Virus record (IMG/VR): IMGVR_UViG_3300045988_009603 | Origin: a virus | Lineage: Duplodnaviria > Heunggongvirae > Uroviricota > Caudoviricetes | Direction: 5' to 3' (one strand) | DNA length: 64,000 nucleotides | In this document: one piece after another, positions 1 to 64,000 of the stretch | Position numbering within the stretch: the first letter of the stretch is position 1 | Layout: each line of letters begins with the position of its first letter | The notes under the pieces: generated by a model | The model's database searches: none | Seen by the model: only the letters and a program-made list of their open reading frames with translations | Told to the model about the DNA's origin: nothing | Program-made: the position numbers and the translations under genes

Positions 1-732
1 TGAAACACCAACAGCTTCATACTCTTCAATCTGTACTTTATACTTCCACGGTACATAAGCATTAAGCAATGGTGAACGACCTTCTGGGTTACCATACTCA
101 TCGTCATACTTAAACAGCATGAATTTAGCTCGTGGGAGTTTTCTTGTTAGTGGTCTTTCTCCAAGATTAATTGCTCCAGCAATATGTGAAACATTTCTCA
201 GATTTTGTCTGACACCAGTAACTTTTCTAAAGTCTTCGTCAAAATACCACTTATCAAGTGTTGATTGGTTTCTGATTGGTAATTTAGCCCACCCAATTAG
301 ACCATCATCAAATTTTGACTGGTACTTTCCTTTTTTACCCTGACGTTTCTTATAAACCTTTTCGTTAACACAGAACCCATAAGTGCAGAATGACATTACA
401 GAGTTAATAAAATCTGCCCAATCATGCTCCATGTCATCCATTAAAGAATTAAAGAAGTCTGCTCTTTCAAGCATTTTAGGGTCTTGCTCTTTTCCCTTTG
501 GAGGTACGAATCTCCAGTTGACTTTTCTGACAAACATCTTAATAATATTTACAGATGCTGCTACAGCAGGGTCACGCATCATTAATTGGAAAGTTTTAAT
601 ACTTTCAGGGAACCTTAGTGCCTGACGAGGTTCTTCATAGATTCTACCATTCTTAACCTTCAGACCCAAAGAACCTACTTCACCCATTCTAAATGGTGGT
701 AAGCTTTCTTGTGTTTCTGTAATTTCTGCCAT
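1..732 (-). CDS. putative portal protein, N-terminal part; gene runs off the window start
   Basis: Manual translation of minus strand from ATG at 730-732 is open to position 1 (MAEITETQESLPPFRMGEVG...); AGGTGA RBS; lies directly downstream of terL. Function from synteny only. Confidence 0.4.
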   Translation of the reverse strand, partial: MAEITETQESLPPFRMGEVGSLGLKVKNGRIYEEPRQALRFPESIKTFQLMMRDPAVAASVNIIKMFVRKVNWRFVPPKGKEQDPKMLERADFFNSLMDDMEHDWADFINSVMSFCTYGFCVNEKVYKKRQGKKGKYQSKFDDGLIGWAKLPIRNQSTLDKWYFDEDFRKVTGVRQNLRNVSHIAGAINLGERPLTRKLPRAKFMLFKYDDEYGNPEGRSPLLNAYVPWKYKVQIEEYEAVGVS

Positions 733-748
733 TCTTCTCACCTAGCTA

Positions 749-2365
749 TCAACGTCTAAGCCCCTCATATGGGTTTCCTCTCACTAAGTCTGTGTGAGCA
801 CCCATTGATGGTGGCTTGAATAATTTAACTTCGTTAAGACTGTTGAAAGCATCACTGGTAGCATCCACTTGGTCATCTTTAGTTTTACCATCACCACAAA
901 AGCCTTCAAGTTCTTGAAAGTAAGCTTCGTTCCAACTACCTCTTAAGACTTTTACAAGTCCAGCTTCAGAAGCAGCAGAAAATCCCGCAAAGCGGGTAAC
1001 TTTATCTTTATTTGTTGGTTTAGCTCTTGCGCGATAACCTTTCTCGGCAAGTTTCCTGATGAGGGATGTTGCATAGGATTTACCAGCAGCGCCTGGGTCT
1101 TGAGGGATAAAAATACCAGTTCGCTTACCGTCACTTTCAGCAGTCAAATTAATTTGTGTTTCGACTCCAGAGGGTCTATCTCTAAATCTTACTACATCAA
1201 TGATATAATAGCAACCGTCTTTTTTAGATTTACCCATCTTAACACCCGCTGTCCAGTCTGGGTTAGGGTTAATCTCAGATGGTAAAGTTGCTGCTAAGTC
1301 CCATGCTCTGACATCAAATACATCTTCTGGGAGTGAATCAACAATTTCACACCATTGTCTTTGCCAATAGTTTGAACCTTCTGCACGAGCCTTCCAGTTA
1401 CCGAAACGAAGTCTTGCAACGTTTACAGGTGTGTTGTTTTCCAACTTACCACGATATTTAGGTTCTAAGAAGTCAAGAATTGGGTTATCATCAATCGTAC
1501 CAGAGATGAAGGTGTATGTCTGAGGAATCTCAAGAGGGAACATTTCCAGAATCTTGTCTCTTTCCCAATCAGAAACCATCACACCATCATTCATAACATA
1601 CCAACGAATACGACCACACTTCTCAGGGTCTGGATATCCTTCTTCATCTAAGAATGGTTCTACCCAATCATAAATAAAATGGTCTCTGTCTGGGTTCATA
1701 GAAATCTTCATGTATGAATCACCTTCAGCCCCAGAACGTAGACGAGTCTGTAGGTATGAAATCTGTGAAGCAGAGAAGTGTGTACCTTCGTCAAAGTAAA
1801 TGGCTGAGTACTCAATACCCTGATGACCTTCAGCGTGCTTTTCAAGTTCTAGGTAGGTAAACTTGATAGTTGCCCCAGAAGGGAACGTGATAGTCATCTT
1901 CTGCTCGTGAGGAACCCCACCAAACTTACCAAATAGTTTCTTTGCAGCAGGCCATAAACCACCTTGTAACTGTGTTGTATTTCGACGGAAATATACAGCG
2001 TTATAGTTAGGGTCTTCAATAAATCTTAAAGAGTCCATTAACAATGCAGCAGTCTTACCAGCACCAGCAGCACCACCATAGAGAACCAAGTCAGCATTAG
2101 TATTTAAAAAGACCTCTTGAGAACCCGGCTGAGGGGCTACATAGTTCTTATCAGTCATCAATTTGAAGATAAGTCTAACTTGGTCTGGTGTGTATCTTAA
2201 TAAAGTCAGAATTTGAGTTGGAAGGAATTTAGAGGGGTCTTTACCGAATGATTTGATAATTTCTTTTACTTCATCAGAAAGCCCCAACTCTCCAGCTAGG
2301 ACTTTCCTAACATCTTCCACTCGCTTCTGCTTAACAGCATTTAAGTCCATTAAGCACCTCCGCAA
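749..2365 (-). CDS. terL: terminase large subunit
   Basis: 538 aa ORF; Walker A-like LYGGAAGAGKTAALL near N-terminus; C-terminal nuclease-like region with acidic residues. Confidence 0.85.
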   Translation of the reverse strand: MRRCLMDLNAVKQKRVEDVRKVLAGELGLSDEVKEIIKSFGKDPSKFLPTQILTLLRYTPDQVRLIFKLMTDKNYVAPQPGSQEVFLNTNADLVLYGGAAGAGKTAALLMDSLRFIEDPNYNAVYFRRNTTQLQGGLWPAAKKLFGKFGGVPHEQKMTITFPSGATIKFTYLELEKHAEGHQGIEYSAIYFDEGTHFSASQISYLQTRLRSGAEGDSYMKISMNPDRDHFIYDWVEPFLDEEGYPDPEKCGRIRWYVMNDGVMVSDWERDKILEMFPLEIPQTYTFISGTIDDNPILDFLEPKYRGKLENNTPVNVARLRFGNWKARAEGSNYWQRQWCEIVDSLPEDVFDVRAWDLAATLPSEINPNPDWTAGVKMGKSKKDGCYYIIDVVRFRDRPSGVETQINLTAESDGKRTGIFIPQDPGAAGKSYATSLIRKLAEKGYRARAKPTNKDKVTRFAGFSAASEAGLVKVLRGSWNEAYFQELEGFCGDGKTKDDQVDATSDAFNSLNEVKLFKPPSMGAHTDLVRGNPYEGLRR

Positions 2366-2371
2366 ATAGAA

Positions 2372-2572
2372 TTATTCAGAGTCTGTAGCAGTCTCTTCTT
2401 TCTTAACTTCGAACTTTGCATCAACAGCATCAAGAAGTGCATCCATAGATGCTTCTTTGATATCAATACCTGTTGCTACAGACAATCTGTCTGCAATTGC
2501 CATGATAGTATTCTGCATAAATTCTAGCTTCTTATTAGCTTCATAAAGTTCTTTATAAACGGTCTCGCTCAT
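2372..2572 (-). CDS. hypothetical small protein immediately upstream of terL (small terminase not supported)
   Basis: 66 aa ORF, stop 7 nt before terL start; no recognisable motif. Confidence 0.35.
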   Translation of the reverse strand: MSETVYKELYEANKKLEFMQNTIMAIADRLSVATGIDIKEASMDALLDAVDAKFEVKKEETATDSE

Positions 2573-2608
2573 TATGTTTTCTCCAAATAGTTAACCATGT
2601 TTCCCCTT

Positions 2609-2632
2609 AAAAAAGACGGTACAGAGACCGTC
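2609..2632 (-). terminator. rho-independent terminator at distal end of tRNA operon
   Basis: minus-strand hairpin GACGGUCUCUGUACCGUC followed by U6. Confidence 0.6.
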
Positions 2633-2794
2633 AAGGAGAAACCACAATGTACGTCAGAGACATACTGTATAAGGCTTCTTATAAAGTATAACTCTGTAAA
2701 AAAGCCCTGTCTAAAAATACTCTTCGGTAGCGAAAGGAAGAATACTTATAGCAGGGCATTATTATTATTTTAATTGAGAGAGAGTAAAATAACT

Positions 2795-2870
2795 TGGAGA
2801 ATCCGAAGGGACTCGAACCCTTATAAACCTGTTTTGCAGACAGGCACATAGCCATTTCTGTCACGGATTC
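2795..2870 (-). tRNA. tRNA-Cys (anticodon GCA)
   Basis: anticodon stem-loop CCTGT-CTGCAAA-ACAGG; T-loop TTCGAGT; U73 discriminator; CCA encoded. Confidence 0.75.
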
Positions 2871-2874
2871 AAAT

Positions 2875-2967
2875 TGGAGGAAGATACCAGACTTGAACTG
2901 GTACACCGATTTCTCAGCTACTGGCAGTTTAGCAAACTGCTCCCTTACCTTTTAGGGTTAATCTTCC
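2875..2967 (-). tRNA. tRNA-Ser (anticodon GCU), long variable arm
   Basis: acceptor GGAAGAT/ATCTTCC; anticodon loop TGCTAAA; T-loop GTTCAAGTC; about 93 nt. Confidence 0.75.
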
Positions 2968-2968
2968 A

Positions 2969-3703
2969 TTATTTCTGTAATGCGTTCTTCATTTCTGGTG
3001 TTGCAATAGTGTCGATTACACCAGTTTTACAAGCATCATCAAACCAGTCTGGTAAGATACCTGCTAAGAACCCATTGATATTCGTTTTAAGGTACTCTGC
3101 AATAAGGGCAGTTTCTTCTTCAATCATCTGCACAACTTCATCTGCATAAGCTGTAATCTTCGAGATACCTTCATTAATCTTACTAACAGCTTGGTTAGCT
3201 AAATCAGAAATAGTATCAAGACCTTTATCAATAGCATCCTGTAAGTCGCTTAATACATCATTAACGCCATCTAGTGTACTGTTAATTGTATCCATAGCTT
3301 TTTGACCATACTCTGTAGCAACACCCATAATACCACTAAATGGTGTACAACCAACTTGCTCTCCTGCTGCACCCATAACATTAGAGTAGCCTTTTGCTAC
3401 CTGCATACGTGATGAAAACTCATCAATGGACTTTTGACCATAATCTGTCAGTGTCTTAGTAGTTGATGTAGTGCTTGTCAGACTCGTTGTAAAGCTATTA
3501 AGCAGAACTGTTGTAAGTCCAGCAGCAATAAGCTTATCCTTTATTGTGGGGTCTGTTACAGAGCTAATAGAGCTTACAAGTGATGTAGAGGCAGCTACGG
3601 TTCCACCTAGAACTGCTGCACCAGTAATAAGGGGATTAGAAAACCCTCTACCGGTTTTTAAGAGATTAAAAATCTCCTTACCTTGTTCTGTCATCTCTTT
3701 CAT
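2969..3703 (-). CDS. hypothetical protein embedded in tRNA cluster
   Basis: ORF track 2969..3766; internal start MKEMTEQ at 3703 preferred because upstream part overlaps tRNA-Phe; Thr/Ser-rich, no recognised domain. Confidence 0.5.
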   Translation of the reverse strand: MKEMTEQGKEIFNLLKTGRGFSNPLITGAAVLGGTVAASTSLVSSISSVTDPTIKDKLIAAGLTTVLLNSFTTSLTSTTSTTKTLTDYGQKSIDEFSSRMQVAKGYSNVMGAAGEQVGCTPFSGIMGVATEYGQKAMDTINSTLDGVNDVLSDLQDAIDKGLDTISDLANQAVSKINEGISKITAYADEVVQMIEEETALIAEYLKTNINGFLAGILPDWFDDACKTGVIDTIATPEMKNALQK

Positions 3704-3719
3704 TAAGCACCTTTGAAAT

Positions 3720-3795
3720 TGGTAGTCCAGTGGGATTTGAACCCTCTTCTCATGTTTTTCAGACACGCGCTTTAACCATATAAGCTACTTGGACT
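3720..3795 (-). tRNA. tRNA-Phe (anticodon GAA)
   Basis: anticodon loop CTGAAAA; T-loop TTCAAAT; A73; T-stem has one non-WC pair so boundaries +/-2. Confidence 0.6.
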
Positions 3796-3801
3796 ATAAA
3801 T

Positions 3802-3877
3802 TGGGGTGACCTACGGGATTTGAACCCGTATAGACCATGTTCACAGCATGGGTCATTACCATTTATGATAAGGCCAC
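3802..3877 (-). tRNA. tRNA-His (anticodon GUG)
   Basis: anticodon stem CCATG/CATGG, loop CTGTGAA; T-arm ACGGG-TTCAAAT-CCCGT. Confidence 0.8.
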
Positions 3878-3908
3878 ATTTAAGGACTCTCGTAAGAACC
3901 CTTAGAAG

Positions 3909-3984
3909 TGGCAGCGGCATAAGGATTTGAACCTTAATAAGACAGCTTCAGAGACTGCTGCATTGCCAGTTATGCTATACCGCT
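3909..3984 (-). tRNA. tRNA-Gln (anticodon CUG)
   Basis: standard cloverleaf, D-stem GCAT/ATGC, anticodon loop CTCTGAA. Confidence 0.65.
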
Positions 3985-3989
3985 AAATT

Positions 3990-4068
3990 TGGTACTCCAT
4001 ATCGGATTCGAACCGATACATAACACAGATTTTAAGTCTGGCCTCTCTGCCAATTGGAGTAATGGAGC
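3990..4068 (-). tRNA. tRNA with anticodon UAA (Leu isoacceptor by anticodon), short variable arm
   Basis: anticodon loop CTTAAAA; D-loop CAATTGGCAGA; A73; T-arm ATCGG-TTCGAAT-CCGAT. Confidence 0.5.
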
Positions 4069-4070
4069 AT

Positions 4071-4146
4071 TGGCGGGGGATGTTGGAATTGAACCAACTT
4101 CTTCGATTTCAAAGACCGAGGTTTTAACCTTGTAAACTAATCCCCT
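4071..4146 (-). tRNA. tRNA-Gln (anticodon UUG)
   Basis: anticodon stem TCGGT/ATCGA, loop CTTTGAA; T-arm GTTGG-TTCAATT-CCAAC. Confidence 0.6.
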
Positions 4147-4154
4147 TTAAATCT

Positions 4155-4712
4155 TTACTTCCTTAGTGGATGAATAAAGAATGCCAACATAACTCTTTCC
4201 CTTGAGAATGCTCTTTCTTCTGGGACAACACTTTTAAGTTTCCATCCAACATAAATTCTCCAGTAGAATTGTTTACCAAAGACTTTAATTGATGGGATAA
4301 AGGCGAATAACCCCCAAGCATTACTGTTCCACATTAGGAGATAACCTGTCTGATTATCTTCATGGTCAGAACTTACGTTGATATTACCTTTCCACTTAGT
4401 AACATCTTTTACATCTCTTCCTAACACATGGTAAGAGAAGTTATAAGCTTTGTTTCTCCAGAGCCATCCAACTCTCTGCAAATAGACACCAAGCTTACCA
4501 ATCTTTCTAATCTTAGCCCATCTTTTAACGTGACCTTCATCACCATCAATTGGGTTGTCATATGTCTCCATCCATCTGAATCCAAAAGGTAGATGTCCTT
4601 TCTTCTCACTATAGAATGGAACTACAAAAGGTGCTAAGATAACTGCTAAGATTGCTGCCAATGGGTCTAGCAAAGCTAGGAAAATCCATGAAGCATACTT
4701 CAAATATCTCAT
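4155..4712 (-). CDS. hypothetical membrane protein embedded in tRNA cluster
   Basis: 185 aa ORF; hydrophobic N-terminus IFLALLDPLAAILAVILAPFVVPF; Trp-rich. Confidence 0.5.
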   Translation of the reverse strand: MRYLKYASWIFLALLDPLAAILAVILAPFVVPFYSEKKGHLPFGFRWMETYDNPIDGDEGHVKRWAKIRKIGKLGVYLQRVGWLWRNKAYNFSYHVLGRDVKDVTKWKGNINVSSDHEDNQTGYLLMWNSNAWGLFAFIPSIKVFGKQFYWRIYVGWKLKSVVPEERAFSRERVMLAFFIHPLRK

Positions 4713-4731
4713 TTAAATAGCCTCTTTAAAT

Positions 4732-4807
4732 TGGCGCAGGATAAGGGATTCGAACCCCTATTAACAGCTTCGTAGACTGTTGCTCTATCCATTTGAACTA
4801 ATCCTGC
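4732..4807 (-). tRNA. tRNA-Arg (anticodon ACG)
   Basis: acceptor GCAGGAT/ATCCTGC; anticodon loop CTACGAA; T-loop TTCGAAT. Confidence 0.75.
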
Positions 4808-4812
4808 AAAAT

Positions 4813-4890
4813 TGGTGTTCCAAGACGGATTCGAACCGTCACTAGTACAAGGTTTGAGCTTGCATCCTCTGCCAATTGGGATACTGGAAC
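4813..4890 (-). tRNA. tRNA with anticodon CAA (Leu isoacceptor by anticodon), short variable arm
   Basis: anticodon stem GCAAG/CTTGT, loop CTCAAAC; D-loop CAATTGGCAGA; A73. Confidence 0.5.
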
Positions 4891-4891
4891 A

Positions 4892-4966
4892 TGGTACTCA
4901 CTAAAGGACTTGAACCTTTTTCTTCATCTTGTAAGGGTGATGTTTTACCATATAAACTAAGCGAGT
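4892..4966 (-). tRNA. tRNA-Val (anticodon UAC)
   Basis: anticodon loop CTTACAA; T-arm AAAGG-TTCAAGT-CCTTT; one C-A mismatch in anticodon stem. Confidence 0.6.
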
Positions 4967-5061
4967 ATGAAAGAGGTCTGAAGTTGTGCCGCTAACTCAA
5001 CTCCGTGGAATTTGTTACGGTCTTCAGTTGACACCAGCGGTCTTTCACTTGACCTCTGAAT
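4967..5061 (-). ncRNA. structured non-tRNA spacer (pseudoknot-like crossed helices)
   Basis: no T-loop motif; crossed complementarities CTGAAG/CTTCAG and GCCGCT/AGCGGT plus outer GAGGTC/GACCTC. Confidence 0.3.
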
Positions 5062-5138
5062 TGGTGCTGCTCACAGGACTCGAACCTGCATTTCCATCCT
5101 TACAAGGGATGTGTAATAGCCAATTATACGAAAGCAGC
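5062..5138 (-). tRNA. tRNA-Thr (anticodon UGU)
   Basis: anticodon stem CATCC/GGATG, loop CTTGTAA; T-arm GCAGG-TTCGAGT-CCTGT. Confidence 0.8.
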
Positions 5139-5139
5139 A

Positions 5140-5553
5140 TTAAACTTTTATGATACCAGCATGTACTTTTCTGTGACAGTTAGCGCACAAGACAATGCAC
5201 TTTCTGATTTCATCTTTTAATCTTTTTGTGGAGTATGAATAAAGTGATGCAGGATTCAAATCTTTCTGGGAAGGGTCTGTATGGTGTAAATCCAATGCAA
5301 CTGGTTCTTTCTCACCACATATATGACATTTGCATAAAGCTTTGTACCTTCTAGCTAGAGTCTTGTTATACTCTCTCTTGAAGTTACGAGTACTTTTAAT
5401 AGCCTCTTTCCTTTTATCATTTGCTTGATAACTCTTTGCATCACGAAGTCTTGCACAGTCTTTGCATTGACTTTGAAGACCATCTTTCTTGTTCTTATTC
5501 TTATGGAATAAGCTTTCATCTTTTGGTATTCTGCAAGTACTGCATATTTTCAT
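5140..5553 (-). CDS. HNH endonuclease embedded in tRNA cluster
   Basis: 137 aa; Cys-rich, LDLHHTDP...CANCHRKVH HNH motif. Confidence 0.75.
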   Translation of the reverse strand: MKICSTCRIPKDESLFHKNKNKKDGLQSQCKDCARLRDAKSYQANDKRKEAIKSTRNFKREYNKTLARRYKALCKCHICGEKEPVALDLHHTDPSQKDLNPASLYSYSTKRLKDEIRKCIVLCANCHRKVHAGIIKV

Positions 5554-5567
5554 ATCACACCTTAATT

Positions 5568-5642
5568 TGGAGCATCCAGAGGGAATCGAACCCTCAACCT
5601 CAGTTTGGAAGACTGTAATTTTCCCGTTTAAACTATGGATGC
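5568..5642 (-). tRNA. tRNA-Gly (anticodon UCC)
   Basis: acceptor GCATCCA/TGGATGC; anticodon loop CTTCCAA; T-loop TTCGATT. Confidence 0.7.
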
Positions 5643-5648
5643 ACTAAT

Positions 5649-5724
5649 TGGTGGAGTCACTGAGAATTGAACTCAGTTACCGAGTTTGCAAAACTCGAAT
5701 TTTAACCATATAAACTATGACCCC
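5649..5724 (-). tRNA. tRNA-Ala (anticodon UGC)
   Basis: anticodon stem CGAGT/ACTCG, loop TTTGCAA; G3-U70 pair in acceptor stem. Confidence 0.8.
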
Positions 5725-5730
5725 AATGTT

Positions 5731-5806
5731 TGGTACAGGTGGAGGGAATTGAACCCATCGTCTTACTGATTAAGAGTCAGCCGCATAACCATTTTGCTAC
5801 ACCTGC
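5731..5806 (-). tRNA. tRNA-Lys (anticodon CUU)
   Basis: anticodon loop CTCTTAA; paralogous to the UUU copy at 6957-7032; T-stem only GGG/CCC. Confidence 0.6.
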
Positions 5807-5813
5807 ATTAATT

Positions 5814-5891
5814 TGGTAGGAGACAAGGGATTCGAACCCTCAAACACCAACTTCTAAGGATGGTAGGTTTACCAATTACCGTCAATCTCCC
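5814..5891 (-). tRNA. tRNA with anticodon UAG (Leu isoacceptor by anticodon), short variable arm
   Basis: anticodon loop CTTAGAA (stem has U-U mismatch); T-arm GAGGG-TTCGAAT-CCCTT; D-loop TAATTGGTAAA. Confidence 0.45.
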
Positions 5892-5966
5892 ATTAAATCT
5901 TTTTAGAGAACTTCTAAGAACCTAAGCAACAAGGTTCCACAACAAGCTGTAATAACCTTAGAAGCC

Positions 5967-5990
5967 CTCTAAAAAGACCTAAATAGGTCT
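5967..5990 (-). terminator. internal terminator-like hairpin in tRNA operon spacer
   Basis: minus-strand AGACCUAUUUAGGUCU followed by U5. Confidence 0.45.
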
Positions 5991-6146
5991 TTGCATAGTC
6001 TTGTTTAATCCGGTGACTAGAACCTTTGGAGAGCTTGATATTATCTCTTCTCCGTGACACCTACTAGGTGCTTTATCAGTGTGTACGACAATACACGAGG
6101 GATACCAAAGCAACATCCGAATGAAGCTTGGCTTTAAATCTTATTA

Positions 6147-6236
6147 GGCGGTAAGTAAAGGAGTCGAACCCTCACCGTATCTCTACAGTGGCAACAGTTT
6201 TCAAGACTGTTTGGCTGCCATTAGCCGCTACCTACC
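6147..6236 (-). tRNA. tRNA-Ser (anticodon UGA), long variable arm
   Basis: anticodon stem ACAGT/ACTGT, loop CTTGAAA; about 90 nt; G73; 3' CC encoded, terminal A not. Confidence 0.7.
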
Positions 6237-6249
6237 CCTAATAAGACTT

Positions 6250-6332
6250 TGGCATGGGACGGAGGAGTTGAACCCCTTTGAAACGGTTTTGGAGGCCGTT
6301 GCTCATGCCTTAGAGTCTTAACATCGTCCCAC
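6250..6332 (-). tRNA. tRNA-Trp-like (anticodon CCA) with extra nucleotides between acceptor stem and D-stem
   Basis: anticodon arm ACGGC-CUCCAAA-ACCGU resembles E. coli tRNA-Trp; acceptor GTGGGAC/GTCCCAT; about 7 nt longer than canonical. Confidence 0.45.
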
Positions 6333-6474
6333 ACTATAATTCGAAGCTTACCGTATTTTCGCAACACTGTAAAGCCCCTTCTCAGATTATTTACATGTTC
6401 TGGAAAACATGAGATACAGACCACCTCCTTACACGGAGACCCGATAAGGTCGTCTAAGCAATCTGCTAACTATT

Positions 6475-6551
6475 TGGCACACCCTACAGGATTCGAACCT
6501 GTAACTAACGATTTAGAAGACCGTTGCTCTATCCAATTGAACTAAGGGTGC
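6475..6551 (-). tRNA. tRNA-Arg (anticodon UCU)
   Basis: canonical D-arm GTTC-AATTGGATA-GAGC; anticodon loop CTTCTAA. Confidence 0.8.
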
Positions 6552-6798
6552 ATTAATCTTTAAAGACTCTCTTAGAAAGCCCTTAAAGATGCCCACCTTA
6601 TTAATCATACCGTGGGCGAGTACGCCAAATTCTTTGATGAGGGATTGGAAGACCTCACTGGTGTTTAGCCTATCAAGCTACTGCCAGAAAAACATTGTCG
6701 TTTGCATTTATTTTAAATTTGCAAAATAGACGCTACGCAACGAAAACTAAGGTTACTATAAAGTGGTCACATGTTAATGTCAACAACTTTATTGAAAT

Positions 6799-6874
6799 TG
6801 GTACTGGTAGGTGGAATCGAACCACCGATGTTCCCTTATCAGGGGAGTGTTATAACCTTCTTAACTATACCAGC
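6799..6874 (-). tRNA. tRNA-Ile (anticodon GAU)
   Basis: anticodon loop CTGATAA; T-arm GGTGG-TTCGATT-CCACC. Confidence 0.8.
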
Positions 6875-6875
6875 T

Positions 6876-6952
6876 TGGAGGTTCAGATGGGAATCGAACC
6901 CACATTCATAGGGCTTATGAGACCCCTGCATTACCTTATCTGCGACTGAACC
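6876..6952 (-). tRNA. tRNA-Met (anticodon CAU; elongator Met or Ile2 not distinguishable)
   Basis: acceptor GGTTCAG/CTGAACC; anticodon loop CTCATAA. Confidence 0.7.
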
Positions 6953-6956
6953 ATAT

Positions 6957-7032
6957 TGGTAGAAGTGGAGGGATTCGAACCCATCGCCTGTCAGATTAAA
7001 AGTCTGCCGCATCACCATTCTGCTACACTTCC
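6957..7032 (-). tRNA. tRNA-Lys (anticodon UUU)
   Basis: anticodon loop CTTTTAA; same unusual T-stem as the CUU copy. Confidence 0.65.
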
Positions 7033-7179
7033 ATTAAATTATCTTTGTAGATAAGCTACCCAGACTTGCTTAAGGTCTGTAGCGATGTGCTTTGTTGGGT
7101 TTAAATCTAGAATTTACCCTTTCACCCTTTGTGGTCGCATACTCACAGGTAAGCTTAATAACTTATCTACAAAGATAAT

Positions 7180-7316
7180 TACCAGACCGTTGTTTATCAT
7201 CTTAAGTGCTACCATTACACCAACTCGACATCTGCCGAGTGAAGGAATCGAACCTTCGCCTTTTCTTTACCGGAGAAATAGATTGTTTAAGTTTTGCTGT
7301 AAACGGTCTTCTGTAA
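7180..7316 (-). ncRNA. tRNA-like element with permuted arm order, enclosed by a terminal inverted repeat
   Basis: minus strand reads terminal stem AGACCGUU, T-arm GAAGG-UUCGAUU-CCUUC, ACUCGGC, AGAU, GUCGAGU, D-arm-like GUGUAAUGGUAGCAC, closing AACGGUCU; no canonical 5'-to-3' cloverleaf. Confidence 0.3.
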
Positions 7317-7490
7317 ATTTGTTGAGCCAGACCAAGTTTTAAATTTTTTCAAAATTAAATTGGCTTGAAAATATCATACGTACTTGCTGAATTTGGTCTT
7401 CTGCTCCTTTAAAGAATACTCGTAAGAACTCTTTAAGGGAGGGGCTAAATAGCCCTCTCAAAACATCATCTTGAAATACTTATTATAATT

Positions 7491-7568
7491 TGGCGGTTAC
7501 GAAGGGATTTGAACCCTCATCATCTCCCGTGACAGGGGAGTATTTTAACCAGATTAAACTACATAACC
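7491..7568 (-). tRNA. tRNA-Asp (anticodon GUC)
   Basis: anticodon stem CTCCC/GGGAG, loop CTGTCAC; G73. Confidence 0.85.
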
Positions 7569-7574
7569 TTTATT

Positions 7575-7662
7575 TGGTGTGCCGTGTAGGAGTCGAACCT
7601 ACCGAGTCTCAATGACAAGGGATTTACAGTCCCCACCGCTACCATCTACGGGATAACGACAC
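7575..7662 (-). tRNA. tRNA-Tyr (anticodon GUA), long variable arm
   Basis: anticodon loop CTGTAAA; T-arm GTAGG-TTCGACT-CCTAC; about 88 nt. Confidence 0.8.
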
Positions 7663-7671
7663 ATTTAAATT

Positions 7672-7748
7672 TGGCGGTTAGTCAGGGATTCGAACCCTGT
7701 GCCATTCGCTTAACAGGCGACCGCACATACCTTATGTGCTTCCTAACC
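7672..7748 (-). tRNA. tRNA-Asn (anticodon GUU)
   Basis: D-stem GCAC/GTGC; anticodon loop CTGTTAA. Confidence 0.8.
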
Positions 7749-7825
7749 TTAATACATTGCCAGACCGTGTTTTTTCTTTTATCCGCAAAAAGTAGTTTGT
7801 TGCTGCATACGGTCTTCTGCAAAAT

Positions 7826-7902
7826 TGGAGGCGGGTGCAGGAGTCGAACCTGCCGATACCATGCTAATGAGACATGTGAGACGCCCTTTCTCTATACCCG
7901 CA
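7826..7902 (-). tRNA. tRNA with anticodon CAU (second Met-type; initiator or Ile2 possible)
   Basis: anticodon loop CTCATTA; T-arm GCAGG-TTCGACT-CCTGC; 1:72 mismatch. Confidence 0.55.
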
Positions 7903-7993
7903 ATTCTTAATGACCAGACCAAATATCTTCTTTGTCCGATTTATCTTCAGATGAATAAGATTAAGTTTGCTGCAATTGGTCTTCTGTCAAAAC

Positions 7994-8071
7994 TGGCGTT
8001 CCAGAAGGGATTTGAACCCTCAAATATCCACTTTGAAAGAGTGGTGACTTTACCGTTTTGTCTACTGGAAC
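7994..8071 (-). tRNA. tRNA-Glu (anticodon UUC)
   Basis: anticodon stem CCACT/AGTGG, loop CTTTCAA; acceptor GTTCCAG/CTGGAAC. Confidence 0.85.
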
Positions 8072-8078
8072 ATTAATT

Positions 8079-8155
8079 TGGTCTCTGTTGGAGGACTTGA
8101 ACCTCCGGCCTTACCGCCCCAAACGGAACGCTCTACCAAGCTGAGCTAAACAGAG
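8079..8155 (-). tRNA. tRNA-Pro (anticodon UGG)
   Basis: canonical D-arm GCTC-AGCTTGGTA-GAGC; anticodon loop TTTGGGG. Confidence 0.75.
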
Positions 8156-8181
8156 ATAAACTTTTCAAACTCTATGTAACC

Positions 8182-8211
8182 ACTTTAACATTATTTTTTA
8201 GTGGTTGTCAA
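8182..8211 (-). promoter_or_regulatory. putative sigma70-like promoter of tRNA operon
   Basis: minus strand TTGACA-N18-TAAAGT, A/T-rich upstream; about 25 nt upstream of tRNA-Pro 5' end. Confidence 0.45.
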
Positions 8212-8270
8212 GAACTTTTTTAAAATATTTTCAGTATCTTAGAAAAGCTCTCATTTCGTTTCTATGTAGA

Positions 8271-8311
8271 ACATATTAAAGGGTATCAAACACATTGTCA
8301 ATACCCTTTTT
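8271..8311. terminator. bidirectional terminator-like hairpin downstream of the vWA gene
   Basis: GGGTAT-N14-ATACCC flanked by T-runs on both strands. Confidence 0.45.
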
Positions 8312-8319
8312 AAAACTTT

Positions 8320-9735
8320 TTACCAGATGTAACGGTCAATCATTACTGCTTTGAGCATTACGCTGGTTGGGTCAAACTTCTCACCACCAAGCAGAGCTTT
8401 TAAAGTGGCTGGAGAGAACCCTGATACCATCGCTACACCATTATCCTTAACAGATACTTCGCAAGTACCATTACGGTTTGCTAAGTACCAGAATACTAGT
8501 TGTGGCATTTCGTACCCAGCTTTTTTGTACTTACTCTGAATTGCTTCAAAGTTTGTACGACCATTTGCACCATCAACCTGATTAAACTCCATATCAGAGA
8601 AGATAATAAGCTTACTTGGCATATCTTTCTGAGTCAAGTTGTTTCTCTTACCTACCTCAAGAATACGGTCAAAAGCTGCTTGTAAGTTAGTTGAACCATA
8701 TTCAACATGACGCATTACCTGACGATGACGGTTTCGTAAATCACCACTCAGTTCAATGAAATGAGGGTTTGTTGAATAGACCATTAACTCATCTTTAAAG
8801 CAACCTGTATTGCGTTCTGCTACATACAAGGCAAGTGATACACCAATATCAAGGGCAGTAATTGAGCCAAGATTCACCCAAGACATTGAGCTTGAAACAT
8901 CAGTCATACACAAGATGTTTTCACCTTCTGCCATCCAGTTTGGTAGTGCTTTCCACTGCTCATTAGCAACATCTGCATTACCATACTTGATAGATTTAAT
9001 CACATCGTATGGGTAAACAGCACCAGCGTTAATCTTGGCCTCACCTTTTGAGAGGGACTCGATGTAAGCTTTATAACGTTCCCCATCTTTACGGTTAAAG
9101 AGTTTTTGGTAACGTGCAGCAGCGAGTGAAGGAATCTTGCTGTAGTCAATCTTACCAAACTCATTAGCAGAGATTTTTTGCTCAACCGTATCAGACAGTG
9201 CAGATAACAGTGTGCGGTACTCTTTCTCGCTTAAGTTTGCAAACTTGCAGAAACGTTTTACAAACTGTTTGTGGCGTGGTTTTACTCGTGGCAACCACTT
9301 AGCTGCTAAACCTGCTGTTGCAGGGTCTAGTAATGCTGCTTCTAAATGTTTGAAGGCATCCGTCTCAAAGCGAGTACCTACGAAGATTTTGAAGTCATCA
9401 AAACGACCAAGTTCTGCAATCTTGTCCATAATGCGAAGAACCTGTGTAGGTTCTAAAACTTTATCTTCAATTGCTTGAAGTAAAACAGTTCGGAAAGCTT
9501 TACGCTCACCCATACCTTCTCGTACATCTCGCATATGCAGTAAAATACGAACTGCAACATCAACATCCTCACGCAAAGCTTTGTAGAACAGGTCTGGTAA
9601 GATTTCTACATTGCTACGGCTTGAGCCAGCGGCTTTGTAAAAGTCTACCAGAGCAGACATTGATGAAGTATGGTTTACAGCACCATTTTCAGTTCGACCT
9701 GCATGAAGGTGCGCATGTTTAAATAACTCGCTCAT
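8320..9735 (-). CDS. von Willebrand factor A (vWA) domain protein with alpha-helical N-terminal domain
   Basis: 471 aa; MIDAS-like DVSSSMS motif about residue 275. Confidence 0.65.
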   Translation of the reverse strand: MSELFKHAHLHAGRTENGAVNHTSSMSALVDFYKAAGSSRSNVEILPDLFYKALREDVDVAVRILLHMRDVREGMGERKAFRTVLLQAIEDKVLEPTQVLRIMDKIAELGRFDDFKIFVGTRFETDAFKHLEAALLDPATAGLAAKWLPRVKPRHKQFVKRFCKFANLSEKEYRTLLSALSDTVEQKISANEFGKIDYSKIPSLAAARYQKLFNRKDGERYKAYIESLSKGEAKINAGAVYPYDVIKSIKYGNADVANEQWKALPNWMAEGENILCMTDVSSSMSWVNLGSITALDIGVSLALYVAERNTGCFKDELMVYSTNPHFIELSGDLRNRHRQVMRHVEYGSTNLQAAFDRILEVGKRNNLTQKDMPSKLIIFSDMEFNQVDGANGRTNFEAIQSKYKKAGYEMPQLVFWYLANRNGTCEVSVKDNGVAMVSGFSPATLKALLGGEKFDPTSVMLKAVMIDRYIW

Positions 9736-9816
9736 ATTTTACTCTCTTCTCTCATTTGTTGTTTGATGTGACAGACTTTAGAGCAACTTTGTAGAGTCTG
9801 TCAACACCTTTTAAAA

Positions 9817-10188
9817 TTATTTTTTGAGAGTCGCTACAGCAGAGAACGTTGGTTTGTTATCTGTCTGTTGTTGACCACCATTATCAGGAGTCTTCTTAGT
9901 GTCTGCTGCAAGTGCTTTCATCTCACCTGCTGAGTGAGTAAAGATAGTTTTACCGACCTCAATCATACTCTTGATGGTTACGTCATCTGTGTTTAACCCG
10001 AACTCTGCAAGCTTAGCCGCGTCCCTTGTAACAATCGCCTCAAACAGCTTTGCAGCGAACTCAGCAGAATTATCAATGGTCAGTTGAGCTTTTACGAGTG
10101 AGCTTTTGTTACGAGAGCCTTTTGGTCTTCCAGATGGGTTTCCAGACTGGCCTTTTTTAAACTGGCCTTTGTTTGTTCTGTTTTTCAT
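9817..10188 (-). CDS. hypothetical protein with basic Gly/Pro-rich N-terminus
   Basis: 123 aa; KGQSGNPSGRPKGSRN motif. Confidence 0.5.
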   Translation of the reverse strand: MKNRTNKGQFKKGQSGNPSGRPKGSRNKSSLVKAQLTIDNSAEFAAKLFEAIVTRDAAKLAEFGLNTDDVTIKSMIEVGKTIFTHSAGEMKALAADTKKTPDNGGQQQTDNKPTFSAVATLKK

Positions 10189-10363
10189 TGGTATGCCTCT
10201 TATAAGACCTCTTAAAAGGCTTTTAAGATAAAAGATAGATATCCAGAAAGATATCTGTTTAAATAGCCTTTTTAGAGGAACCTTTTAAGTTATCTTCTAA
10301 GTATTTATAAGCCTACACCTTGTCAAGTCCTTTGTCAACAACTTTTTTAACTTGCAATAGTTC

Positions 10364-10392
10364 TTGACTTGTTGTATGGATTACTGTACCAT
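10364..10392 (+). promoter_or_regulatory. putative promoter of plus-strand early block
   Basis: TTGACT-N17-TACCAT; weak -10. Confidence 0.3.
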
Positions 10393-10437
10393 CTTACTTA
10401 AAGCTGTAGGTCTGCCTTGTTCTACAAAGGAGACTTA

Positions 10438-10599
10438 ATGAGAAAATCAAACAACCCGAAGAAAGGTAAAAATACCAATCACTGTAAGGAATCAAAAAGG
10501 GCAGAGTTACTCTACTATTCATCCTCTGAAATTGGTCTGTACCTGTTCTTTCAAAATTACAGAAGACAAGAGGATTATCTATGTGTAGTTCCCAATTAG
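10438..10599 (+). CDS. hypothetical small basic protein
   Basis: ORF with AAGGAG SD before internal ATG. Confidence 0.35.
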   Translation: MRKSNNPKKGKNTNHCKESKRAELLYYSSSEIGLYLFFQNYRRQEDYLCVVPN

Positions 10600-10814
10600 A
10601 AATCGCAGATATTATAGATTTATATCAAACTGCAAAGAGTCATGGCTATATAACCTCAATTGGAAAGAATAGTCACTACGATGCTTTGACTGGAATGTAT
10701 TTCAGGGCAATGGCTCAATCTAGTGAACAGCACTTGATGGTTTCTTCCAGTGAGTTTACTTCGTTTCTCTATTGCAGCAAAATCATAAATCGCAGGAGAA
10801 CTGAAAAATGTTAA
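10581..10814 (+). CDS. hypothetical protein
   Basis: 77 aa ORF with AGAGGA SD; overlaps neighbours. Confidence 0.35.
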   Translation: MCSSQLEIADIIDLYQTAKSHGYITSIGKNSHYDALTGMYFRAMAQSSEQHLMVSSSEFTSFLYCSKIINRRRTEKC

Positions 10815-11398
10815 CAGTAAGTTTTAATTACAATAGTGATGGCTCTGTATCAATTAATTCACCATATGCAAATGACCTATTGAAAGAGCTAGTTAATCAG
10901 TGTGATAGAGGTCTTCACTATGTCCCAAATTCTTTCAAGCAGAAGACTATTGCTAATAACTTGATGCGTGTGACGGTTACAACATCAAATCCAAACTACG
11001 ACATTGATAGTGAAAGCCCTTATTCTTTAGTGGCTCTTGGAGAGTGCAGTCAATTTAAACTTGTATGCCACGACTCAGAAACATTTCTTAAGGTGTTTTC
11101 CAACCTTATTCACAATAATAAGTACGGGTATGTTGACGGTAGTGCAAACTTCTATCCAGCAAACTATACATGCCTATTGATTGATAATATGAGAAGTAGC
11201 AAGCAAGAACCTACAGAAATCTCATTTGATGTGAACTCTAGTCCAGACGCAGAAACAAGTAATAACTTTGATATGAGCTACGCACTATCACTTAGTAAGA
11301 AATCCGAGTTCATTGATTATGTCAATGGATTTGGTTTTAAGTTTGACGAGAACATGAATCTCAAAAAACTTAAGAACCTACTTAAGACCAAAGCTTAA
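10808..11398 (+). CDS. hypothetical protein
   Basis: 196 aa ORF with AGGAGA SD. Confidence 0.5.
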   Translation: MLTVSFNYNSDGSVSINSPYANDLLKELVNQCDRGLHYVPNSFKQKTIANNLMRVTVTTSNPNYDIDSESPYSLVALGECSQFKLVCHDSETFLKVFSNLIHNNKYGYVDGSANFYPANYTCLLIDNMRSSKQEPTEISFDVNSSPDAETSNNFDMSYALSLSKKSEFIDYVNGFGFKFDENMNLKKLKNLLKTKA

Positions 11399-11406
11399 GT
11401 ATAAAC

Positions 11407-11432
11407 AGGGGCTAATGCCCCTTTATCTATTT
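11407..11432 (+). terminator. terminator-like hairpin
   Basis: GGGGC-TAAT-GCCCC followed by T-rich tract. Confidence 0.45.
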
Positions 11433-11445
11433 ATAAGGATATTTA

Positions 11446-11817
11446 ATGAAGGCTAAGAGTGCAAAAGACTTTTATTGCTTCCTACAATCCTATATCAATT
11501 CCGTGGAGAAAGGTGATAGATACAATCTTAAAGATGTTATTGCATCACCTTTAACATGGAGACTTAGCAAATGGCCTGAAGAAGATATCACACCCACTAG
11601 TAAACAACCTACCTACATCCCAGATATTAATCTCCCAGATTCAGATAAGTTATTGTATCCAATGTTCCACATTGTTGGGCTTGGTACATTTCTTATGGAT
11701 ATCCAGTATGTAATCGGTAAAGGTTATAAGGTTGAAGGTATTGTTGTTGGTGATGTATCTCCACAACATAAAGGCTATTTTAGATTAAACGCACGTTTAG
11801 AGGCTAAAAAGAAATGA
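11446..11817 (+). CDS. hypothetical protein, paralogous to N-terminal domain of next gene
   Basis: 123 aa; shares FLMDIQYVIGKGY-type motif with 11814..12698. Confidence 0.55.
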   Translation: MKAKSAKDFYCFLQSYINSVEKGDRYNLKDVIASPLTWRLSKWPEEDITPTSKQPTYIPDINLPDSDKLLYPMFHIVGLGTFLMDIQYVIGKGYKVEGIVVGDVSPQHKGYFRLNARLEAKKK

Positions 11818-12698
11818 TTAAAGCAAAGACTTACCCAGACTTCAAAGAATTTGTAAAGGGTTTCGTTGCAAATGTAAAGGCTGGTAAGAGATATGATTTT
11901 AGAACATACCAAGAAGCTATTTTACCACTCACCTATAGCTCATATTGGCCTGAAGCTGATATTGCAGAGGTTGAGAAGTTTGACTACAAACCAGACTACA
12001 AAGTTCCTTTCAGTGATGAACTTCTTTACAGTGTTGGTGCACAGATGAGAACTTCTGATTTCTTCATGGATTTACAGTATGCAATCATCAATGGTAAAGA
12101 TGTTGACACGGTGTATTGTGAATGGTTGGCAAGAGTTAAGCCGTTCTCAATGTTGAATGCTAAGTTGAAGGATGCCATTAAGCCACCAGTAATTACTCAG
12201 CAGCCAACAAACCAAACAGTCAATGAAGGTGGAGCACTTACCCTAAGTGTTCTCGCAACTAATGCCACTGGGTATCAATGGAAGAAGGATGGTGAGGACA
12301 TCTCCAGTGCCACTTCTGCAACTTACACAAAACAATCCGTAGCGCCTTCTGACGCTGGTTCATACACTTGTGTTGTATCTGGAGAGGGTGGGACAAGTGT
12401 CACCTCAGATGCAGCAACAGTGACTGTGAATGCCTTACCAGTAATTACTCAGCAGCCAACCAATCAAGAAATCACTGAAGGCGAGAACTTAACGCTGAAT
12501 GTTGTGGCTACTGGTGCAACAGGTTACCAGTGGAAGAAAGGCGAGGAAGTCATCCCAGACGCAACTGCTGCAACTTATACCAAAGAAGGTGCAACCGCTG
12601 CTGATGCAGGAAGCTACACCTGTGTAGTGACTGGCGCAGGTGGCTCTGTAACATCTAATGCAGCAACAGTTACAGTTAACCCAACAGGGGAGGCATAA
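11814..12698 (+). CDS. protein with two tandem Ig-like domains
   Basis: 294 aa; duplicated about 80 aa unit VITQQPTNQ...GSYTCVV...ATVTVN. Confidence 0.6.
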   Translation: MIKAKTYPDFKEFVKGFVANVKAGKRYDFRTYQEAILPLTYSSYWPEADIAEVEKFDYKPDYKVPFSDELLYSVGAQMRTSDFFMDLQYAIINGKDVDTVYCEWLARVKPFSMLNAKLKDAIKPPVITQQPTNQTVNEGGALTLSVLATNATGYQWKKDGEDISSATSATYTKQSVAPSDAGSYTCVVSGEGGTSVTSDAATVTVNALPVITQQPTNQEITEGENLTLNVVATGATGYQWKKGEEVIPDATAATYTKEGATAADAGSYTCVVTGAGGSVTSNAATVTVNPTGEA

Positions 12699-13162
12699 TG
12701 CAACTCTCAAGAAAAGGTTTAGATGCTATTAAGTTCTTTGAAGGTCTGAAGTTAGAGGCTTACGAAGACTCTGCCGGAATCCCAACAATTGGGTATGGTA
12801 CAATCCGTATTGACGGAAAACCTGTTAAGATGGGTATGAAAATCACTACTGAACAGGCTGAACAATATCTTCTCGCGGATGTTGAGAAGTTTGTTGCAGC
12901 AGTGAATAAAGCTATCAAGGTTCCAACCTCTCAGAATGAGTTCGATGCACTTGTAAGTGAAACATACAACATCGGTATCACAGCTATGCAGGATTCTACA
13001 TTTATCAAGCGCCACAATGCTGGTAATAAGGTAGGTTGTGCAGAAGCTATGCAGTGGTGGAACAAGGTTACAGTCAAGGGTAAGAAGGTCACTTCAAACG
13101 GTCTGAAAAATAGACGTAGAATGGAAGCTGACATTTATCTTGACAGTGTATATCCAAAGTAA
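12698..13162 (+). CDS. endolysin, T4-lysozyme-like muramidase (GH24)
   Basis: 154 aa; LKLEAYEDSAGIPTIGYGT...NIGITAM typical of lysozyme family. Confidence 0.8.
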   Translation: MQLSRKGLDAIKFFEGLKLEAYEDSAGIPTIGYGTIRIDGKPVKMGMKITTEQAEQYLLADVEKFVAAVNKAIKVPTSQNEFDALVSETYNIGITAMQDSTFIKRHNAGNKVGCAEAMQWWNKVTVKGKKVTSNGLKNRRRMEADIYLDSVYPK

Positions 13163-13172
13163 TATCTTTATA

Positions 13173-13199
13173 GGCTCCTTCGGGAGCCTTTTTTATTTT
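13173..13199 (+). terminator. rho-independent terminator
   Basis: GGCTCC-TTCG-GGAGCC followed by TTTTTTATTTT. Confidence 0.7.
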
Positions 13200-13213
13200 C
13201 TAAGGAGAAAATC

Positions 13214-13612
13214 ATGAAGCTTTGGGCTAGTGACTTTGGGACTTTTAAGTACACTCGTAATGGTTCGCTTGTACGCATTGTTGGAAACAATGTGGTTTCA
13301 AGAGGCGACAAGGTGTATACACGGTTTACTGTAGAGCTTGTTGAACTGTCACCTATTGAGTCTGTGAACAATGGCCTGTTCAAGTTTGAGACTTACAATG
13401 TCAATGAACATGGACAATTCAACCCTCTTGGTGAAAGTGGACTTGATATTATTTCAGAACACCCGTTGACAAAAGAGCAACTTGCAGGTTATTATAAAAC
13501 TGTTCTTGAAAGGCAGTTAGCAACACATGAACAAGAAGCTAACTACCATTTACAACATTGCGAAATTTTAAGAGAAAAAATCGAACAAGCAGAGAGAGGT
13601 TTTTATGAATAA
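13214..13612 (+). CDS. hypothetical protein
   Basis: 132 aa ORF, GGAG SD. Confidence 0.5.
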   Translation: MKLWASDFGTFKYTRNGSLVRIVGNNVVSRGDKVYTRFTVELVELSPIESVNNGLFKFETYNVNEHGQFNPLGESGLDIISEHPLTKEQLAGYYKTVLERQLATHEQEANYHLQHCEILREKIEQAERGFYE

Positions 13613-14000
13613 TAACAGTCATATTCACGTTAAAGTTGATGTCAGCCGTTACAGCGAAAATGAGGAACTAGACCTGCAAGATGCTCTTCTCTTTGAGAAG
13701 AATGGTAATCTCCATTTGCATTTTGAAGGCACAAACACATATCTCCACAGATGTCGAGATGATGCAGATGGTTGCCCTGTTTTTGCTTGGTATAATTTAG
13801 AGTTTCCACTTTACGCAATCCATTATCCAGATGGTGGAGAAGACTGGACAACTCAATCAATCTTTGATGAGCTTAACGGTATTCCGGTTGAGCAGGAAGA
13901 ACAAGAGCCTGTTGAGCTTACCTTCACCTTCGTCAAAGAAGAAACGATTGGTGATTTGTCAGTAACTGAAGCTATTCAGGTAACACAGGTCATTCGCTAA
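13605..14000 (+). CDS. hypothetical protein
   Basis: 131 aa ORF, start overlaps upstream stop. Confidence 0.5.
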   Translation: MNNNSHIHVKVDVSRYSENEELDLQDALLFEKNGNLHLHFEGTNTYLHRCRDDADGCPVFAWYNLEFPLYAIHYPDGGEDWTTQSIFDELNGIPVEQEEQEPVELTFTFVKEETIGDLSVTEAIQVTQVIR

Positions 14001-14293
14001 TGAGTAAAGTACAGGTTATTTTCCCTATTTGTGACTTCTCACTAGAGCGTGAACTTGACCTGTACGAAGAAATTACTGACGAAATCATCTGGTCTGTTGT
14101 AGAAGAGGCTATCAAGAAACTGTATGGTGGCCTCTTAAATCCATCAAGTAAAAAGCTCAACACTAAACAAGTAGCTGATACGTACACTTCATACGATGCC
14201 TACAACAAACCTTTTGAGAATACCTGCTTTGACCTTATGGTAGGTAATAATAAAGTCAACTATTTCTTCGTCAGAGAGTTTAACGATGAGTAA
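14000..14293 (+). CDS. hypothetical protein
   Basis: 97 aa ORF, coupled start. Confidence 0.5.
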   Translation: MSKVQVIFPICDFSLERELDLYEEITDEIIWSVVEEAIKKLYGGLLNPSSKKLNTKQVADTYTSYDAYNKPFENTCFDLMVGNNKVNYFFVREFNDE

Positions 14294-14630
14294 GCTCCAT
14301 GTCACAGTGTACAAAAACTTCTCAGATATCAAAGAGTCTTTAACCAATAAGCTTGACATGCAACGGAAAAGACTCTTTTTAATGTATGACATTGACAACT
14401 ATAACCATCCTAAAGAGTTCAACTACAAAGATGGTACAAAGATTGTTGAATTTGAAGATTCTGTAACGGTGTATGTCAAGCATGACTTACCAGCAAAGTA
14501 TATAGGGATGTTAGAGTACTATATATTCAAACATACAGGTATGCGTGGTGAATCTGTCAAGATATCTTCTATAGAAGTTTTTGAGAAACCTAACACACAA
14601 CTTAAAAAATATTTAATGAGGAAACTGTAA
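14286..14630 (+). CDS. hypothetical protein
   Basis: 114 aa ORF. Confidence 0.5.
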   Translation: MSKLHVTVYKNFSDIKESLTNKLDMQRKRLFLMYDIDNYNHPKEFNYKDGTKIVEFEDSVTVYVKHDLPAKYIGMLEYYIFKHTGMRGESVKISSIEVFEKPNTQLKKYLMRKL

Positions 14631-15220
14631 TGTCCGAAGAGCAACAGGATATCATCCCACAAGTAACATTAGTCCAACATTTTGGAAACATTGAAGGGTG
14701 TGTTGCACTTTTTCAACCAAGTATCAATTCCCCTGCAAAAGTTTGCAAGTTGACTATGAATGTTAATAACATTAGTATCTGCCTTGTTGATGAAGTCCAG
14801 TACTTCAAGTTTAATGACAGAGAGGTTGATGCTGCACTTTTGAAGTATCGAGCTAGTCTCGAAAAAGATATTGACCATAAAGAACTTGTAACACTGTTTG
14901 GTGACCTTCACAAGCTTCTTGAAAAGGTTATGAAGCGCACATACTACATGAACAATGGTTCAATTATCACCACCATGATTTCACCATGTATCTCTGAGCC
15001 AATTTTAACTGATGATGGCGGGTACTATGTTGTAGCATCAGCAGATTCTGATTGGTGGATGAAAAACACAGCACTTAAGACGGTTATTGAGGCTATTCGT
15101 GAGCATATCCCTTCATTCAGCCCGTGGAAAGGCAAAGGTGATGACTTTATCGCATTGTTGAGTGAAGAGAGTAGCAAACGTAGTGCATTAATGCCTAAGA
15201 AATACTCTTGCAGAGTATAA
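14630..15220 (+). CDS. hypothetical protein
   Basis: 196 aa ORF. Confidence 0.5.
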   Translation: MSEEQQDIIPQVTLVQHFGNIEGCVALFQPSINSPAKVCKLTMNVNNISICLVDEVQYFKFNDREVDAALLKYRASLEKDIDHKELVTLFGDLHKLLEKVMKRTYYMNNGSIITTMISPCISEPILTDDGGYYVVASADSDWWMKNTALKTVIEAIREHIPSFSPWKGKGDDFIALLSEESSKRSALMPKKYSCRV

Positions 15221-15236
15221 AATATTATCTATAATG

Positions 15237-15266
15237 GGAGCTATCGAGAGGTAGTTCCCTTTTTAG
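15237..15266 (+). terminator. terminator-like hairpin
   Basis: GGGAGCTA/TAGTTCCC stem followed by TTTTT. Confidence 0.45.
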
Positions 15267-15282
15267 TTTCTGGAGAATAGGT

Positions 15283-15828
15283 ATGGCTAAAGTAAAAGAA
15301 CACGATAAAATTATTTTGTATGTTAAACAGAACCCTTCTAAGAGTGTTGAGGCTGTTGTGACATATGTCTCTCATAATGGTACAGTTTATTTTCGACCAC
15401 TGAAGAACTTAGACTTTGATACAACCCCAAACCACACATTTAGTACCTCTGCTAGACTGTGTGCAGGGACTGTATACTCAACTTCTGAGATTGAGTCCTT
15501 ATCTTTCACAGGTGCTTACAAGAACTTTATCGGGATTGCTTTAAAGGACTCTGAAGAATCTTTTAAATTTTTCATGGAGACTAATAAAGGTTGCTACACA
15601 CATGTTATGCCAGTCTATAAGAAAGTTGACACAGAGCTTACCAGCAAGTGCGAAGAGATTAGTAGTGACTTAATAGAACTTCAAGCATCTACTAAGAATG
15701 CCATTTACATTATCGAGCGAGATTACTTAGAAGTTCTTTTTAGAGACATGTTAAAAGCTGGTTTTACTCCAAATGAAATTACAAAAGAAACTCAACGCCA
15801 GTTCAGAAATGCTATGGTGAAAGAATGA
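15283..15828 (+). CDS. hypothetical protein
   Basis: 181 aa ORF. Confidence 0.5.
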   Translation: MAKVKEHDKIILYVKQNPSKSVEAVVTYVSHNGTVYFRPLKNLDFDTTPNHTFSTSARLCAGTVYSTSEIESLSFTGAYKNFIGIALKDSEESFKFFMETNKGCYTHVMPVYKKVDTELTSKCEEISSDLIELQASTKNAIYIIERDYLEVLFRDMLKAGFTPNEITKETQRQFRNAMVKE

Positions 15829-16043
15829 AAAAACTAACTACAGTTGAAGATTACTACAAGCTGTCCCTGTTAGAGCAATATCGTAGAAGTCAGAATATAA
15901 GAAAGTGCTATGGTAAACACGCTGAAGGTGACTTTTACCGTTGCTACGATGCAGATTTAAAAGGTGTAACACCTAGAGGGAAAGTCCTGCAAAGACTTGT
16001 TGACCTTGAGTGGAACAAACGATTGAGAGAGGTTGGAAAATGA
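15825..16043 (+). CDS. hypothetical protein
   Basis: 72 aa ORF. Confidence 0.4.
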   Translation: MKKLTTVEDYYKLSLLEQYRRSQNIRKCYGKHAEGDFYRCYDADLKGVTPRGKVLQRLVDLEWNKRLREVGK

Positions 16044-16543
16044 TTTACGAAGAGAGATATAAGATAGATTATCAGGATACTCGTCATCACACTTCTTTGA
16101 GAGTAACCAAACCAAATGGAGATACCGGTATTATAGCACATTTTGGTGGTGATTATTGGTACGGCACAGGTTGCTTTGAAGGTTACAGTCAAGAATACTT
16201 GAAAGCATTCTACAGAGACTTTACAAATGACTACAACAGGGTTGTTGACGAAAAGAATAAGTGCATTAAGCATGAACACCATGCCAGAGGTTGTTTAAGT
16301 ACGGTAATGGTACTGGCATTTTTCTTAGCAACATTACTGGCAGTATCAGCAATCAGTTCCATAGCTCAAGACTTAACCATTACACAGATTACTGCAAAGG
16401 TATATGATGTTTGGTACTTGTATGCTGTCCCTTTAGTTGGTATCATCATCGCACTAATGAGATTCAGAGTTCATAAGAAACGTCTTAAGGATTCTGAGGT
16501 TAAACTTGAAGAGGTAAGTAAAGAATGCAACCTACAATTATAG
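16010..16543 (+). CDS. hypothetical membrane protein (two C-terminal TM helices)
   Basis: 177 aa; VMVLAFFLATLLAVSAISSI and VWYLYAVPLVGIIIALM. Confidence 0.5.
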   Translation: MEQTIERGWKMIYEERYKIDYQDTRHHTSLRVTKPNGDTGIIAHFGGDYWYGTGCFEGYSQEYLKAFYRDFTNDYNRVVDEKNKCIKHEHHARGCLSTVMVLAFFLATLLAVSAISSIAQDLTITQITAKVYDVWYLYAVPLVGIIIALMRFRVHKKRLKDSEVKLEEVSKECNLQL

Positions 16544-16619
16544 CTATATGTGTTCGTTTTGCAATCGCTGAAATGATTAACAAGGCAATCTTAAAAGATG
16601 CCTATGGAGAAACTAAGTA

Positions 16620-16844
16620 ATGATTAAGACACCTGTACCAATTTTTGGATTTCCTTCTATTGAAGAGTTCAAAGTTTATCTTGACAAAAACTTCTACAAT
16701 GAGCAGCCTGTTACTCTGCTGAAGAGTGATTTATCAGAGCTTCTTGATATGGTTATCAAGGCAACTTCTGAGAAGGAACCTGAGCAGAAAGCTGAGAAGA
16801 AGACTAGTAAGAAATCCGATAAGAAAACTGAAAAGTCTGAGTAA
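16620..16844 (+). CDS. hypothetical protein with Lys/Glu-rich C-terminus
   Basis: 74 aa ORF. Confidence 0.45.
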   Translation: MIKTPVPIFGFPSIEEFKVYLDKNFYNEQPVTLLKSDLSELLDMVIKATSEKEPEQKAEKKTSKKSDKKTEKSE

Positions 16845-16897
16845 TAACTTGAGGGGTTACTTGATAGCCCCTTTGTAGGAACTTAGAAGGTAGCGAA

Positions 16898-17362
16898 ATG
16901 AAAGTTAAAGTGGTAGTTCAAAAAGCAATGCTTAACAATTCAACGAAAGATAAAATGTACAAAGAGATTTGTGATAAGTTGAATTGTTCAAGACATGCTG
17001 CTAAGGCTCTTGTGCATTGCTTTATCTTGGAATGCTCAGAAGCTTATATGAAACATATAGCTTTTGAAAGTTCTAACTTACTAGGTGATGTAGAAGTTGG
17101 TGAGAAGTTAAAAGAACCTGAGATGAAAACAGTTCCTAAAGTTGGTAATGTATACCATCTTAAAGACTTCAAGGCTGGAAAGGTTGTTGCAAAAGGTGTA
17201 GTAGAGCATGTTTATGATGATGGCGAATACTTACTTAAAGTATTTGAGTATGATAGCCACTATACACACTTATGTGGGCTTACATTCTTTGTAACAAAAG
17301 AAGACCTCATTAAAAACAAAGACAACAAGTTTGCAGTCCCAGATTACCAAGTTTTACGATAA
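16898..17362 (+). CDS. hypothetical protein
   Basis: 154 aa ORF. Confidence 0.5.
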   Translation: MKVKVVVQKAMLNNSTKDKMYKEICDKLNCSRHAAKALVHCFILECSEAYMKHIAFESSNLLGDVEVGEKLKEPEMKTVPKVGNVYHLKDFKAGKVVAKGVVEHVYDDGEYLLKVFEYDSHYTHLCGLTFFVTKEDLIKNKDNKFAVPDYQVLR

Positions 17363-17924
17363 TGGTGTGATAGATATGAAAAAAGATAACTTAAAAGAAG
17401 TTGAAGGCAACTACCTAGTCCTTGACTGGAATGATATTCGGGAAGCACTATCCGAAGAAAACCTTGACATACTAAAGCAACTTATCTTCTCAGTACGTCA
17501 TACCAGAGGTATTGTAAACGGTAAAGAGCCACTTGAAGGAATCTTTGTAGAGAAGTCTTATCCGTTCTATGAAGACACTTTGCAGAAAGTTAAAATGCAC
17601 TTTAGACAGAAGAACCGTAAAGTGGTCACTATGGTATCTCTTGGTGGACAGAGCATGTCTGTGATGGAAGATATCAACCCTAAGAGACCGAGTAAAGGTG
17701 TTTGTATAAAAATCACAGGTCATGAAGAGTACATCTCAGTGGATGACTTTAGTGCATTCTGTAATGGTTCTGCTGTCTTTAATGGGTTCCACTATGATAT
17801 CCGAGTGTATCCAATCAAGGGAGATGATATCATGATGCAGATATTTGATAACAACAATGGATTTACTCATTTTTATCAGACAACTAAGTCATCACTGAAG
17901 ACAGTTCTGGAAACACTGATTTAA
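17331..17924 (+). CDS. hypothetical protein
   Basis: 197 aa ORF. Confidence 0.5.
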   Translation: MQSQITKFYDNGVIDMKKDNLKEVEGNYLVLDWNDIREALSEENLDILKQLIFSVRHTRGIVNGKEPLEGIFVEKSYPFYEDTLQKVKMHFRQKNRKVVTMVSLGGQSMSVMEDINPKRPSKGVCIKITGHEEYISVDDFSAFCNGSAVFNGFHYDIRVYPIKGDDIMMQIFDNNNGFTHFYQTTKSSLKTVLETLI

Positions 17925-17934
17925 AATATCTTAA

Positions 17935-17961
17935 GAGCCTCCTTAATTGGGGGCTTTTTAA
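17935..17961 (+). terminator. terminator-like hairpin at end of plus-strand block
   Basis: AGCCTCC/GGGGGCT stem followed by TTTTT. Confidence 0.5.
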
Positions 17962-17964
17962 TTT

Positions 17965-19525
17965 TTATAAAATTTCATCGGTTGTCCCAACCTCTGGGTC
18001 ACCATCATATGTGAATAAAATATCTACCCTTCTTAACAACCTTCTTAAGCTTACTCTCTATATAGTTATATAGTACTATATAGTATCTTAGTGTCTATCT
18101 AGTGGTCTTAATAGCCCATCTGTATAACCCTTCTAAACACTCTTCTAACAAGCCTTCTTAACAACCTATACAATCACCTTAACCATCCCTCTACACCCTC
18201 TTAGAAGCTCCTATACACCTCTTAATCTCTATGTCAGCTATGTTACCCTCTATAGATGTTCACTAGGTATTACTAAGCCTCTATATAGTCTGTTTTAACA
18301 AACTTAACAGGAATATCTTTACAGACCTTATCTCACAAGGTCTAACACGGTACTAACAAGGTATCTTATAAGCCTGTTTATGCCTGTATTTTTAAAAGAC
18401 TGTCTAGGTAATTATTCAGAATTTTAAAATTTTTATAAAATAGGGCTATCAAGTCATTTTTTAGGGTCTTTGAAGGAACTCAAAAATATCTGTAGAAGAT
18501 GTATATCTGCTTGGTAGCCCTTAACATCCCTGTAACATCCCCTTTGCAGAATTTTAAAATATCATTAACAATCTCTTAACAGTTGCTACATCTTCTTAAC
18601 GACTCTTCAAAGGTCTTAACAGTTTCTTAACAGAACTAACAAGGCTGTAACAGTTTCTTAACAGTTGATACATAGTCTTTACAGATGCTTAACAGATGAC
18701 TAACAAGAGCTAACAAGTTAATTTTTAAGAGTTATTTTGTAGGGATTGGTAACAATACCAATTAAGATAATTAACAAGTTCCTAACAAGTGTTTAATCTT
18801 TTTAACAAGCTATTAACATGGTCACTATCTCTTTTCTTATCGTTCCCTTTCCCTCTTAGTGATTCTTTAAATAGCCCTCTTAAAAGCTCTCTATAGCTTT
18901 TTGTAAGCTCTTTTAAGCCTCTTCCTAGTAATTACACCCCAACTATGTAGAAAGCTCTTTATAGGGCTTTACAGAAGCTTTAAAGGCTATGTCAAAGACT
19001 CTTACAAGGCTTTTACATGGTTTTAACAGAGATTTAACAAGGGGCTAACAAGTTGCTAACAAGTGTCTTAAAAGCATAACTATGTAGGATTTGTTAAGAA
19101 ATTGTTAAGAAAATGTTAAGGGGGCTAGCATTTACGTAACTTTATAGCCTCTTTTACGTAACTTTGAAGTAACTTCATAGCCCCTATAACATACTTTTAA
19201 AACACTAACAAGCCCTTTCTAGTAGTTCACAAGAGACTAACGAGATGGTAAAGCTTACACCCTTATAAGATTCTTTTAAGGCTCTGGGAAGCTTTATAAA
19301 GGGCTTTTAAGGGTGAGGTAATGCAATCCCTTAAGTTGGGTTGATAAGGCTGTTATAGAGCGTTACAGAGCGTTTAAGGGGTTGCCCTTCCCTTTCGGGT
19401 TATGGGCTTATATTTAAGTTGATTTGATAAAAGGCTATAGAGTAAGCTATAGAGTTATTGCTTTTAAGGTCTAGTAAGATTCTAGGAAGGAAAGGGAAAG
19501 GGTTTGTATAAGGATTGTATAAGAC
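17965..19525. repeat. ORF-free repeat-rich region: YTAACAR(G) iterons, 16 bp perfect palindrome, several direct repeats
   Basis: at least 25 copies of CTAACAAG/CTTAACAG-type heptamers on one strand, often 10-12 bp apart; TATATAGTACTATATA at about 18068; TTTACGTAACTTT x2 at about 19140. Confidence 0.7.
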
Positions 19526-19526
19526 G

Positions 19527-19552
19527 TAAAAAAGCCCCTATTCAGAGGGGCT
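19527..19552 (-). terminator. rho-independent terminator at end of minus-strand small-gene array
   Basis: minus-strand AGCCCCUCUGAAUAGGGGCU followed by U6. Confidence 0.6.
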
Positions 19553-19590
19553 GTAAAGGTATCTGGGGCTATTTAGCCCCGTTGCGTCGA

Positions 19591-19839
19591 TTAGTTGTAA
19601 CCTTGTTTGCTGTAGTACAGGGAGACAATCAAATCACCCCAATAATGGTAATGGTGTTCATCGTTTAATGCCTCTTTTACTGCATCTTTCCAGAAGTCAT
19701 CAGTAGGGTTATAATCTGGAATAACTTGCTTGATAACTGTCTTCACTAATGAAAAACACTCATCAGTCCCACCAATATCAAATTTAACGTCCAGAGTATA
19801 ACAGCCATAAGCATTGACAGTTGCGCGGATAGTTGCCAT
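19591..19839 (-). CDS. hypothetical small protein (array gene)
   Basis: 82 aa ORF preceded by conserved cassette and AGGAG SD. Confidence 0.5.
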   Translation of the reverse strand: MATIRATVNAYGCYTLDVKFDIGGTDECFSLVKTVIKQVIPDYNPTDDFWKDAVKEALNDEHHYHYWGDLIVSLYYSKQGYN

Positions 19840-19904
19840 TTTTGAATCTCCTAGTTTAAGGACTTTACTTAGTAGGGAGGTTATCCCTCCCGTTGATTAG
19901 TAAT
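19840..19904 (-). repeat. intergenic cassette type A (hairpin + SD)
   Basis: CAACGGGAGGG-loop-CCTCCC...TAAACTAGGAGATTCAAAAATG. Confidence 0.7.
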
Positions 19905-20168
19905 TTACTGCATGTTGGCGTATGTTGCAAGTCTTTTTTCGTTGTATTTTGTCAGAATCTCACAAGATAAAACATCAAACTTTGTAATAGCGTTGCCTTT
20001 GTCGAGGTCAAAGAATCCAAATGATTTACCATCTTTGAATCCGACCACTTCGTAAGATTCTTTAATGATTTCACCATTGAACAAATCACTTTCGATACGG
20101 TGGAATAATGCTACATCCTCTTTGTCGGTTGCAATTTGTAAAAGTGTGGTCAGTTCGACGTTTTCCAT
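19905..20168 (-). CDS. hypothetical small protein (array gene)
   Basis: 87 aa ORF, cassette upstream. Confidence 0.5.
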   Translation of the reverse strand: MENVELTTLLQIATDKEDVALFHRIESDLFNGEIIKESYEVVGFKDGKSFGFFDLDKGNAITKFDVLSCEILTKYNEKRLATYANMQ

Positions 20169-20234
20169 CTTGATAACTCCAGTTTAGGACTTTATTTAGT
20201 GGGGAAGGTCATTCCCTCCCCGTTGATTGACAAT
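20169..20234 (-). repeat. intergenic cassette type A
   Basis: GGGGAGGGAATGACCTTCCCC hairpin + SD. Confidence 0.7.
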
Positions 20235-20765
20235 TTACAGATTTTTGATTGTCTCGTCAATATCTTTTTCAATATCTTTTAAAGTTTTTTCTAAGTTCTT
20301 GATATTGAACGTTAAACCTTCACCGAGGGTCTGAGAGTAACCGTTAGGACGATGGTCGTAAAGCTCGATATCTTCCACATCGGATAGGCTTACTCTTTCA
20401 CCATTTGCAGCGTAGGCCATTGAAACAGTATTTACAGGGGCTTTATAGAACTTGTTTAAGGACTTGATAGAACGTTCGTAAGCCATTTTATAACCGTTTA
20501 AAAGGCTTTTAACGTGGTTGTGAACGTTTTTACACTCATCCAAGTAAATCCCTAAGAATAGCGGTAATAATTCTGCTACAGCTTGCATAAAGCGAGAGAC
20601 CACAACTGTTGCAACATTACGACGATGAACGTAATAAGCCCCGTTTTCTGATTTAGTGATGGTTGCAAAGTGTACCCCATTGCAGCGAAATTCATAGGTA
20701 TCTTTAACAGGCTTAGACATTACAGCATTTGAGCGAATGTAGTTGATAGCTTGAAATTTGTTCAT
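20235..20765 (-). CDS. hypothetical protein (array gene)
   Basis: 176 aa ORF, cassette upstream. Confidence 0.5.
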   Translation of the reverse strand: MNKFQAINYIRSNAVMSKPVKDTYEFRCNGVHFATITKSENGAYYVHRRNVATVVVSRFMQAVAELLPLFLGIYLDECKNVHNHVKSLLNGYKMAYERSIKSLNKFYKAPVNTVSMAYAANGERVSLSDVEDIELYDHRPNGYSQTLGEGLTFNIKNLEKTLKDIEKDIDETIKNL

Positions 20766-20830
20766 TTTTGAATCTCCTAGTTTAAGGACTTTACTTAGTG
20801 GGGAAGGTCATTCCCTCCCCGTTGATTAGT
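20766..20830 (-). repeat. intergenic cassette type A
   Basis: same conserved hairpin + SD. Confidence 0.7.
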
Positions 20831-20928
20831 AATTTACTTGTTTTGATATCTGATTGCAAGCAATTTTTTAAGTTTATCTTTAAAGAAATCTTTTAAGTGA
20901 ATCCCTTTAAGATAAACCCCCTCGAACA

Positions 20929-20958
20929 ACATTACCAATGTCAAGGGGTATTGTCAAC
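20929..20958 (-). promoter_or_regulatory. putative internal sigma70-like promoter
   Basis: minus strand TTGACA-N18-TAATGT with TTGACA direct repeat. Confidence 0.35.
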
Positions 20959-20989
20959 ACTTTTTTAAAAGTTTTTTGTAAGTTATTGA

Positions 20990-21331
20990 TTAACTGATGA
21001 ATATTTTTTCAGGTTTTACGTAGCTGATACGCTGATTTTTTAGCAAGTCATCCCAGATTAGCGCGGCGATATGGGAGTAACCGGATTCACGTAAAAGCTT
21101 CATTGTTTTACTTCTCGTTTCAAAACGGCTTGCGTAGTACTCACTATTCAGCGTCGTTTTATTCCCTTCATTGTCTACATGGATAATCTGCATCACTTGA
21201 AAGGGGCTGACATCCTCGCCTTTATTCCACTGCTCAAAGTATTTTAGGCACTGCATAGGTGACATCTTATCACTTACTTGAGTTGACCAAGATGAGCCAG
21301 CCTTGTCGGTAATTACGGTTACATAAGCCAT
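20990..21331 (-). CDS. hypothetical protein (array gene)
   Basis: 113 aa ORF. Confidence 0.5.
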   Translation of the reverse strand: MAYVTVITDKAGSSWSTQVSDKMSPMQCLKYFEQWNKGEDVSPFQVMQIIHVDNEGNKTTLNSEYYASRFETRSKTMKLLRESGYSHIAALIWDDLLKNQRISYVKPEKIFIS

Positions 21332-21410
21332 TTTTGAATCTCCAGTTTAGGACTTTACTTAGTGGGGAAGGTCATTCCCTCCCCGTTGATTGACAATTTA
21401 CAGACTTTTA
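21332..21410 (-). repeat. intergenic cassette type A
   Basis: conserved hairpin + SD. Confidence 0.7.
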
Positions 21411-21420
21411 TCAGGCTTGT

Positions 21421-21654
21421 CTAGTCTTTTTCAATGATAATTTCATATTGACCATCGACACTATCAAAATAAACGCCGTCATTATCTTCTGTTTTGAAGT
21501 AGCATTGTATATCATCACTGGCGGGGTAGTCTTGTCTTGCTATCTGGCAAACTTGAATAGCATTTTCTTTACTCCCTGTAAACTCCTCAAGCCCTTTAAA
21601 ATCGCATGAATGACCATTACAAATAGAAAGGATAAGATAAATGGTTGTAAGCAT
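21421..21654 (-). CDS. hypothetical small protein with hydrophobic N-terminus
   Basis: 77 aa; MLTTIYLILSICNGHSC. Confidence 0.45.
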   Translation of the reverse strand: MLTTIYLILSICNGHSCDFKGLEEFTGSKENAIQVCQIARQDYPASDDIQCYFKTEDNDGVYFDSVDGQYEIIIEKD

Positions 21655-21720
21655 GATTTAAGCCTCTTAAAAGCCCCTGTGAGGGGCTAATCAGTGTTTA
21701 TAAGGTGATTGTATAGGTTA

Positions 21721-22263
21721 TTAGAAAAAGCTCTTCAAATCCTCTTCTGCGATGTTTTCCGTTAGTGTGTCCATGATGTCACAAAAAACCTGAATACTGT
21801 CCGATTGTTGAACACTTTTAGCAAGTAGTTCTAATGTCTCATCAAGATAATTCATATTTGGGTTATCCAGTGAAGGAAGACAAAAAGGCGAATACATAGC
21901 GTTAAACTCGGTTACATAAACCTTTTTAATCCAATTTAAATCGAAGTATTCTGTAAAACTTGCTACGCCAGACATATTATCACAAGAATAATCATCATTT
22001 AGGTCATCCTCTGGGATATCAAGCTCTAAGATAACAATATTTTGGGTTTTCATCTGGAAAGCTGCGGTGATAGCGGCATTACCCAGAGATTGTTGGATAC
22101 CTTCAGAGATTATTTCTTCCTCATCGTCACCATAGATTTTATTTTCTGGGTAAACGTAAAAATTCCCATCCATATCCGAACAATTCCATGCACCTGATGG
22201 CTTATCGCCGTTATTAATCAGGTTGATGAAGTTTTCTTGAGTAGTACCGTGGAAACATTTCAT
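21721..22263 (-). CDS. hypothetical acidic protein (array gene)
   Basis: 180 aa ORF. Confidence 0.5.
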   Translation of the reverse strand: MKCFHGTTQENFINLINNGDKPSGAWNCSDMDGNFYVYPENKIYGDDEEEIISEGIQQSLGNAAITAAFQMKTQNIVILELDIPEDDLNDDYSCDNMSGVASFTEYFDLNWIKKVYVTEFNAMYSPFCLPSLDNPNMNYLDETLELLAKSVQQSDSIQVFCDIMDTLTENIAEEDLKSFF

Positions 22264-22350
22264 TTTTGAATCTCCTAGTTTAAGGATTGAGTGATAAAGC
22301 TCTTTATCTGGGGCTTACTTTATCGAACTATAAGCCCCTTGTAAAGTACT
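22264..22350 (-). repeat. intergenic cassette type B (two hairpins + SD)
   Basis: GGGGCTTA-loop-TAAGCCCC and GATAAAG-CTC-TTTATC, then TAGGAGATTCAAAAATG. Confidence 0.7.
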
Positions 22351-22554
22351 TTAACGATTATTTTTGACAACTTTTAAAACTGCGCGATAACCTAAGCAAT
22401 AAGAATCACCGAAGAGTGACCGGCCCATGAAAGAATCCTCTTTGATATCCTTTGAAGTAACAGTTTTTTCTACGCCGTGAAAAAGGACTATATCGCCAAC
22501 TTTAATATCTTTGATGTGAGTAGTTTCAATGTTTAAGCCGTTAATAATAGCCAT
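22351..22554 (-). CDS. hypothetical small protein
   Basis: 67 aa ORF. Confidence 0.45.
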   Translation of the reverse strand: MAIINGLNIETTHIKDIKVGDIVLFHGVEKTVTSKDIKEDSFMGRSLFGDSYCLGYRAVLKVVKNNR

Positions 22555-22653
22555 TTTAGAATCTCCTAGTTTAAGGACTTTACTTAGTGGGGAGGTTATC
22601 CCTCCCGTTGATGTGTAATTTAATCTATCTGAAAACCAGTGTCAACAAAATTT
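22555..22653 (-). repeat. intergenic cassette type A
   Basis: conserved hairpin + SD. Confidence 0.7.
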
Positions 22654-23058
22654 TTATAGTTCTGCGTAAATTGCGTCACAGATATCACGAAAATCATGAT
22701 TTGTTAAATTACGTTGCAACCATGTTGCGAAAAAGTCAGCGATTGCAAAATTTGCGTCATACTCGACAGATAGCCACACTTTAACAGCAAAACGAAACAT
22801 TTTTAAATCAAGCTCTTTATTCATTACCTTAGATTTGCCTAACATGTCAGACATCTCATGTTGTGCACCGTCTAGCGTGATACCTGCTGCAACGTCAGCC
22901 AGTGAGTTTTTTACGTTTTCAACGTCTAAGATAACACTTTGAATCTTCCCGATAATGTTGTGCAATGTCTCATCCGGTGCTGATGATGTAATAACATTAA
23001 TCCGGTTAACGGTCAAACGTGCTTTTAAGATTGATAACTCACGGTTATTAATAGCCAT
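22654..23058 (-). CDS. hypothetical protein
   Basis: 134 aa ORF. Confidence 0.5.
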   Translation of the reverse strand: MAINNRELSILKARLTVNRINVITSSAPDETLHNIIGKIQSVILDVENVKNSLADVAAGITLDGAQHEMSDMLGKSKVMNKELDLKMFRFAVKVWLSVEYDANFAIADFFATWLQRNLTNHDFRDICDAIYAEL

Positions 23059-23143
23059 TTTAGAATCTCCAATTTAGGATTGAGTGATAAAGCTCTTTAT
23101 CTGGGGCTTACTTTATCGAACTATAAGCCCCTTGTAAAGTACT
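23059..23143 (-). repeat. intergenic cassette type B
   Basis: conserved hairpins + SD. Confidence 0.7.
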
Positions 23144-23416
23144 TTATACTAAGTGTAATTTTTTACCTTTTACCATGATGTAACTTGTTGCGCTATTGCT
23201 GTATACATCTTGATAAATTCTACGCAAACGGCCTTCGTAGTATACTTTCCAACTAGTTGGAATCTTTTTCCCGTATCCGGTAGCAGTTTTTTGGAATCCT
23301 GCAAGTTGCCAATCCAAAATGTGCTGTTCAGCTTGTAAATCCTCGAAGTGCATTACACCGTTCACATAGTGGCGCAGGGTTACGTTTAAGGTGTGACCGT
23401 TGTTAGTAGTGTACAT
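23144..23416 (-). CDS. hypothetical protein
   Basis: 90 aa ORF. Confidence 0.5.
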   Translation of the reverse strand: MYTTNNGHTLNVTLRHYVNGVMHFEDLQAEQHILDWQLAGFQKTATGYGKKIPTSWKVYYEGRLRRIYQDVYSNSATSYIMVKGKKLHLV

Positions 23417-23506
23417 TTTTGAATCTCCTAGTTTAAGGACTTTACTTAGTGGGGAAGGTCATTCCCTCCCCGTTGATTAGTAATTTACTTGTTTTAAAAA
23501 CCAAAA
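23417..23506 (-). repeat. intergenic cassette type A
   Basis: conserved hairpin + SD. Confidence 0.7.
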
Positions 23507-23839
23507 TCAAGAGGAATTTTTTCGTTTGCTCAATTCTTGAACTATTACAGCATGATAATCTTTTAAATCACTGATATTTAAAGCATTTATCAGAGAGTTA
23601 TAATCATCGACAAGCTGAAAATCATCTTTGAAAATGTCGCTGATTTGATAAGTTTTTGATTGAAATCTGAAGCTCATTTCTAACCGTTTTATTTGTTCAT
23701 CGCTTAAACGCTCCAGAAAGCTCATCACAAGGTTATTATTGACCTGCTGCGTGATTGCCTTACTTGCCAAATTATATGCGCTATAAGCCTTGTAAAGTGC
23801 TATAATGGCAATGATTGCAGTGATACCCATCATTAACAT
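23507..23839 (-). CDS. hypothetical protein with N-terminal TM helix
   Basis: 110 aa; MLMMGITAIIAIIALY. Confidence 0.5.
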   Translation of the reverse strand: MLMMGITAIIAIIALYKAYSAYNLASKAITQQVNNNLVMSFLERLSDEQIKRLEMSFRFQSKTYQISDIFKDDFQLVDDYNSLINALNISDLKDYHAVIVQELSKRKNSS

Positions 23840-24129
23840 GGTGCTTCCTCTTTACGTGATACCTTGCCATTTACAGTTATCTCATAAGATTCTAATAAAT
23901 CACTTTTAGATTTTACTGGACTTTTAAAAGTATCGTCATAAATATTTACTTGCAATACAGGTTTTTTATACTCCCTGCAACTATTCCATAAGCAAATCAC
24001 TACGCGACGGCCTTTTATTTTGCCGTGCAACCATTCCATAACATCATGATTATTTCTTGATGTTTCAATAAAATCAATTTTATTAAGTAACTTGCTTAGA
24101 TTTTCACGAACTTTATTGGATAATTTCAT
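23833..24129 (-). CDS. hypothetical protein
   Basis: 98 aa ORF. Confidence 0.5.
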   Translation of the reverse strand: MKLSNKVRENLSKLLNKIDFIETSRNNHDVMEWLHGKIKGRRVVICLWNSCREYKKPVLQVNIYDDTFKSPVKSKSDLLESYEITVNGKVSRKEEAPC

Positions 24130-24220
24130 TTTTGAGTCTCCTAGTTTAAGGGTTAATTTGATAAAGCTCTTTATCTGGGGCTATCATATCAGCTTGTTAG
24201 CCCCGTGTAAAGAGGTCTAT
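24130..24220 (-). repeat. intergenic cassette type B (variant)
   Basis: GGGGCTA-loop-TAGCCCC variant hairpin + SD. Confidence 0.65.
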
Positions 24221-24733
24221 TTAGCTCTTAAAGATATTCATCACTGAATCTTTCAACGATTCCAAACGTTCTAATACTTCAGATTCTGCGTCTGCGTTGT
24301 TCACCTCTTCTTTTAGTCTATCCTCTAAATCATCGCCGTCACGATAGCACCAATCGAAAGCATAACCAAGATAAAAACTTTCTAAAACCGTGCTACCGTT
24401 TGCATCCACAACTTTCGCGGCAAGGTTATACTCTGAAGCCTCTAAATCTCTTTCTAGTTCTTTCTGTAAGCTCGTGTAAGCCTCTTTCGATGGATTCTCA
24501 CGGCCTTGTTTTGCATAGTCACTTGAAAGCTGCTTAAGGCTGTAATGCAAAGGGATTGCATATTTAAATTCATTACGCTGACAGTTAGGATTTTTAATCG
24601 TCACACCGCCTTGATGGTCATCTGTAAACTTCCAATTATCAAGATTATGGCTTGCTTCAAAGCAATTGACAGCTTCATAAATAATGGTGAATTTTTCTTT
24701 TACAACTTCAAAGGTAGCATCTACAGTTTTCAT
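24221..24733 (-). CDS. hypothetical protein
   Basis: 170 aa ORF. Confidence 0.5.
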   Translation of the reverse strand: MKTVDATFEVVKEKFTIIYEAVNCFEASHNLDNWKFTDDHQGGVTIKNPNCQRNEFKYAIPLHYSLKQLSSDYAKQGRENPSKEAYTSLQKELERDLEASEYNLAAKVVDANGSTVLESFYLGYAFDWCYRDGDDLEDRLKEEVNNADAESEVLERLESLKDSVMNIFKS

Positions 24734-24828
24734 TTTTGAATCTCCTAGTTTAAGGACTTGATTTAGTGGTAAAGCTCTTTATCTGGGGCTTAAGATATCA
24801 ACTTTTAAGCCCCTTGTAAAGTACTTTA
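24734..24828 (-). repeat. intergenic cassette type B
   Basis: conserved hairpins + SD. Confidence 0.7.
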
Positions 24829-25101
24829 TCAGATTAAATTGCCAGTTAATGATAAGTGCATTTTATAGCCTTTTTTGGTAAAAACGTTCACTTTACCGAG
24901 TGATTTTACACCTTTAAAAAGGTTGTTTGAACTGCGTTTTAAGGTTAGTTGCTTATCAGCTTTCACGCCCCACCTTACAGCAGTTTGTTTTCCGTTGTCA
25001 ACCACTTTTCCGCATAACTTTTTAGCCATAACGCGAGCGTCATCACGAGTCTTTGCAGTAATTACAACGTTTTTTATAATAGCCATTTTTAAGTTCTCCA
25101 A
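24829..25101 (-). CDS. hypothetical basic protein
   Basis: 90 aa ORF. Confidence 0.5.
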   Translation of the reverse strand: MENLKMAIIKNVVITAKTRDDARVMAKKLCGKVVDNGKQTAVRWGVKADKQLTLKRSSNNLFKGVKSLGKVNVFTKKGYKMHLSLTGNLI

Positions 25102-25175
25102 TTTAGGATTTAGTGGTAAAGCTCTTTATCTGGGGCTTACTTTATCGAACTATAAGCCCCTTGTAAAGTACTTTA
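25102..25175 (-). repeat. intergenic cassette type B
   Basis: conserved hairpins + SD. Confidence 0.7.
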
Positions 25176-25556
25176 TCAGTTAATTTTGAAAATTGTCACA
25201 TAGCCGTCACTGCCGATTATTTGAGACACTCCAGCTTTTTCCACTGAATAGCCCATATTTTCAAGATGGTAAACAGCATCATCGTAACCATATGCGCCGC
25301 CCTGATAACGTCTCTTATCGCATCTTACTAATACTTTTCCGCGTCCTGCCAGTGCATTCAGTACGGCTTTTTCACTTGATAGTGTACCGTCTATCATGGT
25401 TGCCGTGTAATGGTTGATTTTATTCCCGTTGATATCATACTTGAAATTGAACGCATGAACAACAATTATTTTACCGTTAAATTTTTCATCAAGTGCCTTC
25501 TCCAGTGCGTTGCGAAAGTTGTCTTTGTTGATGAATTTCGGTGCACGATAAGCCAT
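25176..25556 (-). CDS. hypothetical protein
   Basis: 126 aa ORF. Confidence 0.5.
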   Translation of the reverse strand: MAYRAPKFINKDNFRNALEKALDEKFNGKIIVVHAFNFKYDINGNKINHYTATMIDGTLSSEKAVLNALAGRGKVLVRCDKRRYQGGAYGYDDAVYHLENMGYSVEKAGVSQIIGSDGYVTIFKIN

Positions 25557-25644
25557 TTTTGAATCTCCTAGTTTAAGGTTAATGTGGTAAAGCTCTTTAT
25601 CTGGGGCTTAAGATATCAGCTTTTAAGCCCCTTGTAAAGTACTT
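25557..25644 (-). repeat. intergenic cassette type B
   Basis: conserved hairpins + SD. Confidence 0.7.
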
Positions 25645-25851
25645 TTATCTATCGTAATAGTAAACCGCTGTCTGTTTTATATGTCGCTTTGTATTCTTCG
25701 TAAGGTAGCGATTAGAATTGATTGCCGTTTCTACATAGTTGCAATAATCAGCTTCTGATATTCTACGCCATGCGCCGCACACTTGCATATAAAAACGTTT
25801 TACCTTTGTGTTAACGTTAGTTGTAACCATCAATTCACGACTGTACAGCAT
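25645..25851 (-). CDS. hypothetical small protein, first gene of array
   Basis: 68 aa ORF. Confidence 0.45.
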   Translation of the reverse strand: MLYSRELMVTTNVNTKVKRFYMQVCGAWRRISEADYCNYVETAINSNRYLTKNTKRHIKQTAVYYYDR

Positions 25852-25901
25852 TTTTAGATTCTCCAGTTTAGGAAGTGGGCTGGCTTGCCCGTCTGATGCA
25901 A

Positions 25902-25930
25902 ATATTAGATAACCATACTCAAAGAGTCAA
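25902..25930 (-). promoter_or_regulatory. strong sigma70-like promoter driving the small-gene array
   Basis: minus strand TTGACT-N17-TAATAT with A/T-rich upstream element. Confidence 0.6.
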
Positions 25931-25959
25931 TAGGAATTTTAAAAATATTTTTGCAAAAA

Positions 25960-26330
25960 CTGTAATGAAACGGGCGCACGAGACTACCACAAAACAGAAC
26001 TACAATCAAGAATTATTTTTCAATCCGCTACAAATTTTTCTGTTGACTTTTATTTCCAGATGTGGTAGCCTTGTGAGAAATGGCGACATTCCCACCTGCA
26101 CCCACCTACCTGCACAATTCTAAAATGATTTTTCTTGCCCGACCTGATTTTTATCTGCACGTTTTGAAAATGAAAAAGCTCTTTGGAGATTACCTGCACA
26201 GTTTGAAAATGAATTTTCTCTTTGGAGTTCAAAATTCTCTCTACAGATTTCTCTACAGAACTCTACCTGCACAATCCTGAAATAAAAAAGCCCTCCTTAC
26301 CTGAAAAATTTACCAGATAAGAAAGGCTTA
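25960..26330. repeat. tandem imperfect direct repeats in non-coding region
   Basis: repeated TACCTGCACA (at least 3), TTTTGAAAATGAA (2), CTCTTTGGAG (2), TCTCTACAGA (2). Confidence 0.55.
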
Positions 26331-26358
26331 GCCTATTGTGAATATTCTACAGAGTTTC

Positions 26359-27144
26359 TTAGTTCTTTGCGTCTAAGAAGGTAACTTCCGGTGAAGAGAA
26401 GACCGTCTCGATATCCTCATCAGTTCTTGCATAGATATATGTATCTGCATCACTACCAAACGTTACAGCTATCCTGTGATTGCTCTTCGACAGGTGGGTA
26501 ACTAGAGCGTTACTTAGAGACATCTTCTCAACCGGAGGGTTACTTTGATGTATCTTACCTTTTCTTCGTCTGAAGAGGGTAACTGCATCCTCTGTGAACG
26601 TTACTACACCTGCAAAGTATTCTGGTTCACAGTAGTTATTCCAACCTGAGCGTAACTTGTGGTACATCTCTCCTTCGTAGACATACAGATAAACATCTAC
26701 ACTCTTCATCACCTGATTAATGATAACTGTGACGGCTTGAGGGTCTAGCCCACCGATACCTGCACCAATCATAGGTAACCCAACTTTCTTCAACTGATTA
26801 ACTTCACAGTATCTGTTAAGCTGTTTCAAAGATGACTCTAAAGCACTGTATCTGGCATCTTTACCAGTCTTAAGCTGAGTGTAAAGATTAGCTATACGAC
26901 CTTGTTTTAAACGTGCTACAGAGAAATTACCTAGTAAATTTTCACAGGGTTTGTGACCTATACCACCTGCATACAGATAAACTTCTGTATCAGTCTCATA
27001 TGCTTTTGGGTAAAGTTTAGAAATCTTGTCAGCGATACCTGCACCCATTAAGTTCATACAGTTGCAACCGTGACCAATAATATCAAACTTACCTTTATCA
27101 AATGCGTCAAAGATATCACCTTTGATGATTTTTACAATACCCAT
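26359..27144 (-). CDS. macro-domain-like protein (putative ADP-ribose binding/processing)
   Basis: 261 aa; IKGDIF...DIIGHGCNCMNLMGAGIADKI...GLPMIGAGIGGL resembles macro domain N-x-N, glycine-rich and P-loop-like motifs. Confidence 0.5.
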   Translation of the reverse strand: MGIVKIIKGDIFDAFDKGKFDIIGHGCNCMNLMGAGIADKISKLYPKAYETDTEVYLYAGGIGHKPCENLLGNFSVARLKQGRIANLYTQLKTGKDARYSALESSLKQLNRYCEVNQLKKVGLPMIGAGIGGLDPQAVTVIINQVMKSVDVYLYVYEGEMYHKLRSGWNNYCEPEYFAGVVTFTEDAVTLFRRRKGKIHQSNPPVEKMSLSNALVTHLSKSNHRIAVTFGSDADTYIYARTDEDIETVFSSPEVTFLDAKN

Positions 27145-27145
27145 A

Positions 27146-27346
27146 CTAATAATGCTCCCAACGTTGCATGTCTTCGGATGGTTTTACACGGTTACCTTCA
27201 TGGTCTACATAACCTGCACCACAACCTTCACAGATAACTGGCATAGCCGAGCCAGCTTCAAACTCTTCTTTGGTGAAGAGACCTTTCAAGTCCCCTGTAT
27301 CAACACCAAAATGTTCTATTGCACACTTCTTGCAGAAATCAGCCAT
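27146..27346 (-). CDS. small zinc-ribbon protein
   Basis: CKKC...CEGC; start taken at MADFCKK. Confidence 0.4.
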   Translation of the reverse strand: MADFCKKCAIEHFGVDTGDLKGLFTKEEFEAGSAMPVICEGCGAGYVDHEGNRVKPSEDMQRWEHY

Positions 27347-27566
27347 GAATAATTGCCTCTTGAATGATGATACCTTTACCACAACGACTTTTAAAGTCTT
27401 CCAATGGTTCAGAGATAAAGCCACGTAAGCAGTCAGTGAATACTAAGTTCTTCCGGTAAGCTATCACATCATTTGCTGTAAATGGTATGACCTTATTTCG
27501 TCCAATGAACACCGCTGACCTGATAAGTTTCCGTGTCTTTTTATCTCTGGCTAGTATTACTTTCAT
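27339..27566 (-). CDS. hypothetical protein
   Basis: 75 aa ORF. Confidence 0.4.
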   Translation of the reverse strand: MKVILARDKKTRKLIRSAVFIGRNKVIPFTANDVIAYRKNLVFTDCLRGFISEPLEDFKSRCGKGIIIQEAIIHG

Positions 27567-27867
27567 AGTTTACCTTCTCAGTTAGCTCGTATAAATCAAC
27601 ATGCTCAATACTATCAATGTTGATACCAATCTTTTTGAAGCGTTCTATCACTTCGTTGTCAGTCATCCATATCAGACACCAATGATTATGGATGGATTCT
27701 TCAAGAAGGTCAACACAATCTTTAAAAGTTTTTGTATCACTCCTTGTTCCGACTACTGCGATTGTTCCATACAACCACTTACCATTACCATAAGATACTT
27801 GTGCTACGCCAACTTCTTTATCTTTCTCGTAGTAAACAGCTACAAAGTCTCTTCCATTAATTTGCAT
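27541..27867 (-). CDS. hypothetical protein
   Basis: 108 aa ORF. Confidence 0.45.
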   Translation of the reverse strand: MQINGRDFVAVYYEKDKEVGVAQVSYGNGKWLYGTIAVVGTRSDTKTFKDCVDLLEESIHNHWCLIWMTDNEVIERFKKIGINIDSIEHVDLYELTEKVNYESNTSQR

Positions 27868-27869
27868 AG

Positions 27870-28139
27870 TTACTTCCTCGTTTTAAGAACTGCTAAGATT
27901 TCTTTAGAATCTGGTAAGAACCATGTGTAGTGATTCTCTTTGATTTCTGGATGAGTGTCAACCTTTATTTTGCACTCTTTACCAACATGCTTAAGCTGTG
28001 CTGTGACACCTTGCATAAAGATATGACACATCACATTATCCATAATGGTTGGTGAGAAATCAATTCGCATATAAGTTTCTTTTGGTCGTGGCAACAGTAA
28101 GTAACCTTCTACATAGAAAGTGTCTTGATTCTCTGTCAT
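27870..28139 (-). CDS. hypothetical protein
   Basis: 89 aa ORF. Confidence 0.45.
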   Translation of the reverse strand: MTENQDTFYVEGYLLLPRPKETYMRIDFSPTIMDNVMCHIFMQGVTAQLKHVGKECKIKVDTHPEIKENHYTWFLPDSKEILAVLKTRK

Positions 28140-28405
28140 TGCTGCTTATTCCCTAATAAAATCATGTCAATAAGGTTATTAGTTTTAATTGTACACTGGT
28201 AAAAGCCGTCACGGTAGAACTCAAGTGCTGCTGCTACATCACTACCTGTGTTGCCTTTGATGATATACTGTGACTCTTCTTGAGTGTACTTATCACCCTC
28301 ACTTACTTGGGAGTTTTTGAATGTACTGTTCACTTTGTTCGTTGAACACCCTGACATAATTATCAGTAACACAAACATTATAAAACTCTGGCTTAGTTTT
28401 TTCAT
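28136..28405 (-). CDS. lipoprotein, candidate outer-membrane spanin
   Basis: signal peptide with lipobox-like IIMSGC; overlaps 3' end of upstream TM protein gene in another frame. Confidence 0.45.
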   Translation of the reverse strand: MKKLSQSFIMFVLLIIMSGCSTNKVNSTFKNSQVSEGDKYTQEESQYIIKGNTGSDVAAALEFYRDGFYQCTIKTNNLIDMILLGNKQQ

Positions 28406-28646
28406 ATGTTAGTACCTCTTTTGTATGCTTATTCTTAGCAAGCACATCTTTCAAATCATTTTTGTAATTGGTGCTCAATGTAACTAATCCTTCCTGATAA
28501 GCATCTTTAGCAACACTTATGAGCTTTTGATTGTTTAGCTCAGTTTCAGCAACTTGGTAGTCTCTGTAAGAGTACCCTCCCCAGACACCCGCCCCAACTA
28601 AGAAAACAATTATGAAAGTAGCTTGACAGAACTCTTTAAATGTCAT
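28299..28646 (-). CDS. type II membrane protein, candidate inner-membrane spanin
   Basis: N-terminal TM FIIVFLVGAGVWGG followed by predicted helical periplasmic region. Confidence 0.45.
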   Translation of the reverse strand: MTFKEFCQATFIIVFLVGAGVWGGYSYRDYQVAETELNNQKLISVAKDAYQEGLVTLSTNYKNDLKDVLAKNKHTKEVLTYEKTKPEFYNVCVTDNYVRVFNEQSEQYIQKLPSK

Positions 28647-28666
28647 TTAACAATCTCCTGAAATGA

Positions 28667-28687
28667 AAAAGGCTCCCGAAGGAGCCT
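28667..28687 (-). terminator. rho-independent terminator
   Basis: minus-strand GGCUCC-UUCG-GGAGCC followed by U5. Confidence 0.6.
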
Positions 28688-28698
28688 GTATCTTAACC

Positions 28699-29178
28699 TT
28701 AACTGAGGACTTTAGCAAGGACATTTGCAGCCATCGAAGAAGCTTTTGCAGCAGCAGCTACCCCAGCTTTGACAGTGCTATCCTTAATAGCAGATACCGT
28801 TGCAGCATCAGTAAAGAGATAAGTAGTTGTTTTATAACCACTTGTAAAGGAAAGCATAAGAGCAGTTTCCAGATTGAAAGAGCGATACGGAGCACCTTCT
28901 TTAACGATACCTTCAGCACCTAACTCTGAAGCCATACCCATATCATAGATAGTCATCAGGTTTTCTTTGTGTGCAGTCGTTGAACCAGCACCTTTGACGT
29001 GTTTCTTAACATTCAGAAGAGCACGGTATTCTCGGATGTTACCGTCTGCTTTTACATTGACAGCACGGAAGATTTTACCCTCAAAGTTGCTTTTGATAAT
29101 GTTACGAACTACTTCAGATTTGTTTGCCGTAACGTCCAGTGCTACCGTAATGATATTGTTCATAAGTTTTTCTCTCAA
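28699..29178 (-). CDS. hypothetical protein
   Basis: 159 aa ORF. Confidence 0.5.
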   Translation of the reverse strand: MREKLMNNIITVALDVTANKSEVVRNIIKSNFEGKIFRAVNVKADGNIREYRALLNVKKHVKGAGSTTAHKENLMTIYDMGMASELGAEGIVKEGAPYRSFNLETALMLSFTSGYKTTTYLFTDAATVSAIKDSTVKAGVAAAAKASSMAANVLAKVLS

Positions 29179-29870
29179 TGTTTAACTAACATGGTTTTAA
29201 TGTGTGGAAGGATTCTGTTTACCTTCTGAACATTCTTCTCTGTATCTTCTATAAAGCATACTATATTAAAGTAAGGAAGAATGCAAGACTGAATCATCCT
29301 AACTTTTAAACTTTCTGCACTTATAGAGTTAGTTCCAAAACCACGCATGAAAAGCATGTAATCATGCTCTATGTTATGCCTTAAAAACATCTCAGTAGGT
29401 ATTCTCTGAGATTCACCTCTTGCTGTCAAGAGTCCAATGGCAGCATGATTAGCAATTGCATCAATAATACTAAAAACATACGTTGGTTTTGCTCTTACAG
29501 AGTCAAGAAGATTAGTGTACTGTGAGAATGACCCATCAGTCAATTCCGTTGAGCAATCTTCGTGATTAAAATTTGTAAGAACACCATCAATATCTGCTAA
29601 GATGAGGTTACCTTTTTCTACAAGGTCTTTATTGACTATGACTAAACTGTCACGTCTTACACCTACAGTTTGTCCAGTCTCTTTGTCCACAACGTTCACA
29701 ATTGGTTGTGATGTGTGGAACTCTTCAAGTGAACATACAACTTCTCTTGCAGTGTCTTCAAAATCCCTGCACTGTTCTGGAGTCCATATACAGGAATCAA
29801 GACCTAACTCATGAGGATGCAAGTCGTAAGCATGACACAGTACTTCATCAGACTTTCTTAATTTTTTCAT
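29175..29870 (-). CDS. HAD-superfamily hydrolase-like protein (possible nucleotidase)
   Basis: ILADIDGVLT (DxDGx motif I), GLLTARGES, IEDTEKN. Confidence 0.45.
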   Translation of the reverse strand: MKKLRKSDEVLCHAYDLHPHELGLDSCIWTPEQCRDFEDTAREVVCSLEEFHTSQPIVNVVDKETGQTVGVRRDSLVIVNKDLVEKGNLILADIDGVLTNFNHEDCSTELTDGSFSQYTNLLDSVRAKPTYVFSIIDAIANHAAIGLLTARGESQRIPTEMFLRHNIEHDYMLFMRGFGTNSISAESLKVRMIQSCILPYFNIVCFIEDTEKNVQKVNRILPHIKTMLVKH

Positions 29871-30396
29871 GATTTACCTTAGAAATGTTTGTTGCAAATT
29901 CACATTGAGCAATGACTTTCATATTGTTATAGACATCTTGAGAGTATTTCTTAGCTTTAGGGATTTTGTACGAATACCCAGCATTATATGATGCTAAAAC
30001 TTTTTGTAAAGTCTTCTTTGACTTTGGTTGACCGTGTACCTTAGTCCAAAATTCAAGCTCTTTGTGTGTTTCCTTTGCAGCATAGTCAAAATCTTTTAAG
30101 AGTTTCTTTTTAGCCACATTAGGACTAATTTTGTTACGCTTTACAACAGTCTTCAAGTGATTCTGGAAAATACCATAGTCATGGGTCTTTTTATTCTCTA
30201 CCTTCAGACCTAACTCTGACTCTTGTAAGGCTATAGCAGCTAGAGTAATACCCCAACCTTTACCCATATTATTCTCACCATACTGGTAAGCTTTTAACAT
30301 GTTTACTTTTTGGCTAATTGATAGCTCTGGGCAGTCAACTGCATAAGATAAGTGTGCTGTAAACATTAAGCACAAACCTAGAATCAACTTCTTCAT
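29848..30396 (-). CDS. secreted lytic transglycosylase-like protein
   Basis: signal peptide MKKLILGLCLMFTAHLSYA; ALQESELGL...HDYGIFQ resembles SLT catalytic region. Confidence 0.45.
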   Translation of the reverse strand: MKKLILGLCLMFTAHLSYAVDCPELSISQKVNMLKAYQYGENNMGKGWGITLAAIALQESELGLKVENKKTHDYGIFQNHLKTVVKRNKISPNVAKKKLLKDFDYAAKETHKELEFWTKVHGQPKSKKTLQKVLASYNAGYSYKIPKAKKYSQDVYNNMKVIAQCEFATNISKVNHEKIKKV

Positions 30397-30456
30397 TGGT
30401 TCTCCTGTTTAGTTTATCGTGACAACAATTATACAGCACTCTACACAAAATACAAA

Positions 30457-30484
30457 TAAAAAAAGGCCGCCGAAGCAGCCTTTT
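30457..30484. terminator. bidirectional terminator-like hairpin
   Basis: A8-GGCCGCCGAAGCAGCC-T4. Confidence 0.45.
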
Positions 30485-30497
30485 AAGAAATTACTTA

Positions 30498-31607
30498 TTA
30501 GATTTCACGTTTACGTTGAGAAATGAGTTCACCAGCAGTACCAACGATGACATGCAAAGCTTCAGTCTTACCATCCCACGCTTTCAGCACTTTACGCTGA
30601 TTATCAACGATTGCTGCAACTTCATAACGGGATGAACGCATCTTCATATCGTTGTAATCAGTTGGAACAGATACAACATCTCGTGGATGGACACGAACCT
30701 TCAGGATTGTATCACCTGAGAAGCAACGAACATAATCCCAAGCACCAACATGAAGACCCTGAGAGCAAGTTACGTTACGGTTGTTATCAACCATCCAACG
30801 TGGCATTTCTACAATATTACCTAAATCATTAGGTACTTTATAGGTGTGGGAGTCAACCAACTTGCCTTCACGAGTAGAGACTTTCTTCCAACCAATGATG
30901 TAACCTTCTTCATCAATTTCAACATCAAGGTGAGATACGAATCCCCAAAGTTGTTCTACAGAATCTTTAGATGGGTTTTCCATCAGTTTTTCGAAGAACA
31001 TTACAAGTCGTTCAAAACCTTTATCACCAGTCTTCATCATGTGAAGAATACGGTCAACCAGAGTAGAACGCATCTCAACAGCACCGTAGAATAACTTGTC
31101 ACCTTTGATTGTGATAGCACCCTGAGTGAAGTTTTCGATAGACTTACGAATGTTCATCAGTTCAAAAGCTTTCTTGTACTCACCACCTACAACAGCCATT
31201 ACGATTTCTTTGTAGTTTGGATGGGTAGACTCAACGATTTCAGAATCTGCACCGAAAGTCATGATAACAGAATCGCCAGTAATCATATACTCAATCTGGT
31301 TACCATTCTGCATAGCTTCGTGTAGTTTATTTACTGGAGCTTCCTGTACAGCCTCTTTAACAACCTTTTCAACTGGTTTTCCAGCTTTCTTTTTAACTGA
31401 TTTAGCAACTTGCTTCAAAGTCTTCGTAGCTGGTTTAGAAGCTACCTTTTTCTTACCTTTTAAGGTTGCTTCATGACGCTCTACAGCACGACCAACTGAA
31501 CGGGTTGAAGTATTGAACTTCTGTGCAATAGCTGTTTTAGTCAGCTTACCTTCTTTCACCAGTTCGTAAATTTCTGCGTCAATCTGTGCTTTAGTTTTAA
31601 TAGTCAT
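30498..31607 (-). CDS. rIIB-like protein (by position next to rIIA-like gene)
   Basis: 369 aa ORF immediately downstream of GHKL-ATPase gene; no independent motif recognised. Confidence 0.35.
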   Translation of the reverse strand: MTIKTKAQIDAEIYELVKEGKLTKTAIAQKFNTSTRSVGRAVERHEATLKGKKKVASKPATKTLKQVAKSVKKKAGKPVEKVVKEAVQEAPVNKLHEAMQNGNQIEYMITGDSVIMTFGADSEIVESTHPNYKEIVMAVVGGEYKKAFELMNIRKSIENFTQGAITIKGDKLFYGAVEMRSTLVDRILHMMKTGDKGFERLVMFFEKLMENPSKDSVEQLWGFVSHLDVEIDEEGYIIGWKKVSTREGKLVDSHTYKVPNDLGNIVEMPRWMVDNNRNVTCSQGLHVGAWDYVRCFSGDTILKVRVHPRDVVSVPTDYNDMKMRSSRYEVAAIVDNQRKVLKAWDGKTEALHVIVGTAGELISQRKREI

Positions 31608-31686
31608 CTTATTACTCTCTCTTGTTAGTTAATAAATCATTTTGTAAGGCTATTCTAAGGGGCTTCAAAGCCCCTTGTCAAACACT

Positions 31687-34053
31687 TTAATCGTAAATTG
31701 TAGTCCCTTCTGGAACACACTTCACATCAAAGCCTAAGAATTTACTCACTTCAATGGGTGACACTTTATTCCAATCTAAATGAGAAAGCAAGAAGTTTTC
31801 TTGTTTTCTTTTTGAAAGATAGTTTGTCACCTTAATAATCATACGGTCACCAGCTTTCTTAATTTTCTTGTATAGCTTTGTATCGTTGTCAAGGCATTCT
31901 TTCAAAGTTTGCAACCGACTAATAGTGTAGGTGTATGCAAACGGTGCAGCAACGTATTGGATTTTACCAAACATTGCCTCAACAGCATCTTCATTACCTT
32001 CTAAGAAGATAGTTTTGTTTGTGTCTCGTGAATAGCAATAGCCACGAGAAATCTTCTTGTTATTGAACGTAAAGTTTCTGGCAATAATCCAACTGCTTGT
32101 AAGGTCTAGAACACCATTCATATAGATACGTGTCATATACCTGTTATGATTAATCCAGTGAACATCAGTTAAGCTGTCGTTCAAGAGTTTCTCATCTACT
32201 TCAATCCAGTCTTCTGGTATCTTTTTCCAATTTGCTTTTCGGAAAACATAGACTGTCTTTTCAATGACATTGGCAACTGACTTAGCTACATCTTCTGGAG
32301 ACGAGCAAAAACATTCACCATCAACAGTATCACCTACTGCCTTGATATAAAGTTGAGGCTCTTCAATTGTGTCTAAGTCTTCTGACACCTCTTTATAGGA
32401 AGCTACACCTTCTGCTGGAACAGCTTTCCAGAGTTTTACAACACCTCTTACAGCTTCTTTACGCTGATAATGATGTTCCTTATCAGACATCTTCACAATC
32501 TTTAACAAGCTTTTATCAAGTTTGTGCAGATTGATTAGGTCGTCTAACTCTTTTTCAGTCGAGAATACAAAGACAATACCATTATATCTGTGAAACAGAC
32601 TTGACTCACTGGCATAGTCTCGACATGCACCACGCAAGATTTGGTTGCGTCCTACAGTCTTCTCAGTACCATTTTTATTGCGACGGTCATTGATAACAAA
32701 CAAAAACTGTTCAATTTGGCTTTTGCGCATTGCGCCAAAGATATTGAACATACTTGCCTCTTGAGTGTAGGAAAGTGCTGTTGCACGAATCTTACTTTCT
32801 AAAGAGTTGAACTTAACATAAGCAACTGGATTATAAAGATAATCTACTTTAGGGATGTTGTTTCCGTTCCTATCAACCTTAATATTACCTTTACCATCAC
32901 GTTCATAAATAACTGAGCCGTCTTCTGCGTAGATAATTCCACGACGAATGTTTAGTAATTCTTCTTCCAGAGAATCAAGCTTAACACCACCCCACTCTAG
33001 CTTTGGACACACAGCATTAAACATCTCTCGTGAGTTCAAACGTAACTCAGCATAAGCCTGTGCAGCATCCATGAGTGTAGGTTGGCTATTAACTTTCTTG
33101 ATAACATCCTTTGTAATGGCTTCAGTTATCTTTTTAGTAGCCTCAATGATAACATTTTTTGTCGTGTCATTCATCTGTAATGCTTCACGAGAAGCTGCGA
33201 TAGCAACTGAACCAATAGGCATATAGATGTTTACAAGGTCTACGCTCCTACGGAAAAATTCTGGCAAGACTTTGAAGAAATCATCACCAAGTAATGCTTC
33301 CATGTTAACAGGGTATGCAATGTTACCCATCACCACATTAAACTCTGTCCTGTTACCACTAGAACGCCAACTTTGCTTATGAATCATAGCATCATAAACA
33401 CCTTCTTCACGGGCAATGACGTTCATATCTGCTAATACATCGTCATACTCGATATTGCTTTCTGGTTTTACAGCAAAGTATGAGTATACGTGACCAGCTT
33501 CTTCAAAGAATTTTGAGATACGATGGTCAGCAACTGCTACACGTACAGCTAAACCATTAGGTTCTTTTGTTGGATTGGTGGTCAGCTTAGTTACTTGAGG
33601 GATACCATTCTCAAGATAAACAGAGTACTTATTAACAACACCATCAACATAACTGGACACTGTGAATGACTGAGCAATTGCAAATGGGGATTTTGAGCCG
33701 ATACCCATTGCACCAATGTAGTCATTAGAGTCATTCTTCGTAGAAGCCCCGTAGTTTAGATACAAACTCATAACTTTATCATGAGTCAATCCAGTTCCAA
33801 AATCACGAACTTCAAAGTAAGGCTCAAAACGAGTAGGTAAATGCACATGGAACGGGATGTTCTCTTTTCCAGCTTCTTTCTGAGCATCCACTGCGTTACA
33901 TGACAGTTCACGAATAACTGCCCTTTCTTTAAAGGTGTATACACCAGAACTCAAAAGGCTGAACATTTCGGGTGTCATTGTAATCTGTGCTTGAGACGTC
34001 TCTAAAGAAGTTGAACTCTTAATCACTTCTGCGTGGTCATTTACCATGCGCAT
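31687..34053 (-). CDS. rIIA-like protein with N-terminal GHKL (HATPase_c) ATPase domain
   Basis: 788 aa; ELSCNAVDA, DFGTGL, GAMGIGSKS Bergerat-fold motifs. Confidence 0.55.
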   Translation of the reverse strand: MRMVNDHAEVIKSSTSLETSQAQITMTPEMFSLLSSGVYTFKERAVIRELSCNAVDAQKEAGKENIPFHVHLPTRFEPYFEVRDFGTGLTHDKVMSLYLNYGASTKNDSNDYIGAMGIGSKSPFAIAQSFTVSSYVDGVVNKYSVYLENGIPQVTKLTTNPTKEPNGLAVRVAVADHRISKFFEEAGHVYSYFAVKPESNIEYDDVLADMNVIAREEGVYDAMIHKQSWRSSGNRTEFNVVMGNIAYPVNMEALLGDDFFKVLPEFFRRSVDLVNIYMPIGSVAIAASREALQMNDTTKNVIIEATKKITEAITKDVIKKVNSQPTLMDAAQAYAELRLNSREMFNAVCPKLEWGGVKLDSLEEELLNIRRGIIYAEDGSVIYERDGKGNIKVDRNGNNIPKVDYLYNPVAYVKFNSLESKIRATALSYTQEASMFNIFGAMRKSQIEQFLFVINDRRNKNGTEKTVGRNQILRGACRDYASESSLFHRYNGIVFVFSTEKELDDLINLHKLDKSLLKIVKMSDKEHHYQRKEAVRGVVKLWKAVPAEGVASYKEVSEDLDTIEEPQLYIKAVGDTVDGECFCSSPEDVAKSVANVIEKTVYVFRKANWKKIPEDWIEVDEKLLNDSLTDVHWINHNRYMTRIYMNGVLDLTSSWIIARNFTFNNKKISRGYCYSRDTNKTIFLEGNEDAVEAMFGKIQYVAAPFAYTYTISRLQTLKECLDNDTKLYKKIKKAGDRMIIKVTNYLSKRKQENFLLSHLDWNKVSPIEVSKFLGFDVKCVPEGTTIYD

Positions 34054-34081
34054 AATACTTTCCTCTTAGTTTACTGTTAAA

Positions 34082-34258
34082 TTACTTATTAAACATTTTA
34101 CCAGAACCACCACATATAGGGCAACAGCCTGTTCTTGTATAACCTTCCCCATTACAGAAGTCACATTTTTTGTGCTCTGCGTAGTACTTGCAAAGAAGGT
34201 AAACAAACACTGCTACACTACCAAGTGACAGTAAAATTTCTATCCAATATGCTTGCAT
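34082..34258 (-). CDS. small membrane zinc-ribbon protein (below ORF-track size cutoff)
   Basis: manual translation MQAYWIEILLSLGSVAVFVYLL...CDFCNGEGYTRTGCCPICGGSGKMFNK. Confidence 0.3.
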   Translation of the reverse strand: MQAYWIEILLSLGSVAVFVYLLCKYYAEHKKCDFCNGEGYTRTGCCPICGGSGKMFNK

Positions 34259-34587
34259 GACTCACCTCTCATATTTTTGTAAAGGATAAAGCTTCTGTCA
34301 TGGACGATACTTGTAGATACTGCAAAGTTACTTTCAAGCATCTGTTTGTTTGGATTGTAGAAGTTTTCTTTAAACTCGTCAAGTGCAAATTGGTGATTGT
34401 CTGGAAGACCTTTTACACAGACCTTTATTGTAATTGCTGCTGCAACCTTGCCAGTCAGTTCTTCTTTAGCTGCTACTAAGATTTTGTTGAGGAACTTATG
34501 ACCATTTTCAGGCTTCTTGATATTCTCCCAGCGTTCTTCTAAGACAATATTGATGTTCATTTCTTTGATTTTCATAATTTTCACCAA
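34240..34587 (-). CDS. hypothetical protein
   Basis: 115 aa ORF. Confidence 0.45.
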   Translation of the reverse strand: MVKIMKIKEMNINIVLEERWENIKKPENGHKFLNKILVAAKEELTGKVAAAITIKVCVKGLPDNHQFALDEFKENFYNPNKQMLESNFAVSTSIVHDRSFILYKNMRGESCKHIG

Positions 34588-34925
34588 GTCCAGTTAACGA
34601 GTATACCATCAAAACCTTTTGCTAAGGGTACACCCTCATGCTCATAAAATTCAGGATTAACTTCGAATCCACGATTTTCAATATAATCTATCATATATTT
34701 CATTACAAAGCTAATCTCTTCGTGGTCATCTGGGTCTCTGCCAAAGAACTGTTCTATGACAAACATACCTTCTTTTGTAGCAAATTGGCAGTGGTGATTG
34801 TGGATACCTTCACAAAACTTTTCAAACTTTTCTTTACCGAGAACTTCAAGGATGTCTGTATAGGCAACTTGTAAGTATTTCGGTTGTACAGGTTTCTTGT
34901 TAAACCATATGGAAAGGTTGTCCAT
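34581..34925 (-). CDS. hypothetical protein
   Basis: 114 aa ORF. Confidence 0.45.
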   Translation of the reverse strand: MDNLSIWFNKKPVQPKYLQVAYTDILEVLGKEKFEKFCEGIHNHHCQFATKEGMFVIEQFFGRDPDDHEEISFVMKYMIDYIENRGFEVNPEFYEHEGVPLAKGFDGILVNWTW

Positions 34926-34942
34926 AGCATTCTCCAGAAATT

Positions 34943-34963
34943 AAAAAGGCTCCCGTAGGAGCC
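34943..34963 (-). terminator. rho-independent terminator
   Basis: minus-strand GGCUCC-UACG-GGAGCC followed by U5. Confidence 0.6.
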
Positions 34964-34978
34964 TCTTATCATATACTT

Positions 34979-36760
34979 TTAAAGCTGCTTGTCAATATTA
35001 TTTCGAATATCACCAAGAGATGTGTAACCGAACTGCTCAGAGTCACTAAAGACTAAACGTAAAGCACAAGCTGGATGTTCAAGCACATCTGCAAAGCTCT
35101 GGAATCCATAGCCATCTACAGCTTGCAGCTTATCACCATCCCACATAGGTGCTACACCACCAAAAGCAGACTTCTTAACACCACTATCTGTTTTAGGGTC
35201 TTTTGCAAGCATAATCTCTTTACCGCCAATGCTTGCAAGAGTTGCTTTGACAGCAAATGCAAAGGTGTCACGAGTCATGTACTGGTAAGTGTAAGAACCT
35301 ACACCAAACACTACGTTAGAGCTTGCAAAACCCATTTCATACAAACGCTTCAAGATTTCGTTTGCACGTTCCAACGTGATAGAGTCACCATAAATAAGTC
35401 CGATGTGCTCATCCAGTACTTTAAAACCTTTAGAGTTGATAGTTCCCCCAAAGATGTTATACAGTGTCTTGATAGCTCCATCAATCTCTGCTACAGGACG
35501 TGTTACAACGTTTGCAGAACCAACCATATAAGCGTTTTTCAACATCACTGTATCAGCAACTTCAAAGTCTTCTCTGTCAACAACCATTTCGTAGCCTTCT
35601 GACAGTAGCCACCCAGCAATACCATAGTTGATGTTTTCAAGCTTCATGTTCAGAACAGCATTCAACATTGTGTCGCTGGCTTCCAGCTTGCTTAGGTGTT
35701 CGTAATAAGATTTTTTAGCGCACTCTAAATGGATTGCTTTGTATCCTGTGACAATATGTACAGGGTCTCCAGAGTCAGGACGGATTACCAGTTTACCATC
35801 ACGTTCCATAATCTCTTTACGAAGTGCTGGTAAGATTTCTGATACAGTTCTCCAGAAATTATAAGTGTCTGAAACAACACTTGCAATACCAGTTGGGTAA
35901 GTTTCTGTTAAGAAACGACGGAAGGTTTGTAACTCACCTTTAAAGCGTCTTTCTTCTTCAACCAACTCGTTACCACCTTCCCAAGCAATGTTTGCACACA
36001 TTACAGAGTGTTCAGTGGCTGGTACAGAACCACCAATATCAGAGATTGGGTAAGATTGTCCGTAGATGCGTTTAGCTGTATATACAGCAGGGAAGCTATC
36101 AGTCCCTTTAAAGCTGGTTAAGTGGCCTACAGCGTTAAATGCGTCATCGGTAAAGCCAGACATACCACGCATAGCAAAGTCATGGCACTGATAAGGTAAA
36201 TGCAAGGTATTGTCGCAAGTAAGGTCAGCCCACTTCTTACAGATACGTTTGTAGTGCAATGCAATAGTTGCAATGGTACAAGCCTTCCAAATCTCAGCAG
36301 AGAAAGCATCTTCAAGATACCCCGCTACCCAATGGAAACCTGAAACAGTGTTCTGGAAGATAATCATTGGTACACGCATAGGGACAACTGTGCCTTCTTC
36401 TACAGCGTATACTTCAACTGGTAGATAACCTAAGTCGTGAAGTGCTTCCCAATGTTCTCGACCAATAGCATCTTTACCCAGAACACCGTTCATGACTTCT
36501 AAGATTTCGTCAATTGCTTCTTTTTTGTCACGTTCAAAGAAAGTGGCGTTCCAATGGTCTATCAAGTAATCTTTAACGAAACGTTGAATACCAAAAGCCA
36601 CTACACCGTCAATTGCTAAAGGACTGTTAAACCATTTATCACTACGTGGTGTCAGGTTCAACATAAGATATTGCGTAGCATCTGGATACTGATATACATG
36701 TGATGCCTTGTAAGCATCTGCATTAAGACCTGCTGGTACTGCATAAAGTGATTTAGTCAT
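34979..36760 (-). CDS. nicotinamide phosphoribosyltransferase family protein (NadV/Nampt-like; possibly Namat of NARP1)
   Basis: 593 aa; N-terminal TDAYKASHVYQYP matches Nampt signature region. Confidence 0.75.
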   Translation of the reverse strand: MTKSLYAVPAGLNADAYKASHVYQYPDATQYLMLNLTPRSDKWFNSPLAIDGVVAFGIQRFVKDYLIDHWNATFFERDKKEAIDEILEVMNGVLGKDAIGREHWEALHDLGYLPVEVYAVEEGTVVPMRVPMIIFQNTVSGFHWVAGYLEDAFSAEIWKACTIATIALHYKRICKKWADLTCDNTLHLPYQCHDFAMRGMSGFTDDAFNAVGHLTSFKGTDSFPAVYTAKRIYGQSYPISDIGGSVPATEHSVMCANIAWEGGNELVEEERRFKGELQTFRRFLTETYPTGIASVVSDTYNFWRTVSEILPALRKEIMERDGKLVIRPDSGDPVHIVTGYKAIHLECAKKSYYEHLSKLEASDTMLNAVLNMKLENINYGIAGWLLSEGYEMVVDREDFEVADTVMLKNAYMVGSANVVTRPVAEIDGAIKTLYNIFGGTINSKGFKVLDEHIGLIYGDSITLERANEILKRLYEMGFASSNVVFGVGSYTYQYMTRDTFAFAVKATLASIGGKEIMLAKDPKTDSGVKKSAFGGVAPMWDGDKLQAVDGYGFQSFADVLEHPACALRLVFSDSEQFGYTSLGDIRNNIDKQL

Positions 36761-36806
36761 CTTTTAATCTCTCTCAAAATGGGGCTTGAAAGCCCCCTAT
36801 AAAGTT

Positions 36807-37706
36807 TTAATCAAGGTTTGCTACAGTAACTTGACCATAATGTGTTAAACCACGGTCTTTAGCTTCCCCTAAAGAGTTTGTAGTGTAGATGTGGTCAATA
36901 CCATTGTCAAGAAGGTTTTCAACCCCTTTAGAGAAGATACCATGTGTTACATAGAGTTCCACACGTTTTGCACCTGCTTCACGAAGATGTTTAGCTGCTT
37001 CTATGAAGGTTCGACCGCCATCACAGATGTCGTCGAGAATCATAACAGTTTTATCGGTCAAATCAACATCATCAAGGATTCGCATACCAGTAATTTCACC
37101 AGTTTTGAGGTTACGTACTTTAGACATTGTGATGTATGGCTTATCCACCTCTTTAGCAGTTTCTGCAATCTTCTTAGAAGCACCTGCATCTGGGGCTACT
37201 AAGTAATCAACCAGTGGGTCATTTGCATAGTGGACTGCAATTTCATTTTGAGGAATACTTTGGAAGCAGTTAAACAGGTTATCTGGTACATAACTGTGAG
37301 GGTCAACTGCACAGACTGCACCAAACCCCATTGCATTGACCTGTTTAGCAAAAACCTTTAAAGCTGCTGCATCACCTTTAAACATGTGACGGTCATATCG
37401 TGCATTTGGTAAGTAGTAAAAAATGACAGTCTTTAAGGCATAGTCATGAGGGACTAAATCATCAATTGCTTCTTTAGCAAGTGCCACAGCAAACAATGTG
37501 TCCTTGTCATAACCTTTCACAATAATAATCACATTGTTGATAGACGATGCTGCATAAGCAGTAAAATCAACAAGCTCTTGTGAAAAATGTCCACCAATCT
37601 CACCAGAAGGGAATTGGATGATGTTAAACTCTTCTTCATGAGTTCCTTTAGTCGGTGAATGAACTGTAACACGGATAGATGTTTTCATAGTTTCTCTCTT
37701 AGTCAA
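36807..37706 (-). CDS. ribose-phosphate pyrophosphokinase family protein (Prs-like; possibly ADPR-PP synthetase Adps of NARP1)
   Basis: 299 aa; VAPDAGASKK and PRPP-binding VMILDDICDGGRT motifs. Confidence 0.7.
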   Translation of the reverse strand: MTKRETMKTSIRVTVHSPTKGTHEEEFNIIQFPSGEIGGHFSQELVDFTAYAASSINNVIIIVKGYDKDTLFAVALAKEAIDDLVPHDYALKTVIFYYLPNARYDRHMFKGDAAALKVFAKQVNAMGFGAVCAVDPHSYVPDNLFNCFQSIPQNEIAVHYANDPLVDYLVAPDAGASKKIAETAKEVDKPYITMSKVRNLKTGEITGMRILDDVDLTDKTVMILDDICDGGRTFIEAAKHLREAGAKRVELYVTHGIFSKGVENLLDNGIDHIYTTNSLGEAKDRGLTHYGQVTVANLD

Positions 37707-37977
37707 AAGTTACGTTTGTTACTGCCATTGCAGATTTGCATTTTGCAGGGTCTACAACGTGATAAAGTACACTACAGTTACCTGTGCTGTCTGGTACAGG
37801 CTTTACCCATTGATGCTTTATAGTTGGCTCTCCTAAGTCTTTGTAAGAACCATCTGTAAAGTTGTTTACCATCTCAAGTGCAATTGGTTCTGGAACATGA
37901 CCACGTATCATGTACATCTCACAACCATTACCACCTTCACTGACTAATGGTAAAATCTCCCACTTTTCTTTAGCCAT
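37699..37977 (-). CDS. hypothetical protein
   Basis: 92 aa ORF. Confidence 0.45.
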   Translation of the reverse strand: MAKEKWEILPLVSEGGNGCEMYMIRGHVPEPIALEMVNNFTDGSYKDLGEPTIKHQWVKPVPDSTGNCSVLYHVVDPAKCKSAMAVTNVTFD

Positions 37978-38485
37978 TGTAAGTTGCCCTATAAACTGTC
38001 TCGAACTTCAACAGGAGAGATATTGCCAAATCTGTATAGTTGTTGTCAAGCACATCTGGCATATTATTTTTGATATATTTCTCTTGCTCTTCATAGGTCA
38101 TCTTAGGGGTGCTTAAAAGATTATCCCCTTGCTTCTGGTTATCAAGTTTAGTCTGGATAAACCAGTTTGCACAGTGGTGCTCACCACCCTTTGTAACAGG
38201 TTTGTGGTGGCCTAATGTGAAGGATTGACTACCTGTATATCTGCAAAGTTTATTGAGTACTGTAATGGTGTTCTTCACAACAAAACATTCATACAGGTTG
38301 TCTATGGTGTAGTATGGGTAATATCGGAATAATACTCTTTCACGAGTACTCTCACGATTCCAGAGAATCATGTGATTGGAGTTGGAAGGGTCATATTGGT
38401 GGGAGTCAATGAACTCTTGACGTTCCTCAAAGCTGAGCCTTAACACTGACATTGCAGCCGAACGTTTCAGGTTTGACAGGTACAT
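37970..38485 (-). CDS. hypothetical protein, possible HNH-type nuclease
   Basis: GHHKPVTKGGEHHCANW...KQGDN motif; weak. Confidence 0.35.
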   Translation of the reverse strand: MYLSNLKRSAAMSVLRLSFEERQEFIDSHQYDPSNSNHMILWNRESTRERVLFRYYPYYTIDNLYECFVVKNTITVLNKLCRYTGSQSFTLGHHKPVTKGGEHHCANWFIQTKLDNQKQGDNLLSTPKMTYEEQEKYIKNNMPDVLDNNYTDLAISLLLKFETVYRATYNG

Positions 38486-38537
38486 ATTGTCTCCAAAATA
38501 AAAAAGGGAACCTTTACAGTTCCCTAATCATAGACTC

Positions 38538-38849
38538 TTACTGAACTAATTTCAATACTTTGAAGAAACCTTCTTCGCCAATTGCATCATAGACCTTTTC
38601 AGTTGGCTTGATAAGGTTGTTCAAGCAGATTATTTTCTTACGTTTCTTATCATAAGAGAGTTTAAGCTGCTTCAGCTCTTTATCATCTTCAGGGTGCTCA
38701 TTGTACATCTTTACAGCCTCTTTGAAGCTAATGTAACCGCCACCAAGAGTAAGGAAACCTGTGCCACAATAATGTGAATTGTGTTTATCAGCCATAAACT
38801 GACACAGAACAGAAATCTGAATTTTACGGGTGTTATAAATCTTTTCCAT
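38538..38849 (-). CDS. hypothetical protein
   Basis: 103 aa ORF. Confidence 0.45.
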   Translation of the reverse strand: MEKIYNTRKIQISVLCQFMADKHNSHYCGTGFLTLGGGYISFKEAVKMYNEHPEDDKELKQLKLSYDKKRKKIICLNNLIKPTEKVYDAIGEEGFFKVLKLVQ

Positions 38850-38860
38850 TTTAGTTATCC

Positions 38861-39109
38861 TTACTTGTTGCGTTTACGGTTACGAGCTTTCTTAGCTGCC
38901 CGTTTAATAGCTGCTGCACCAGTTGGTCGATGTGCTTGTTTCTTACCACCTTTACCACGGCCTACATAGATACTTTTCATAATCTCATTAGCCAACTTCT
39001 CATCCATCTTGAAGTTCTGCATGAGATGAGTCACATCAACACCAGTGAGCATACCTAGTGATGCCAGTGCTGCTTTTACTTTTGATTTAAAACTGTTCCA
39101 GATTCCCAT
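38861..39109 (-). CDS. hypothetical protein with basic C-terminus
   Basis: 82 aa ORF. Confidence 0.4.
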   Translation of the reverse strand: MGIWNSFKSKVKAALASLGMLTGVDVTHLMQNFKMDEKLANEIMKSIYVGRGKGGKKQAHRPTGAAAIKRAAKKARNRKRNK

Positions 39110-39453
39110 TTCTTATCTCTCTCAATCTTTTCACAAAATGTTTTAAGTTCTTCTTCAGTGACACCAACAACACTGTCACCAACGTTTAAATTTGTTCTAT
39201 AGAACATTGTAAAGTGGCCTTTACCAATAACTTCAAATGTTCCAGCCTTCTCAATCTCTGCTAAGGCTTCCATTCCAACATTACCGAAGAGTGAGTTTGT
39301 ATACTTTTTCCACTCATCAAGGAGTTCGGTCTTAACCTTATAAGTGCCTAATAGGGCACTGTTGAAAGAGATAATCATTATCTCACCTTTTCCGTAGCCA
39401 ATTTTACGGCGAGATTTATTCTGCTCGCCATTGACAATCACCTTGCCACCCAT
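39076..39453 (-). CDS. hypothetical protein
   Basis: ORF 39076..39534 trimmed to internal Met to limit overlap with nrdG. Confidence 0.35.
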   Translation of the reverse strand: MGGKVIVNGEQNKSRRKIGYGKGEIMIISFNSALLGTYKVKTELLDEWKKYTNSLFGNVGMEALAEIEKAGTFEVIGKGHFTMFYRTNLNVGDSVVGVTEEELKTFCEKIERDKKWESGTVLNQK

Positions 39454-39901
39454 ACTCTTTTCTCCAGAGGTTTTGGTTATCAGAACCACGATATGGTTTA
39501 ACTGTTGGTTTAGATGAATCATACTTACCATCAATCACCACGTCAACATATTTCATCACATCAAGGTGGATTTTTTCGTGTAACTGAAAACCTGTCCAAA
39601 GCCATATAGACTTTTCTGGATAAACAGTTTTAATACGCTTGCATATGTTGGTGACTTCTTGAATGTTTCTGTCATCCAGAGGCTCCCCACCAAGTATTGA
39701 CAGCCCACTGATAGCATTATCATCCATTAACTTAATAATGCCATAGAGGTTTGCATAAGTAAACTCTTTACCAGCATTAAATTTCCAAGACTCCCTGTTA
39801 AAGCAGCCTTCACAGTGATGTTTGCAGCCAGCTACGAAGAGGCTTACACGAACCCCTTCACCATTAGCTGTGTCAAATGGTCTAATCTCCATGTAATTCA
39901 T
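39416..39901 (-). CDS. nrdG: anaerobic ribonucleotide reductase activating enzyme (radical SAM)
   Basis: 161 aa; CKHHCEGC cluster, GGEP motif; collinear with E. coli NrdG. Confidence 0.8.
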   Translation of the reverse strand: MNYMEIRPFDTANGEGVRVSLFVAGCKHHCEGCFNRESWKFNAGKEFTYANLYGIIKLMDDNAISGLSILGGEPLDDRNIQEVTNICKRIKTVYPEKSIWLWTGFQLHEKIHLDVMKYVDVVIDGKYDSSKPTVKPYRGSDNQNLWRKEYGWQGDCQWRAE

Positions 39902-39936
39902 CTAGTTACCTCACCAATATTATTTAAGCCTTTTAC

Positions 39937-40332
39937 TCATTCAAACACCACCTGACAAGGAACTTGTTTAGTAATAAATTCTTCACAGTGTTCTTTAATG
40001 AAGTTTTGTAATGGCACACAGTCTTGTGCACAAGTCATTAGCATAATGTACTCTGGATTCATAATATTTTCAATGGTGTAGAAGACAACATTGTCAAATA
40101 ATTCATGACCGTCTTCTTCAGACCAAGTTCCAGTGACTATAGCTAATTTGTCAAGCAATTCATTAGGCAACGCTACACCATCTTCTACGGAATCACTTAG
40201 AACGTTGTCACCTATGTACAATGTGAAGACCGTATGAAATGTTGAGTATCTTACGTGATTCTTTTCACAAGAGCCACACTCTGAGGCGTAATCTTTAATC
40301 CACTCTAACTGTTTTTTGTTCAACTTAATCAT
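39937..40332 (-). CDS. hypothetical Cys-containing protein
   Basis: 131 aa ORF. Confidence 0.45.
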   Translation of the reverse strand: MIKLNKKQLEWIKDYASECGSCEKNHVRYSTFHTVFTLYIGDNVLSDSVEDGVALPNELLDKLAIVTGTWSEEDGHELFDNVVFYTIENIMNPEYIMLMTCAQDCVPLQNFIKEHCEEFITKQVPCQVVFE

Positions 40333-40544
40333 AATTTCACCTTAGTTGGTAATGCACTGAATGCTATAGCTAACCCTAAAAATGGTTTGAAGCATGACCA
40401 TAAATCCATTTGTCCATGATATGATAAACTCCATTGTGGGTCTGAAAAACCCCATACCATAACACTAACCCCAAAGAAGAAGATTGCTATGTATAGTATG
40501 GGTGCTAATACCCTTAAGAGTGTTGTCATTATTAATTCCACCAT
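40329..40544 (-). CDS. small membrane protein
   Basis: 71 aa, two hydrophobic segments. Confidence 0.4.
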   Translation of the reverse strand: MVELIMTTLLRVLAPILYIAIFFFGVSVMVWGFSDPQWSLSYHGQMDLWSCFKPFLGLAIAFSALPTKVKL

Positions 40545-40918
40545 ATAGTTTTACCATTATCACATGTGTAAAGATACTCTACAGAAGTTTGTGGGACAAG
40601 TATAGTGGTGTTCCCACTAAGTACACTCACAAAATAAGTAGCCTCACGATGTTGATGAGTTTTTACACAATGGTTTGCCTCCATCCATATCACAGTTTTG
40701 TATGAATAGAACACCGCCAAGACACAAAGTGTAATAACCCCAACTATCATGGCAAACTCAGGCAAAAAATCTGACTGTATGATGTCTCTAAATCTCATTA
40801 TTCCAAGAATAAATAAGATTATCAGACATACAATCCCACAAACTGCTACATAAAGCCACAAGTCCATAATGCAACTCCAAAGAAAAAGGTGATGTAAGCC
40901 TATCAAGAACCACATCAC
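40532..40918 (-). CDS. membrane protein
   Basis: 128 aa, multiple hydrophobic helices. Confidence 0.45.
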   Translation of the reverse strand: MMWFLIGLHHLFLWSCIMDLWLYVAVCGIVCLIILFILGIMRFRDIIQSDFLPEFAMIVGVITLCVLAVFYSYKTVIWMEANHCVKTHQHREATYFVSVLSGNTTILVPQTSVEYLYTCDNGKTIWWN

Positions 40919-40939
40919 CTTGTCAAGTTTTACATAAGG

Positions 40940-41548
40940 TTATTTTTTCTTACAATTGTCAAAATGATATCGAGTCATGTTACCAGCACCACCAGTCATA
41001 CCACAATGAGGGCAAGTTTTCTTTTTCTTTGGCTTTTTTCCGGCTTCTGACATCTTCTTCCTTGTTTCTATAGACCTTTTACAACCTTTTGATTTTGTAT
41101 TGCCTATTTGAGATTCTCCTAACCGTCTTCGATGTTCTTCAGTGAAAACCCTACCTTTATTCACAATAGATAGAGCTTTCGAGTTCAAAGCCCTTACCTT
41201 TTCATAGTCTCTGGATGATATTTTCCTATCTAGGCCATCATGGGCTAACCTGTTCCATGCAAACCATAACTTATGATTGTTTGGATACATCTTAACCAGT
41301 AATTTATGAGCTATATAATGCTCTCTAGGTGTAAGTAAAGCAATATTATCTCCACTAATTTTATCGCCACCTAGACATACTGGTGTGATATGGTGTCTTT
41401 CATAACCCTTACCTTGACATTTGTAGTATGTAAGAGGCACACCCCTTTCAGAATGTGCCTTCTTAATAATTGCATTATATATTAGTTCGTAATTCATTTG
41501 TATGCTACATAGAAACCCTATCCTTAATTTCTGCCATCTTAGCGTCAT
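40940..41548 (-). CDS. HNH homing endonuclease with NUMOD-like repeats
   Basis: ERHHITPVCLGGDKISGDNIALLTPREHYIAH; repeated basic K/R helix motifs; overlaps 3' end of nrdD. Confidence 0.7.
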   Translation of the reverse strand: MTLRWQKLRIGFLCSIQMNYELIYNAIIKKAHSERGVPLTYYKCQGKGYERHHITPVCLGGDKISGDNIALLTPREHYIAHKLLVKMYPNNHKLWFAWNRLAHDGLDRKISSRDYEKVRALNSKALSIVNKGRVFTEEHRRRLGESQIGNTKSKGCKRSIETRKKMSEAGKKPKKKKTCPHCGMTGGAGNMTRYHFDNCKKK

Positions 41549-42473
41549 TCATTCGAGACTGACCTTTAATTTTTGTGAATGACAAGTACCCGCACACCCT
41601 GTTAATCACAGAGATGTCATGTGAATGGCAAACCTCACATTCTTCAACATCAGCCTTTGGTCTGTTACCACAATGTTCACAGATTGCTAAGTCAAAGTTA
41701 AGTCCCTGATAGAAGCCTTTCAACATCCCTCTTGTAATACAACTTTTAAGTGCTGGTAAGTTTTCTGGGTTAGCTACCCTTACATACTGGATTCTGCCAC
41801 CTCTACAAATATGGAAGAATGGTTCTTCTAAGTCCTGCTTCTCAAATGGTGAGATATCTGCTGCAACATTCATATGAAAACTGTTTGTAAAGTATTCCTT
41901 ATCAGAAACACCTTTGATAACGCCAAACATATCTCTGAACTGTTTTAGTTGAGTCCCACAAAGTGATTCTGCTGGAGTACCATATACCGCATATAAGAAG
42001 CCATCTTCATTCTTAAACTCTTCAGTTTTCATGTTAATGTATGCCAGAACATCGTATGCAAAACTACAGCTTCCAACTTCATGAAGTCGTTTACCCTCAG
42101 CAAGAACAGATAACTCATCAAGCGCAGTAACACCAAAAGAAGCTGTGAAAGACTTCACAATATCCCAGCCAACCTTGTCAGTAGGTTTCTTAGTCCCTTT
42201 GTACAGACCACCTTGTGTGAATGCAAGAGGGTTAGAGCTTGCTGGCATATTAGCAATCATTTCGTAGCGTTTCTTGTGGAAGCTGCGAATCATCTCTAGG
42301 TACTTATCAAGCTCTTTCCAGAAATCTAAGCCATTCTCTTTAGAATACTGGTAAATCATTGGTAAGTTCAAAGATACAGCACCAATGTTAGCACGACCTA
42401 CATAAAACTCTTCACCATCTTCGTTATGGTATGGTGATAAAAACGCTCTACACTTGTTGTTCAGGTAAGTTCG
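41505..42473 (-). CDS. nrdD: anaerobic ribonucleotide reductase, C-terminal exon region
   Basis: glycyl-radical motif RVCGY, Zn-ribbon CEHCGN...CEVC; upstream in-frame region contains NIGAVSLNLP. Confidence 0.75.
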   Translation of the reverse strand, partial: RTYLNNKCRAFLSPYHNEDGEEFYVGRANIGAVSLNLPMIYQYSKENGLDFWKELDKYLEMIRSFHKKRYEMIANMPASSNPLAFTQGGLYKGTKKPTDKVGWDIVKSFTASFGVTALDELSVLAEGKRLHEVGSCSFAYDVLAYINMKTEEFKNEDGFLYAVYGTPAESLCGTQLKQFRDMFGVIKGVSDKEYFTNSFHMNVAADISPFEKQDLEEPFFHICRGGRIQYVRVANPENLPALKSCITRGMLKGFYQGLNFDLAICEHCGNRPKADVEECEVCHSHDISVINRVCGYLSFTKIKGQSRMNDAKMAEIKDRVSM

Positions 42474-43215
42474 CTACGCTTACCCCGCTTTATTCAAGCT
42501 GCTTACTGTCACCAGTAAGTCCAGACTATATCTTCTACTTATTTCTAAGTAGCGTACCATTTCGAGTCGCTTGACCCTACACCGCTACATTCATCACGGT
42601 TAGTCGTTTGGCATTTAGATGTACTCAAATTCATGTTCAAAGTTATTATATTCTTTTACACCCTTCAGTATTGAAGAGATAGTCTTGCGATTATACCCAA
42701 GTATCTTGGATAACTCTCGTATCGAGTTCGCAACAATAACTTCTTTTGTTACTTTGTGTGTAGCCTTCACAGCATATGAACGCTTACAAAACTTGTAGCA
42801 ACCATTCTCATAACCTTCTTTAACATTCTCAGAATGAGTTCCCCATTCTAAGTTAGAAGCATGGTTATTCAGTTTGTTGTCATCTTTGTGTTTTACAATT
42901 GGAAGATTGTTCGGGTTAGGTACATATTTCTCAGCAACTAACCTATGAACATACATGTCACGATTCTTCTTACCGTAAAACCTCACTTTCATATACCCAG
43001 TGTTGGATTTCCACTGCTTAAGTTCTACACCATTTTTCCTAAAGACTCTTCCATCTTCAGTAACATGATAATTTGGCATGTAATACTCCTATGTTATATA
43101 GTTTCTTACATCGTACATCATTTAGCACAGGATTGTCTACATCTGTAGAGTTTCCCTGTTTAGGCACGTTTTAGATGAGCTATAGAGCTTGTTAACCCAT
43201 CGGTGAAATTACCTT
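42460..43215 (-). other. group I intron-like insertion in nrdD (boundaries approximate)
   Basis: separates N- and C-terminal NrdD ORFs; contains HNH ORF; 3' region has P7-like GACUA...UAGUCUGG and a P9-like hairpin. Confidence 0.5.
42615..43079 (-). CDS. intron-encoded HNH homing endonuclease
   Basis: 154 aa; HKDDNKLNNHASNLEWGTHSEN. Confidence 0.75.
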   Translation of the reverse strand: MPNYHVTEDGRVFRKNGVELKQWKSNTGYMKVRFYGKKNRDMYVHRLVAEKYVPNPNNLPIVKHKDDNKLNNHASNLEWGTHSENVKEGYENGCYKFCKRSYAVKATHKVTKEVIVANSIRELSKILGYNRKTISSILKGVKEYNNFEHEFEYI

Positions 43216-44391
43216 GCCAGAACGCTCAAAAGCCTCTGCTACAGCACCATGACCAGATACACTTAAGAAATCTGGATACATAGCTTTAGAGCAACACTCT
43301 ATAGCTTTTTCAAACAACCTTGCTTGGCATACATCAAGCTTATGTCTTGTCTCTTCATAGATATACACAAGTTTAGGGAACACCACAGGTTTTTTGCTTT
43401 TACCTTGCCCATTCATTCTTACATTAAGAATTGTATTAGCAATCATAAACTGAAGACGGTTATCTTCATTGTGCATATCTGGTTCCAGCAAACCAAATGT
43501 CAGAGTAGTAAATGCAAAATCACCGCGACTGCAAGGAACAGTGTTAAGTTTCATTTCAAGAGATTGGAAACCCTGTGTTAACTCATTCTGTAGTTGTTCC
43601 ATTACGTAATTATAGTGTTGCTCTTTAGGGATTCCGTACTCTTCAGCTTTCTCTGAATGGTACACTAAAGACTTCTTAGCATACGGTACAAGCACCTTAT
43701 CAATCTCTGCTAAAGTAAATCCACCAAATTGCTGTGCAGTTGCTGAAAGAACTACATCACCAATAACCTGTAAGGCTGACAGCACAGACTTTGGTTCACA
43801 GTATTCAATGCCAGACATTTCAAAGCCACCTTTTAGTACTTTACCAATGTCAAACAGGCAACAGTTGATACCACCAAAAATTAGGTCTCTTAAGTCATGG
43901 ATGTAGATAAATCCTTTTTCAATGGCTTCAAGTTCCTCTGGTGTTAAATGGTACTGTTTAAAGATTTCTTTAGTCAGGTAACCACGAATAATTGAACCTT
44001 TTGTAGAAATTAAACTGCTGTCAAAGTTAGCATTTTCACGGTCACCTAAGAAGAGTGTGTCTTTAGTCTTCTGGTAAAGCTCATCCCAATTTTGAGCAAC
44101 CTCTTTACGGTAATTTCTATATGTTGAGTAAGACTCATAAATCTCGTGATTTACTTCTGCCAAAGCACCCTCAACAATGCTGTGAATATCGTTTACTGAG
44201 ATGAGCAAATTATTCTGCTTAGTGGACTTTACCAGAATCCTCATAAATGCTGATTCAAGAGCTTGGGTAACATCTGGTGGCAGTTCTTTATATCCAACCC
44301 TGTTAGCTGACTTAGTTACTGCTGCTAAAACTTTTTTGATATCCGGTTCTTCAAGTGAGCCATTCTTTTTAATAATTTGTACTTTGTTCAT
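43192..44391 (-). CDS. nrdD: anaerobic ribonucleotide reductase, N-terminal exon region (3' end reads into intron)
   Basis: ATP-cone-like N-terminus VQIIKKNGSLEEPDIKKVLAAV; 399 aa ORF. Confidence 0.7.
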   Translation of the reverse strand: MNKVQIIKKNGSLEEPDIKKVLAAVTKSANRVGYKELPPDVTQALESAFMRILVKSTKQNNLLISVNDIHSIVEGALAEVNHEIYESYSTYRNYRKEVAQNWDELYQKTKDTLFLGDRENANFDSSLISTKGSIIRGYLTKEIFKQYHLTPEELEAIEKGFIYIHDLRDLIFGGINCCLFDIGKVLKGGFEMSGIEYCEPKSVLSALQVIGDVVLSATAQQFGGFTLAEIDKVLVPYAKKSLVYHSEKAEEYGIPKEQHYNYVMEQLQNELTQGFQSLEMKLNTVPCSRGDFAFTTLTFGLLEPDMHNEDNRLQFMIANTILNVRMNGQGKSKKPVVFPKLVYIYEETRHKLDVCQARLFEKAIECCSKAMYPDFLSVSGHGAVAEAFERSGKVISPMG

Positions 44392-44410
44392 TATTGCCCC
44401 TTTACATGCT

Positions 44411-44431
44411 AAAAAGGTCTCCGAAGAGACC
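44411..44431 (-). terminator. rho-independent terminator
   Basis: minus-strand GGUCUC-UUCG-GAGACC followed by U5. Confidence 0.55.
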
Positions 44432-44439
44432 CTTTCATT

Positions 44440-44646
44440 TTAAATCTTTTTAGAAAACTTCGAAAAGAGTTCTCTTAGTTTTTCAGTGATACCTAACTGT
44501 ATTTCTAATATTTCAAAGATAACCCATAGTAACATGGCTCCGAACAACGAACCTTGTTCAAAATCAGTAAATAGGTTAACAACAAGCATACCAATCACAA
44601 TAACTGGTGCATCAACAACCAAACCTTCCCAAAGGCGTTTAAGCAT
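44440..44646 (-). CDS. small membrane protein
   Basis: 68 aa, hydrophobic. Confidence 0.4.
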   Translation of the reverse strand: MLKRLWEGLVVDAPVIVIGMLVVNLFTDFEQGSLFGAMLLWVIFEILEIQLGITEKLRELFSKFSKKI

Positions 44647-44881
44647 TATTCACCTCTGCCATGAAATTCTGTAGCGTTCCAACAGGTTTTAGGTTTTGAC
44701 CGTCAGTTTTCATGATGAATGGCATCTGACGAACTGGCATCTGTGCAATATCCATCAGGTCTGACAGCTCATAATCCTGCCCTAACATTCTCACAACATG
44801 GTCAATACCACGAGCTTTCGCAAAATTCTTTGCAGTCTCACACTGAGGGCATCCAGTTTTGGAGTAAATTACATAAGTCAT
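44639..44881 (-). CDS. glutaredoxin/NrdH-like redoxin
   Basis: 80 aa; CPQC active site after beta1. Confidence 0.7.
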   Translation of the reverse strand: MTYVIYSKTGCPQCETAKNFAKARGIDHVVRMLGQDYELSDLMDIAQMPVRQMPFIMKTDGQNLKPVGTLQNFMAEVNNA

Positions 44882-45954
44882 TAAGGAACCTCTAAAAATC
44901 CACTATTCAAATCATCTACAACAGTATTCAATAGATACGCACCGTTCTGTTGCTCCTGATTAGCATTCTGCTCTTTATCAATTTCCATCTTCTTAATCAT
45001 ATACTTCAAAGGTGGTTCTTTAGGAGCTACAAAATCTCTAGGAATGCCAAACATATCATACAGTGGGGCAGCATTATAGTAAACCCACTCATGAAGAAGC
45101 TTTGTATTTAACCCAACTACAGCACGTCCTTCGGAGAAGATATAATACGACCATTTCTCTTCACTTTCAACTACTTCATCTAAGATTACTTTAATCTCTG
45201 GAAGAATTTGTTGGAAAGCTTTTTGCCACTCATCATCTCTTAAAGTTTCTTTTAAAACTTCAATATCAATTTTAGTGTGAAGGATTTCGTCAAGCATAAT
45301 TTTCTGGACAGCTTGAGCAATACCTTGAAATTTATCTTGAGCATCAAGTGCAAAAGTACATGCAAAGGATGCCATAAAAGAAATGCCTTCAAGTGCAGTC
45401 ACTGCAAATAGACCTTTTAGAATCACTTTATGGAAGTGCAAAGGGTCTTTGTCCAGAAGTGAGTCACGGACATAGCTTAGCCGATAGTTTATACCTTCAT
45501 CTAGTAATTCTTCAAGAACACGATTCACAGTTTTTAATCGGTCTTGTACAGCAATATTCTGGTTAATCTCATCTAAGATTGTTTCAGGATTTTTAATACA
45601 TTGTCTTACAATCTCCGAGTAAGTAAGAGCATGTAGGTTTTCAATCTCAGACTGCTTCATAATTGAAGTTGCATAAATGTCATCAGAGATAAATGGTGCA
45701 AAGGCAAATGCTAAGCTCTTAGCAACTTGGGTGTCTGCTTCCCACTGCCACTTAAGAATCTCAAGCATTACACCTGACATTGATGCTGGCACACTCTCAA
45801 AATCAAGACGTGATTGCTCAAAAGGGAACTCATCTTCTGACCAATCTTGTGCTTTTTGTTGTTTATAGAGTTCAAAGATTTTTGGGTAGTGCTTATTAAG
45901 TGAGTCAAATGTTTTTCTCTCACCACCTAAAAAGATTGGGTGTTGGTTAATCAT
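44881..45954 (-). CDS. nrdB: ribonucleotide reductase class Ia beta subunit
   Basis: ferritin-like diiron fold motifs; ORF track 44881..46014, start trimmed to MINQHPIF. Confidence 0.85.
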   Translation of the reverse strand: MINQHPIFLGGERKTFDSLNKHYPKIFELYKQQKAQDWSEDEFPFEQSRLDFESVPASMSGVMLEILKWQWEADTQVAKSLAFAFAPFISDDIYATSIMKQSEIENLHALTYSEIVRQCIKNPETILDEINQNIAVQDRLKTVNRVLEELLDEGINYRLSYVRDSLLDKDPLHFHKVILKGLFAVTALEGISFMASFACTFALDAQDKFQGIAQAVQKIMLDEILHTKIDIEVLKETLRDDEWQKAFQQILPEIKVILDEVVESEEKWSYYIFSEGRAVVGLNTKLLHEWVYYNAAPLYDMFGIPRDFVAPKEPPLKYMIKKMEIDKEQNANQEQQNGAYLLNTVVDDLNSGFLEVP

Positions 45955-46208
45955 AGTGTGATTTCTCCTTTCTTTATCATCTCTAAGGCTTGTTTTCTGT
46001 CTAAAACTTCCCAATTTTCTTTGTTAAACATGTCATAAGGTCTTGCATAGATTTTACCATCTGCTGTAGAGATGTAAGAGACACCAGCGACCCATGAGTC
46101 ATCATTTTGTTTTATCATCATATCTGTGCTACTCACATAGTACAGCGTTTTCCGAGGTTTGTGGAGCAAATATATGGGCCACTCGTGATTTGCTATTAAA
46201 TCTTTCAT
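45951..46208 (-). CDS. hypothetical small protein between nrdA and nrdB
   Basis: ORF 45951..46292 trimmed to MKDLIANHEW; ATGA overlap with nrdB start. Confidence 0.35.
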   Translation of the reverse strand: MKDLIANHEWPIYLLHKPRKTLYYVSSTDMMIKQNDDSWVAGVSYISTADGKIYARPYDMFNKENWEVLDRKQALEMIKKGEITL

Positions 46209-46263
46209 AGTTTCTCCAAAGTTAATTTTAGAGGGTCTTTTACGACCCTCATAGTTATTAAAA

Positions 46264-48498
46264 CTAAACACCACAACCCTCGCAATAAGCATCTTGCAGT
46301 GCAGATTTACCTACACCAATGCGACTGTTAAGGTAGTACATGGTTTTCATACCTACTGAGTTGGCATAAATCATGTACTTCAAAGCCTGAGCCAATGATA
46401 CCTTCTTAGACTTTGCGTAGTCAACATAGAAGTCTGAAGAGATAGCTTGACCAGTGAACTTTTGAACAATTGCATAACAATCAATCAGGTCAAAGGTGTC
46501 AATACCCCAAGCAATTTCATAGACATACTTCAACTCTTCATAATCTGGAACAATAAACAGTACGTTACCAGTTGCAGACTTTTTAGTTAAAATAAAGTCA
46601 CGAATTGGATACAAGCCATTTGTCGTATTAGTTGCCAGTGAAGAACTCTCATTAGGCATGTAAGCCTCTAATACAGAGTTACGGATTCCACCGTTTTCTT
46701 TAATACGTTGTGCTAAGTCATCCCAATCATAACGAAGTTTTGCATCATGCTTCTCATCAATCTTCTTGTTAGCTGTCTTCGGAGGAACCCAACCTTCAGG
46801 GTATTTAGTGAACTGCATATACTCAGGCACACCACGTTCTTTAGCAAGTCTTAAAGAAGCTTCGTGTAAGTAGTAAGAGTGCATTTCAGCAAGCTCATGA
46901 AGCTTTGTCTTACCCGCTCTTGAAGAATAGTTCACGTAGTTTTTCGCAAGGTAATGAGCCACATTTGTAAGGCCAATCCCAACAGAACGACGCTTCTGAA
47001 CATGGTTACGCATCGACGGATACGGATAATCCATAAGGTCAATAACGGAGTCAACCATTGCAAGAGCATAATAAGCAACGTCAGCGTATTCATCTTCTGA
47101 AATTCTCCCTGCAACCAAACTAGCTAGGAAGCAAAGAGCTACCTCACCATCCTCTTTCACAGCGTCATCTCTGTAAAGGTCTGTCTCTTTCTCAAAGCCG
47201 TACACTGGCAACACAATTTCCATACAAAGGTTTGACATCTTCAAAGGCTCTTTAAATGGTGTATGTGTGTTTGCATTATTTGTGAAGAATGGATACACAC
47301 GGCCTGTTGCATAACGCTGCTGGATAAACAGTTTAGCAATTTCACGAGCCTTCACACGTCTGTGTTTGACACCTGAATGTACTGCATGACCAACTGCCAT
47401 AGCAAACTCATCAGCAGATGCTGTGTAGAACATGTCATAGAGCTTTGGTGCATCCTTGTAAGAGAATAACAACCAGTCTGTATCATATTGAACACACTGC
47501 CAGAAGTAATCATTTGTACCAAATGAGTAGTCCATCTCGTTAATACGTTTCGAAGGAACCGTTGTAGGGTGCTTCAAACGCAGTAAATCTTCAATCTGTG
47601 GGTCTAGAGCAGTGTAGAAGTTGTTAGCTGAACCACCACGACTCTTCTGTTTGTTTGCCTCTACAGATGAGCGTACAAGCTTGTAATAAGGCAGTTTACC
47701 CATGTGCTCAATAGTATTTTGACGGATACCATCACCAATAGTACGAGTCTCCATCAGCATCCCAATGCCAGCTTGCTTTGTAGTCATATCATAAGCAACC
47801 TTTGCAGCAATACCGAGAGATTCAGCGGTATCATTCGCCTTAATCAAACAGCACGACGCATAACCTGATTTAGTAGCTCTTAAACCATTCAGATAAGGCG
47901 TAGGAGCGTTAATCTTCAGGTCAGATAGGTAAGTGTACAGCTTAATCACATCTTGCAGCCTACGGTGCTTTGGTTGCTTCTCAAAGGCTTTCATAGCCAT
48001 ACCCATAAACATAAATTGTGGTGACTCAAAAAGTCTTCCTGTTTTAATATCACGGATACCATACTTGTCTCTGAACTGTTTCAGGACTGCATAACCGTAA
48101 GAGATATCCTTTGAGTGCACAATGTACCCTTGCAGATATTCAAGCTCTTCCTGAGAATAGTCCATCTTCTCCCAAAGTCCTGCTCTCTCCATATTTTTAA
48201 CGAAGGTAACCAGCGTAGGAACCTTAGTAAAGCCTCCAAAGGCTTCTTTGTAGATAATTCCCAGAAGTAGCCGTCCAGCCATGTCTGAGTACTCTTGAGT
48301 TTGTTTATCAACACAAACATCAATCATGGCTTGGTGCATCTCTTTTGTAGTGCAACCTTCATAGACACGTTTCATAGCTTCCATAGTGACTTCTGACCAG
48401 ATAATCCCACGCTTATCTGCCCATGATGCCCACTTATTCAATCTTTCTGGGTCAAAGCTTACTACTGTACCATTTGATTTTTTAATTGTCTTAATCAT
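46264..48498 (-). CDS. nrdA: ribonucleotide reductase class Ia alpha subunit
   Basis: 744 aa; NLCMEI active-site region; C-terminal CEGCGV. Confidence 0.9.
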   Translation of the reverse strand: MIKTIKKSNGTVVSFDPERLNKWASWADKRGIIWSEVTMEAMKRVYEGCTTKEMHQAMIDVCVDKQTQEYSDMAGRLLLGIIYKEAFGGFTKVPTLVTFVKNMERAGLWEKMDYSQEELEYLQGYIVHSKDISYGYAVLKQFRDKYGIRDIKTGRLFESPQFMFMGMAMKAFEKQPKHRRLQDVIKLYTYLSDLKINAPTPYLNGLRATKSGYASCCLIKANDTAESLGIAAKVAYDMTTKQAGIGMLMETRTIGDGIRQNTIEHMGKLPYYKLVRSSVEANKQKSRGGSANNFYTALDPQIEDLLRLKHPTTVPSKRINEMDYSFGTNDYFWQCVQYDTDWLLFSYKDAPKLYDMFYTASADEFAMAVGHAVHSGVKHRRVKAREIAKLFIQQRYATGRVYPFFTNNANTHTPFKEPLKMSNLCMEIVLPVYGFEKETDLYRDDAVKEDGEVALCFLASLVAGRISEDEYADVAYYALAMVDSVIDLMDYPYPSMRNHVQKRRSVGIGLTNVAHYLAKNYVNYSSRAGKTKLHELAEMHSYYLHEASLRLAKERGVPEYMQFTKYPEGWVPPKTANKKIDEKHDAKLRYDWDDLAQRIKENGGIRNSVLEAYMPNESSSLATNTTNGLYPIRDFILTKKSATGNVLFIVPDYEELKYVYEIAWGIDTFDLIDCYAIVQKFTGQAISSDFYVDYAKSKKVSLAQALKYMIYANSVGMKTMYYLNSRIGVGKSALQDAYCEGCGV

Positions 48499-48516
48499 TT
48501 TTGAATCCTACAGATG

Positions 48517-48538
48517 AAAAGAGCCTCCGAAGAGGCTC
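48517..48538 (-). terminator. terminator-like hairpin
   Basis: minus-strand GAGCCUC-UUCG-GAGGCUC followed by U4. Confidence 0.5.
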
Positions 48539-48544
48539 CCTAGT

Positions 48545-48883
48545 TTAAATCTTGAAAATTTGCTCATTCTGCCACATATCGTAAAACTTATCACTTACTT
48601 TTGTGACTGAAGAAGTGTGCATACAATTCAGGGAGAACCATGATGATGTATTATCATCCATAATTGTTTCAAGTTTTTGTGTAACGTTCACATCCATGTC
48701 TGCAACAACGTAATTACCTCGCATCTTGCAAACAATTCTTCCAAACAAGATTGCACTTCTGCCTCTTCGGTCATCACAGTACATAACTGTGTCTCCGTGC
48801 TTAACGTCTTGTCCGATACTGTCAACACCTAACTTAGCACCTGAGATAATGTCATCATAAGATAACTTTTTTGCTTTAGACAC
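48545..48883 (-). CDS. hypothetical protein
   Basis: 112 aa ORF. Confidence 0.45.
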   Translation of the reverse strand: MSKAKKLSYDDIISGAKLGVDSIGQDVKHGDTVMYCDDRRGRSAILFGRIVCKMRGNYVVADMDVNVTQKLETIMDDNTSSWFSLNCMHTSSVTKVSDKFYDMWQNEQIFKI

Positions 48884-49208
48884 GGTATTTCTCCAAGTTT
48901 CTTTTTAGATATAACCAACCATAGTCAGTTCTTTCTACACCCATGAAGAGTGGAGCCATTACAACTTTACCAAAAGTATTTCTGTGTAGGCAGATTTCAA
49001 AGGAATACTCTTTCTCAATATCAATCCCATATTTGTACAGGACTGCTTTTAAAACTTGTTCATTATCCAGAAGTGTATCTGGAGTCTCACCATACTTCTC
49101 AAGTAACGGGTCATTCATAAACACCGTCATCGAAATATTGTAGTTTGAGAAGTGGCTCTTCTGAGCCACAACCTCTTTATTAATGTTCTGTGAATCCATT
49201 ATAACCAA
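48876..49208 (-). CDS. hypothetical protein
   Basis: 110 aa ORF. Confidence 0.45.
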   Translation of the reverse strand: MVIMDSQNINKEVVAQKSHFSNYNISMTVFMNDPLLEKYGETPDTLLDNEQVLKAVLYKYGIDIEKEYSFEICLHRNTFGKVVMAPLFMGVERTDYGWLYLKRNLEKYRV

Positions 49209-49935
49209 CCCCTTTTAACCAGCACTTCAGGTTATTAGCATCATAATTCAGTTTCGGGTATGAGGTTACATGGAACTGCTCACCATCATAGTAGACAATA
49301 TCTGCAATCCATAGTCCATTCTCTTTACAGAAATCTTTATCTGCTTTAGAGGTAATTGGATTAACTTCTACAAAACCATCTACACCCAAATCCTTTAAGC
49401 TACCTACAATACCTTTGCAGATAACGCATGTCTCAGATACTACCACAAAAAGTTCTTGGCTTTCAAGCTCTACAATGTATTCACCAAGCTGTACTTTAGG
49501 GAGATTTGATTGCTTCATAATCTTCCCATCGGCTGCACGGACAATCGCATACCACTCTTTACCATCAACCACTGACATTCTGATGATACACTCTTGACCA
49601 GTACGCTTCTCAATATCTGCAAGACGTTTTAAAGCTTCTTCATAGTCATCTGTGTACTTCAGGTCATTATTATGACAAACAGCTTTCATCGCACCGTTAT
49701 GGTCATGTTGTGACAGGTAAATCAAACCGTCAAGAACATATTGCAAATCTGCCTGAGCATCCAATGTCTCAATTGGGTCTTTCTCTTCAATTGCTTTCAC
49801 AAGCTCTTTTGCTTCTTCAAGCATACATAAAGATTGAGACTTTAAAGATTCCCAATACTCATCACTGTAAGGTTGCTTTTGAGTGTTCCCACAACGAAGG
49901 TTCCAGTTTTTTACTGATTCTCTTGAGTTAAACAT
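49180..49935 (-). CDS. hypothetical protein
   Basis: 251 aa ORF. Confidence 0.5.
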   Translation of the reverse strand: MFNSRESVKNWNLRCGNTQKQPYSDEYWESLKSQSLCMLEEAKELVKAIEEKDPIETLDAQADLQYVLDGLIYLSQHDHNGAMKAVCHNNDLKYTDDYEEALKRLADIEKRTGQECIIRMSVVDGKEWYAIVRAADGKIMKQSNLPKVQLGEYIVELESQELFVVVSETCVICKGIVGSLKDLGVDGFVEVNPITSKADKDFCKENGLWIADIVYYDGEQFHVTSYPKLNYDANNLKCWLKGVGYNGFTEH

Positions 49936-50174
49936 TCGGACTCCTTAAAATATTTGTTAACCTTTATCTCTCGTGTTTCAATATATTCCAGATGCTCACG
50001 TAGCTCTTGACGTTTAAGCATTAGGTGCTGCATTTGAGATTCAACAGCTTCAACCTCTTTAATTATTGACTCTCTGGCATTTGCAAGAATGCGCTCAAGT
50101 TCTTCAATCTTACTGTCAACTTTTGCTACATGACTCACAGCTTTACTTTTGTTAAACATTTTATTCTCTCTCAA
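49911..50174 (-). CDS. hypothetical coiled-coil protein
   Basis: 87 aa. Confidence 0.4.
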   Translation of the reverse strand: MRENKMFNKSKAVSHVAKVDSKIEELERILANARESIIKEVEAVESQMQHLMLKRQELREHLEYIETREIKVNKYFKESECLTQENQ

Positions 50175-50180
50175 TAGTTA

Positions 50181-50678
50181 TCAAGCACAGTTTGCTTTCA
50201 TTACCTTATGGATTCTTTTTTCAGCATCTTCATAAGTTTCTTTAGTAATAAACTTAATTGCTGCAATATTGGCATTGTAGAAGAGTCTGAGCTTAGAGTC
50301 AATCCTTTTTGTCATTACATCGAATTTATGTTGGAGGTTTGCTTCACCATAAACTAGGCCACCTTTCGTGTAGTAGGTTTGGATAATGTAAAAGTCAAAA
50401 AATTCCTTTCCAAAGCTCTCGATATCTTTTTTAATATACTCAGAAGAAGTCTCATAAGTCATCCAATCACTCTCCTTAGTGACTACCTTCTTCCGAGTCT
50501 TGCCAGCAACTTTTCTTTTGGTCACACTATTAAGCTGTTTCTTTCCTATGTAATATTGTCCGGTTTTCTTACAGTGTACTAAATAGACAAAACCAAAATG
50601 TTTAGTGGGGTCAACTTCCCCACATAAAGATACCCAATGACCATAGGTGGGACAATTGCCAAATCCTTTAATCTTCAT
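50181..50678 (-). CDS. GIY-YIG-like endonuclease
   Basis: FGFVYLVHCKKTGQYYIGKK resembles GIY...YIG motif. Confidence 0.45.
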   Translation of the reverse strand: MKIKGFGNCPTYGHWVSLCGEVDPTKHFGFVYLVHCKKTGQYYIGKKQLNSVTKRKVAGKTRKKVVTKESDWMTYETSSEYIKKDIESFGKEFFDFYIIQTYYTKGGLVYGEANLQHKFDVMTKRIDSKLRLFYNANIAAIKFITKETYEDAEKRIHKVMKANCA

Positions 50679-51708
50679 TCATACACGGCTCCCAATTATA
50701 TTTCTTAAAAGAGAAATTATCTTTTGGATTTCTCTCTTGATATGCTACCCAGAAATGCTGCTCCATTAACTCTAACGGTGTCTTTGTAACAGTTTGTCCA
50801 TCCCATGACACATAGGTATAAGACTCTTTTTTAGCATAGAGTTCATAGATAGCGTCAAGACACTCTTTATAGGTCTCTTTACCATCTAAAGCATTCATCA
50901 CAGCTACTTTTCCAGCACCTTTAAGTCCGAAGTAGTTGTCTGCATTATCCCCAGCAACAGCCTGATAACACAAGAATTTAAAACCTACACCAACTGTTTT
51001 TGCAGCTTTTGGTTTTGATTTGATAGGGCAATCCCAGATATCACCAACATTATTGTCAGCAATAAAAATTAGTGGTGACTTTTCATAAGTCATGTCAATA
51101 CAATAAGTCCCTTCAGCTTGTCGAAGGTCTTTGTCAATACTCATAAGAGCAGCCTTTTTACCCATCTTCTCAGCTTTAGCAATTACGATTGAATCAGCTT
51201 CGAATCCACCCTTTAAGAGTTTGAACTCTGGTCTGGATAAAAGATATTCACGACAAGCGACTAAATGTGTTGGTGTGACAGCATCTTTACGGTTACCTTG
51301 ATATTGGTGCTCAAGACCTTTAATGTCTTTATGTTTATGTACACCCTTCTCTGTTAAATAACCTAACCAAGTTCTTTCTTTACCAACAACCTTAAGCCAT
51401 TCCTGAAGAACCTGCTGAGTAGCCATGATAGCTTCTTTTTCACTCTTAGCTTCTTTCCAAGTCTGTCTTTCCCATTCATCTTCATCAAATGTTAGGCCAA
51501 GCTCTTCTACAAGGATTCTCTGGTCTGCTAACCATCTTGCAGCATCTTTTGCATTATCAAATGGTTCAGATTCTTCTGCTGTGAGTTTATTGACGTATTT
51601 ATATTTTGCTTTCTCAACTACACAAGCACCTTTATAGGCAATACTGTCAGAGTCAATAAAGACATGTGTAACTGAATCGGGAAGTTTTGTTAGTGTATAC
51701 TTCTCCAT
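50668..51708 (-). CDS. 5'-3' exonuclease, T7 gene 6-like
   Basis: SIDKDL...IWDCPIKS...AVAGDNADNYFGLKGAGKV parallels T7 gp6 CDKDF...LWDCIKS...IKGDITDGYSGIAGWG. Confidence 0.6.
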   Translation of the reverse strand: MEKYTLTKLPDSVTHVFIDSDSIAYKGACVVEKAKYKYVNKLTAEESEPFDNAKDAARWLADQRILVEELGLTFDEDEWERQTWKEAKSEKEAIMATQQVLQEWLKVVGKERTWLGYLTEKGVHKHKDIKGLEHQYQGNRKDAVTPTHLVACREYLLSRPEFKLLKGGFEADSIVIAKAEKMGKKAALMSIDKDLRQAEGTYCIDMTYEKSPLIFIADNNVGDIWDCPIKSKPKAAKTVGVGFKFLCYQAVAGDNADNYFGLKGAGKVAVMNALDGKETYKECLDAIYELYAKKESYTYVSWDGQTVTKTPLELMEQHFWVAYQERNPKDNFSFKKYNWEPCMNED

Positions 51709-51770
51709 TATGACTCTCCATATGAAAAAGCCCCATACTAAGTACAGGGCTTCAAAGTAACTTTTAGAGA

Positions 51771-52628
51771 TTAGTCTTCTGTATCGAAGTCTTCATCTTC
51801 TTCGTCATCTGGGTCTGGCAAGTCTTCATCATCGCCATCATCAGAGTGATTCGAAGGTTTGTGGTCTGTTGCGTCTTCTTCAGTGATTTCACCGTTATCT
51901 TCAACACCATCAAGACCAAGCATAGCCAGTTCGTCTTCATCCAGCTCAGGTTCACCGTTAGCACCGTTACCACCAGTGTAAGGTACAAGAGTATCAATGA
52001 TAAACTGTTCCTGAATAGGTTTTGTCAGAACATTGTTCTCAAAAGTGTAGAAGTGAGTAGAAAGAATCACACTACCAAAAGAACCGTTACCAACTGCAAT
52101 ATCTGGATGAATCACATCATAGTTCTTGTCATCTTCATGTTTATCAGATGCTTGAGCTTTGATTTTCTTCATCGGCTGCTTAACAGCTACACGCTTACCA
52201 TTTACTTCTTCAATCAGCATTACAGGGAATGACTGTTTAGCTGTCCACACAGCACCATCTTTATAAGCTGCTGCACGACTTACTTTCAGGATGTAGTAAG
52301 TGTCTGCTTCAAATGGTGGTTTACAACCAAACTTCTCTTCGAAGTCATCTGCATCAACTGCTTCAGTAGTAACTTTATCCCAACCTTCTGGGTTTTTCTT
52401 AGACTTAGTAAACTCTTTAAACAGCTTGTTACCATCTTCTGCCAGAATTGAAACACTGTAGTTGCAGTCTTTGCCTGGGAATTTCTTATCAATGGATTTA
52501 CCTTTTCCCGGACGTGGTGAAGTGTTCAGGTAATAAAACCAAACATCTTTCAGCAGGTAACGCAGAGTTTGACGTTCAGTACCGTTGTACTTCTCTACCG
52601 GAGCTTTCATTTTAACAACTTTAGACAT
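51771..52628 (-). CDS. single-stranded DNA-binding protein-like (acidic C-terminal tail)
   Basis: 285 aa; C-terminus DEDLPDPDDEEDEDFDTED as in T7 gp2.5-type SSBs. Confidence 0.45.
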   Translation of the reverse strand: MSKVVKMKAPVEKYNGTERQTLRYLLKDVWFYYLNTSPRPGKGKSIDKKFPGKDCNYSVSILAEDGNKLFKEFTKSKKNPEGWDKVTTEAVDADDFEEKFGCKPPFEADTYYILKVSRAAAYKDGAVWTAKQSFPVMLIEEVNGKRVAVKQPMKKIKAQASDKHEDDKNYDVIHPDIAVGNGSFGSVILSTHFYTFENNVLTKPIQEQFIIDTLVPYTGGNGANGEPELDEDELAMLGLDGVEDNGEITEEDATDHKPSNHSDDGDDEDLPDPDDEEDEDFDTED

Positions 52629-52700
52629 TATTTAAACCTCTATCTCAATTTATGAAGAGTACCAATTCTAGTTTGTTGATACTCTATTGTCAAATATTAA

Positions 52701-52850
52701 TTACTGGAAGTTGTGCTTATCTTTAGAAGCTGCTTTACGTGCAGTTTTTCCAGTTCTTACACGCTTCTCTTCATAGTATTTTGCTGGTTTGCCAGCAGTG
52801 GCTTTTAAGGAATCCCCAAAAACTTTTTCAAATGCTTTAGAGTGTTTCAT
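52701..52850 (-). CDS. small basic protein (below ORF-track cutoff)
   Basis: manual translation MKHSKAFEKVFGDSLKATAGKPAKYYEEKRVRTGKTARKAASKDKHNFQ; GGAGAA SD. Confidence 0.3.
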   Translation of the reverse strand: MKHSKAFEKVFGDSLKATAGKPAKYYEEKRVRTGKTARKAASKDKHNFQ

Positions 52851-53102
52851 GATATTCTCCGATATACTTGATATTCAAACACATTTTCTTTTATTACAAA
52901 CAGCCAACCAATATTATGTTGAGGTATAGTAATAGTGACTGTGATAATGCTGTGATGGAACTTTTCTTCTACCTAAACGCCTCCATCACATTTCATGTAG
53001 AGCATTCTATAGAACCTATCAACCTTTGTCAAACACTCTTCCTGAAATTCATTTAAACTTTTTTCTTCAAAGAAGGGTATGAACCCCTCTCTTTTATAAC
53101 TT

Positions 53103-55094
53103 TCACTCAGTTTCGAACGGGCAGTCATCTGCATCCTCACTTAATACAGGTGGAATCGTTGAGCTTTGACGCTGCTCTTCAGTATAAACTTCACCAGTCT
53201 CACGGTCAAACACTTCATCCTCATAATGAGGTAAAGAGTCATCGTAATGGTCTTCAGCTTCACCAATACCAAACTGCTGGCGAATATTTTCTGCTGCACC
53301 GTCAATATCAACACCACATCCAGAAGCTTTGATAAGACGTCCTGTATCTGGATTGTACCAAGTATGACCAGCAATACCTGTTGACTTACCATGACGACGA
53401 CACTTAGTTAACTTGATTTTTGTCAAGTTTTTCTTAACAGGGTCTGGGTCAACCTTGTTACGCATTAACAGAATGTTGTTCATAGAAATCTGGAAATACG
53501 CACCAGAACCTTTAATATCCTCTTCAGAGATATCTCCACCTTCAGAGTTGGCTTTCTGACCACCTGCACTCTTACGAACGTGACATACGTTTACCTGTGC
53601 ATACTGGTAGCGTTTGCAACGACGCAATAGCTCAGACAAAACTTCCTCTTCATCCGTATCTGAACGTGACAGAGCCAACGTAATAGGGTCAAGAATAATA
53701 ATCTTGCAATCTAAGCTGTTAACAAGATAGTCAACAAACTCCAGCAAATTATCTTGGTCAATTGCCCCTTGATGGTCTACGATATGGATACGACGACCTT
53801 TAGATAGCTCTGCGTGTGCTCCCTTTAGTTCATCCCAATCCCGTTCATCATAAGGAATCTCAGAAATCTGCTTGCTCAGGTGGATTGCACAGAGCATTTC
53901 CATAAGTTCTTCGTAAGTATCTTCTACAGGAATTACACCGATATTATAATCAGTTTCTTTCCAAGCTGAATAAATCATCTCACGAGTGTAAGCTGACTTA
54001 CCTACTGAAGATGGTGCTGCAATAGTTGTAATCTCACCTAAACCATAACCACCATAAGTCAGCCTGTTCAAATCTCCGAAAGACTCTGGGAAAGGAATCA
54101 ATGGAATCTGACCACGATTCTTCATCGCCTCAAAACCATCTGCAAAGTTCTTGATACCAGCAGGGCAGTAACGAGGTGCGTTGTAGATACGCTGTTTAAA
54201 TCCTTCCAGAACTGTGTCTTTCTCTTTATAGAACTTTGTCCACCATTCATTAAGGTCTTTTACACCTTCTGGATACTGGAATAAACGAACCTTCTCAATA
54301 GGTAGGATGCCAGCGGCCTCTTTGGTAGCTTTAGCACCTGCTTCATCGTTATCAAAGCACAAGTAAATCTCATCAAATGATGTGATGTACTGATAGTTGT
54401 CTTTGATAGACTTAATGTTTGCACCTGATGGAACAGATACGTGACAGTAATTCTTACGACGAGACTTATCTTTAATTGCCAGAGAAGTCATGTAGATTGC
54501 TGTAGCACATTCCATCTCACCTTCCCAGATGAATAAACGGTTACCACCTTCTGGAGCAATCCATGAACCGAACATTGCCAGTTCACCTTTAATATCCCCA
54601 ACACCACCTGAAAAGTCTTTTAGCTTACCACGTAGGTGTTCTTTTGGATGGTCTTCTGGGTAACGGTGACGAACACGGTAACCAACATGTTCTAGTTTGC
54701 CATCTTCATTACGTTTGTAAGTTGGATAGAAATGTGCATCAATTTCACCATCACTATCAATGTCAACCTTGATACCTAAACGTTCAAGGACTTTTGCAGG
54801 GATTTTCCTGTCTTTCAAGTCCATTGCTTCTAGGTTTTCTTTTACATCATCTAAATCCATTCCACGGAAAGTACGGTTTTTATTATCTGAACCAGTAGAA
54901 TAAGTGCTCACGATTTGTCCTTTATCAAAATCCCACTCTGGGAAACCTTTGTTACAGCTAAAGCAAGTCATCGAATAAGAATCATCGTCATGATGGTAGA
55001 TTGAACCAGCATCTGATGAACCACAACGTGGACATGCACAATGACCAACAAACTGACCAGCCTCTTTCAATTTACGACCTTTAGACATTAGCAC
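53103..55094 (-). CDS. DNA primase/helicase (zinc-binding primase domain + DnaB-like helicase)
   Basis: Cys4 cluster CACPRCGS...CFSCNK; Walker A GLGEITTIAAPSSVGKS. Confidence 0.8.
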   Translation of the reverse strand: MLMSKGRKLKEAGQFVGHCACPRCGSSDAGSIYHHDDDSYSMTCFSCNKGFPEWDFDKGQIVSTYSTGSDNKNRTFRGMDLDDVKENLEAMDLKDRKIPAKVLERLGIKVDIDSDGEIDAHFYPTYKRNEDGKLEHVGYRVRHRYPEDHPKEHLRGKLKDFSGGVGDIKGELAMFGSWIAPEGGNRLFIWEGEMECATAIYMTSLAIKDKSRRKNYCHVSVPSGANIKSIKDNYQYITSFDEIYLCFDNDEAGAKATKEAAGILPIEKVRLFQYPEGVKDLNEWWTKFYKEKDTVLEGFKQRIYNAPRYCPAGIKNFADGFEAMKNRGQIPLIPFPESFGDLNRLTYGGYGLGEITTIAAPSSVGKSAYTREMIYSAWKETDYNIGVIPVEDTYEELMEMLCAIHLSKQISEIPYDERDWDELKGAHAELSKGRRIHIVDHQGAIDQDNLLEFVDYLVNSLDCKIIILDPITLALSRSDTDEEEVLSELLRRCKRYQYAQVNVCHVRKSAGGQKANSEGGDISEEDIKGSGAYFQISMNNILLMRNKVDPDPVKKNLTKIKLTKCRRHGKSTGIAGHTWYNPDTGRLIKASGCGVDIDGAAENIRQQFGIGEAEDHYDDSLPHYEDEVFDRETGEVYTEEQRQSSTIPPVLSEDADDCPFETE

Positions 55095-55281
55095 CTCTTC
55101 GTTGTAGTTCTGCCTTCAATCCGTTTTCAATCTTGTCCAGTTCATGAATTTCATCTGCAATCTCTTTCCTTCGTGATTCAACTCTCTTAAGACGTTCAAT
55201 CATTACCTCATTGGAAAGAGATGAGAGTTCCACTAAACGATGGTCAATAACTTTAAAATTATCTTTTACTCTCATCTTCAT
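55081..55281 (-). CDS. hypothetical small protein
   Basis: 66 aa. Confidence 0.4.
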   Translation of the reverse strand: MKMRVKDNFKVIDHRLVELSSLSNEVMIERLKRVESRRKEIADEIHELDKIENGLKAELQRRGANV

Positions 55282-55289
55282 TCTCTCTT

Positions 55290-56033
55290 TTAAATTTTCA
55301 GGATAGCTCTTAGCTTACTTTCAAGGTCTTCAAGAGTACCATTATTATGGATAATGTCACGCGCATATTTGGTAGAAATTCCATTTTCTGAAACATGTGA
55401 TGAAACTTTATCCACATTGTCTCTTTTTACTTCAATAGTTTGGTGTGCAAATCTGCTCAACCACTCAGCTTCAGAGTCAAACCTTAAGTCACTGATTAAA
55501 ACAACACCTTCTTGATTTCTAAGTGAACAAGATTCAAAGAATCGAACCATCCGTTTTTCGAGGTCTTTAGACCAGAACTTGTCACCCATAACTTTACGGA
55601 TAACTTCAGTGCCCCAAATCTGTTGAATTTGCCTTGATGAGAATTTATACTTTTTACTAAACCCCAGACGTGTCAATATGGTCGGTTTAGCGACCTTCTT
55701 AAGCTCCATGATTAATCGTCCTGTTAGCTCTGACATAAGTTTAAAGTCCATATGGTAACGTTCATCTCTGAAGGTGAACTCAATAGCTTCCGTAACTTTA
55801 GGCATAAGTTCAGAGTATGATAAATCAAAAACCTGTGGAGTCTCTTTAGTTTCGCCGTAAAGGTCATTCCATGTCAGGTCAAATATCTTTGATGCAGATA
55901 GCTTAAGATTGTCTGCATAGGCCATTACTGCAACATTGTAGCCATACTCATCTTCTAAGATATTCTTGACAATAGAACATGAGGTATCCTTTCCAGAACG
56001 TGCTTTTCCAGTAAATGCGATAATATTACTCAT
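55290..56033 (-). CDS. deoxynucleoside monophosphate kinase
   Basis: N-terminal P-loop FTGKARSGKDT. Confidence 0.7.
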   Translation of the reverse strand: MSNIIAFTGKARSGKDTSCSIVKNILEDEYGYNVAVMAYADNLKLSASKIFDLTWNDLYGETKETPQVFDLSYSELMPKVTEAIEFTFRDERYHMDFKLMSELTGRLIMELKKVAKPTILTRLGFSKKYKFSSRQIQQIWGTEVIRKVMGDKFWSKDLEKRMVRFFESCSLRNQEGVVLISDLRFDSEAEWLSRFAHQTIEVKRDNVDKVSSHVSENGISTKYARDIIHNNGTLEDLESKLRAILKI

Positions 56034-56094
56034 TTTATCTCCATTAATTACTAAAAAGCCCCCAATTAAGGAGGCTTGTAAGGTTTATAAAGAC

Positions 56095-56907
56095 TTAGTG
56101 CAGTTGGTCAGTACTAATCTGTGAATACTCTTTTTCAGCCATAGCTGAGACTTGCTTCACAAAATCGTCACCAAAGTGGATGCGAAGCTTCTCTTCAATG
56201 ATTGAAGCGCCAATGTTTACCAAAACATCATTGATTGCTTGCATACTGACACCACCAGTCATCTCCTCAACGAACTCAATGGTTACACCCAACATCTGAG
56301 AAAGTTGGATTAGTGCAACAATATTCATCATTGTAGAAATAGCTGGAATCATCAGAGCGACCTTCACCTGTAGTGGTTCTACATCAGCTACAGAATCATC
56401 TTTCACAGCTTCTGCTAAAGAGTCTTTAGTTTGCTGGATAATCTCTTTGATTCGTGGGTTTAACTCTTCTACACCCCAATCAAGTTTTTCATATCGTGAC
56501 AGCTTCTCTTCCATGCGCTTCTCAAGAGCAGCCATAACAGCACTCGTTGACGAAATTAATAGGTCAACTAGCTCATTATTACCTAAGAGCAGTAGTGAGT
56601 CTTTTTCTTCAGAGGTCATGGCAATATAGTCATTTTTCTGCATCTCATAAAAAATGAACTCTGCAAGGGCATCAACACCTACAACGATAGATGCTAAGGC
56701 AAGTGTTTTGTCACACAGCATCATGTTAACCTGTTCTGCAAAAGCACCGTTATCAGACTTATCTTTAGGCAAGTTATAGCTTGCAGGCATAAACTGTTCT
56801 GTGTAGTTGTTTCCACGAAGAATCATAGCCATGCTTTCTACGGCATTGATTAAGAATGCTTCGTCAATACCTTTTTCTTTAAGCATTTGGTCTACAGTAG
56901 TGTTCAT
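56095..56907 (-). CDS. hypothetical protein
   Basis: 270 aa ORF. Confidence 0.5.
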   Translation of the reverse strand: MNTTVDQMLKEKGIDEAFLINAVESMAMILRGNNYTEQFMPASYNLPKDKSDNGAFAEQVNMMLCDKTLALASIVVGVDALAEFIFYEMQKNDYIAMTSEEKDSLLLLGNNELVDLLISSTSAVMAALEKRMEEKLSRYEKLDWGVEELNPRIKEIIQQTKDSLAEAVKDDSVADVEPLQVKVALMIPAISTMMNIVALIQLSQMLGVTIEFVEEMTGGVSMQAINDVLVNIGASIIEEKLRIHFGDDFVKQVSAMAEKEYSQISTDQLH

Positions 56908-56908
56908 A

Positions 56909-57331
56909 TTATTTCTCTCTCAGTTGGTTAAGTTTCTTTCTAGAACATTTTAAGTTTTCTGATGAAGAAAAGTCAAGTGTCTTTTCAGAACGTGGATAGT
57001 AATGTCTATCCCAAGAAGTTTCAACATCGTTAATCAGTGACGCTAGATTACACAGGTCTGTACCACTTTGCAACCTCTTTTTAAGAGAATCTAGTAAAGC
57101 AACTGTATCTTTAGCTTTACGCCTTGCTGTAGCAACATCTTTCATATGCTCAAATACAGAGCATTTTAAGTCATCTTCATAGTTTTCAGACAACTCTATT
57201 TCATGTTGTATATCAACCATCCTCCTGTGATGGTGAGCATATTCCCGTTGAGCAGCAATGTCAAGTTCTTCCAACTTCTGCAAAGCTCTAACAAAGTCAG
57301 CTATGTCTGGGTGAACAAACATTTTCTGCAT
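56909..57331 (-). CDS. hypothetical protein
   Basis: 140 aa ORF. Confidence 0.5.
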   Translation of the reverse strand: MQKMFVHPDIADFVRALQKLEELDIAAQREYAHHHRRMVDIQHEIELSENYEDDLKCSVFEHMKDVATARRKAKDTVALLDSLKKRLQSGTDLCNLASLINDVETSWDRHYYPRSEKTLDFSSSENLKCSRKKLNQLREK

Positions 57332-57493
57332 GTAAGCCTCTTTTAAGTAACTATTAAGTTTTAATCTTTTATCTTAACGTATTCTATACGTTATACTTTA
57401 AAGCTTTTTAAAAGCTATTAAATAATCTTTTAAGAGTTTTAAAGTAACTGTATAGTTAAACTGTTAAGTAACCTTTTAAGTAAAAACCCACTT

Positions 57494-57530
57494 CGCAAAG
57501 ATTAACACCTTGTCAAGTACATTGTCAACT
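57494..57530. promoter_or_regulatory. divergent promoter region with conserved TTGTCAA direct repeat
   Basis: CCTTGTCAAGTACATTGTCAAC...TATAAT; near-identical motif at 10321-10350. Confidence 0.4.
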
Positions 57531-57587
57531 TGCTTTTTATAATTTTTTGCAGTAATGTATGAGGTTAATGAATTAGAGGGAGTACAA

Positions 57588-59730
57588 ATGGAAAACGTAG
57601 ATTTTAAAAACTTACACTTAGTTGGTGATACAGAAACTGATGGTTTACTCCTTGAGTTCACTAAAGTCCACGTCATGGCTTTCGCAGACTATAAATCTGA
57701 CGATGAAGAGCCACCTGTATGGGTCTTTACAGATGAGCCTATCCTCGGTCACAAGTATACCAAGTACATTAAAGGTGGTTTGCGTGAAGGTATTGAGTTT
57801 GCGTTAAAGGCAAAACGGCTTTGCATCCATAATGGTCTGGGGTATGACTGGTGGGTTTTCAATCACATTGCACCTGATTTGTGGAACTTTGATAATCCAA
57901 AGTGTAAGCCGTGGAGTAATTTCTTTCAGGATTCTCTTATCCAGTCTCGTGTTCAGTGGATGGATAGACCAACTCCAAAAGGCTATAAAGGTGCTCATGG
58001 CTTGGCAGCATGGGGTGCTCGTGTTGGTGTACGTAAACCAGAGATTGAACATTGGGGTGTGTGGAATGCAGAAATCTTCACTCGTGTTGTAGAGGATATC
58101 CGTATTAACGCCAAAACTAAACGAGCACTGGATAATGAATATCTCAAGTTAAAGAAGTGTGGTATAGACACTTATGAAACCTATATGCGAGCTAAAGAGA
58201 CATCTTTCTGGATGAGTCAACAAGCTATTAATGGTTGGAAAGCTGATAAGGAGCTTATGGAGTTCCATGTAAAGGAACTTGACAAGTTGACTAATGAGCT
58301 TGCTTCAGAAGTTGAACCACACCTTCCACCAACTATTAAGACCAAAGGTAAAGTCACTGGAGAAGAGTTTGCAAAAGCTTGGAATGAGTATGTTGAAGCG
58401 TTTGGTCATGCAGATGGACTGAAAAGAATTACCAAGTACCCTAAGACAAAGTATCGTCAGCAGGTACGTAACGGTGAGATGCAGACATATGAAATCAAGC
58501 CATTTGGTAAGCCAACTACAAAGATTTTTAACATTGAAAAGCGGAATTGCTATACACCAACCAACACTGTAACTGGCGAAGAGTACAAAGAAGGTTTTGT
58601 AGCAATGAAGGATGCTCGTGCAATTTGCAATGAGTTGAATGCAAAGATTGGTAAGAAATGCAAAGACTGGAAGCCAGTAAAAACAGTCAAAACTGTGAAG
58701 TACTATAACAGTCACGTTGTTAACCACTTTGAACTTGAGTCAAGTCGCTACACAGGATTGATTGATGCACCATATACACCAATTGAGTTTGAAGTTTCTC
58801 GTATGACTCAGGTAGCAGTTGTTAAAGACTACTTGAAATCAGTTGGTTGGATTCCAGATGACTGGAACTACAAGAAAGACTCAGACGGTCGCCCTGTCAA
58901 AGTTTGTCGTTTCAAAGACAATAAAAAGATGATTACAAAGCATCCTAAGTGGCAGGAGATGGTTGAGCGTTGTGGATTGAGCTATGTTGAACATGAAGGT
59001 GTACAGTACATTGAGCATAACTGGTCTGTGAAGAAGTACACAGATTTGCTTGAACCTTGTCTGATTAGGACTTCACCAAAACTTACTGAATCATCTTATG
59101 ATACGATTGAAGGTGAGCTTGGACAGAAGATTGCTAAGTACTACACTTTGATGCACCGACGCAGAACTATTGAGAACTCAAAGGATGATGAAAAAGGTTG
59201 GTTGAACCAGATTCGTCCTGATGGTCGCCTTAGTGCTGGCGCAATGGTGTTTGGTACTTCAACTGGACGTATGACACAATATGGTATTGTAAACGTACCG
59301 TCTGGCGCTGCTGTCTATGGAGCACCCATGAGGGAAGTTTGGACTTGTGAAGAGGGTACTAATATTGTTTCAGCCGACATGAATAGCGCCCAACTTGTGC
59401 TACTGTGTAACTTTATGGGTGATAAAGATTTCACTAAAGCGGTGACAGAGGGTAAAGAAGAGGTTGAGTTTGTTAAACAAGATGATGGTAGATACTATTG
59501 CAAACATTTTGACCAGTATCTAAACCCAGCTATTGACAAGTATTTACATTATGATTCGGAAAATGACTTATACGTGGTGTACTCAGGGACTGATGCACAT
59601 ACTTTAAATAGTATCTACTTCAGTCTTAATAAAGAGGAAGACATCTTGACGTGTCGAGCTACTCAGGATACAAATCTTCTTCAAGAAATTAGTAAAGGTC
59701 GTAAGAAAGCCAAAAATGGCATTTATGCGT
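57588..59730 (+). CDS. DNA polymerase I family (family A), exon 1: 3'-5' exonuclease and N-terminal polymerase region
   Basis: Exo I VGDTETDG; motif A-like SADMNSAQLVLL; first half of motif B RKKAKNGIYA. Confidence 0.8.
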
Positions 59731-60534
59731 CAGTGGCGCATGTAAAACGTTGTGAATTGCTGGAAGCCTAAGTCTGTAAAGATATGGTAATCAGCAGCGA
59801 AGTCTCTGTTAGGACTCCTAAAACAAAGGAGAGAGAGACAATGGCAGGTTACGAAGAGAGATTATGCACTGAGTGTGGCACGGAGTTTAAACCATACCAA
59901 TACAATCAGAAACGGTGCAGAAGCTGTGTATTAAAATTTGACAGAAGGGCAGAACACAGGGTTCTTACTAAGAAATGCCCTAGCTGCGAGAAGGTGTTCA
60001 TGCCGAGAACAGCAAGGCAAGTTTATTGCTCTTCACATTGCGGTGAGAAAGGTAGAGTTAAAAATTACTACCTAAGAACATATGGCTTGGAAAGGGAAGA
60101 GGTTGAAGCTCTACTCCGCAACTGTGATTACAAATGTCAAATTTGTGGCGGTGAAGGTTTTATCATGAATGGTTCACGACACAAGGCTAAACTTGTTGTT
60201 GACCATGACCACAAAACCGGAAAGGTAAGAGGTATGCTATGCCACAATTGCAACAGAGCTTTGGGGTTGCTTGCAGATAGCGTTGATAATATGCAAAGAG
60301 CAATTGACTACCTAAGCAAATAATATAATTGTAGAGATTCCTAACAGAGAAACGTTCAGAGACTATCGAAAAGCATACTTAACGTATGAACTGAGTAGAG
60401 TAGGGTGGTAAGCTAATGACCATCCCCAAGTGCAACGGTAGCACCAATGCTACGTGATATAGTCCGACACTCCGTAGAAATGCGGAGAAGTTCATAAGAG
60501 AACTGGTACACCTTGCGAGTGTATTGACCAGATG
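59731..60534 (+). other. group I-like intron in DNA polymerase motif B
   Basis: exon 1 ends with U, intron ends with G; joining gives IYALLFGAGDEK (T7: IYGFLYGAGDEK); P7-like GACUA...UAGUCC in 3' region. Confidence 0.55.
59784..60323 (+). CDS. intron-encoded HNH endonuclease
   Basis: LVVDHDHKTGKVRGMLCHNCN HNH motif plus Cys4; true start may be MAGYEERL. Confidence 0.8.
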   Translation: MVISSEVSVRTPKTKERETMAGYEERLCTECGTEFKPYQYNQKRCRSCVLKFDRRAEHRVLTKKCPSCEKVFMPRTARQVYCSSHCGEKGRVKNYYLRTYGLEREEVEALLRNCDYKCQICGGEGFIMNGSRHKAKLVVDHDHKTGKVRGMLCHNCNRALGLLADSVDNMQRAIDYLSK

Positions 60535-61091
60535 TATTGTTCGGGGCTGGCGATGAGAAATTTGCTAAGACGATTAAAGCATCTACAACTGAGGAAGGTG
60601 CTTTAACTAAGCAAACATACTTTGTACGCCTCCCTAAAATTAAGAAGTTGATAGATGATTTAGAAGCAGACTTCAAAGCCACTAAGAAGGCTCTTGAAGA
60701 GGTATTTGGTAAGACTGCTGCAATCTCTAAAGGGGGGTTTGTAAAGGTTGCTGGAGCTTGGTTGTGGTGCAAATCTCCACATAAGTTATTGAATTATTTG
60801 CTCATGGGTTCGGAAAGTCAGGTTCAGAATGAAGCCATCAACCTTGCTTGTAGAAGAACTTGTGAAGAAGGTCTTACAAAGTTGAATGGTCGAAAACCAG
60901 CTATTGGTGCTAGATTGCTTTTGGCATATCACGATGAGAATAGTTGGGAGTGTCCAGAAGACATGACGCAGGATGTTAAAGCAGTAATTGACTGGATGTA
61001 TGGTCAAGCATCAAGAAATTTAGGGCTTAAGGAGGAAACTCTTGTAACTGGCACTGGTAAAGTTGGTAAAAATTGGCTTGAGGTACACTGA
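60535..61091 (+). CDS. DNA polymerase I family, exon 2 (second half of motif B, motif C)
   Basis: LFGAGDEKFAKTI; LLLAYHDEN (motif C HDE). Confidence 0.8.
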
Positions 61092-61152
61092 TTAGTATTG
61101 ACAAGGTGCTCATGGAAGAGTACCTTATACAATATCTTATATAGGAGGGCTT

Positions 61153-61362
61153 ATGAGCCACCGTGGAAGAACCCATGCAGCGATGATGAAAGGTGCTTCA
61201 AAGGAAACTATCAAGAATCGTAAACAGAAGTTGTTTGAGAGGATGAACAGGTTAATTGACAATTCATCTCTGTCAGGTTCTGAGAAGGTTTTCTTGAAAG
61301 GTAATCTGAAAAGCATTGCACAAGAGCTTATTGATATTGAATATTGGAGACACCAAAAATGA
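61153..61362 (+). CDS. hypothetical small protein
   Basis: 69 aa. Confidence 0.45.
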   Translation: MSHRGRTHAAMMKGASKETIKNRKQKLFERMNRLIDNSSLSGSEKVFLKGNLKSIAQELIDIEYWRHQK

Positions 61363-61577
61363 AACTTGCAGATGTTATCCAACAACTTCACGACAACTGC
61401 TACACTCCAGAGTTGATTCAAGAGATGCTTATTGTGGTGATGCCTAGTAAGTTCTTAAAAGGTTTTAATCGTGAGGCTTTAAAGGTCGCGCATATCCTTA
61501 TCGTTGACGGTAAGATTGCAAGAGACCGTACAGGTGTTCTTAAGGGTGAACGTATTGATATCTTGGAATTGCTATGA
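61344..61577 (+). CDS. hypothetical small protein
   Basis: 77 aa. Confidence 0.45.
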   Translation: METPKMKLADVIQQLHDNCYTPELIQEMLIVVMPSKFLKGFNREALKVAHILIVDGKIARDRTGVLKGERIDILELL

Positions 61578-61734
61578 ATAAGTTATATAGTCTCTGGGGA
61601 AGGATGGGTAAAGATTCTGACTGGAATCTGCTCAAAACAAATGTAAAAAGTAATGAGATAGCGTACTACAAAATTCATTACTACAAAACTTTCAGAGAGC
61701 TTGAGTATCGTGAACAACAGACAGGAGAAGTATT

Positions 61735-61980
61735 ATGTGGAAATCAGTAATTGTGCTTGGTGTTATTTTTCTAGCTGGCTGCAACCCTTCTTATGAAGAT
61801 AAAAATGCTTCTTATAGTCTCCCACCAGAGATGCAAGATTGTAAAGTCTATAAGCTAAATGGTGATACTATAAGCAGGGATATTGTTGTTGTCAGATGCC
61901 CCAACTCTCAAACAACAACATCTTATAGATATGGCAAAAATGGTCAATCTCACACCACTGTTATTGATGGAGGGTACTGA
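61735..61980 (+). CDS. small lipoprotein
   Basis: signal peptide with canonical lipobox MWKSVIVLGVIFLAGC. Confidence 0.6.
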   Translation: MWKSVIVLGVIFLAGCNPSYEDKNASYSLPPEMQDCKVYKLNGDTISRDIVVVRCPNSQTTTSYRYGKNGQSHTTVIDGGY

Positions 61981-62188
61981 TATGCAAATTTTAGTAAACT
62001 ATATCTATTGCTACGATGTTGTTTATTCCACTGCAACCGTGGCCCAACAAAACCCAATAGTACCACGAGAGGGTGAATGGGTTCGTATTGATGGTTGGAC
62101 TTACACTGTGGAGAGTATTACTCACAAGTTTGATGTTGCTGGTGATGTTCAAGTTATCGACGTAGAGATTGGTGGTAAGAGAAAATGA
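61883..62188 (+). CDS. hypothetical protein
   Basis: 101 aa ORF overlapping lipoprotein gene end. Confidence 0.35.
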   Translation: MLLSDAPTLKQQHLIDMAKMVNLTPLLLMEGTDMQILVNYIYCYDVVYSTATVAQQNPIVPREGEWVRIDGWTYTVESITHKFDVAGDVQVIDVEIGGKRK

Positions 62189-62403
62189 CTGTAGAAGACA
62201 AATTTAAGAACGCAGTTCTTACAGAAGATGGTGAGCTTGAAACATTCATTCTCCGTGTTGATGGTAAACTATTCCGGTGTCGTTGTGGGTCAAACTGTTT
62301 TCATAAACCAGATAAAAATGACTTAGAGCTTTACGCATGTAATGCTTGTTACACTTGGTATCACTCAGAGGTTAAAAATGACAATTCTGTACAAACAAAA
62401 TAA
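62185..62403 (+). CDS. small zinc-ribbon protein
   Basis: CRCGSNC...CNAC. Confidence 0.45.
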   Translation: MTVEDKFKNAVLTEDGELETFILRVDGKLFRCRCGSNCFHKPDKNDLELYACNACYTWYHSEVKNDNSVQTK

Positions 62404-63481
62404 AGATGGTTCTTTCAATGTCTGGTCATGTGTCGCTGTAGGTGACAAAGTTATTACAACCTATGGTAAAGAAAATGGCAAGATGATGTTTGAAGAGTAT
62501 ACAGCAGAACCTAAAAACATCGGTAAAAAGAATGAGCGTAACGCTGGACAGCAAGCTCTCTTTGAAGTTTCTGCTAAGTACAAGAAACAAGTAGACCGTA
62601 AAGGTTATGCTTACACAAAAGAGTCTGCACAGAATACTGAGAAGGTAGGTGTACAGCTTGCTCATGATGCTGCAAAGGTTAGTCATGCAAAGTATCTGAA
62701 GTTCCCTGCTGATGCTCAACCAAAACTTGATGGTGTACGTTGTAGGATTTCAAGGCACTTAAGTATTGGCAGTGTATTCACAGCATACTCTCGTGAAAAT
62801 ACTGTTTACAAAATCCCTACTGAACTAATACCTGACATTATGGCAATGTTAAGGCTCCACAAAGATGTTGATGAATTTGATGGAGAGATTTATGCTCATG
62901 GGTGGGACTTAGAAGATATTGTCTCTATGATTAAAAATGAAGACAATCCTGACAGACACTTGCTCAAATTTTACTGGTATGATATCTGTGACAGTACTAA
63001 GACGTGGCCTGAGCGTAGAGATATTATTGAGACTTCACCATTGAATGACTTTAGAGATGGCTGTAAAGTTATCCCTGTTAAGTCTCGTCGTGTAAATTCT
63101 TGGGAAGAGTTTGATGAAGCTCATGATAAGTGGGTTGAAGCTCAGTTTGAAGGTGCAATGTACCGTTCAATCTCTGAAGACTCATTCTATGAGTGTTGTC
63201 ACCGTTCATACTTCTTGATTAAGCACAAGAAGATGCACACTGAAGAGTTTAAAGTGACTGGTGTAAAGACCGATAAACGTGGTCATGGCAAGTTTGTTGT
63301 AGAGACTCTCCCTAACGTCTTTGTAGATGTCTCATGGAAGACTACTCATGAGAAGAAACAGTATCTTGCTGAACATCCTGAAGAGTTTATCGGGAAGCCT
63401 TTAACGGTTCAGTTCCAGAAGATGACTCGTAAGGGTTCTTTACAGTTCCCTGTCGGGCTAGTTATTAGGGATTATGAATAA
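62378..63481 (+). CDS. ATP-dependent DNA ligase
   Basis: adenylation motif I PKLDGVR; EGAMYR motif; start trimmed to MTILYK. Confidence 0.75.
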   Translation: MTILYKQNKDGSFNVWSCVAVGDKVITTYGKENGKMMFEEYTAEPKNIGKKNERNAGQQALFEVSAKYKKQVDRKGYAYTKESAQNTEKVGVQLAHDAAKVSHAKYLKFPADAQPKLDGVRCRISRHLSIGSVFTAYSRENTVYKIPTELIPDIMAMLRLHKDVDEFDGEIYAHGWDLEDIVSMIKNEDNPDRHLLKFYWYDICDSTKTWPERRDIIETSPLNDFRDGCKVIPVKSRRVNSWEEFDEAHDKWVEAQFEGAMYRSISEDSFYECCHRSYFLIKHKKMHTEEFKVTGVKTDKRGHGKFVVETLPNVFVDVSWKTTHEKKQYLAEHPEEFIGKPLTVQFQKMTRKGSLQFPVGLVIRDYE

Positions 63482-63484
63482 ACT

Positions 63485-63631
63485 ATGTTCAGTACAGTCA
63501 TTCTGTTTATACTGGTTGTCTTTGTATTGTCATACGTTGCAAGTAAGCTTTTGGACACATCTTTTGCAATGGGTGTCTTGTTTACAATCTTTTGTTTCGT
63601 GACACATATAGCTATCAGGACTTTTATATAA
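63485..63631 (+). CDS. small membrane protein (below ORF-track cutoff)
   Basis: manual translation MFSTVILFILVVFVLSYVASKLL... Confidence 0.3.
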   Translation: MFSTVILFILVVFVLSYVASKLLDTSFAMGVLFTIFCFVTHIAIRTFI

Positions 63632-63699
63632 AAAGCTGTTGACATAGAAAATTTGGTGAGTATACTGAGCAGCATAAACCAACAGGTACTCACCAGCAT

Positions 63700-63970
63700 C
63701 ACTTAAGAGTCTTTCTAAGAGGGTTTTTAAGTGATGTGTAGCTCGGTCAGGTATGGTGCGGTGGTGTAAGGTGGTGTCAGGTGTAGTATGGTGCGGTGAT
63801 GTGAGGTATGGGTAGTTAGTCTCAGCTACATTAAAATGAGACTTACCTTTTTAAAAGGCCTTTTAAGAGGGTCTTTTAATGAGGTGGGGTGGTGTAAGGT
63901 GGTGTAAGGTCTGGTTCGGTGTGTCGCGGTATGGGTGGATGGTAGTAGCCACGTTAAAAATCTACCAAGT
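63700..63970. repeat. G/T-rich direct repeats at window edge
   Basis: two about 80 bp units rich in GGTGTAAGG/GGTATGG each ending near ACRTTAAAA. Confidence 0.45.
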
Positions 63971-64000
63971 TTCTAAAGAGTCTTCTGTTGAGGGTTCTTT

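Follow-up and report, generated by a model that had tools for sequence, protein, structure and literature searches.

Bacterial tmRNA (ssrA) is textbook biology and is known to unite a tRNA-like and an mRNA-like part only within a single molecule or a self-encoded pair. Among phage-encoded RNAs, AgvB and AsxR are prophage-encoded anti-sRNAs of E. coli O157, and the T4 tRNA cluster encodes the stable RNAs species 1 and 2 (rnaC and rnaD). Full-length tmRNAs are carried by mycobacteriophages and Bacillus phage G (PMC4131195, PMC11915505), and the TLD-only tmRNA of mycobacteriophage DS6A reportedly inhibits tmRNA (PMC4131195), which is therefore a precedent for phage interference with trans-translation. 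Bacterial Y RNAs (YrlA) are bound by Ro60/Rsr (PMC4201824). The window analyzed here, the whole 64-kb stretch of DNA, comes from a Felix O1-like phage. With confidence evenly divided, we propose that segment 6552-6798 of its tRNA operon is an RNA gene encoding a headless tmRNA that would dock on the host tmRNA and swap its tag template.

The tRNA operon and its four gaps

ARAGORN identified 26 tRNAs in the window, all on the minus strand, and made 0 calls in the gaps 4967-5061, 5892-6146, 6333-6474, and 6552-6798 (segments 1 to 4), which an earlier note on this DNA had described as lacking tRNAs. The gene of a Ro60-like protein lies directly upstream of the operon (PMC11482910). It belongs to PHROG 850, named 'RNA-binding protein', and the protein gave 0 matches against PDB sequences. 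A search of the four gaps against Rfam, which the earlier note had proposed, returned 0 families at the gathering score. Far from being non-conserved, all four segments are kept across Ounavirinae genera. The minus-strand folds exceed shuffled sequences in stability, with z values of -2.86 (segment 1), -2.79 (segment 2), and -4.33 (segment 4), but the value for 6237-6474 is only -1.28. Collectively, the non-tRNA gaps look like small RNA genes and not like filler. The suggestion of the earlier note that they are such genes stands as far as their conservation and the separate promoter of one of them are concerned, whereas the specific evidence offered, a recurring hairpin, fails.

The hairpins that had been named are present, within 1-3 nt of where they had been placed. 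Read in the sequence, these are the long-range pair CTTCTAAG (5911-5918) / CTTAGAAG (5957-5964), the hairpin CATGTT-N6-AACATG (6394-6411), GTGTACGACAATACAC (6081-6096), and AGACCTAAATAGGTCT (5975-5990). The region 4980-5040, interpreted before as crossed helices, folds as a single nested irregular hairpin.

The hairpin CUAAAUAG was rejected as a recurring motif, with a chance-level frequency, a loop that is not conserved, and inconsistent orientations. It is a chance-level 8-mer read on the non-transcribed strand of the operon. CTAAATAG occurs five times in the window against 3.1 +/- 1.6 expected, and 19 of 100 shuffles reach five. The supposed copy at 7441-7456 reads GGGGCTAAATAGCCCT and not a sequence ending in CCCC. 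With transcription from the minus strand, the two operon copies read CUAUUUAG in RNA, and the copy at 19566, which lies just 3' of a minus-strand ORF, reads CUAAAUAG; it and the operon copies are different RNA motifs because their orientation relative to transcription is opposite. In the relatives Moogle, Sf19, and SUSP1, the loop of the segment 2 hairpin differs (UAUUUA / GUUUA / AAUA / AGUUA), and only the stem and the subsequent U5 are retained.

Anatomy of the tmRNA-like RNA in segment 4

The earlier description of 6552-6798 overlooked three minus-strand features: the sigma-70 promoter, the tmRNA-type tag frame with its pseudoknots, and the arm against ssrA. The sigma-70-type promoter TTGACA-17-TATAGT (6755-6783) matches 11 of 12 positions and is the best in 2600-8600. 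Transcription is predicted to start at about 6748/6747, at the A/G of AGUUUUCG, and equivalent promoters stand at the same distance from GUUUUCG in the Kolesnikvirus, T5-like, and siphovirus copies. Sequence analysis predicts a tmRNA-like RNA of about 158 nt (6591-6748) without a tRNA-like domain ('headless tmRNA').

This RNA begins with the 5' arm AGUUUUCGUUGCGUAGCGUCUAUUUUGCA (6720-6748), antisense to nt 77-105 of E. coli ssrA. The arm is followed by an A/U-rich linker (6706-6719), which on direct reading places AUAAAU immediately before the resume-like codon. The linker U at -5 and A at -4 match U85/A86 of E. coli ssrA, two nucleotides with a known role in tmRNA, and ATAAAT-GCA is invariant in 42 representatives. 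The tag frame (6673-6705) reads GCA AAC GAC AAU GUU UUU CUG GCA GUA GCU UGA and specifies ANDNVFLAVA*, whose 10 residues compare with the 10 of ANDENYALAA in E. coli. It has no in-frame start codon, and an in-frame UAG lies 10 codons upstream. The tag stop codon is located in the apical part of a helix-5-like hairpin, CUGG...CCAG (6658-6687). Pseudoknot a (6625-6657) has a UGAGG/CCUCA stem, and its loop CCAA pairs with a downstream UUGG. In pseudoknot b (6591-6624), CGUACU/GGUAUG is interleaved with GCCCAC/GUGGGC around the conserved loop AUUAAUAA.

On the 3' side, pseudoknot b is followed by a 16-bp hairpin, AUCUUUAAGGGCUUUC-UAA-GAGAGUCUUUAAAGAU (6556-6590), which ends four nt before tRNA-Arg(UCU). 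The motif recurs just 5' of tRNAs at about 3878-3908, 5892-5925, and 7400-7440, and the same pre-tRNA hairpin comes after the element in Erwinia phage Omen. It is a putative processing signal.

A tRNA-like domain in cis was considered and rejected. The promoter of the lytic phages lies directly upstream of GUUUUCG, and long hairpins or a tRNA directly follow pseudoknot b. ARAGORN found no tmRNA in the window or in seven loci, and a scan for a T-arm, acceptor, and NCCA around about 120 copies returned mostly real tRNAs with a few unrelated odd tRNA-likes and no orphan tRNA-like domain common to the families. A PK1-like fold of the 5' domain was also discarded, as it shows no covariation and the antisense arm explains the region better. 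A recent capture of host ssrA was rejected likewise, the sense-orientation sharing with E. coli ssrA being only GCAAACGAC.

The element scores below the gathering score of every Rfam tmRNA model (9-28 bits against 47-84). The tmRNA-like RNA reaches 27.2 bits with RF04321 (gathering 47), 8.9 with RF00023 (47), 10.4 with RF01849 (50), and up to 21.8 with RF01850 (84). Sub-threshold Rfam tmRNA matches fall exactly at the element in every locus tested, and the tag region aligns with high posterior probability to Rfam tmRNA_permuted. Identity with permuted tmRNA was rejected, since RF04321 aligns its T-arm to tRNA-Ile, which a promoter separates from the coding piece.

Distribution of the element

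Searches located the element in 137 E. coli genomes, in over 120 IMG/VR contigs, and in 596 phage records of GenBank that belong to unrelated families. Its carriers, all from Enterobacterales, are Felixounavirus, Kolesnikvirus, Kuttervirus, and T5-like phages, siphoviruses of 46-62 kb, and lambdoid prophages. This distribution across Enterobacterales phages fits a host-directed module. The copies in prophages stand outside any tRNA operon, those of lambdoid prophages between Q and the holin gene, and the siphovirus copies have only the promoter upstream. By all appearances, horizontal transfer has carried the element into hundreds of phages and prophages, whose hosts are E. coli, Salmonella, Klebsiella, Erwinia, and relatives. 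It is unannotated, and no description of it was found in the literature outside subscription-only papers.

Codon-level selection and compensatory changes

The 10-codon tag frame occurs in 31 distinct versions, with entropies of 4.93, 4.64, and 9.93 bits at the first, second, and third codon positions. The tag frame shows 683 synonymous codon differences, and the other two frames show 25 and 145. The 18 peptide variants all have 10 residues and all follow AN[DE]xxxL[AMI][AV]A, with conservative exchanges (D/E, F/Y, A/V). To judge from these codon statistics, the tag frame is clearly under codon-level purifying selection.

Covariation was assessed in 42 representatives with <90% identity, in which 92.5% of cells are paired compared to 29-48% in slid controls. 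Double changes occur in 13 pairs, 11 of them in the two H-type pseudoknots together, and none of 500 shuffles reaches the observed values. Helix 1, the helix-5-like hairpin, is 99.4% paired, and its closing pair exchanges G-C (25 sequences) for A-U (17 sequences). Helices 3 and 4 of pseudoknot a are 95.2% and 90.5% paired, with double compensatory changes in 3/5 and 4/4 pairs, respectively. Helix 5 of pseudoknot b is 95.2% paired with double changes in 4/6 pairs. The second stem of pseudoknot b, read from alignments, takes the forms GCCC/GGGC, GGCGGGAG/CUCCCGUC, CCCUGA/UCAGGG, and GUCCCCG/CGGGGA.

The arm antisense to host tmRNA

Nucleotides 77-105 of ssrA are a single-stranded stretch that begins at the 3' edge of PK1, continues over the A-rich linker containing U85/A86 and the resume codon G90-C91, and takes in tag codons 2-5. 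The arm in the window is predicted to form 23 bp with ssrA (dG -26.0 kcal/mol) at the target site of the other sequence types. The duplex of this short Felix-type arm is modest when taken alone (z = -2.2; 5 of 150 shuffles are as good). All duplexes were computed with E. coli ssrA alone as target, including those of arms from phages of other hosts. For 10 of 12 sequence types, the best duplex over the whole ssrA ends at nt 105/106, or at 139 for the Kuttervirus type. These duplexes start either at ssrA 54-56, in the case of long arms with dG of -40 to -48 and z of -2.7 to -6.3, or at 76-80. The T5-like arm has its best full-length ssrA duplex elsewhere and targets 80-105 only in a restricted search. 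For each of the 61 distinct arms, the target ends within ssrA 98-106, in 58 cases at 105/106, and the mean dG of the arms is -39 against host ssrA versus -15 against their own message domain. GUUUUCG is present in 59/61 distinct arms, although codons 3-5 of each RNA itself vary. The Erwinia-phage arm UGCUUCUAUUUUU mismatches E. coli ssrA at nt 88-89. Eight other RNAs of the window, used as controls, gave z values of -0.9 to +0.5 against ssrA, and segments 1-3 and the spacer units showed no complementarity to it (z -0.9 to +0.5). Extended and conserved complementarity to one host-RNA site beyond chance marks the arm as a predicted antisense sequence.

Proposed mechanism and alternative explanations

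The sequence comparisons show how the gene is built and conserved, which of its helices covary, that its tag is under coding selection, and that its arm is complementary to ssrA; we infer that the phage RNA and ssrA pair in vivo and that the template is then swapped. The phage RNA would dock via its 5' arm on host tmRNA-SmpB, and the duplex would mask the host resume signal and tag template. The phage leader and resume codon would be placed where those of the host normally leave PK1. Rescued ribosomes, having entered via the host alanyl tRNA-like domain, would then resume on the phage tag. This tag, ANDNVFLAVA, still has the appearance of a ClpXP degron; tags that end in ...LVA act as strong degrons for this protease. 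More broadly, we suggest, at slightly less than even confidence, that phages of at least six unrelated lineages use a mobile RNA gene to hijack host ribosome rescue in trans by substituting the resume codon and tag. The sequence data suggest that hundreds of enterobacterial phages may tamper with host ribosome rescue.

If true, this would be the first split tmRNA whose parts come from host and virus, the first case of a virus reprogramming the tagging step of trans-translation, and a new viral route to takeover of translation quality control. A block of conserved intergenic sequence in phages much used for therapy and typing (Felix O1, Kuttervirus, and T5-like) would also be accounted for, and the mechanism, if it holds, would be a natural design for retargeting tmRNA tagging. 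Were only the antisense part functional, the element would still be the first natural anti-tmRNA RNA.

The alternative that fares best is that of a purely anti-tmRNA element, whose arm blocks tagging or guides RNase III cleavage of host ssrA, with the 3' part left untranslated. The tmRNA-like 3' part would then serve stability or the binding of tmRNA-associated proteins only. Complementarity to ssrA extends up to about 45 bp, a duplex long enough for RNase III, and the arm-ssrA duplex (23-45 bp) could instead be an RNase III substrate; the DS6A precedent also favors this explanation. The protein-level selection on the tag frame, visible in the synonymous counts and third-position entropy, its fixed 10-codon length, and the invariant AUAAAU-GCA resume context count against it because an untranslated decoy needs neither tag nor resume context. 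We consider it unlikely.

Another explanation casts the element as the coding piece of a two-piece tmRNA that the phage itself encodes, with a separate phage tRNA-like RNA that provides the acceptor and T-arm and pairs with it. Two-piece tmRNAs do occur in nature, and tmRNA_permuted scores best among the sub-threshold Rfam matches. A phage-encoded partner is conceivable because CCA-ended tRNA-like RNAs lie near some copies: odd tRNA-likes with an encoded CCA occur 130-560 nt downstream in several families, and one has the alanine identity pair G3:U70 and A73. The candidates are the CCA-ended RNA at 6250-6334, a Moogle-like 121-nt GCCA-ended RNA, and an EcoM2-like 82-nt RNA with G3:U70/A73. However, no partner is common to the carrier families, and the siphovirus and lambdoid copies have no recognizable one. 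No complementarity to the element longer than 12 nt exists anywhere in the window; the segment 3 sequence CGAAAAU is complementary to GUUUUCG, but Moogle, SUSP1, and EcoM2 do not retain it. The arm also matches host-specific nucleotides (UAGUC-GC, PK1 strand) that are absent from the phage RNAs themselves. This explanation is rated as quite improbable.

It is very improbable that the element is an ordinary small mRNA, a tmRNA pseudogene in decay, or a spacer with no function of its own, and that the segments serve the tRNA operon merely as processing spacers. In favor of this, most copies have an AUG in the +1 frame (AUAA AUG CAA...) that overlaps the resume codon, tRNA operons need spacers and processing hairpins, and the 16-bp hairpin follows the element. 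Against it, the AUG frame is nearly devoid of synonymous variation (25 versus 683), lacks a Shine-Dalgarno sequence, and is without its AUG in L006 (ACUG), so that translation from it was rejected on codon statistics and on L006, and the element is conserved with compensatory changes across unrelated phage families and in prophages outside tRNA operons.

Segments 1-3 and a neighboring tRNA-like RNA

Segments 1-3, all on the minus strand, are conserved structured RNAs that would be cut from the same tRNA precursor. The segment 1 RNA (4972-5057), between tRNA-Thr and tRNA-Val, is an irregular hairpin of about 86 nt with an invariant internal loop CUGAAGA and apical loop AACAAAUUCC. It shows 96-100% identity across Felixounavirus, Mooglevirus, and Suspvirus. 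A homologue with 81% identity lies outside a tRNA cluster in the Vequintavirinae phage TH18 and preserves the outer stem by a two-sided change (AGAGGUC/GACCUCU to AGAUGUC/GACAUCU). A search with a degenerate segment 1 pattern gave mostly chance matches.

Segment 2 has a conserved core of four short hairpins (5970-6100) that ends with AAAGACC-UAUUUA-GGUCUUU plus UU. The core is nearly invariant in four genera, and both flanks vary. The terminal hairpin shows wobble substitutions in its stem and free variation in its loop. With the U5, this hairpin may form a weak terminator-like element on the transcribed strand (5970-5991); its 7-bp stem includes three G-C pairs and takes up three U residues of the U5. 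The terminator scan does not report it, and the stem and U5 are conserved in the four genera. The 3' part (5893-5969) forms a variable long hairpin in the MFE fold through the CTTCTAAG/CTTAGAAG pairing. Its sequence diverges and the hairpin is retained; the 3' arm is the motif that precedes tRNAs, and alternative pairing with the U-tract of the terminator-like hairpin is possible. The 5' hairpin (6104-6132), identified from the fold and from relatives, is likewise maintained with variable sequence (GCCAAGC...GCUUUGGU versus GCUGGCGCUCG...CGUUAGGU versus CCCACGCUCUGG...CAGCGUUCGG).

Segment 3 contains conserved hairpins (6335-6474), among them CAUGUU-N6-AACAUG at 6394-6411 and a long hairpin at 6416-6466, and is conserved in Felixounavirus, Mooglevirus, and Suspvirus. 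Small ORFs of 45-67 aa in segments 2 and 3 were rejected as genes, since their start codons and frames are not conserved; in relatives, those of segment 2 have lost the ATG and carry a 2-nt indel.

The adjacent region 6237-6332 had been taken as a tRNA. A non-canonical tRNA-like RNA was identified at 6250-6334 (minus strand), with an 8-10 bp acceptor-type stem ending in GCCA, a T-loop UUCAACU, and a 9-nt 'anticodon' loop CCUCCAAAA. The lack of an ARAGORN call, a tRNA-Sec score of only 23 bits (gathering 47), and the 9-nt loop speak against a standard tRNA. Homologues in Moogle and Pectobacterium phage Wc4-1 keep the stems with altered sequence (AACGG/CCGUU versus GUAGG/CCUAC).

Segments 1-3 may include partners of the adjacent Ro60-like protein. 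They strengthen the case that phage tRNA clusters are reservoirs of uncharacterized non-coding RNAs, here beside a Ro60-like protein.

Comparison with known systems

Like T4 species 1 and 2, segments 1-3 are non-tRNA RNAs inside a phage tRNA operon, a likeness at the level of description. By analogy with the T4 RNAs, they are presumably released by tRNA-processing enzymes. Several spacer units resemble YrlA in combining a closing stem with tRNA-like arms. No Rfam Y-RNA match was obtained at E <= 5, and the Rsr-binding motif GNCGAAN0-1G was not found on reading the window's units. The YrlA comparison concerns 6250-6334 and 7033-7990, not the tmRNA-like RNA.

The tmRNA-like RNA resembles AgvB and AsxR in its predicted pairing with a specific host non-coding RNA, and its lambdoid copies lie in the late-operon leader region. 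It differs in its predicted target, which is tmRNA and not an Hfq-dependent sRNA, and in having pseudoknots and a tag frame that looks translated; neither an Hfq site nor a terminator was identified in it. Another phage-borne tmRNA derivative is the truncated, TLD-only tmRNA of DS6A, which reportedly interferes with host tmRNA. It retains the tRNA-like half without a tag, and the RNA described here is its mirror image plus an antisense arm; the hosts and phage families differ.

In the two-piece (permuted) tmRNAs of alpha- and beta-proteobacteria and cyanobacteria, as in the proposed arrangement, the message is separate from part of the tRNA-like domain and is joined to it by pairing. Their acceptor piece is encoded just ahead of the coding piece within a single precursor, and the latter retains the 5' acceptor strand. 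The phage RNA, in contrast, has a promoter directly upstream, and the partner predicted from complementarity is the complete tmRNA of the host.

The phage RNA shares with bacterial ssrA (RF00023, clan CL00001) the U-5/A-4 of an A-rich leader, GCA as resume codon, an AND...A tag frame that lacks a start codon and equals the E. coli tag in length, a stop codon in the helix 5 hairpin, and pseudoknots after the tag frame, of which it has two downstream versus three. It is about 158 nt long versus 363 nt for ssrA. Because the acceptor stem, T-arm, CCA, and helix 2 of ssrA are missing, it cannot be charged or enter the A site alone. The antisense arm replaces the 5' tRNA-like strand and PK1 of ssrA.

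The tRNA operon and its gaps

The window belongs to Felixounavirus (Felix O1-like myoviruses), and its region 4700-7100 shares 95-98% identity with many E. coli and Salmonella phages. A total of 26 tRNA genes were predicted by ARAGORN in the window (2795-8155). Since all of them lie on the minus strand, the RNAs treated below are all read from that strand. No tRNA was predicted by ARAGORN in four gaps, 4967-5061 (segment 1), 5892-6146 (segment 2), 6237-6474 (segment 3, previously taken as 6333-6474) and 6552-6798 (segment 4), and none of them matched an Rfam family at the gathering score. Minus-strand folds of segments 1, 2 and 4 gave z = -2.86, -2.79 and -4.33 against shuffled sequence, with only -1.28 for 6237-6474.

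The earlier note had regarded these gaps as rich in structure and able to encode small stable RNAs. This observation is partly right and its interpretation partly supported, with the content of interest differing from that proposed. All hairpins it named were located to within 1-3 nt of the positions given. The hairpin built on CTAAATAG, emphasized there as recurring, is not upheld as a motif (CTAAATAG itself was counted 5 times vs 3.1 +/- 1.6 expected). The copy at 7441 ends in ...CCCT rather than ...CCCC, and the loop of the 5975-5990 hairpin varies freely in phages Moogle, Sf19 and SUSP1, with the stem and following U5 retained. The copy at 19566 sits shortly 3' of a minus-strand ORF and is thus oriented, relative to transcription, opposite to the two operon copies.

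Homing-endonuclease ORFs (HNH or endonuclease VII-type) lie between tRNAs in the window (5140-5553, minus strand), Sf19 (locus L137, 738-1142) and SUSP1 (locus L138, 1414-1818). Their insertion positions differ among relatives, and these insertions explain much of the variation in operon length.

Directly upstream of the operon, a 471-aa ORF (8320-9735, minus strand) matches Pfam DUF2828 and DUF7788 and PHROG 850 'RNA-binding protein'; elsewhere it carries the annotation of a vWFA protein. Its Bas63 orthologue, gp130, was described in a preprint as structurally Ro60-like and proposed to counter a defence system named ppl; the same preprint suggested that Y RNAs are among the 'tRNAs' (PMC11482910).

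Structured RNAs in segments 1 to 3 and related units

Segment 1 contains an irregular hairpin of ~86 nt (4972-5057, minus strand). It shows 96-100% identity across Felixounavirus, Mooglevirus and Suspvirus, while adjacent spacers diverge. A homologue with 81% identity, located outside any tRNA cluster, was found in Vequintavirinae phage TH18, where a change on either side preserves outer-stem pairing, with no alteration in the loops CUGAAGA and AACAAAUUCC. Segment 1 is predicted to be a real, mobile structured RNA. Its GAAGACC/CAGACC elements are akin to those of the spacer units at 7185-7988.

In segment 2, the 5' hairpin varies in sequence with the hairpin maintained, and it is followed by a near-invariant core of ~130 nt of short hairpins with a terminal hairpin-U5. 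The transcribed strand at 5970-5991 reads AAAGACC-UAUUUA-GGUCUUU-UU, a weak terminator-like hairpin that is conserved in four genera and was not reported by the terminator scan. A long, variable hairpin makes up the 3' part and contains the CTTCTAAG/CTTAGAAG pair pointed out previously. Its 3' arm belongs to a motif that sits just 5' of several tRNAs, also follows the tmRNA-like RNA of segment 4, and is probably a processing signal. The motif GG(G/U)UUCUUA(C/A)GAGAGUCUUUAAAGAUUAAU forms the 3' arm of A/U-rich hairpins at 3878-3908, 5892-5925, 6552-6590 and 7400-7440 (minus strand), directly 5' of a tRNA in three of these four copies; it also occurs in Erwinia phage Omen and may mark a site of processing or act as a signal specific to the phage. 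The small ORFs of segment 2 are not conserved and were rejected as genes.

Segment 3 has conserved hairpins and a CCA-ended tRNA-like RNA (6250-6334, minus strand). The latter combines an acceptor-type stem of 8-10 bp with a 9-nt loop CCUCCAAAA and UUCAACU as its T-loop; it is also conserved in Moogle and a Pectobacterium phage, where its stems have changed. Between tRNA-Arg(UCU) and the segment 3 homologue, Moogle (locus L136, 829-949), Sf19 (385-505) and SUSP1 (1038-1157) encode a 120-121-nt RNA that is absent from the window. This RNA has a 7-bp acceptor stem (GGUCAAG/CUUGACU), a T-arm with UUCAACU or UUCGACU, a terminal GCCA and an insert of ~85 nt with AACGAAAG, and could be a Y-RNA-like molecule or one consisting only of a tRNA-like domain (TLD).

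In Escherichia phage EcoM2 (locus L133, 2440-2521, reverse strand), an 82-nt tRNA-like RNA that ARAGORN missed takes the place of tRNA-Arg(UCU), which in the window lies at 6475-6551. At least eight further Felixounavirus loci have this RNA at the corresponding site. It combines an acceptor stem CGGGGCG/CGCCUCG carrying G3:U70, A73 and CCA (alanine identity features) with a UCU anticodon loop and a long variable arm, has no D-arm, and may be a recoding or decoy tRNA. The 'tRNA-???' of Omen (locus L007, 244-316) is likewise non-standard: this tRNA-like RNA of an Ounavirinae tRNA cluster has a 6-nt anticodon loop and, as an alanine identity feature, G3:U70 in the acceptor stem.

Spacer units bounded by CAGAAGACC(R)...(Y)GGUCUGG were found at 7185-7316, 7329-7405, 7760-7822 and 7915-7988 (minus strand). 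In the first, a D-arm-like stretch comes after a T-arm-like hairpin (GAAGGUUCGAUUCCUUC), with a weak Rfam tRNA match (22 bits) at 7240-7290. This arrangement amounts to a permuted tRNA-like module and recalls the YrlA Y RNAs.

A tmRNA-like RNA in segment 4

A sigma-70 promoter, TTGACA-17-TATAGT (6783-6755, minus strand; 11/12 match), is the best in this region, and its position predicts a transcript start at ~6748, at AGUUUUCG. Segment 4 appears to be an RNA gene with its own promoter, encoding a tmRNA-like RNA of ~158 nt (6748-6591, minus strand). Aligned copies share a core in which AUAAAU precedes GCA AAC GA. and the open frame is exactly ten codons long. The product of this tag frame is ANDNVFLAVA in the window, compared with ANDENYALAA for the E. 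coli ssrA (tmRNA) tag; other products include ANDDVVLMAA, ANEEMYLAVA and ANDEQFLAVA. The tags retain AAND..., and their ends are hydrophobic, of the form ...L[AM][AV]A. Since tags with C-terminal ...LVA are strong ClpXP degrons, the phage tag probably remains a degron.

No in-frame start codon precedes the tag frame in the aligned copies read, and stop codons occur in frame 8-10 codons before it. Entropy per codon position, over 31 distinct nucleotide versions, is 4.93, 4.64 and 9.93 bits, and synonymous codon differences number 683 in the tag frame vs 25 and 145 in the remaining two frames. With this third-position entropy and synonymous excess, the tag frame behaves like translated sequence. 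An overlapping AUG frame was rejected as coding: it lacks variation of the translated type, and its AUG is absent from one copy. Rfam tmRNA models gave sub-threshold matches on the element in every locus tested, with the tag start aligned at high posterior probability to the tmRNA_permuted consensus.

The tag stop codon lies inside a hairpin (helix 5) closed by CUGG/CCAG (CUGA/UCAG in other copies), followed by two H-type pseudoknots. Read from alignments, the second stem of the last pseudoknot is length-variable (GCCCAC/GUGGGC, GCCC/GGGC, GGCGGGAG/CUCCCGUC, CCCUGA/UCAGGG). Among 42 representatives (<90% identity), pairing holds in 92.5% of cells vs 29-48% with partners slid by 1-3 columns, and 13 of the 22 pairs show changes on both sides; none of 500 shuffles reached the observed pairing or covariation.

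ARAGORN called no tmRNA in the window or seven other loci. The conserved 5' end of the element adjoins the promoter in lytic phages. Immediately beyond its 3' side, the window has a 16-bp hairpin and a tRNA, whereas siphoviruses and prophages have long-stem modules. When the surroundings of ~120 copies were scanned for orphan units of T-arm, acceptor and CCA, lineage-specific oddities alone were returned, and no complementarity to the tmRNA-like RNA longer than 12 nt exists anywhere in the 64-kb window. Together these results indicate a tmRNA message half without a tRNA half, and the element is very likely a TLD-less tmRNA derivative.

Distribution of the element

The tmRNA-like RNA with its anti-ssrA arm is widespread and has been widely transferred. 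A sensitive BLAST search matched the segment in 596 phage records, ~340 of which are not Felix-like and align at 72-82% identity over the central 95-125 nt only. The latter include Kuttervirus (157 kb), 46-62 kb siphoviruses, a lambdoid Enterobacter phage, Kolesnikvirus and a 110-kb Klebsiella phage. Some copies are within tRNA clusters; the Kuttervirus copy is in a 2-kb unannotated stretch near tRNAs, siphovirus copies are between tail genes on the opposite strand with their own promoter, and lambdoid prophage copies are between the Q antiterminator and holin genes. In IMG/VR, scanning for an exact pattern gave more than 120 contigs with the element. It is present in 137 of 5426 complete E. 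coli genomes, with an annotated feature beneath it in none, and in only 6 of 185,579 species-representative genomes. Four of these six are Enterobacterales (two Rosenbergiella, one Pantoea and one Pseudocitrobacter), and the others are Advenella and Flavobacterium contigs of 48 and 81 kb, which we suspect to be phage DNA.

The long-stem modules flank the element in siphoviruses and lambdoid prophages (L004 2612-2690, L132 2915-2990 and 3330-3425, L002 ~2385-2455). They read CACAACAGGUAAGAGCAYU ... variable insert ... AGUGCUCUUUCCGUUGUG, the insert sometimes containing a perfect T-arm (e.g. GUAGAG-UUCGACU-CUCUAC), and could serve as RNase III sites or represent another family of tRNA-like RNAs.

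Complementarity to host tmRNA

The 5' arm of the tmRNA-like RNA begins with a near-invariant GUUUUCG (59 of 61 distinct arms), despite the variable tag codons of each RNA. This heptamer is the exact reverse complement of E. coli ssrA nt 98-104 (tag codons 3-5). The conserved block GCGAC complements nt 87-91 (leader UC plus resume-codon GC), and GCGG complements nt 75-78, the 3' strand of PK1; blocks and sites are collinear in antiparallel order. In tmRNA, U85 and A86 are required.

Arm duplexes were predicted with RNAduplex against the whole 363-nt ssrA of E. coli, the sole host ssrA compared. The best duplex lies at nt 54/56-105/106 or 76/80-106 in 10 of 12 sequence types, and extends to 139 in the Kuttervirus type. 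Long arms reach dG -40 to -48 kcal/mol (z -2.7 to -6.3), and the window's short arm forms 23 bp (dG -26.0, z -2.2); eight other window RNAs gave no signal against ssrA (z -0.9 to +0.5). When the target was restricted to nt 45-115, every one of the 61 distinct arms ended within 98-106 (58 at 105/106), with a mean dG of -39 kcal/mol vs -15 against their own message region. By the PK1 boundaries of tmRNA, whose nt 79-106 are single-stranded, short arms end at the 3' edge of PK1 and long arms also invade it. With short arms ending there, the phage leader and GCA would emerge at the exit point of the host leader. The Kolesnikvirus arm UGCUUCUAUUUUU predicts ...AAAAAUAG[A/G][A/G]GCA in its host. Pairing of the tmRNA-like RNA with host tmRNA is reasonably likely.

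Under a tentative model of template replacement, to which we give slightly less than even chances, the phage RNA would anneal to host tmRNA-SmpB, mask the host resume signal and tag, and present its own; ribosomes rescued via the host alanyl-TLD would then append the phage tag. Two main rivals were considered. The RNA may act as an antisense-only or RNase III-guiding inhibitor of host tmRNA, but antisense action alone leaves the coding selection on the tag frame unexplained. Alternatively, the element may be the coding piece of a phage two-piece tmRNA, but a phage partner was searched for and not found. For the tmRNA-like RNA with its anti-ssrA arm, the predictions are sharp and cheap to test.

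Comparison with known phage tmRNAs

In the openly accessible full-text literature, no description of a message half without a TLD was found, and for the tmRNA-like RNA, with its arm against ssrA, there appears to be no earlier account. The phage tmRNAs listed there comprise full-length forms and one TLD-only form, that of mycobacteriophage DS6A (PMC4131195, PMC11915505). In contrast to the TLD-only tmRNA of DS6A, the tmRNA-like RNA reported here is its mirror image, with the message half only.

Follow-up and report, generated by a model that had tools for sequence, protein, structure and literature searches.

The closest described relatives of the element reported here are the Y RNAs of the YrlA type, in which a terminal stem that binds Ro60 encloses V, T, acceptor-like and D stem-loops and whose genes lie less than 4 kb from that of Ro60 on the same strand (Chen et al. 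2014, PMC4201824). [quoted passage not shown] Given the description of YrlA in that study, the "permuted" order of arms is in itself an already known RNA architecture. Several phages (mycobacteriophages, CcrColossus, Bacillus phage G, and phiLo with its Yrl1 and Yrl2; PMC12135203) combine a Ro60-fold protein with small structured RNAs encoded nearby. In the Felixounavirus Bas63, the gene of gp130, a protein reported to resemble Ro60 in structure, immediately precedes the tRNA genes; gp130 acts against the defence system Ppl, and the authors of that work guessed that some of the annotated tRNAs might be Y RNAs (PhageMaP preprint, PMC11482910). A further point of comparison is offered by the Class I RNAs of Dictyostelium, which are described as ∼60 nt long. 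Their terminal stem, of 6 bp, keeps its structure and not its sequence; an unpaired motif of 11 nt lies next to the 5' strand, the AAG and CUGU ends are conserved, and neither a mechanism nor relatives outside dictyostelids are known (Kjellin et al. 2021, PMC7919456).

The window (the whole 64-kb stretch of DNA that was analysed) is 100% identical over the query to Escherichia phage ekra, a Felixounavirus. Around 430 nt separate tRNA-Thr from tRNA-Gly at 5139-5567 as compared to only 7 nt in the ekra record, so the window is not identical to MN850644 throughout. ARAGORN identified 26 tRNA genes on the minus strand at 2795-8155, serving all amino acids except tryptophan. The tRNA-like element lies within a 458-nt gap in this array, between tRNA-Asp (7491-7568) and tRNA-Lys (6957-7032), where no gene was identified by ARAGORN, with or without introns, or by Rfam at gathering thresholds. 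The gap is kept in ∼250 phage records, and none of the related GenBank records that we inspected annotates the element correctly. Two of them (REP7 and phage ASO1B) place a long tRNA-Thr(GGT) over it, 131 nt in REP7 (500-630 of L005). The REP7 annotation is an intron-style call in which the true 3' half is paired with unrelated upstream sequence, and ARAGORN with introns allowed gave no such tRNA-Thr on the window. The features designated "tRNA-OTHER", "pseudogene", "tRNA-His" and "tRNA-Val" in related records are the upstream tRNA-Tyr and not the tRNA-like element. An 85-aa ORF on the plus strand (7085-7342), antisense to the RNA and listed as a hypothetical protein in several records (AYO145A_047, bas63_0137/0138), is probably spurious; it contains "GIEPSP", a string typical of a reverse-translated T-arm.

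On the minus strand, the element is a module of 127 nt that starts with AG, ends with CUGG and carries GUUUACAGCAA beside the 5' strand of its terminal stem; the coordinates of its parts and of the surrounding features are collected in Table 1. The earlier note had described a permuted tRNA-like element on this strand within an 8-bp terminal stem, and every part that it listed is found where it was placed, between 7309 and 7183, although two features are absent from the list, namely the hairpin preceding the T-arm and the unpaired UACAGCAA motif. We propose the latter as the protein-binding determinant, and the hairpin is either the "V" stem-loop in the terms used for YrlA or the relic of an anticodon arm. 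The nucleotides that are invariant in tRNA and form the elbow between D-loop and T-loop are present (U8, A14, G18 G19, A21, G53-C61, U54 U55 C56, and A58), and the 15-48 Levitt pair is unsupported in the alignment of 18 variants, where A15 occurs with C, U or A at position 48. The minimum-free-energy fold of the minus strand recovered the terminal stem and all four hairpins. Because the stability of folding was unexceptional when compared to shuffled sequences (z = −1.34, not significant), the support for the structure is comparative rather than thermodynamic.

Table 1. Positions in the window of the tRNA-like module, its parts, its sister modules and the neighbouring gene.
Feature	Position	Strand	Remarks
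Whole Y-RNA-like module (terminal stem, UACAGCAA, tRNA-like body)	7183..7309	-	Kept in Felixounavirus, Mooglevirus, Suspvirus
Terminal stem, 5' strand AGACCGUU, outermost pairs A-U and G-C	7302..7309	-	8-bp stem
UACAGCAA motif, predicted unpaired, directly 3' of the 5' stem strand	7294..7301	-	Invariant in 18/18 variants
Hairpin UUUCU-CCGGUAA-AGAAA, 5 bp, 7-nt loop, upstream of the T-arm	7262..7278	-	
T-arm GAAGG-UUCGAUU-CCUUC	7241..7257	-	Rfam tRNA partial match, 22 bits; invariant in the alignment
Closed acceptor-like stem ACUCGGC (7240-7234), AGAU loop (7233-7230), GUCGAGU (7229-7223)	7223..7240	-	7 bp, one G-U
D-arm GUGUAAUGGUAGCAC (GUGU-AAUGGUA-GCAC), U8 G9 before it	7206..7220	-	Stem invariant
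Terminal stem, 3' strand AACGGUCU (7191-7184) plus G, conserved CUG end	7183..7191	-	
Sister module AGACCAA-AUUCAGCAA...UUGGUCUG	7328..7399	-	No tRNA-like body
Sister module AGACCGU-AUGCAGCAA...ACGGUCUG	7761..7815	-	Between tRNA-Met and tRNA-Asn
Sister module AGACCAA-UUGCAGCAA...UUGGUCUG	7915..7982	-	Between tRNA-Glu and tRNA-Met
Two sigma-70-like promoter matches	8182..8301	-	Between the Ro60-like gene and the first tRNA; consensus only
Gene of a 471-aa Ro60-fold protein, proposed partner, Bas63 gp130 orthologue	8320..9735	-	Pfam DUF2828 + DUF7788; PHROG 850 "RNA-binding protein"

The element was aligned in 18 distinct versions, taken from Felixounavirus, Mooglevirus and Suspvirus and from metagenomic relatives. 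Pairing over the whole structure was 94.3%, as compared to ∼47% in slid registers, and the covariation score was reached by none of 500 shuffles. The acceptor-like helix is 99.2% paired and exhibits compensatory double changes at three of its seven pairs (76-93, 78-91, and 79-90), taking the forms ACUCGGC/GUCGAGU, ACACGUU/GGCGUGU and ACCCUUC/GAAGGGU in different lineages, with one pair occurring as U-A, A-U and C-G. Neither the T stem nor the D stem varied, and the terminal stem (95% paired) showed almost no covariation among orthologues, its changes including one C-G to U-G and one mismatch in phage Si3. The least conserved part is the anticodon-like loop, which reads CUGGUAA in Sf13, SUSP1 and SUSP2, CCGGUAA (with C33) in ekra, a 6-nt CGGUAA in many Felixounaviruses, and CUAUGAA in contig L027; in the Mordin type the hairpin arm is restructured and has no variable region, and the equivalent hairpins of other phages carry other loops. 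Covariation and pairing together rule out that the arrangement arose by chance, and likewise that two adjacent tRNA genes have decayed here.

Two losses were identified among the relatives. Salmonella phage SP116 (L010, ∼700-720) underwent a deletion by recombination between the T-arm of the element and that of tRNA-Lys, which took out the structured RNA downstream and most of tRNA-Lys(UUU) along with the element's acceptor and D parts, and the deleted parts are thus dispensable for that isolate. In the Ounavirinae-like contig L177 the element is absent while its neighbours, including the counterpart of the sister module at 7399-7328, are kept. Given these two cases, the element is dispensable at least under some conditions.

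Other candidate identities and matches were rejected individually. An attP-like tRNA fragment was dismissed on the covariation of the acceptor helix. A two-piece (permuted) tmRNA was rejected because pair 3-70 is C-G or A-U, with no G3-U70, there is no tag frame, the D stem is full, and ARAGORN found no tmRNA. A 16-mer scan of IMG/VR yielded mostly chance matches, and a pattern match in L018 proved to be two ordinary adjacent tRNAs and not a permuted element.

The gene of the proposed protein partner ends ∼1.0 kb upstream of the tRNA-like element on the same strand, and its orthologue in Bas63 is bas63_0130. Its only Pfam matches are DUF2828 and DUF7788, with none to TROVE, and a phmmer search of the PDB with the 471-aa protein matched no solved structure. 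Structural comparison gave a different picture: with an AlphaFold model built from 50 homologues (pLDDT 89.6, pTM 0.89), the best 11 Foldseek matches in the PDB were all Ro60/TROVE proteins aligned over their full length, among them the Ro60 of Thermus phage phiLo, Xenopus and human Ro60, and Deinococcus Rsr (1yvp, 2i91, 9l5y, 2nvo). The fold is a helical-repeat ring with a C-terminal vWA domain, whose MIDAS DxSxS residues (D279, S281, and S283) are invariant in the family. As judged from the model, the 471-aa protein is a divergent Ro60 homologue and not an annotated TROVE protein. DUF2828 is listed by Pfam in eukaryotes as well as viruses. No link between DUF2828 and phage RNA biology emerged from the literature that we searched, in which the DUF2828 matches came from plants and from a tardigrade genome study.

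The genes around those of the Ro60-like proteins were also recorded. A DUF5681 gene is found directly upstream in the window (9817-10188, minus strand), and likewise in L175 (5558-5917) and L177 (5575-5946), both of them phages of greater distance, and may belong to the same unit. Other neighbours or genome-mates are a T4-type RNA ligase 1 (L180, 3279-4391), a peptidyl-tRNA hydrolase (L183, 3769-4152), a phage tmRNA (L236, 11715-12132) and a polynucleotide kinase (ekra record, 10327-11022). The ligase and the hydrolase hint at a tRNA-centred biology.

The closing part of the element recurs without the tRNA-like body. Defining a module by a 5' strand that starts with AG and is followed by UACAGCAA, and a 3' strand that ends with CU and then G, we found four in the window (7982-7915, 7815-7761, 7399-7328, and 7309-7183), all on the minus strand and within the tRNA array, when shuffled sequences gave 0.25. 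Only the last of these encloses a tRNA-like body; the other three are 55-72 nt long, share the closing signature AGACC..-CAGCAA-..GGUCUG and are unannotated in public records. The stem of the module at 7399-7328 (AGACCAA/UUGGUCU) has inner pairs that differ from those of the tRNA-like module on both strands. Directly downstream of the tRNA-like module there is also a conserved structured element of ∼150 nt on the minus strand (7033-7182), which is closed by a perfect 19-bp stem with compensatory changes in Sf13, Mordin and L177 and contains an inner hairpin, ACAGACC-UUAAGCAA-GUCUGG, that resembles a miniature module.

Such modules accompany relatives of the Ro60-like protein in other phages. 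Among 75 diverse loci with relatives that are 39-48% identical, a strict detector found 73 modules on the strand of the gene as compared to 4 on the opposite strand and 3.6 in shuffles; at least one was present in 44 of the 75 loci, and 53 lay less than 500 nt from the gene. Permuted tRNA-like cores, identified strictly, numbered nine on the strand of the gene and none on the opposite strand or in shuffles, each of them inside a module. A relaxed module detector had a high background (320, versus 190 on the opposite strand and 133 in shuffles), and the strict detector and a motif-free k-mer count were used instead. In the latter, CAGCAAA, TACAGCA and ACAGCAA were the three 7-mers most enriched within 600 nt of the Ro60-like genes, on the strand of the gene only, with CAGCAAA occurring in 45 loci on that strand versus 3 on the other. 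This clustering beside the Ro60-like genes, and on their strand, is also seen at loci that have no tRNA array next to the gene. Phage L178 (148 kb), with a protein of 48% identity, has five modules directly behind the stop codon of the gene, and two of the five enclose tRNA-like bodies of unrelated sequence.

The tRNA-like modules differ at the acceptor end. In Mordin (L007), L251 (7843 and 10527) and L219 (7563), N-CCA and a short spacer lie, in that order, between the 7-nt 3' acceptor strand and the 5' strand, which suggests from the sequence that these versions may be opened to expose a CCA end; others, including that at 7183-7309, have acceptor loops of 3-4 nt without CCA. The pairing of 100% in a further alignment (A4) is circular, as its sequences were selected for pairing. 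A covariance search was run with a model (R1) built only from 11 non-Ounavirinae cores, and over the 64-kb window it ranked the element first at 36.3 bits, the only match in which the acceptor helix was matched. Junctions of adjacent tRNAs reached 34.4 bits, within 2 bits of the element, and such junctions are a class of false positives about which Chen et al. 2014 (PMC4201824) had already warned.

When set against YrlA (RF02553; crystal structure 6CU1, bioRxiv 10.1101/312249), the element agrees in several respects: the stem-loops inside its terminal stem come in the same order (V, T, closed acceptor-like, D), its T- and D-loops carry the tRNA-invariant nucleotides, its acceptor stem has the 7 bp of the M. 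smegmatis RNA, a gene for a Ro60-fold protein lies nearby on the same strand, and, as with YrlA and YrlB, sister RNAs without a tRNA-like domain lie alongside. The suggestion that the element is Y-RNA-like or a tRNA mimic is supported by the order of its strands and by the gene of a Ro60-fold protein at a distance of 1 kb. The element departs from YrlA in that the motif adjacent to the stem is UACAGCAA and not GNCGAAN0-1G, the partner is a DUF2828/DUF7788 protein and not a TROVE protein, the element is located inside a phage tRNA array, and the V hairpin is like an anticodon arm. When a module from a related phage was aligned to the Rfam YrlA model, CAGCAA fell on the "gCgaA" segment of the model; a GGCGAAG present at the V/T junction of the element is not conserved. 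The Rfam YrlA model did not match the element even at E ≤ 10, and the tRNA-like modules of other phages scored 42.1 bits (full length, E 7e-8), 31.4 and 26.2 bits relative to a gathering threshold of 69, with no module above the Rfam gathering thresholds in 11 loci. Because it lacks the GNCGAA motif and falls below the curated score, we file the element as a variant of YrlA and not as a member of the family.

The locus resembles the known phage Ro60 systems in pairing a Ro60-fold protein with small structured RNAs nearby, and the Ro60 structure of phiLo is among the best structural matches to the 471-aa protein. Unlike this locus, those systems have canonical TROVE proteins and RNAs with a CGAA motif, and no tRNA array figures in their descriptions. 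The proposal made for Bas63 also differs, in that the candidates here are unannotated intergenic modules rather than annotated tRNAs, and only one of the four is tRNA-like.

The most likely reading, in our view, is a YrlA-type Y RNA, a candidate non-coding RNA composed of a closing module for the Ro60-like protein and a tRNA-shaped body. The closing module (the terminal stem with its fixed outer A-U and G-C pairs, the unpaired UACAGCAA, and the 3' CUG) would be bound by the Ro60-like ring, and the body, with its T-arm, closed 7-bp acceptor stem, D-arm and variable hairpin, would present a tRNA elbow to a factor that recognises tRNA, a surface that may serve to recruit an effector or act as a decoy. 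Promoters located shortly after the end of the Ro60-like gene probably drive transcription of the RNA as part of the tRNA array, and processing of the flanking tRNAs would then free it. That the modules are probably part of the tRNA precursor is suggested by the two promoter-like sites before the first tRNA, although such consensus matches were no more numerous at 8182-8301 than in shuffles, and by the finding of no terminator-like site on the minus strand within the scanned part of the array. As in M. smegmatis YrlA, the AGAU loop may be opened by RNase P on the 5' side of G+1, which is plausible given the 7-bp tRNA-like acceptor stem, U at −1 and G at +1; the opening would leave fragments ending in ...ACUCGGCA(CCA) and starting with GUCGAGU, a two-piece RNA held together by two stems. 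Because Bas63 gp130 counters the Ppl system, the ribonucleoprotein probably acts in RNA surveillance or anti-defence.

The rival explanations account for parts of these observations. The element could be a processing signal that needs no protein partner, its tRNA-like shape recruiting RNase P and 3' nucleases to the transcript of the array in the manner of mascRNA or of mitochondrial tRNA punctuation. A 7-bp acceptor stem with a T-arm is a minimal substrate of RNase P, which cleaves the YrlA of M. smegmatis, and the array looks polycistronic, with no terminator-like site on its strand. However, such a signal leaves unexplained the conserved closing module of UACAGCAA, AG and CUG, which is also found on inserts that are not tRNA-like, as well as the strand-specific clustering beside Ro60-like genes even where there is no adjacent tRNA array, and we regard it as improbable.

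Circularly permuted tRNA genes, which the earlier note had put forward as one identity for the element, are found in Cyanidioschyzon merolae and its relatives, where the 3' half precedes the 5' half and a short linker joins the acceptor ends. The transcripts of these genes are cut at a bulge-helix-bulge by the splicing endonuclease and pass through a circular intermediate to yield a tRNA with a functional anticodon loop. The element shares with them an upstream 3' half and acceptor ends joined by a short linker, and it could be a genuine permuted or split gene for tRNA-Thr(GGU), with halves that are cut at the acceptor loop and then ligated, or that decode as a two-piece tRNA. Indeed, when 7229-7205 was rejoined with 7278-7233, at a join point chosen by hand, ARAGORN recognised the 71-nt cloverleaf as tRNA-Thr(GGU), and a tRNA-Thr is annotated at this position in the REP7 record; the loop is a canonical CUGGUAA in Sf13, SUSP1 and SUSP2, N-CCA follows the 3' acceptor strand in Mordin, L251 and L219, and the phage encodes a polynucleotide kinase. 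Unlike the C. merolae genes, however, the element exhibits no bulge-helix-bulge (its ends pair in a simple helix of 8 bp that lacks 3-nt bulges), no circular intermediate and no conserved anticodon loop, as C33 in ekra, the 6-nt loops of many Felixounaviruses, CUAUGAA in L027, the Mordin type without a variable region and the other loops on the equivalent hairpin in other phages all attest. The annotation of ekra lists no RNA ligase, the terminal module is found around inserts that are not tRNA as well, and SP116 and L177 have lost the element. The element is probably not a decoding tRNA, and a permuted or split tRNA-Thr gene is improbable.

We give an equally low probability to a decoy that acts alone, without the Ro60-like protein, against a host nuclease or modification enzyme that targets tRNA in defence. 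The tRNA arrays of phages are thought to counter tRNA-cleaving defences (cited in PMC11482910), the T and D arms are strictly conserved, and the changes in the loop at position 33 resemble escape mutations. Yet the anticodon-like loop, the likeliest target of a nuclease, is the least conserved part of the element, and the terminal module and the co-occurrence with a Ro60-like gene favour a ribonucleoprotein. Finally, a non-functional relic, in which the 3' half of a decayed tRNA gene lies beside the 5' half of the next, has a negligible probability and is effectively refuted, since, for all that tandem tRNA junctions are abundant in the array and score nearly as high with R1, and that recombination between T-arms has occurred here in SP116, the acceptor strands have stayed complementary through double substitutions in three lineages and the architecture recurs with unrelated sequences in other phages on the strand of the Ro60-like gene only (nine, zero and zero).

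Beyond the YrlA-type reading, the closing module also resembles the Class I RNAs of Dictyostelium (RF01414): both begin with AG and end with CUG, both have a short terminal stem whose structure and not its sequence is conserved, with an unpaired (C)CUUACAGCAA next to its 5' strand, and the short phage modules (∼56-65 nt) are alike in length as well. Several phage modules of 58-64 nt have the exact Class I 11-mer CCUUACAGCAA together with the AG start and CUG end. With RF01414, the short modules of the window, including that at 7915-7981, gave full-length scores of 12.8, 15.0 and 17.8 bits, below the gathering threshold of 41.5; in other phages, the scores were 25.0 and 24.9 bits in L178 (7552-7605 and 7636-7690), 19.6 bits in L181, and 28.9 bits (E 0.0013) in L194 (7410-7470), the last being the only RF01414 match in its stretch. 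The element differs from Class I RNAs in its 127 nt and tRNA-like insert, and Class I RNAs differ from the phage modules in being dictyostelid-only as reported, with a promoter element of their own and an RRM protein as their known binder. It is possible that the likeness arose by chance or convergence. A bolder reading, which we offer tentatively and hold to be rather unlikely, is that DUF2828-type Ro60 homologues and RNAs of the form AG-stem/UACAGCAA/stem-CUG constitute a large undescribed family of Y-RNA-like ribonucleoproteins in phages with tRNA arrays, that the Class I RNAs, whose mechanism has been unexplained since 2004, are its eukaryotic members and are bound by a DUF2828-type protein, and that the element at 7183-7309 is a Class-I-like closing module into which a tRNA mimic was inserted. 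If the likeness does reflect common descent, both a protein partner and a mechanism would be suggested for this unexplained class of RNA.

The preferred reading, a YrlA-type Y RNA, provides coordinates for the candidate RNA partner of a Ro60-like phage protein for which genetics has already demonstrated activity against Ppl, and it is thus a directly testable hypothesis. Our findings suggest that surveys based on TROVE annotation have recorded far fewer Ro60/Y-RNA systems in phages than there are, and phages with large sets of tRNAs appear to carry many unannotated RNAs of this kind. A further implication is that structured RNAs of a second class occupy the gaps left without annotation in the tRNA arrays of phages, and that short antisense ORFs annotated there are probably spurious.

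Follow-up and report, generated by a model that had tools for sequence, protein, structure and literature searches.

Two sets of small RNAs bear on the phage locus described here: the Y RNAs, which with Ro60 proteins make up an RNA-surveillance system that is conserved but remains poorly understood, and the Class I RNAs of dictyostelid amoebae, which according to published reports occur in Dictyostelia only and for which, to our knowledge, no function has become known since 2004. Ro60 and Rsr proteins, whose RNAs include YrlA and YrlB and, in Thermus phage phiLo, Yrl1 and Yrl2 (PDB 9KOP, 9L5Y), combine a helical ring with a vWA domain bearing a MIDAS site, and the factor engaged by the variable module of their RNAs in bacteria and in phage phiLo is PNPase (PMC12135203). 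Bacterial Y RNAs are called by their position on the same strand as a Ro60 gene and within a few kb of it (PMC4201824). The Class I RNAs (RF01414; Kjellin et al. 2021, PMC7919456) occur abundantly as free molecules of about 60 nt; their GC content is 32-41% and their interior is variable. A terminal stem of at least 6 bp, maintained through compensatory changes, closes them, an invariant 5' G being paired to the C of the likewise invariant 3' CUGU, and an 11-nt motif, CCUUACAGCAA, follows directly on the 5' stem strand (PMC7919456). [quoted passage not shown]

A protein that structurally resembles Ro60 has also been described in an Escherichia phage, namely gp130 of JohannRWettstein (Bas63) (PMC11482910). 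Loss of g130 severely impairs the phage on a host with the Ppl defence gene, and on such a host gp130 alone, whether expressed from a plasmid or by T7 itself, is enough to rescue T7; the same work, the 2024 PhageMaP preprint, ventured that "some tRNA genes are possibly Y RNAs" (PMC11482910). The window (the whole 64-kb stretch of phage DNA analysed here) belongs to the Felixounavirus group, and more than 250 Felix O1-like phage records share the region at 80-99% identity. It encodes the same protein as Bas63: the orthologue bas63_0130 is identical at 460 of 471 residues (98%), has the same neighbours and occupies the same position upstream of tRNA genes. The identification of this protein is already known at preprint and annotation level, with some RefSeq records naming the gene "RNA-binding protein" or "vWFA protein", whereas its candidate cognate RNA family, the linkage of that family to DUF2828 genes and its Class I-like architecture are new; the literature searched yielded no earlier account of any of these, full-text searches for the RNA motif beside DUF2828 genes included.

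Family and predicted fold of the 471-residue protein

The protein gene is an ATG-initiated ORF encoding 471 aa at 8320..9735 on the minus strand, exactly where the original prediction had placed it. Two Pfam families match its product, DUF2828 (PF11443) in the N-terminal part (102.6 bits against a cut-off of 29) and the vWA-like DUF7788 (PF25043) at aa 275-456 (E 1e-43; 149.4 bits against a cut-off of 27.1), and PHROG 850, annotated as "RNA-binding protein", matches over the full length (E 9e-184). More than 2,800 homologues were scored, and they occur in phages of many hosts as well as in bacterial genomes. Several plant papers mention DUF2828 genes. Among 42 members of the family, VWA_2 is weakly matched by 25 and vWA_Ro60 (PF25045) by 7, also weakly, and the TROVE family (PF05731) is matched neither by the window protein nor by any of 42 homologues, even at E<=10. 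Comparison of the protein and of a 42-sequence profile with PDB sequences returned nothing significant, phage TROVE proteins appearing only at E 2.2, and an NCBIfam search of the protein gave no match. Relative to Ro60/Rsr, the window protein differs in the absence of the TROVE signature, in length (471 aa versus about 500-540) and in its filing under DUF2828/DUF7788.

It is alike in domain architecture. A confident AlphaFold model (pLDDT 88.9, pTM 0.88) predicts an N-terminal part of about 265 aa that is all-helical, in line with the roughly 270 helical residues expected at the outset; this domain (about aa 1-268; 8932..9735, minus strand) is predicted to be a TROVE-like HEAT-repeat ring and is followed by a C-terminal vWA domain (8323..8931, minus strand). 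The modelled two-domain arrangement of helical-repeat ring plus C-terminal vWA is that of the Ro60 class, and the predicted structure of the 471-aa protein matches the Ro60 fold, the comparison that had been suggested as a check. The MIDAS-like motif noticed earlier in the vWA domain also proves to be genuine: within the DUF7788 match, DVSSS forms part of a complete MIDAS signature, whose residues D279-x-S281-x-S283 (nt 8887-8901), T349 (8689-8691) and D381 (8593-8595) are invariant over 42 homologues with identity down to 40% (alignment A1). The Ro60/Rsr-like reading put forward originally from domain order and context is thus supported by the predicted fold, the MIDAS site and the linked candidate RNAs. 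We consider it probable that the window protein is a divergent member of the Ro60 structural class and that its RNA ligands are, most likely, the adjoining small RNAs.

Four RNA modules within the tRNA operon

As had been noted, the gene adjoins a tRNA operon: on the same strand and directly downstream of it stand 26 tRNA genes (2795..8155, minus strand; ARAGORN and Rfam), which are host to four RNA modules. All four share the strand of the gene and follow it downstream at a distance of 340-1140 nt, and the tRNA cluster and the modules probably belong to a shared precursor transcript; a promoter and terminator scan gave nothing above chance. The candidates described here lie in spacers, in contrast to the annotated tRNAs considered in the Bas63 preprint, and in the Bas63 record the module regions are partly covered by small CDS calls on the opposite strand (bas63_0137 and bas63_0138).

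Three of the modules are short. All were located with a descriptor of stem plus motif and are recovered by R1, a covariance model built from 37 short modules, which over the whole 64-kb window finds these three only. Two models of amoeba RNAs, Rfam's RF01414 and R2 (a covariance model built from 27 amoeba RNAs in the supplement of PMC7919456, with no phage input), also match the first two. Module 1 (7915..7982, minus strand, 68 nt; R1 E 1.6e-6, RF01414 17.8 bits, R2 E 0.06) has the stem AGACCAA/UUGGUCU, after which come UUGCAGCAA, a hairpin of variable sequence and a 3' CUG; its neighbours are tRNA-Glu and tRNA-Met, each 11-12 nt away, and the RF01414 match has the same boundaries as the descriptor. 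Module 2 (7761..7815, minus strand, 55 nt; R1 E 8.5e-7, RF01414 15.0 bits, R2 E 0.057), between tRNA-Met and tRNA-Asn, has the stem AGACCGU/ACGGUCU, followed by AUGCAGCAA, and again a 3' CUG. Both keep a distance of 10-12 nt from the flanking tRNAs, which is the tRNA-to-tRNA spacing within the operon. Module 3 (7328..7399, minus strand, 72 nt; R1 E 8.1e-6), which is conserved in Moogle, SUSP2 and Sf16, has the stem AGACCAA/UUGGUCU followed by AUUCAGCAA and a hairpin, UUUUCAA-GCCAAUUUAAU-UUUGAAAA, whose loop resembles a discriminator base plus CCA.

The long module 4 (7183..7309, minus strand, 127 nt) contains a 100-nt insert to which R1 is blind, and it is identified by the descriptor, by covariation and by YrlA-like relatives. 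It corresponds to the non-canonical tRNA-like RNA first suspected at about 7180-7316, which is real: ARAGORN calls no tRNA there, and the Rfam tRNA model covers just the T-arm half. A terminal stem (AGACCGUU/AACGGUCU) together with UACAGCAA surrounds a circularly permuted tRNA-like domain, in which a variable-arm hairpin is followed by a T arm (7257-7241; GAAGG-UUCGAUU-CCUUC), a 7-bp acceptor-like hairpin (7240-7223; ACUCGGC-AGAU-GUCGAGU), UG and a D arm (7220-7206; GUGU-AAUGGUA-GCAC). The acceptor is closed by a loop, so that the tRNA is circularly permuted in the manner of the bacterial YrlA Y RNAs. The terminal stem of this module, its UUACAGCAA motif (..CAGCAA) and its 3' CUG recur in the three short modules, where they enclose a small hairpin.

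A more trivial origin of 7183-7309 would be a decayed tRNA gene, or a functionless chance junction of two tRNA halves, given that tandem tRNA genes naturally yield a T arm, two acceptor strands and a D arm and that the permuted-tRNA descriptor did catch several true tRNA-tRNA junctions. However, neither arm of the module lies in a called tRNA, and the pairing of the acceptor-like hairpin is kept by compensatory changes across genera: in the Ounavirinae phages Moogle, SUSP2 and Sf16 it re-pairs as CUCG/CGAG, CCCUUC/GAAGGG and CACG/CGUG. The same layout, stem and motif recur, moreover, in unrelated phages. An origin by decay or chance is accordingly disfavoured, and we regard it as highly improbable.

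The modules resemble Y RNAs in several respects. As at Ro60/Rsr loci, several small RNA genes are found per locus, sharing the strand of the protein gene and lying no more than a few kb from it (the criterion of Chen et al. 2014), and a terminal stem stands beside a conserved single-stranded motif and a variable module; on at least one RNA, the permuted tRNA mimic of YrlA (T arm, closed acceptor stem and D arm) is present as well, since 7183-7309 holds a T arm, a loop-closed acceptor and a D arm inside a long stem. The Rfam YrlA model (RF02553) gives no match to module 4 in the window, even at E<=10. It does align over its full length to two relatives in a single locus (L079:10497-10612 and L079:7816-7928), with scores of 38.9 and 28.7 bits where 69 is the gathering score, and in a local search the best of these relatives reaches E 1e-7, with a fit that covers the tRNA-like part and not the outer stem. 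Neither the Ro-binding motif GNCGAA(N)G, expected near the 5' end, nor a YrlA score above 69 bits was found; in place of GNCGAA(N)G or GGUCCGA, the window RNAs carry UUACAGCAA with a 3' CUG. They further differ from the RNAs of Ro60/Rsr loci in lying inside a tRNA operon, with no RtcB, PNPase or other repair gene linked.

Shared architecture and linkage to DUF2828 genes

Comparative evidence comes from 80 IMG/VR loci with homologues of the gene, 75 of which encode proteins at only 39-48% identity to the window protein. The common core of the modules is a terminal stem of 6-9 bp that starts with (A/U)G and ends with C(U/A)G, its 5' strand being followed by single-stranded (U)U(A/U)C(A/C)GCAA. 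Alignment A3 shows no variation at G5, C14, G16, C17, A18, A19, C75 and G77, and almost none at T12; the motif has the consensus TACAGCAA, and the full CCTTACAGCAA occurs in several loci. The part enclosed by this core takes four forms: a simple hairpin, a T-arm hairpin, a permuted tRNA mimic and a tRNA body in normal order. Short modules measure 47-72 nt. The simple hairpin often has a GCCAA-type loop that, again, resembles a discriminator base plus CCA, and in the normal-order body, which comprises D, anticodon and T arms, the terminal stem replaces the acceptor stem (L044:5734-5834 and L045:5758-5854).

Both the stem and the tRNA-like interior show covariation. Compensatory changes occur at six of the seven pairs of the terminal stem in a plain MAFFT alignment, and for the permuted tRNA-like type, with four helices, a MAFFT alignment of 18 sequences has double changes at 22 of 24 pairs and 89% of cells paired, its covariation score being 0.76 compared with 0.22 after shuffling and at most 0.17 when slid. 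Because some of the sequence sets behind these counts were gathered by descriptors that demand pairing, strand, position and control statistics constitute the cleaner evidence. Given the 5' motif alone, a perfect 7-bp partner is found in 47% of cases on the gene strand, compared with 7% on the opposite strand and 4% in shuffled sequence.

The position of the modules relative to DUF2828 genes is specific. The permuted-tRNA descriptor finds elements outside called tRNAs in eight distant loci, all of them with a covarying closing stem followed by (U)UUCAGCAA. The stem-plus-motif descriptor yields 130 matches on the gene strand and 14 on the opposite one, with 54 of the 75 distant loci positive, and its matches cluster within 300 nt of either gene end. 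R1 places all of its matches in the distant phage loci on the gene strand (70/70, in 47 of 75 loci). The same holds in 80 bacterial/MAG loci, an independent set that had no part in building the model, where 38 loci give matches, 51/51 of them on the gene strand and for the most part within 300 nt of the gene, immediately upstream. R1 has no match in the 79 control loci that lack a DUF2828 gene. At the thresholds used, about 40-50% of homologous loci show no module. An exact IMG/VR scan for the 14-base AAAGGNNNNNTTACAGCAA was tried as a test of the reverse association and set aside, the motif being too short: of the 80 loci it returned, 71 hold chance occurrences without a stem and 8 hold occurrences with a stem that resemble coding sequence. 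The set was reused as a control, and R1 gives two matches in these 80 loci, both in the sole locus that encodes a homologue.

In the stretch covered, ARAGORN finds no tRNA in most of the 75 distant phage loci; with R1 matches in 47 of these loci and empty controls, it follows that the RNA motif tracks the gene and not tRNA clusters. A conserved protein partner (RtcB, PNPase or an RNA ligase) was sought among the neighbours and none was found, the commonest neighbouring family occurring in 17 of the 75 loci; annotatable neighbours at DUF2828 loci include ClpP and DnaJ. These observations bear on the view that the protein is purely a protein-level inhibitor, acting for example through its vWA/MIDAS face on Ppl, in which case the Ro60 shape would be a relic and the RNA motifs would be unrelated to it, perhaps as processing signals of the tRNA operon. 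Such a view accords with the ability of gp130 by itself to rescue T7 on a Ppl host, and with the MIDAS being a classic protein-binding site that is invariant here, but it leaves unaccounted for a motif that accompanies the gene and not tRNA clusters, that adjoins it on its own strand in every R1 match, phage and bacterial, that is absent from the controls and that has no rival among the other neighbours in conservation. We consider a purely protein-level role quite unlikely. Nevertheless, since gp130 alone suffices for rescue, the phage RNAs are dispensable for the anti-Ppl activity, and this independence implies that they serve another function, that they tune the protein or that host RNAs can substitute for them.

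The preferred reading remains a Ro60-type ribonucleoprotein, in which the ring protein, helical and TROVE-like with a vWA cap whose MIDAS is intact, would take the terminal stem plus UUACAGCAA as its recognition site, in the role played in Y RNAs by the stem with GNCGAA or GGUCCGA. Each RNA would then consist of a conserved protein-recognition end and a variable end, and the variable, often tRNA-like module may, in infected cells, attract host factors that handle tRNA or other RNA, or serve them as a decoy. The modules would be expressed and processed as small RNAs, whose stem and motif the protein would physically bind, as in the analogous Ro60-Y RNA particles.

It could be argued instead that the modules are not free small RNAs but cis-acting leader or trailer sites on the transcript of the gene, with a role in autoregulation or mRNA stability. 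In many loci, a module indeed stands directly before the start codon or just past the stop codon, and copies of 37-45 nt abut the ribosome-binding region (L011:5951-5991, L015:1761-1800 and L052:5904-5948). The modules in the window, however, lie at a distance from the gene, interleaved with tRNAs at tRNA-like spacing; loci can hold up to 6-7 copies, the variable parts include elaborate tRNA mimics, and in amoebae the counterparts are free RNAs, abundant and about 60 nt long. We therefore judge an exclusively cis-acting nature to be rather unlikely, while a cis-regulatory role for the gene-abutting copies may coexist with a trans-acting one.

Possible relationship to dictyostelid Class I RNAs

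RF01414 (Dicty_Class_I_RNA) is the sole other Rfam family that aligns to the modules, and it does so with exact boundaries, at 12.8-24.3 bits and hence below its gathering score of 41.5. The amoeba-derived model R2 gives matches at modules as well. In phage loci, all of its 25 matches (E<=1, best 1.5e-4) are on the gene strand and at known modules; in bacterial loci, 21 of 22 are on the gene strand, giving 46 of 47 for the two sets together. In the 64-kb window, its two best matches are modules 2 and 1, at 7761-7814 (the best) and 7915-7981, respectively.

The modules have the size of Class I RNAs (about 60 nt), their low GC content and their variable interior, and they share the terminal stem of at least 6 bp with compensatory changes, the pairing of an invariant 5' G with the C of the 3' CUG(U), and the 11-nt motif, with (CC)UUACAGCAA following the 5' strand. 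T-arm-like hairpins, one of the forms enclosed by the core in phages, are also present in two amoeba Class I RNAs, asu_can_20 and ppa_can_99. There are differences: Class I RNAs derive from dispersed genes, each with a DUSE promoter and without linkage to a protein gene, whereas the modules adjoin one, and the DUSE, about 60 nt upstream, is a eukaryotic promoter element that would not be expected in phages. In addition, the phage stem is usually longer by one A-U pair, and long tRNA-like inserts are common in phages. It is possible, and we propose it tentatively, that the modules and the Class I RNAs constitute one family, a dedicated ligand of DUF2828-type Ro60-like proteins in viruses, bacteria and eukaryotes. 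If so, Class I RNAs would be the equivalents of Y RNAs, and amoebae would have a DUF2828 protein, perhaps DDB_G0281243, as the missing core partner.

At the level of the phage, these results provide the anti-Ppl factor gp130 with concrete candidate RNA partners and flag small ORFs in Felixounavirus genomes as mis-annotated. A recognition module nearly identical to that of Class I RNAs, found in phages and bacteria, contradicts the published view that Class I RNAs are confined to social amoebae, and the twenty-year-old question of Class I function becomes the direct one of whether these RNAs bind a DUF2828 protein. More broadly, the findings indicate a second branch of the Ro60-Y RNA system, divergent in sequence and widespread, with an RNA recognition code of its own and a modular repertoire of RNAs that mimic tRNAs.

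Variants of the stem and motif module

Beyond the candidate Y-like modules of the tRNA cluster, the terminal stem and 5' motif recur in reduced form in several distant phages, where the DUF2828 gene for the Ro60-like protein has a minimal copy of 37-48 nt immediately 5' of its start codon (L011:5951-5991, L015:1761-1800, L052:5904-5948, L014:5947-5987 and L042:5903-5950, all in IMG/VR phage loci with homologues of this protein). Because these copies directly precede the start codon, they suggest that the same recognition element is used as a leader or autoregulatory element. In two further loci of this set, the terminal stem and the UUUCAGCAA motif take the place of the acceptor stem around tRNA bodies whose D, anticodon and T arms follow in the normal order (L044:5734-5834 and L045:5758-5854), and the second of these bodies (L045:5778-5843) is matched by the Rfam tRNA model at 41 bits.

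Many module hairpins are closed by GCCAA, CCAAC or CCCAAU loops, including those at window 7328-7399 (-), L001:3217-3238, L045:7563-7618, L079:7843-7901 and L079:10527-10582. In sequence these loops resemble a discriminator base and CCA with a short leader behind them, a hint that the module RNAs could be cut apart or matured by RNase P and 3' processing. Processing of this kind has been reported for YrlA of M. smegmatis (PMC4201824).

Outside the window, the full module architecture is also present in an Arabidopsis sequence listed among the rejected outgroup candidates of a study of dictyostelid Class I RNAs, which reads (U)GUUUUC-AUUACAGCAA...GAAAAC-UG and has a CM score of 40 (Supplemental Table S4 of PMC7919456). 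DUF2828 genes have been reported in plants.

Neighbours and possible signals around the DUF2828 gene and the tRNAs

Two promoter-like TTGACA-N18-TAAAGT sequences occur on the minus strand, one upstream of the DUF2828 gene (window 9775-9804) and the other between this gene and the first tRNA (8182-8211); taken as a whole, promoter-like sites showed no excess over chance. A GC-rich hairpin, GAGAGGGCU-AUUU-AGCCCCUC, lies directly 3' of tRNA-Asp, ahead of the third module (7432-7462, -); it is kept in four Ounavirinae genera, possibly as a signal for processing or termination. Two other tRNA spacers on this strand, with weak, sub-threshold Rfam matches to permuted tmRNA (6673-6857; 27 bits) and tRNA-Sec (6256-6330; 23 bits), both lack a stem and motif module. 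On the divergent strand, the locus is adjoined (11814-13162) by genes for a protein with two Ig-like repeats (11814-12698, +) and an endolysin (12698-13162, +), syntenic with bas63_0124 and bas63_0123, respectively.

Small ORFs in and over the tRNA cluster

Within the tRNA cluster, a 137-aa ORF (window 5140-5553, -) encodes CxxC pairs and an HNH-like C-terminus, and the annotation of Shigella phage Sf16 gives its counterpart as an HNH homing endonuclease. In the Bas63 record (MZ501086), two small hypothetical CDS, bas63_0137 and bas63_0138 (L204:20749-21023, corresponding to window ~7040-7330), are annotated on the opposite strand, overlying the spacer that contains RNA modules. Both CDS calls are likely to be errors, and whatever knockouts of them show would in reality be a readout of the RNA modules.
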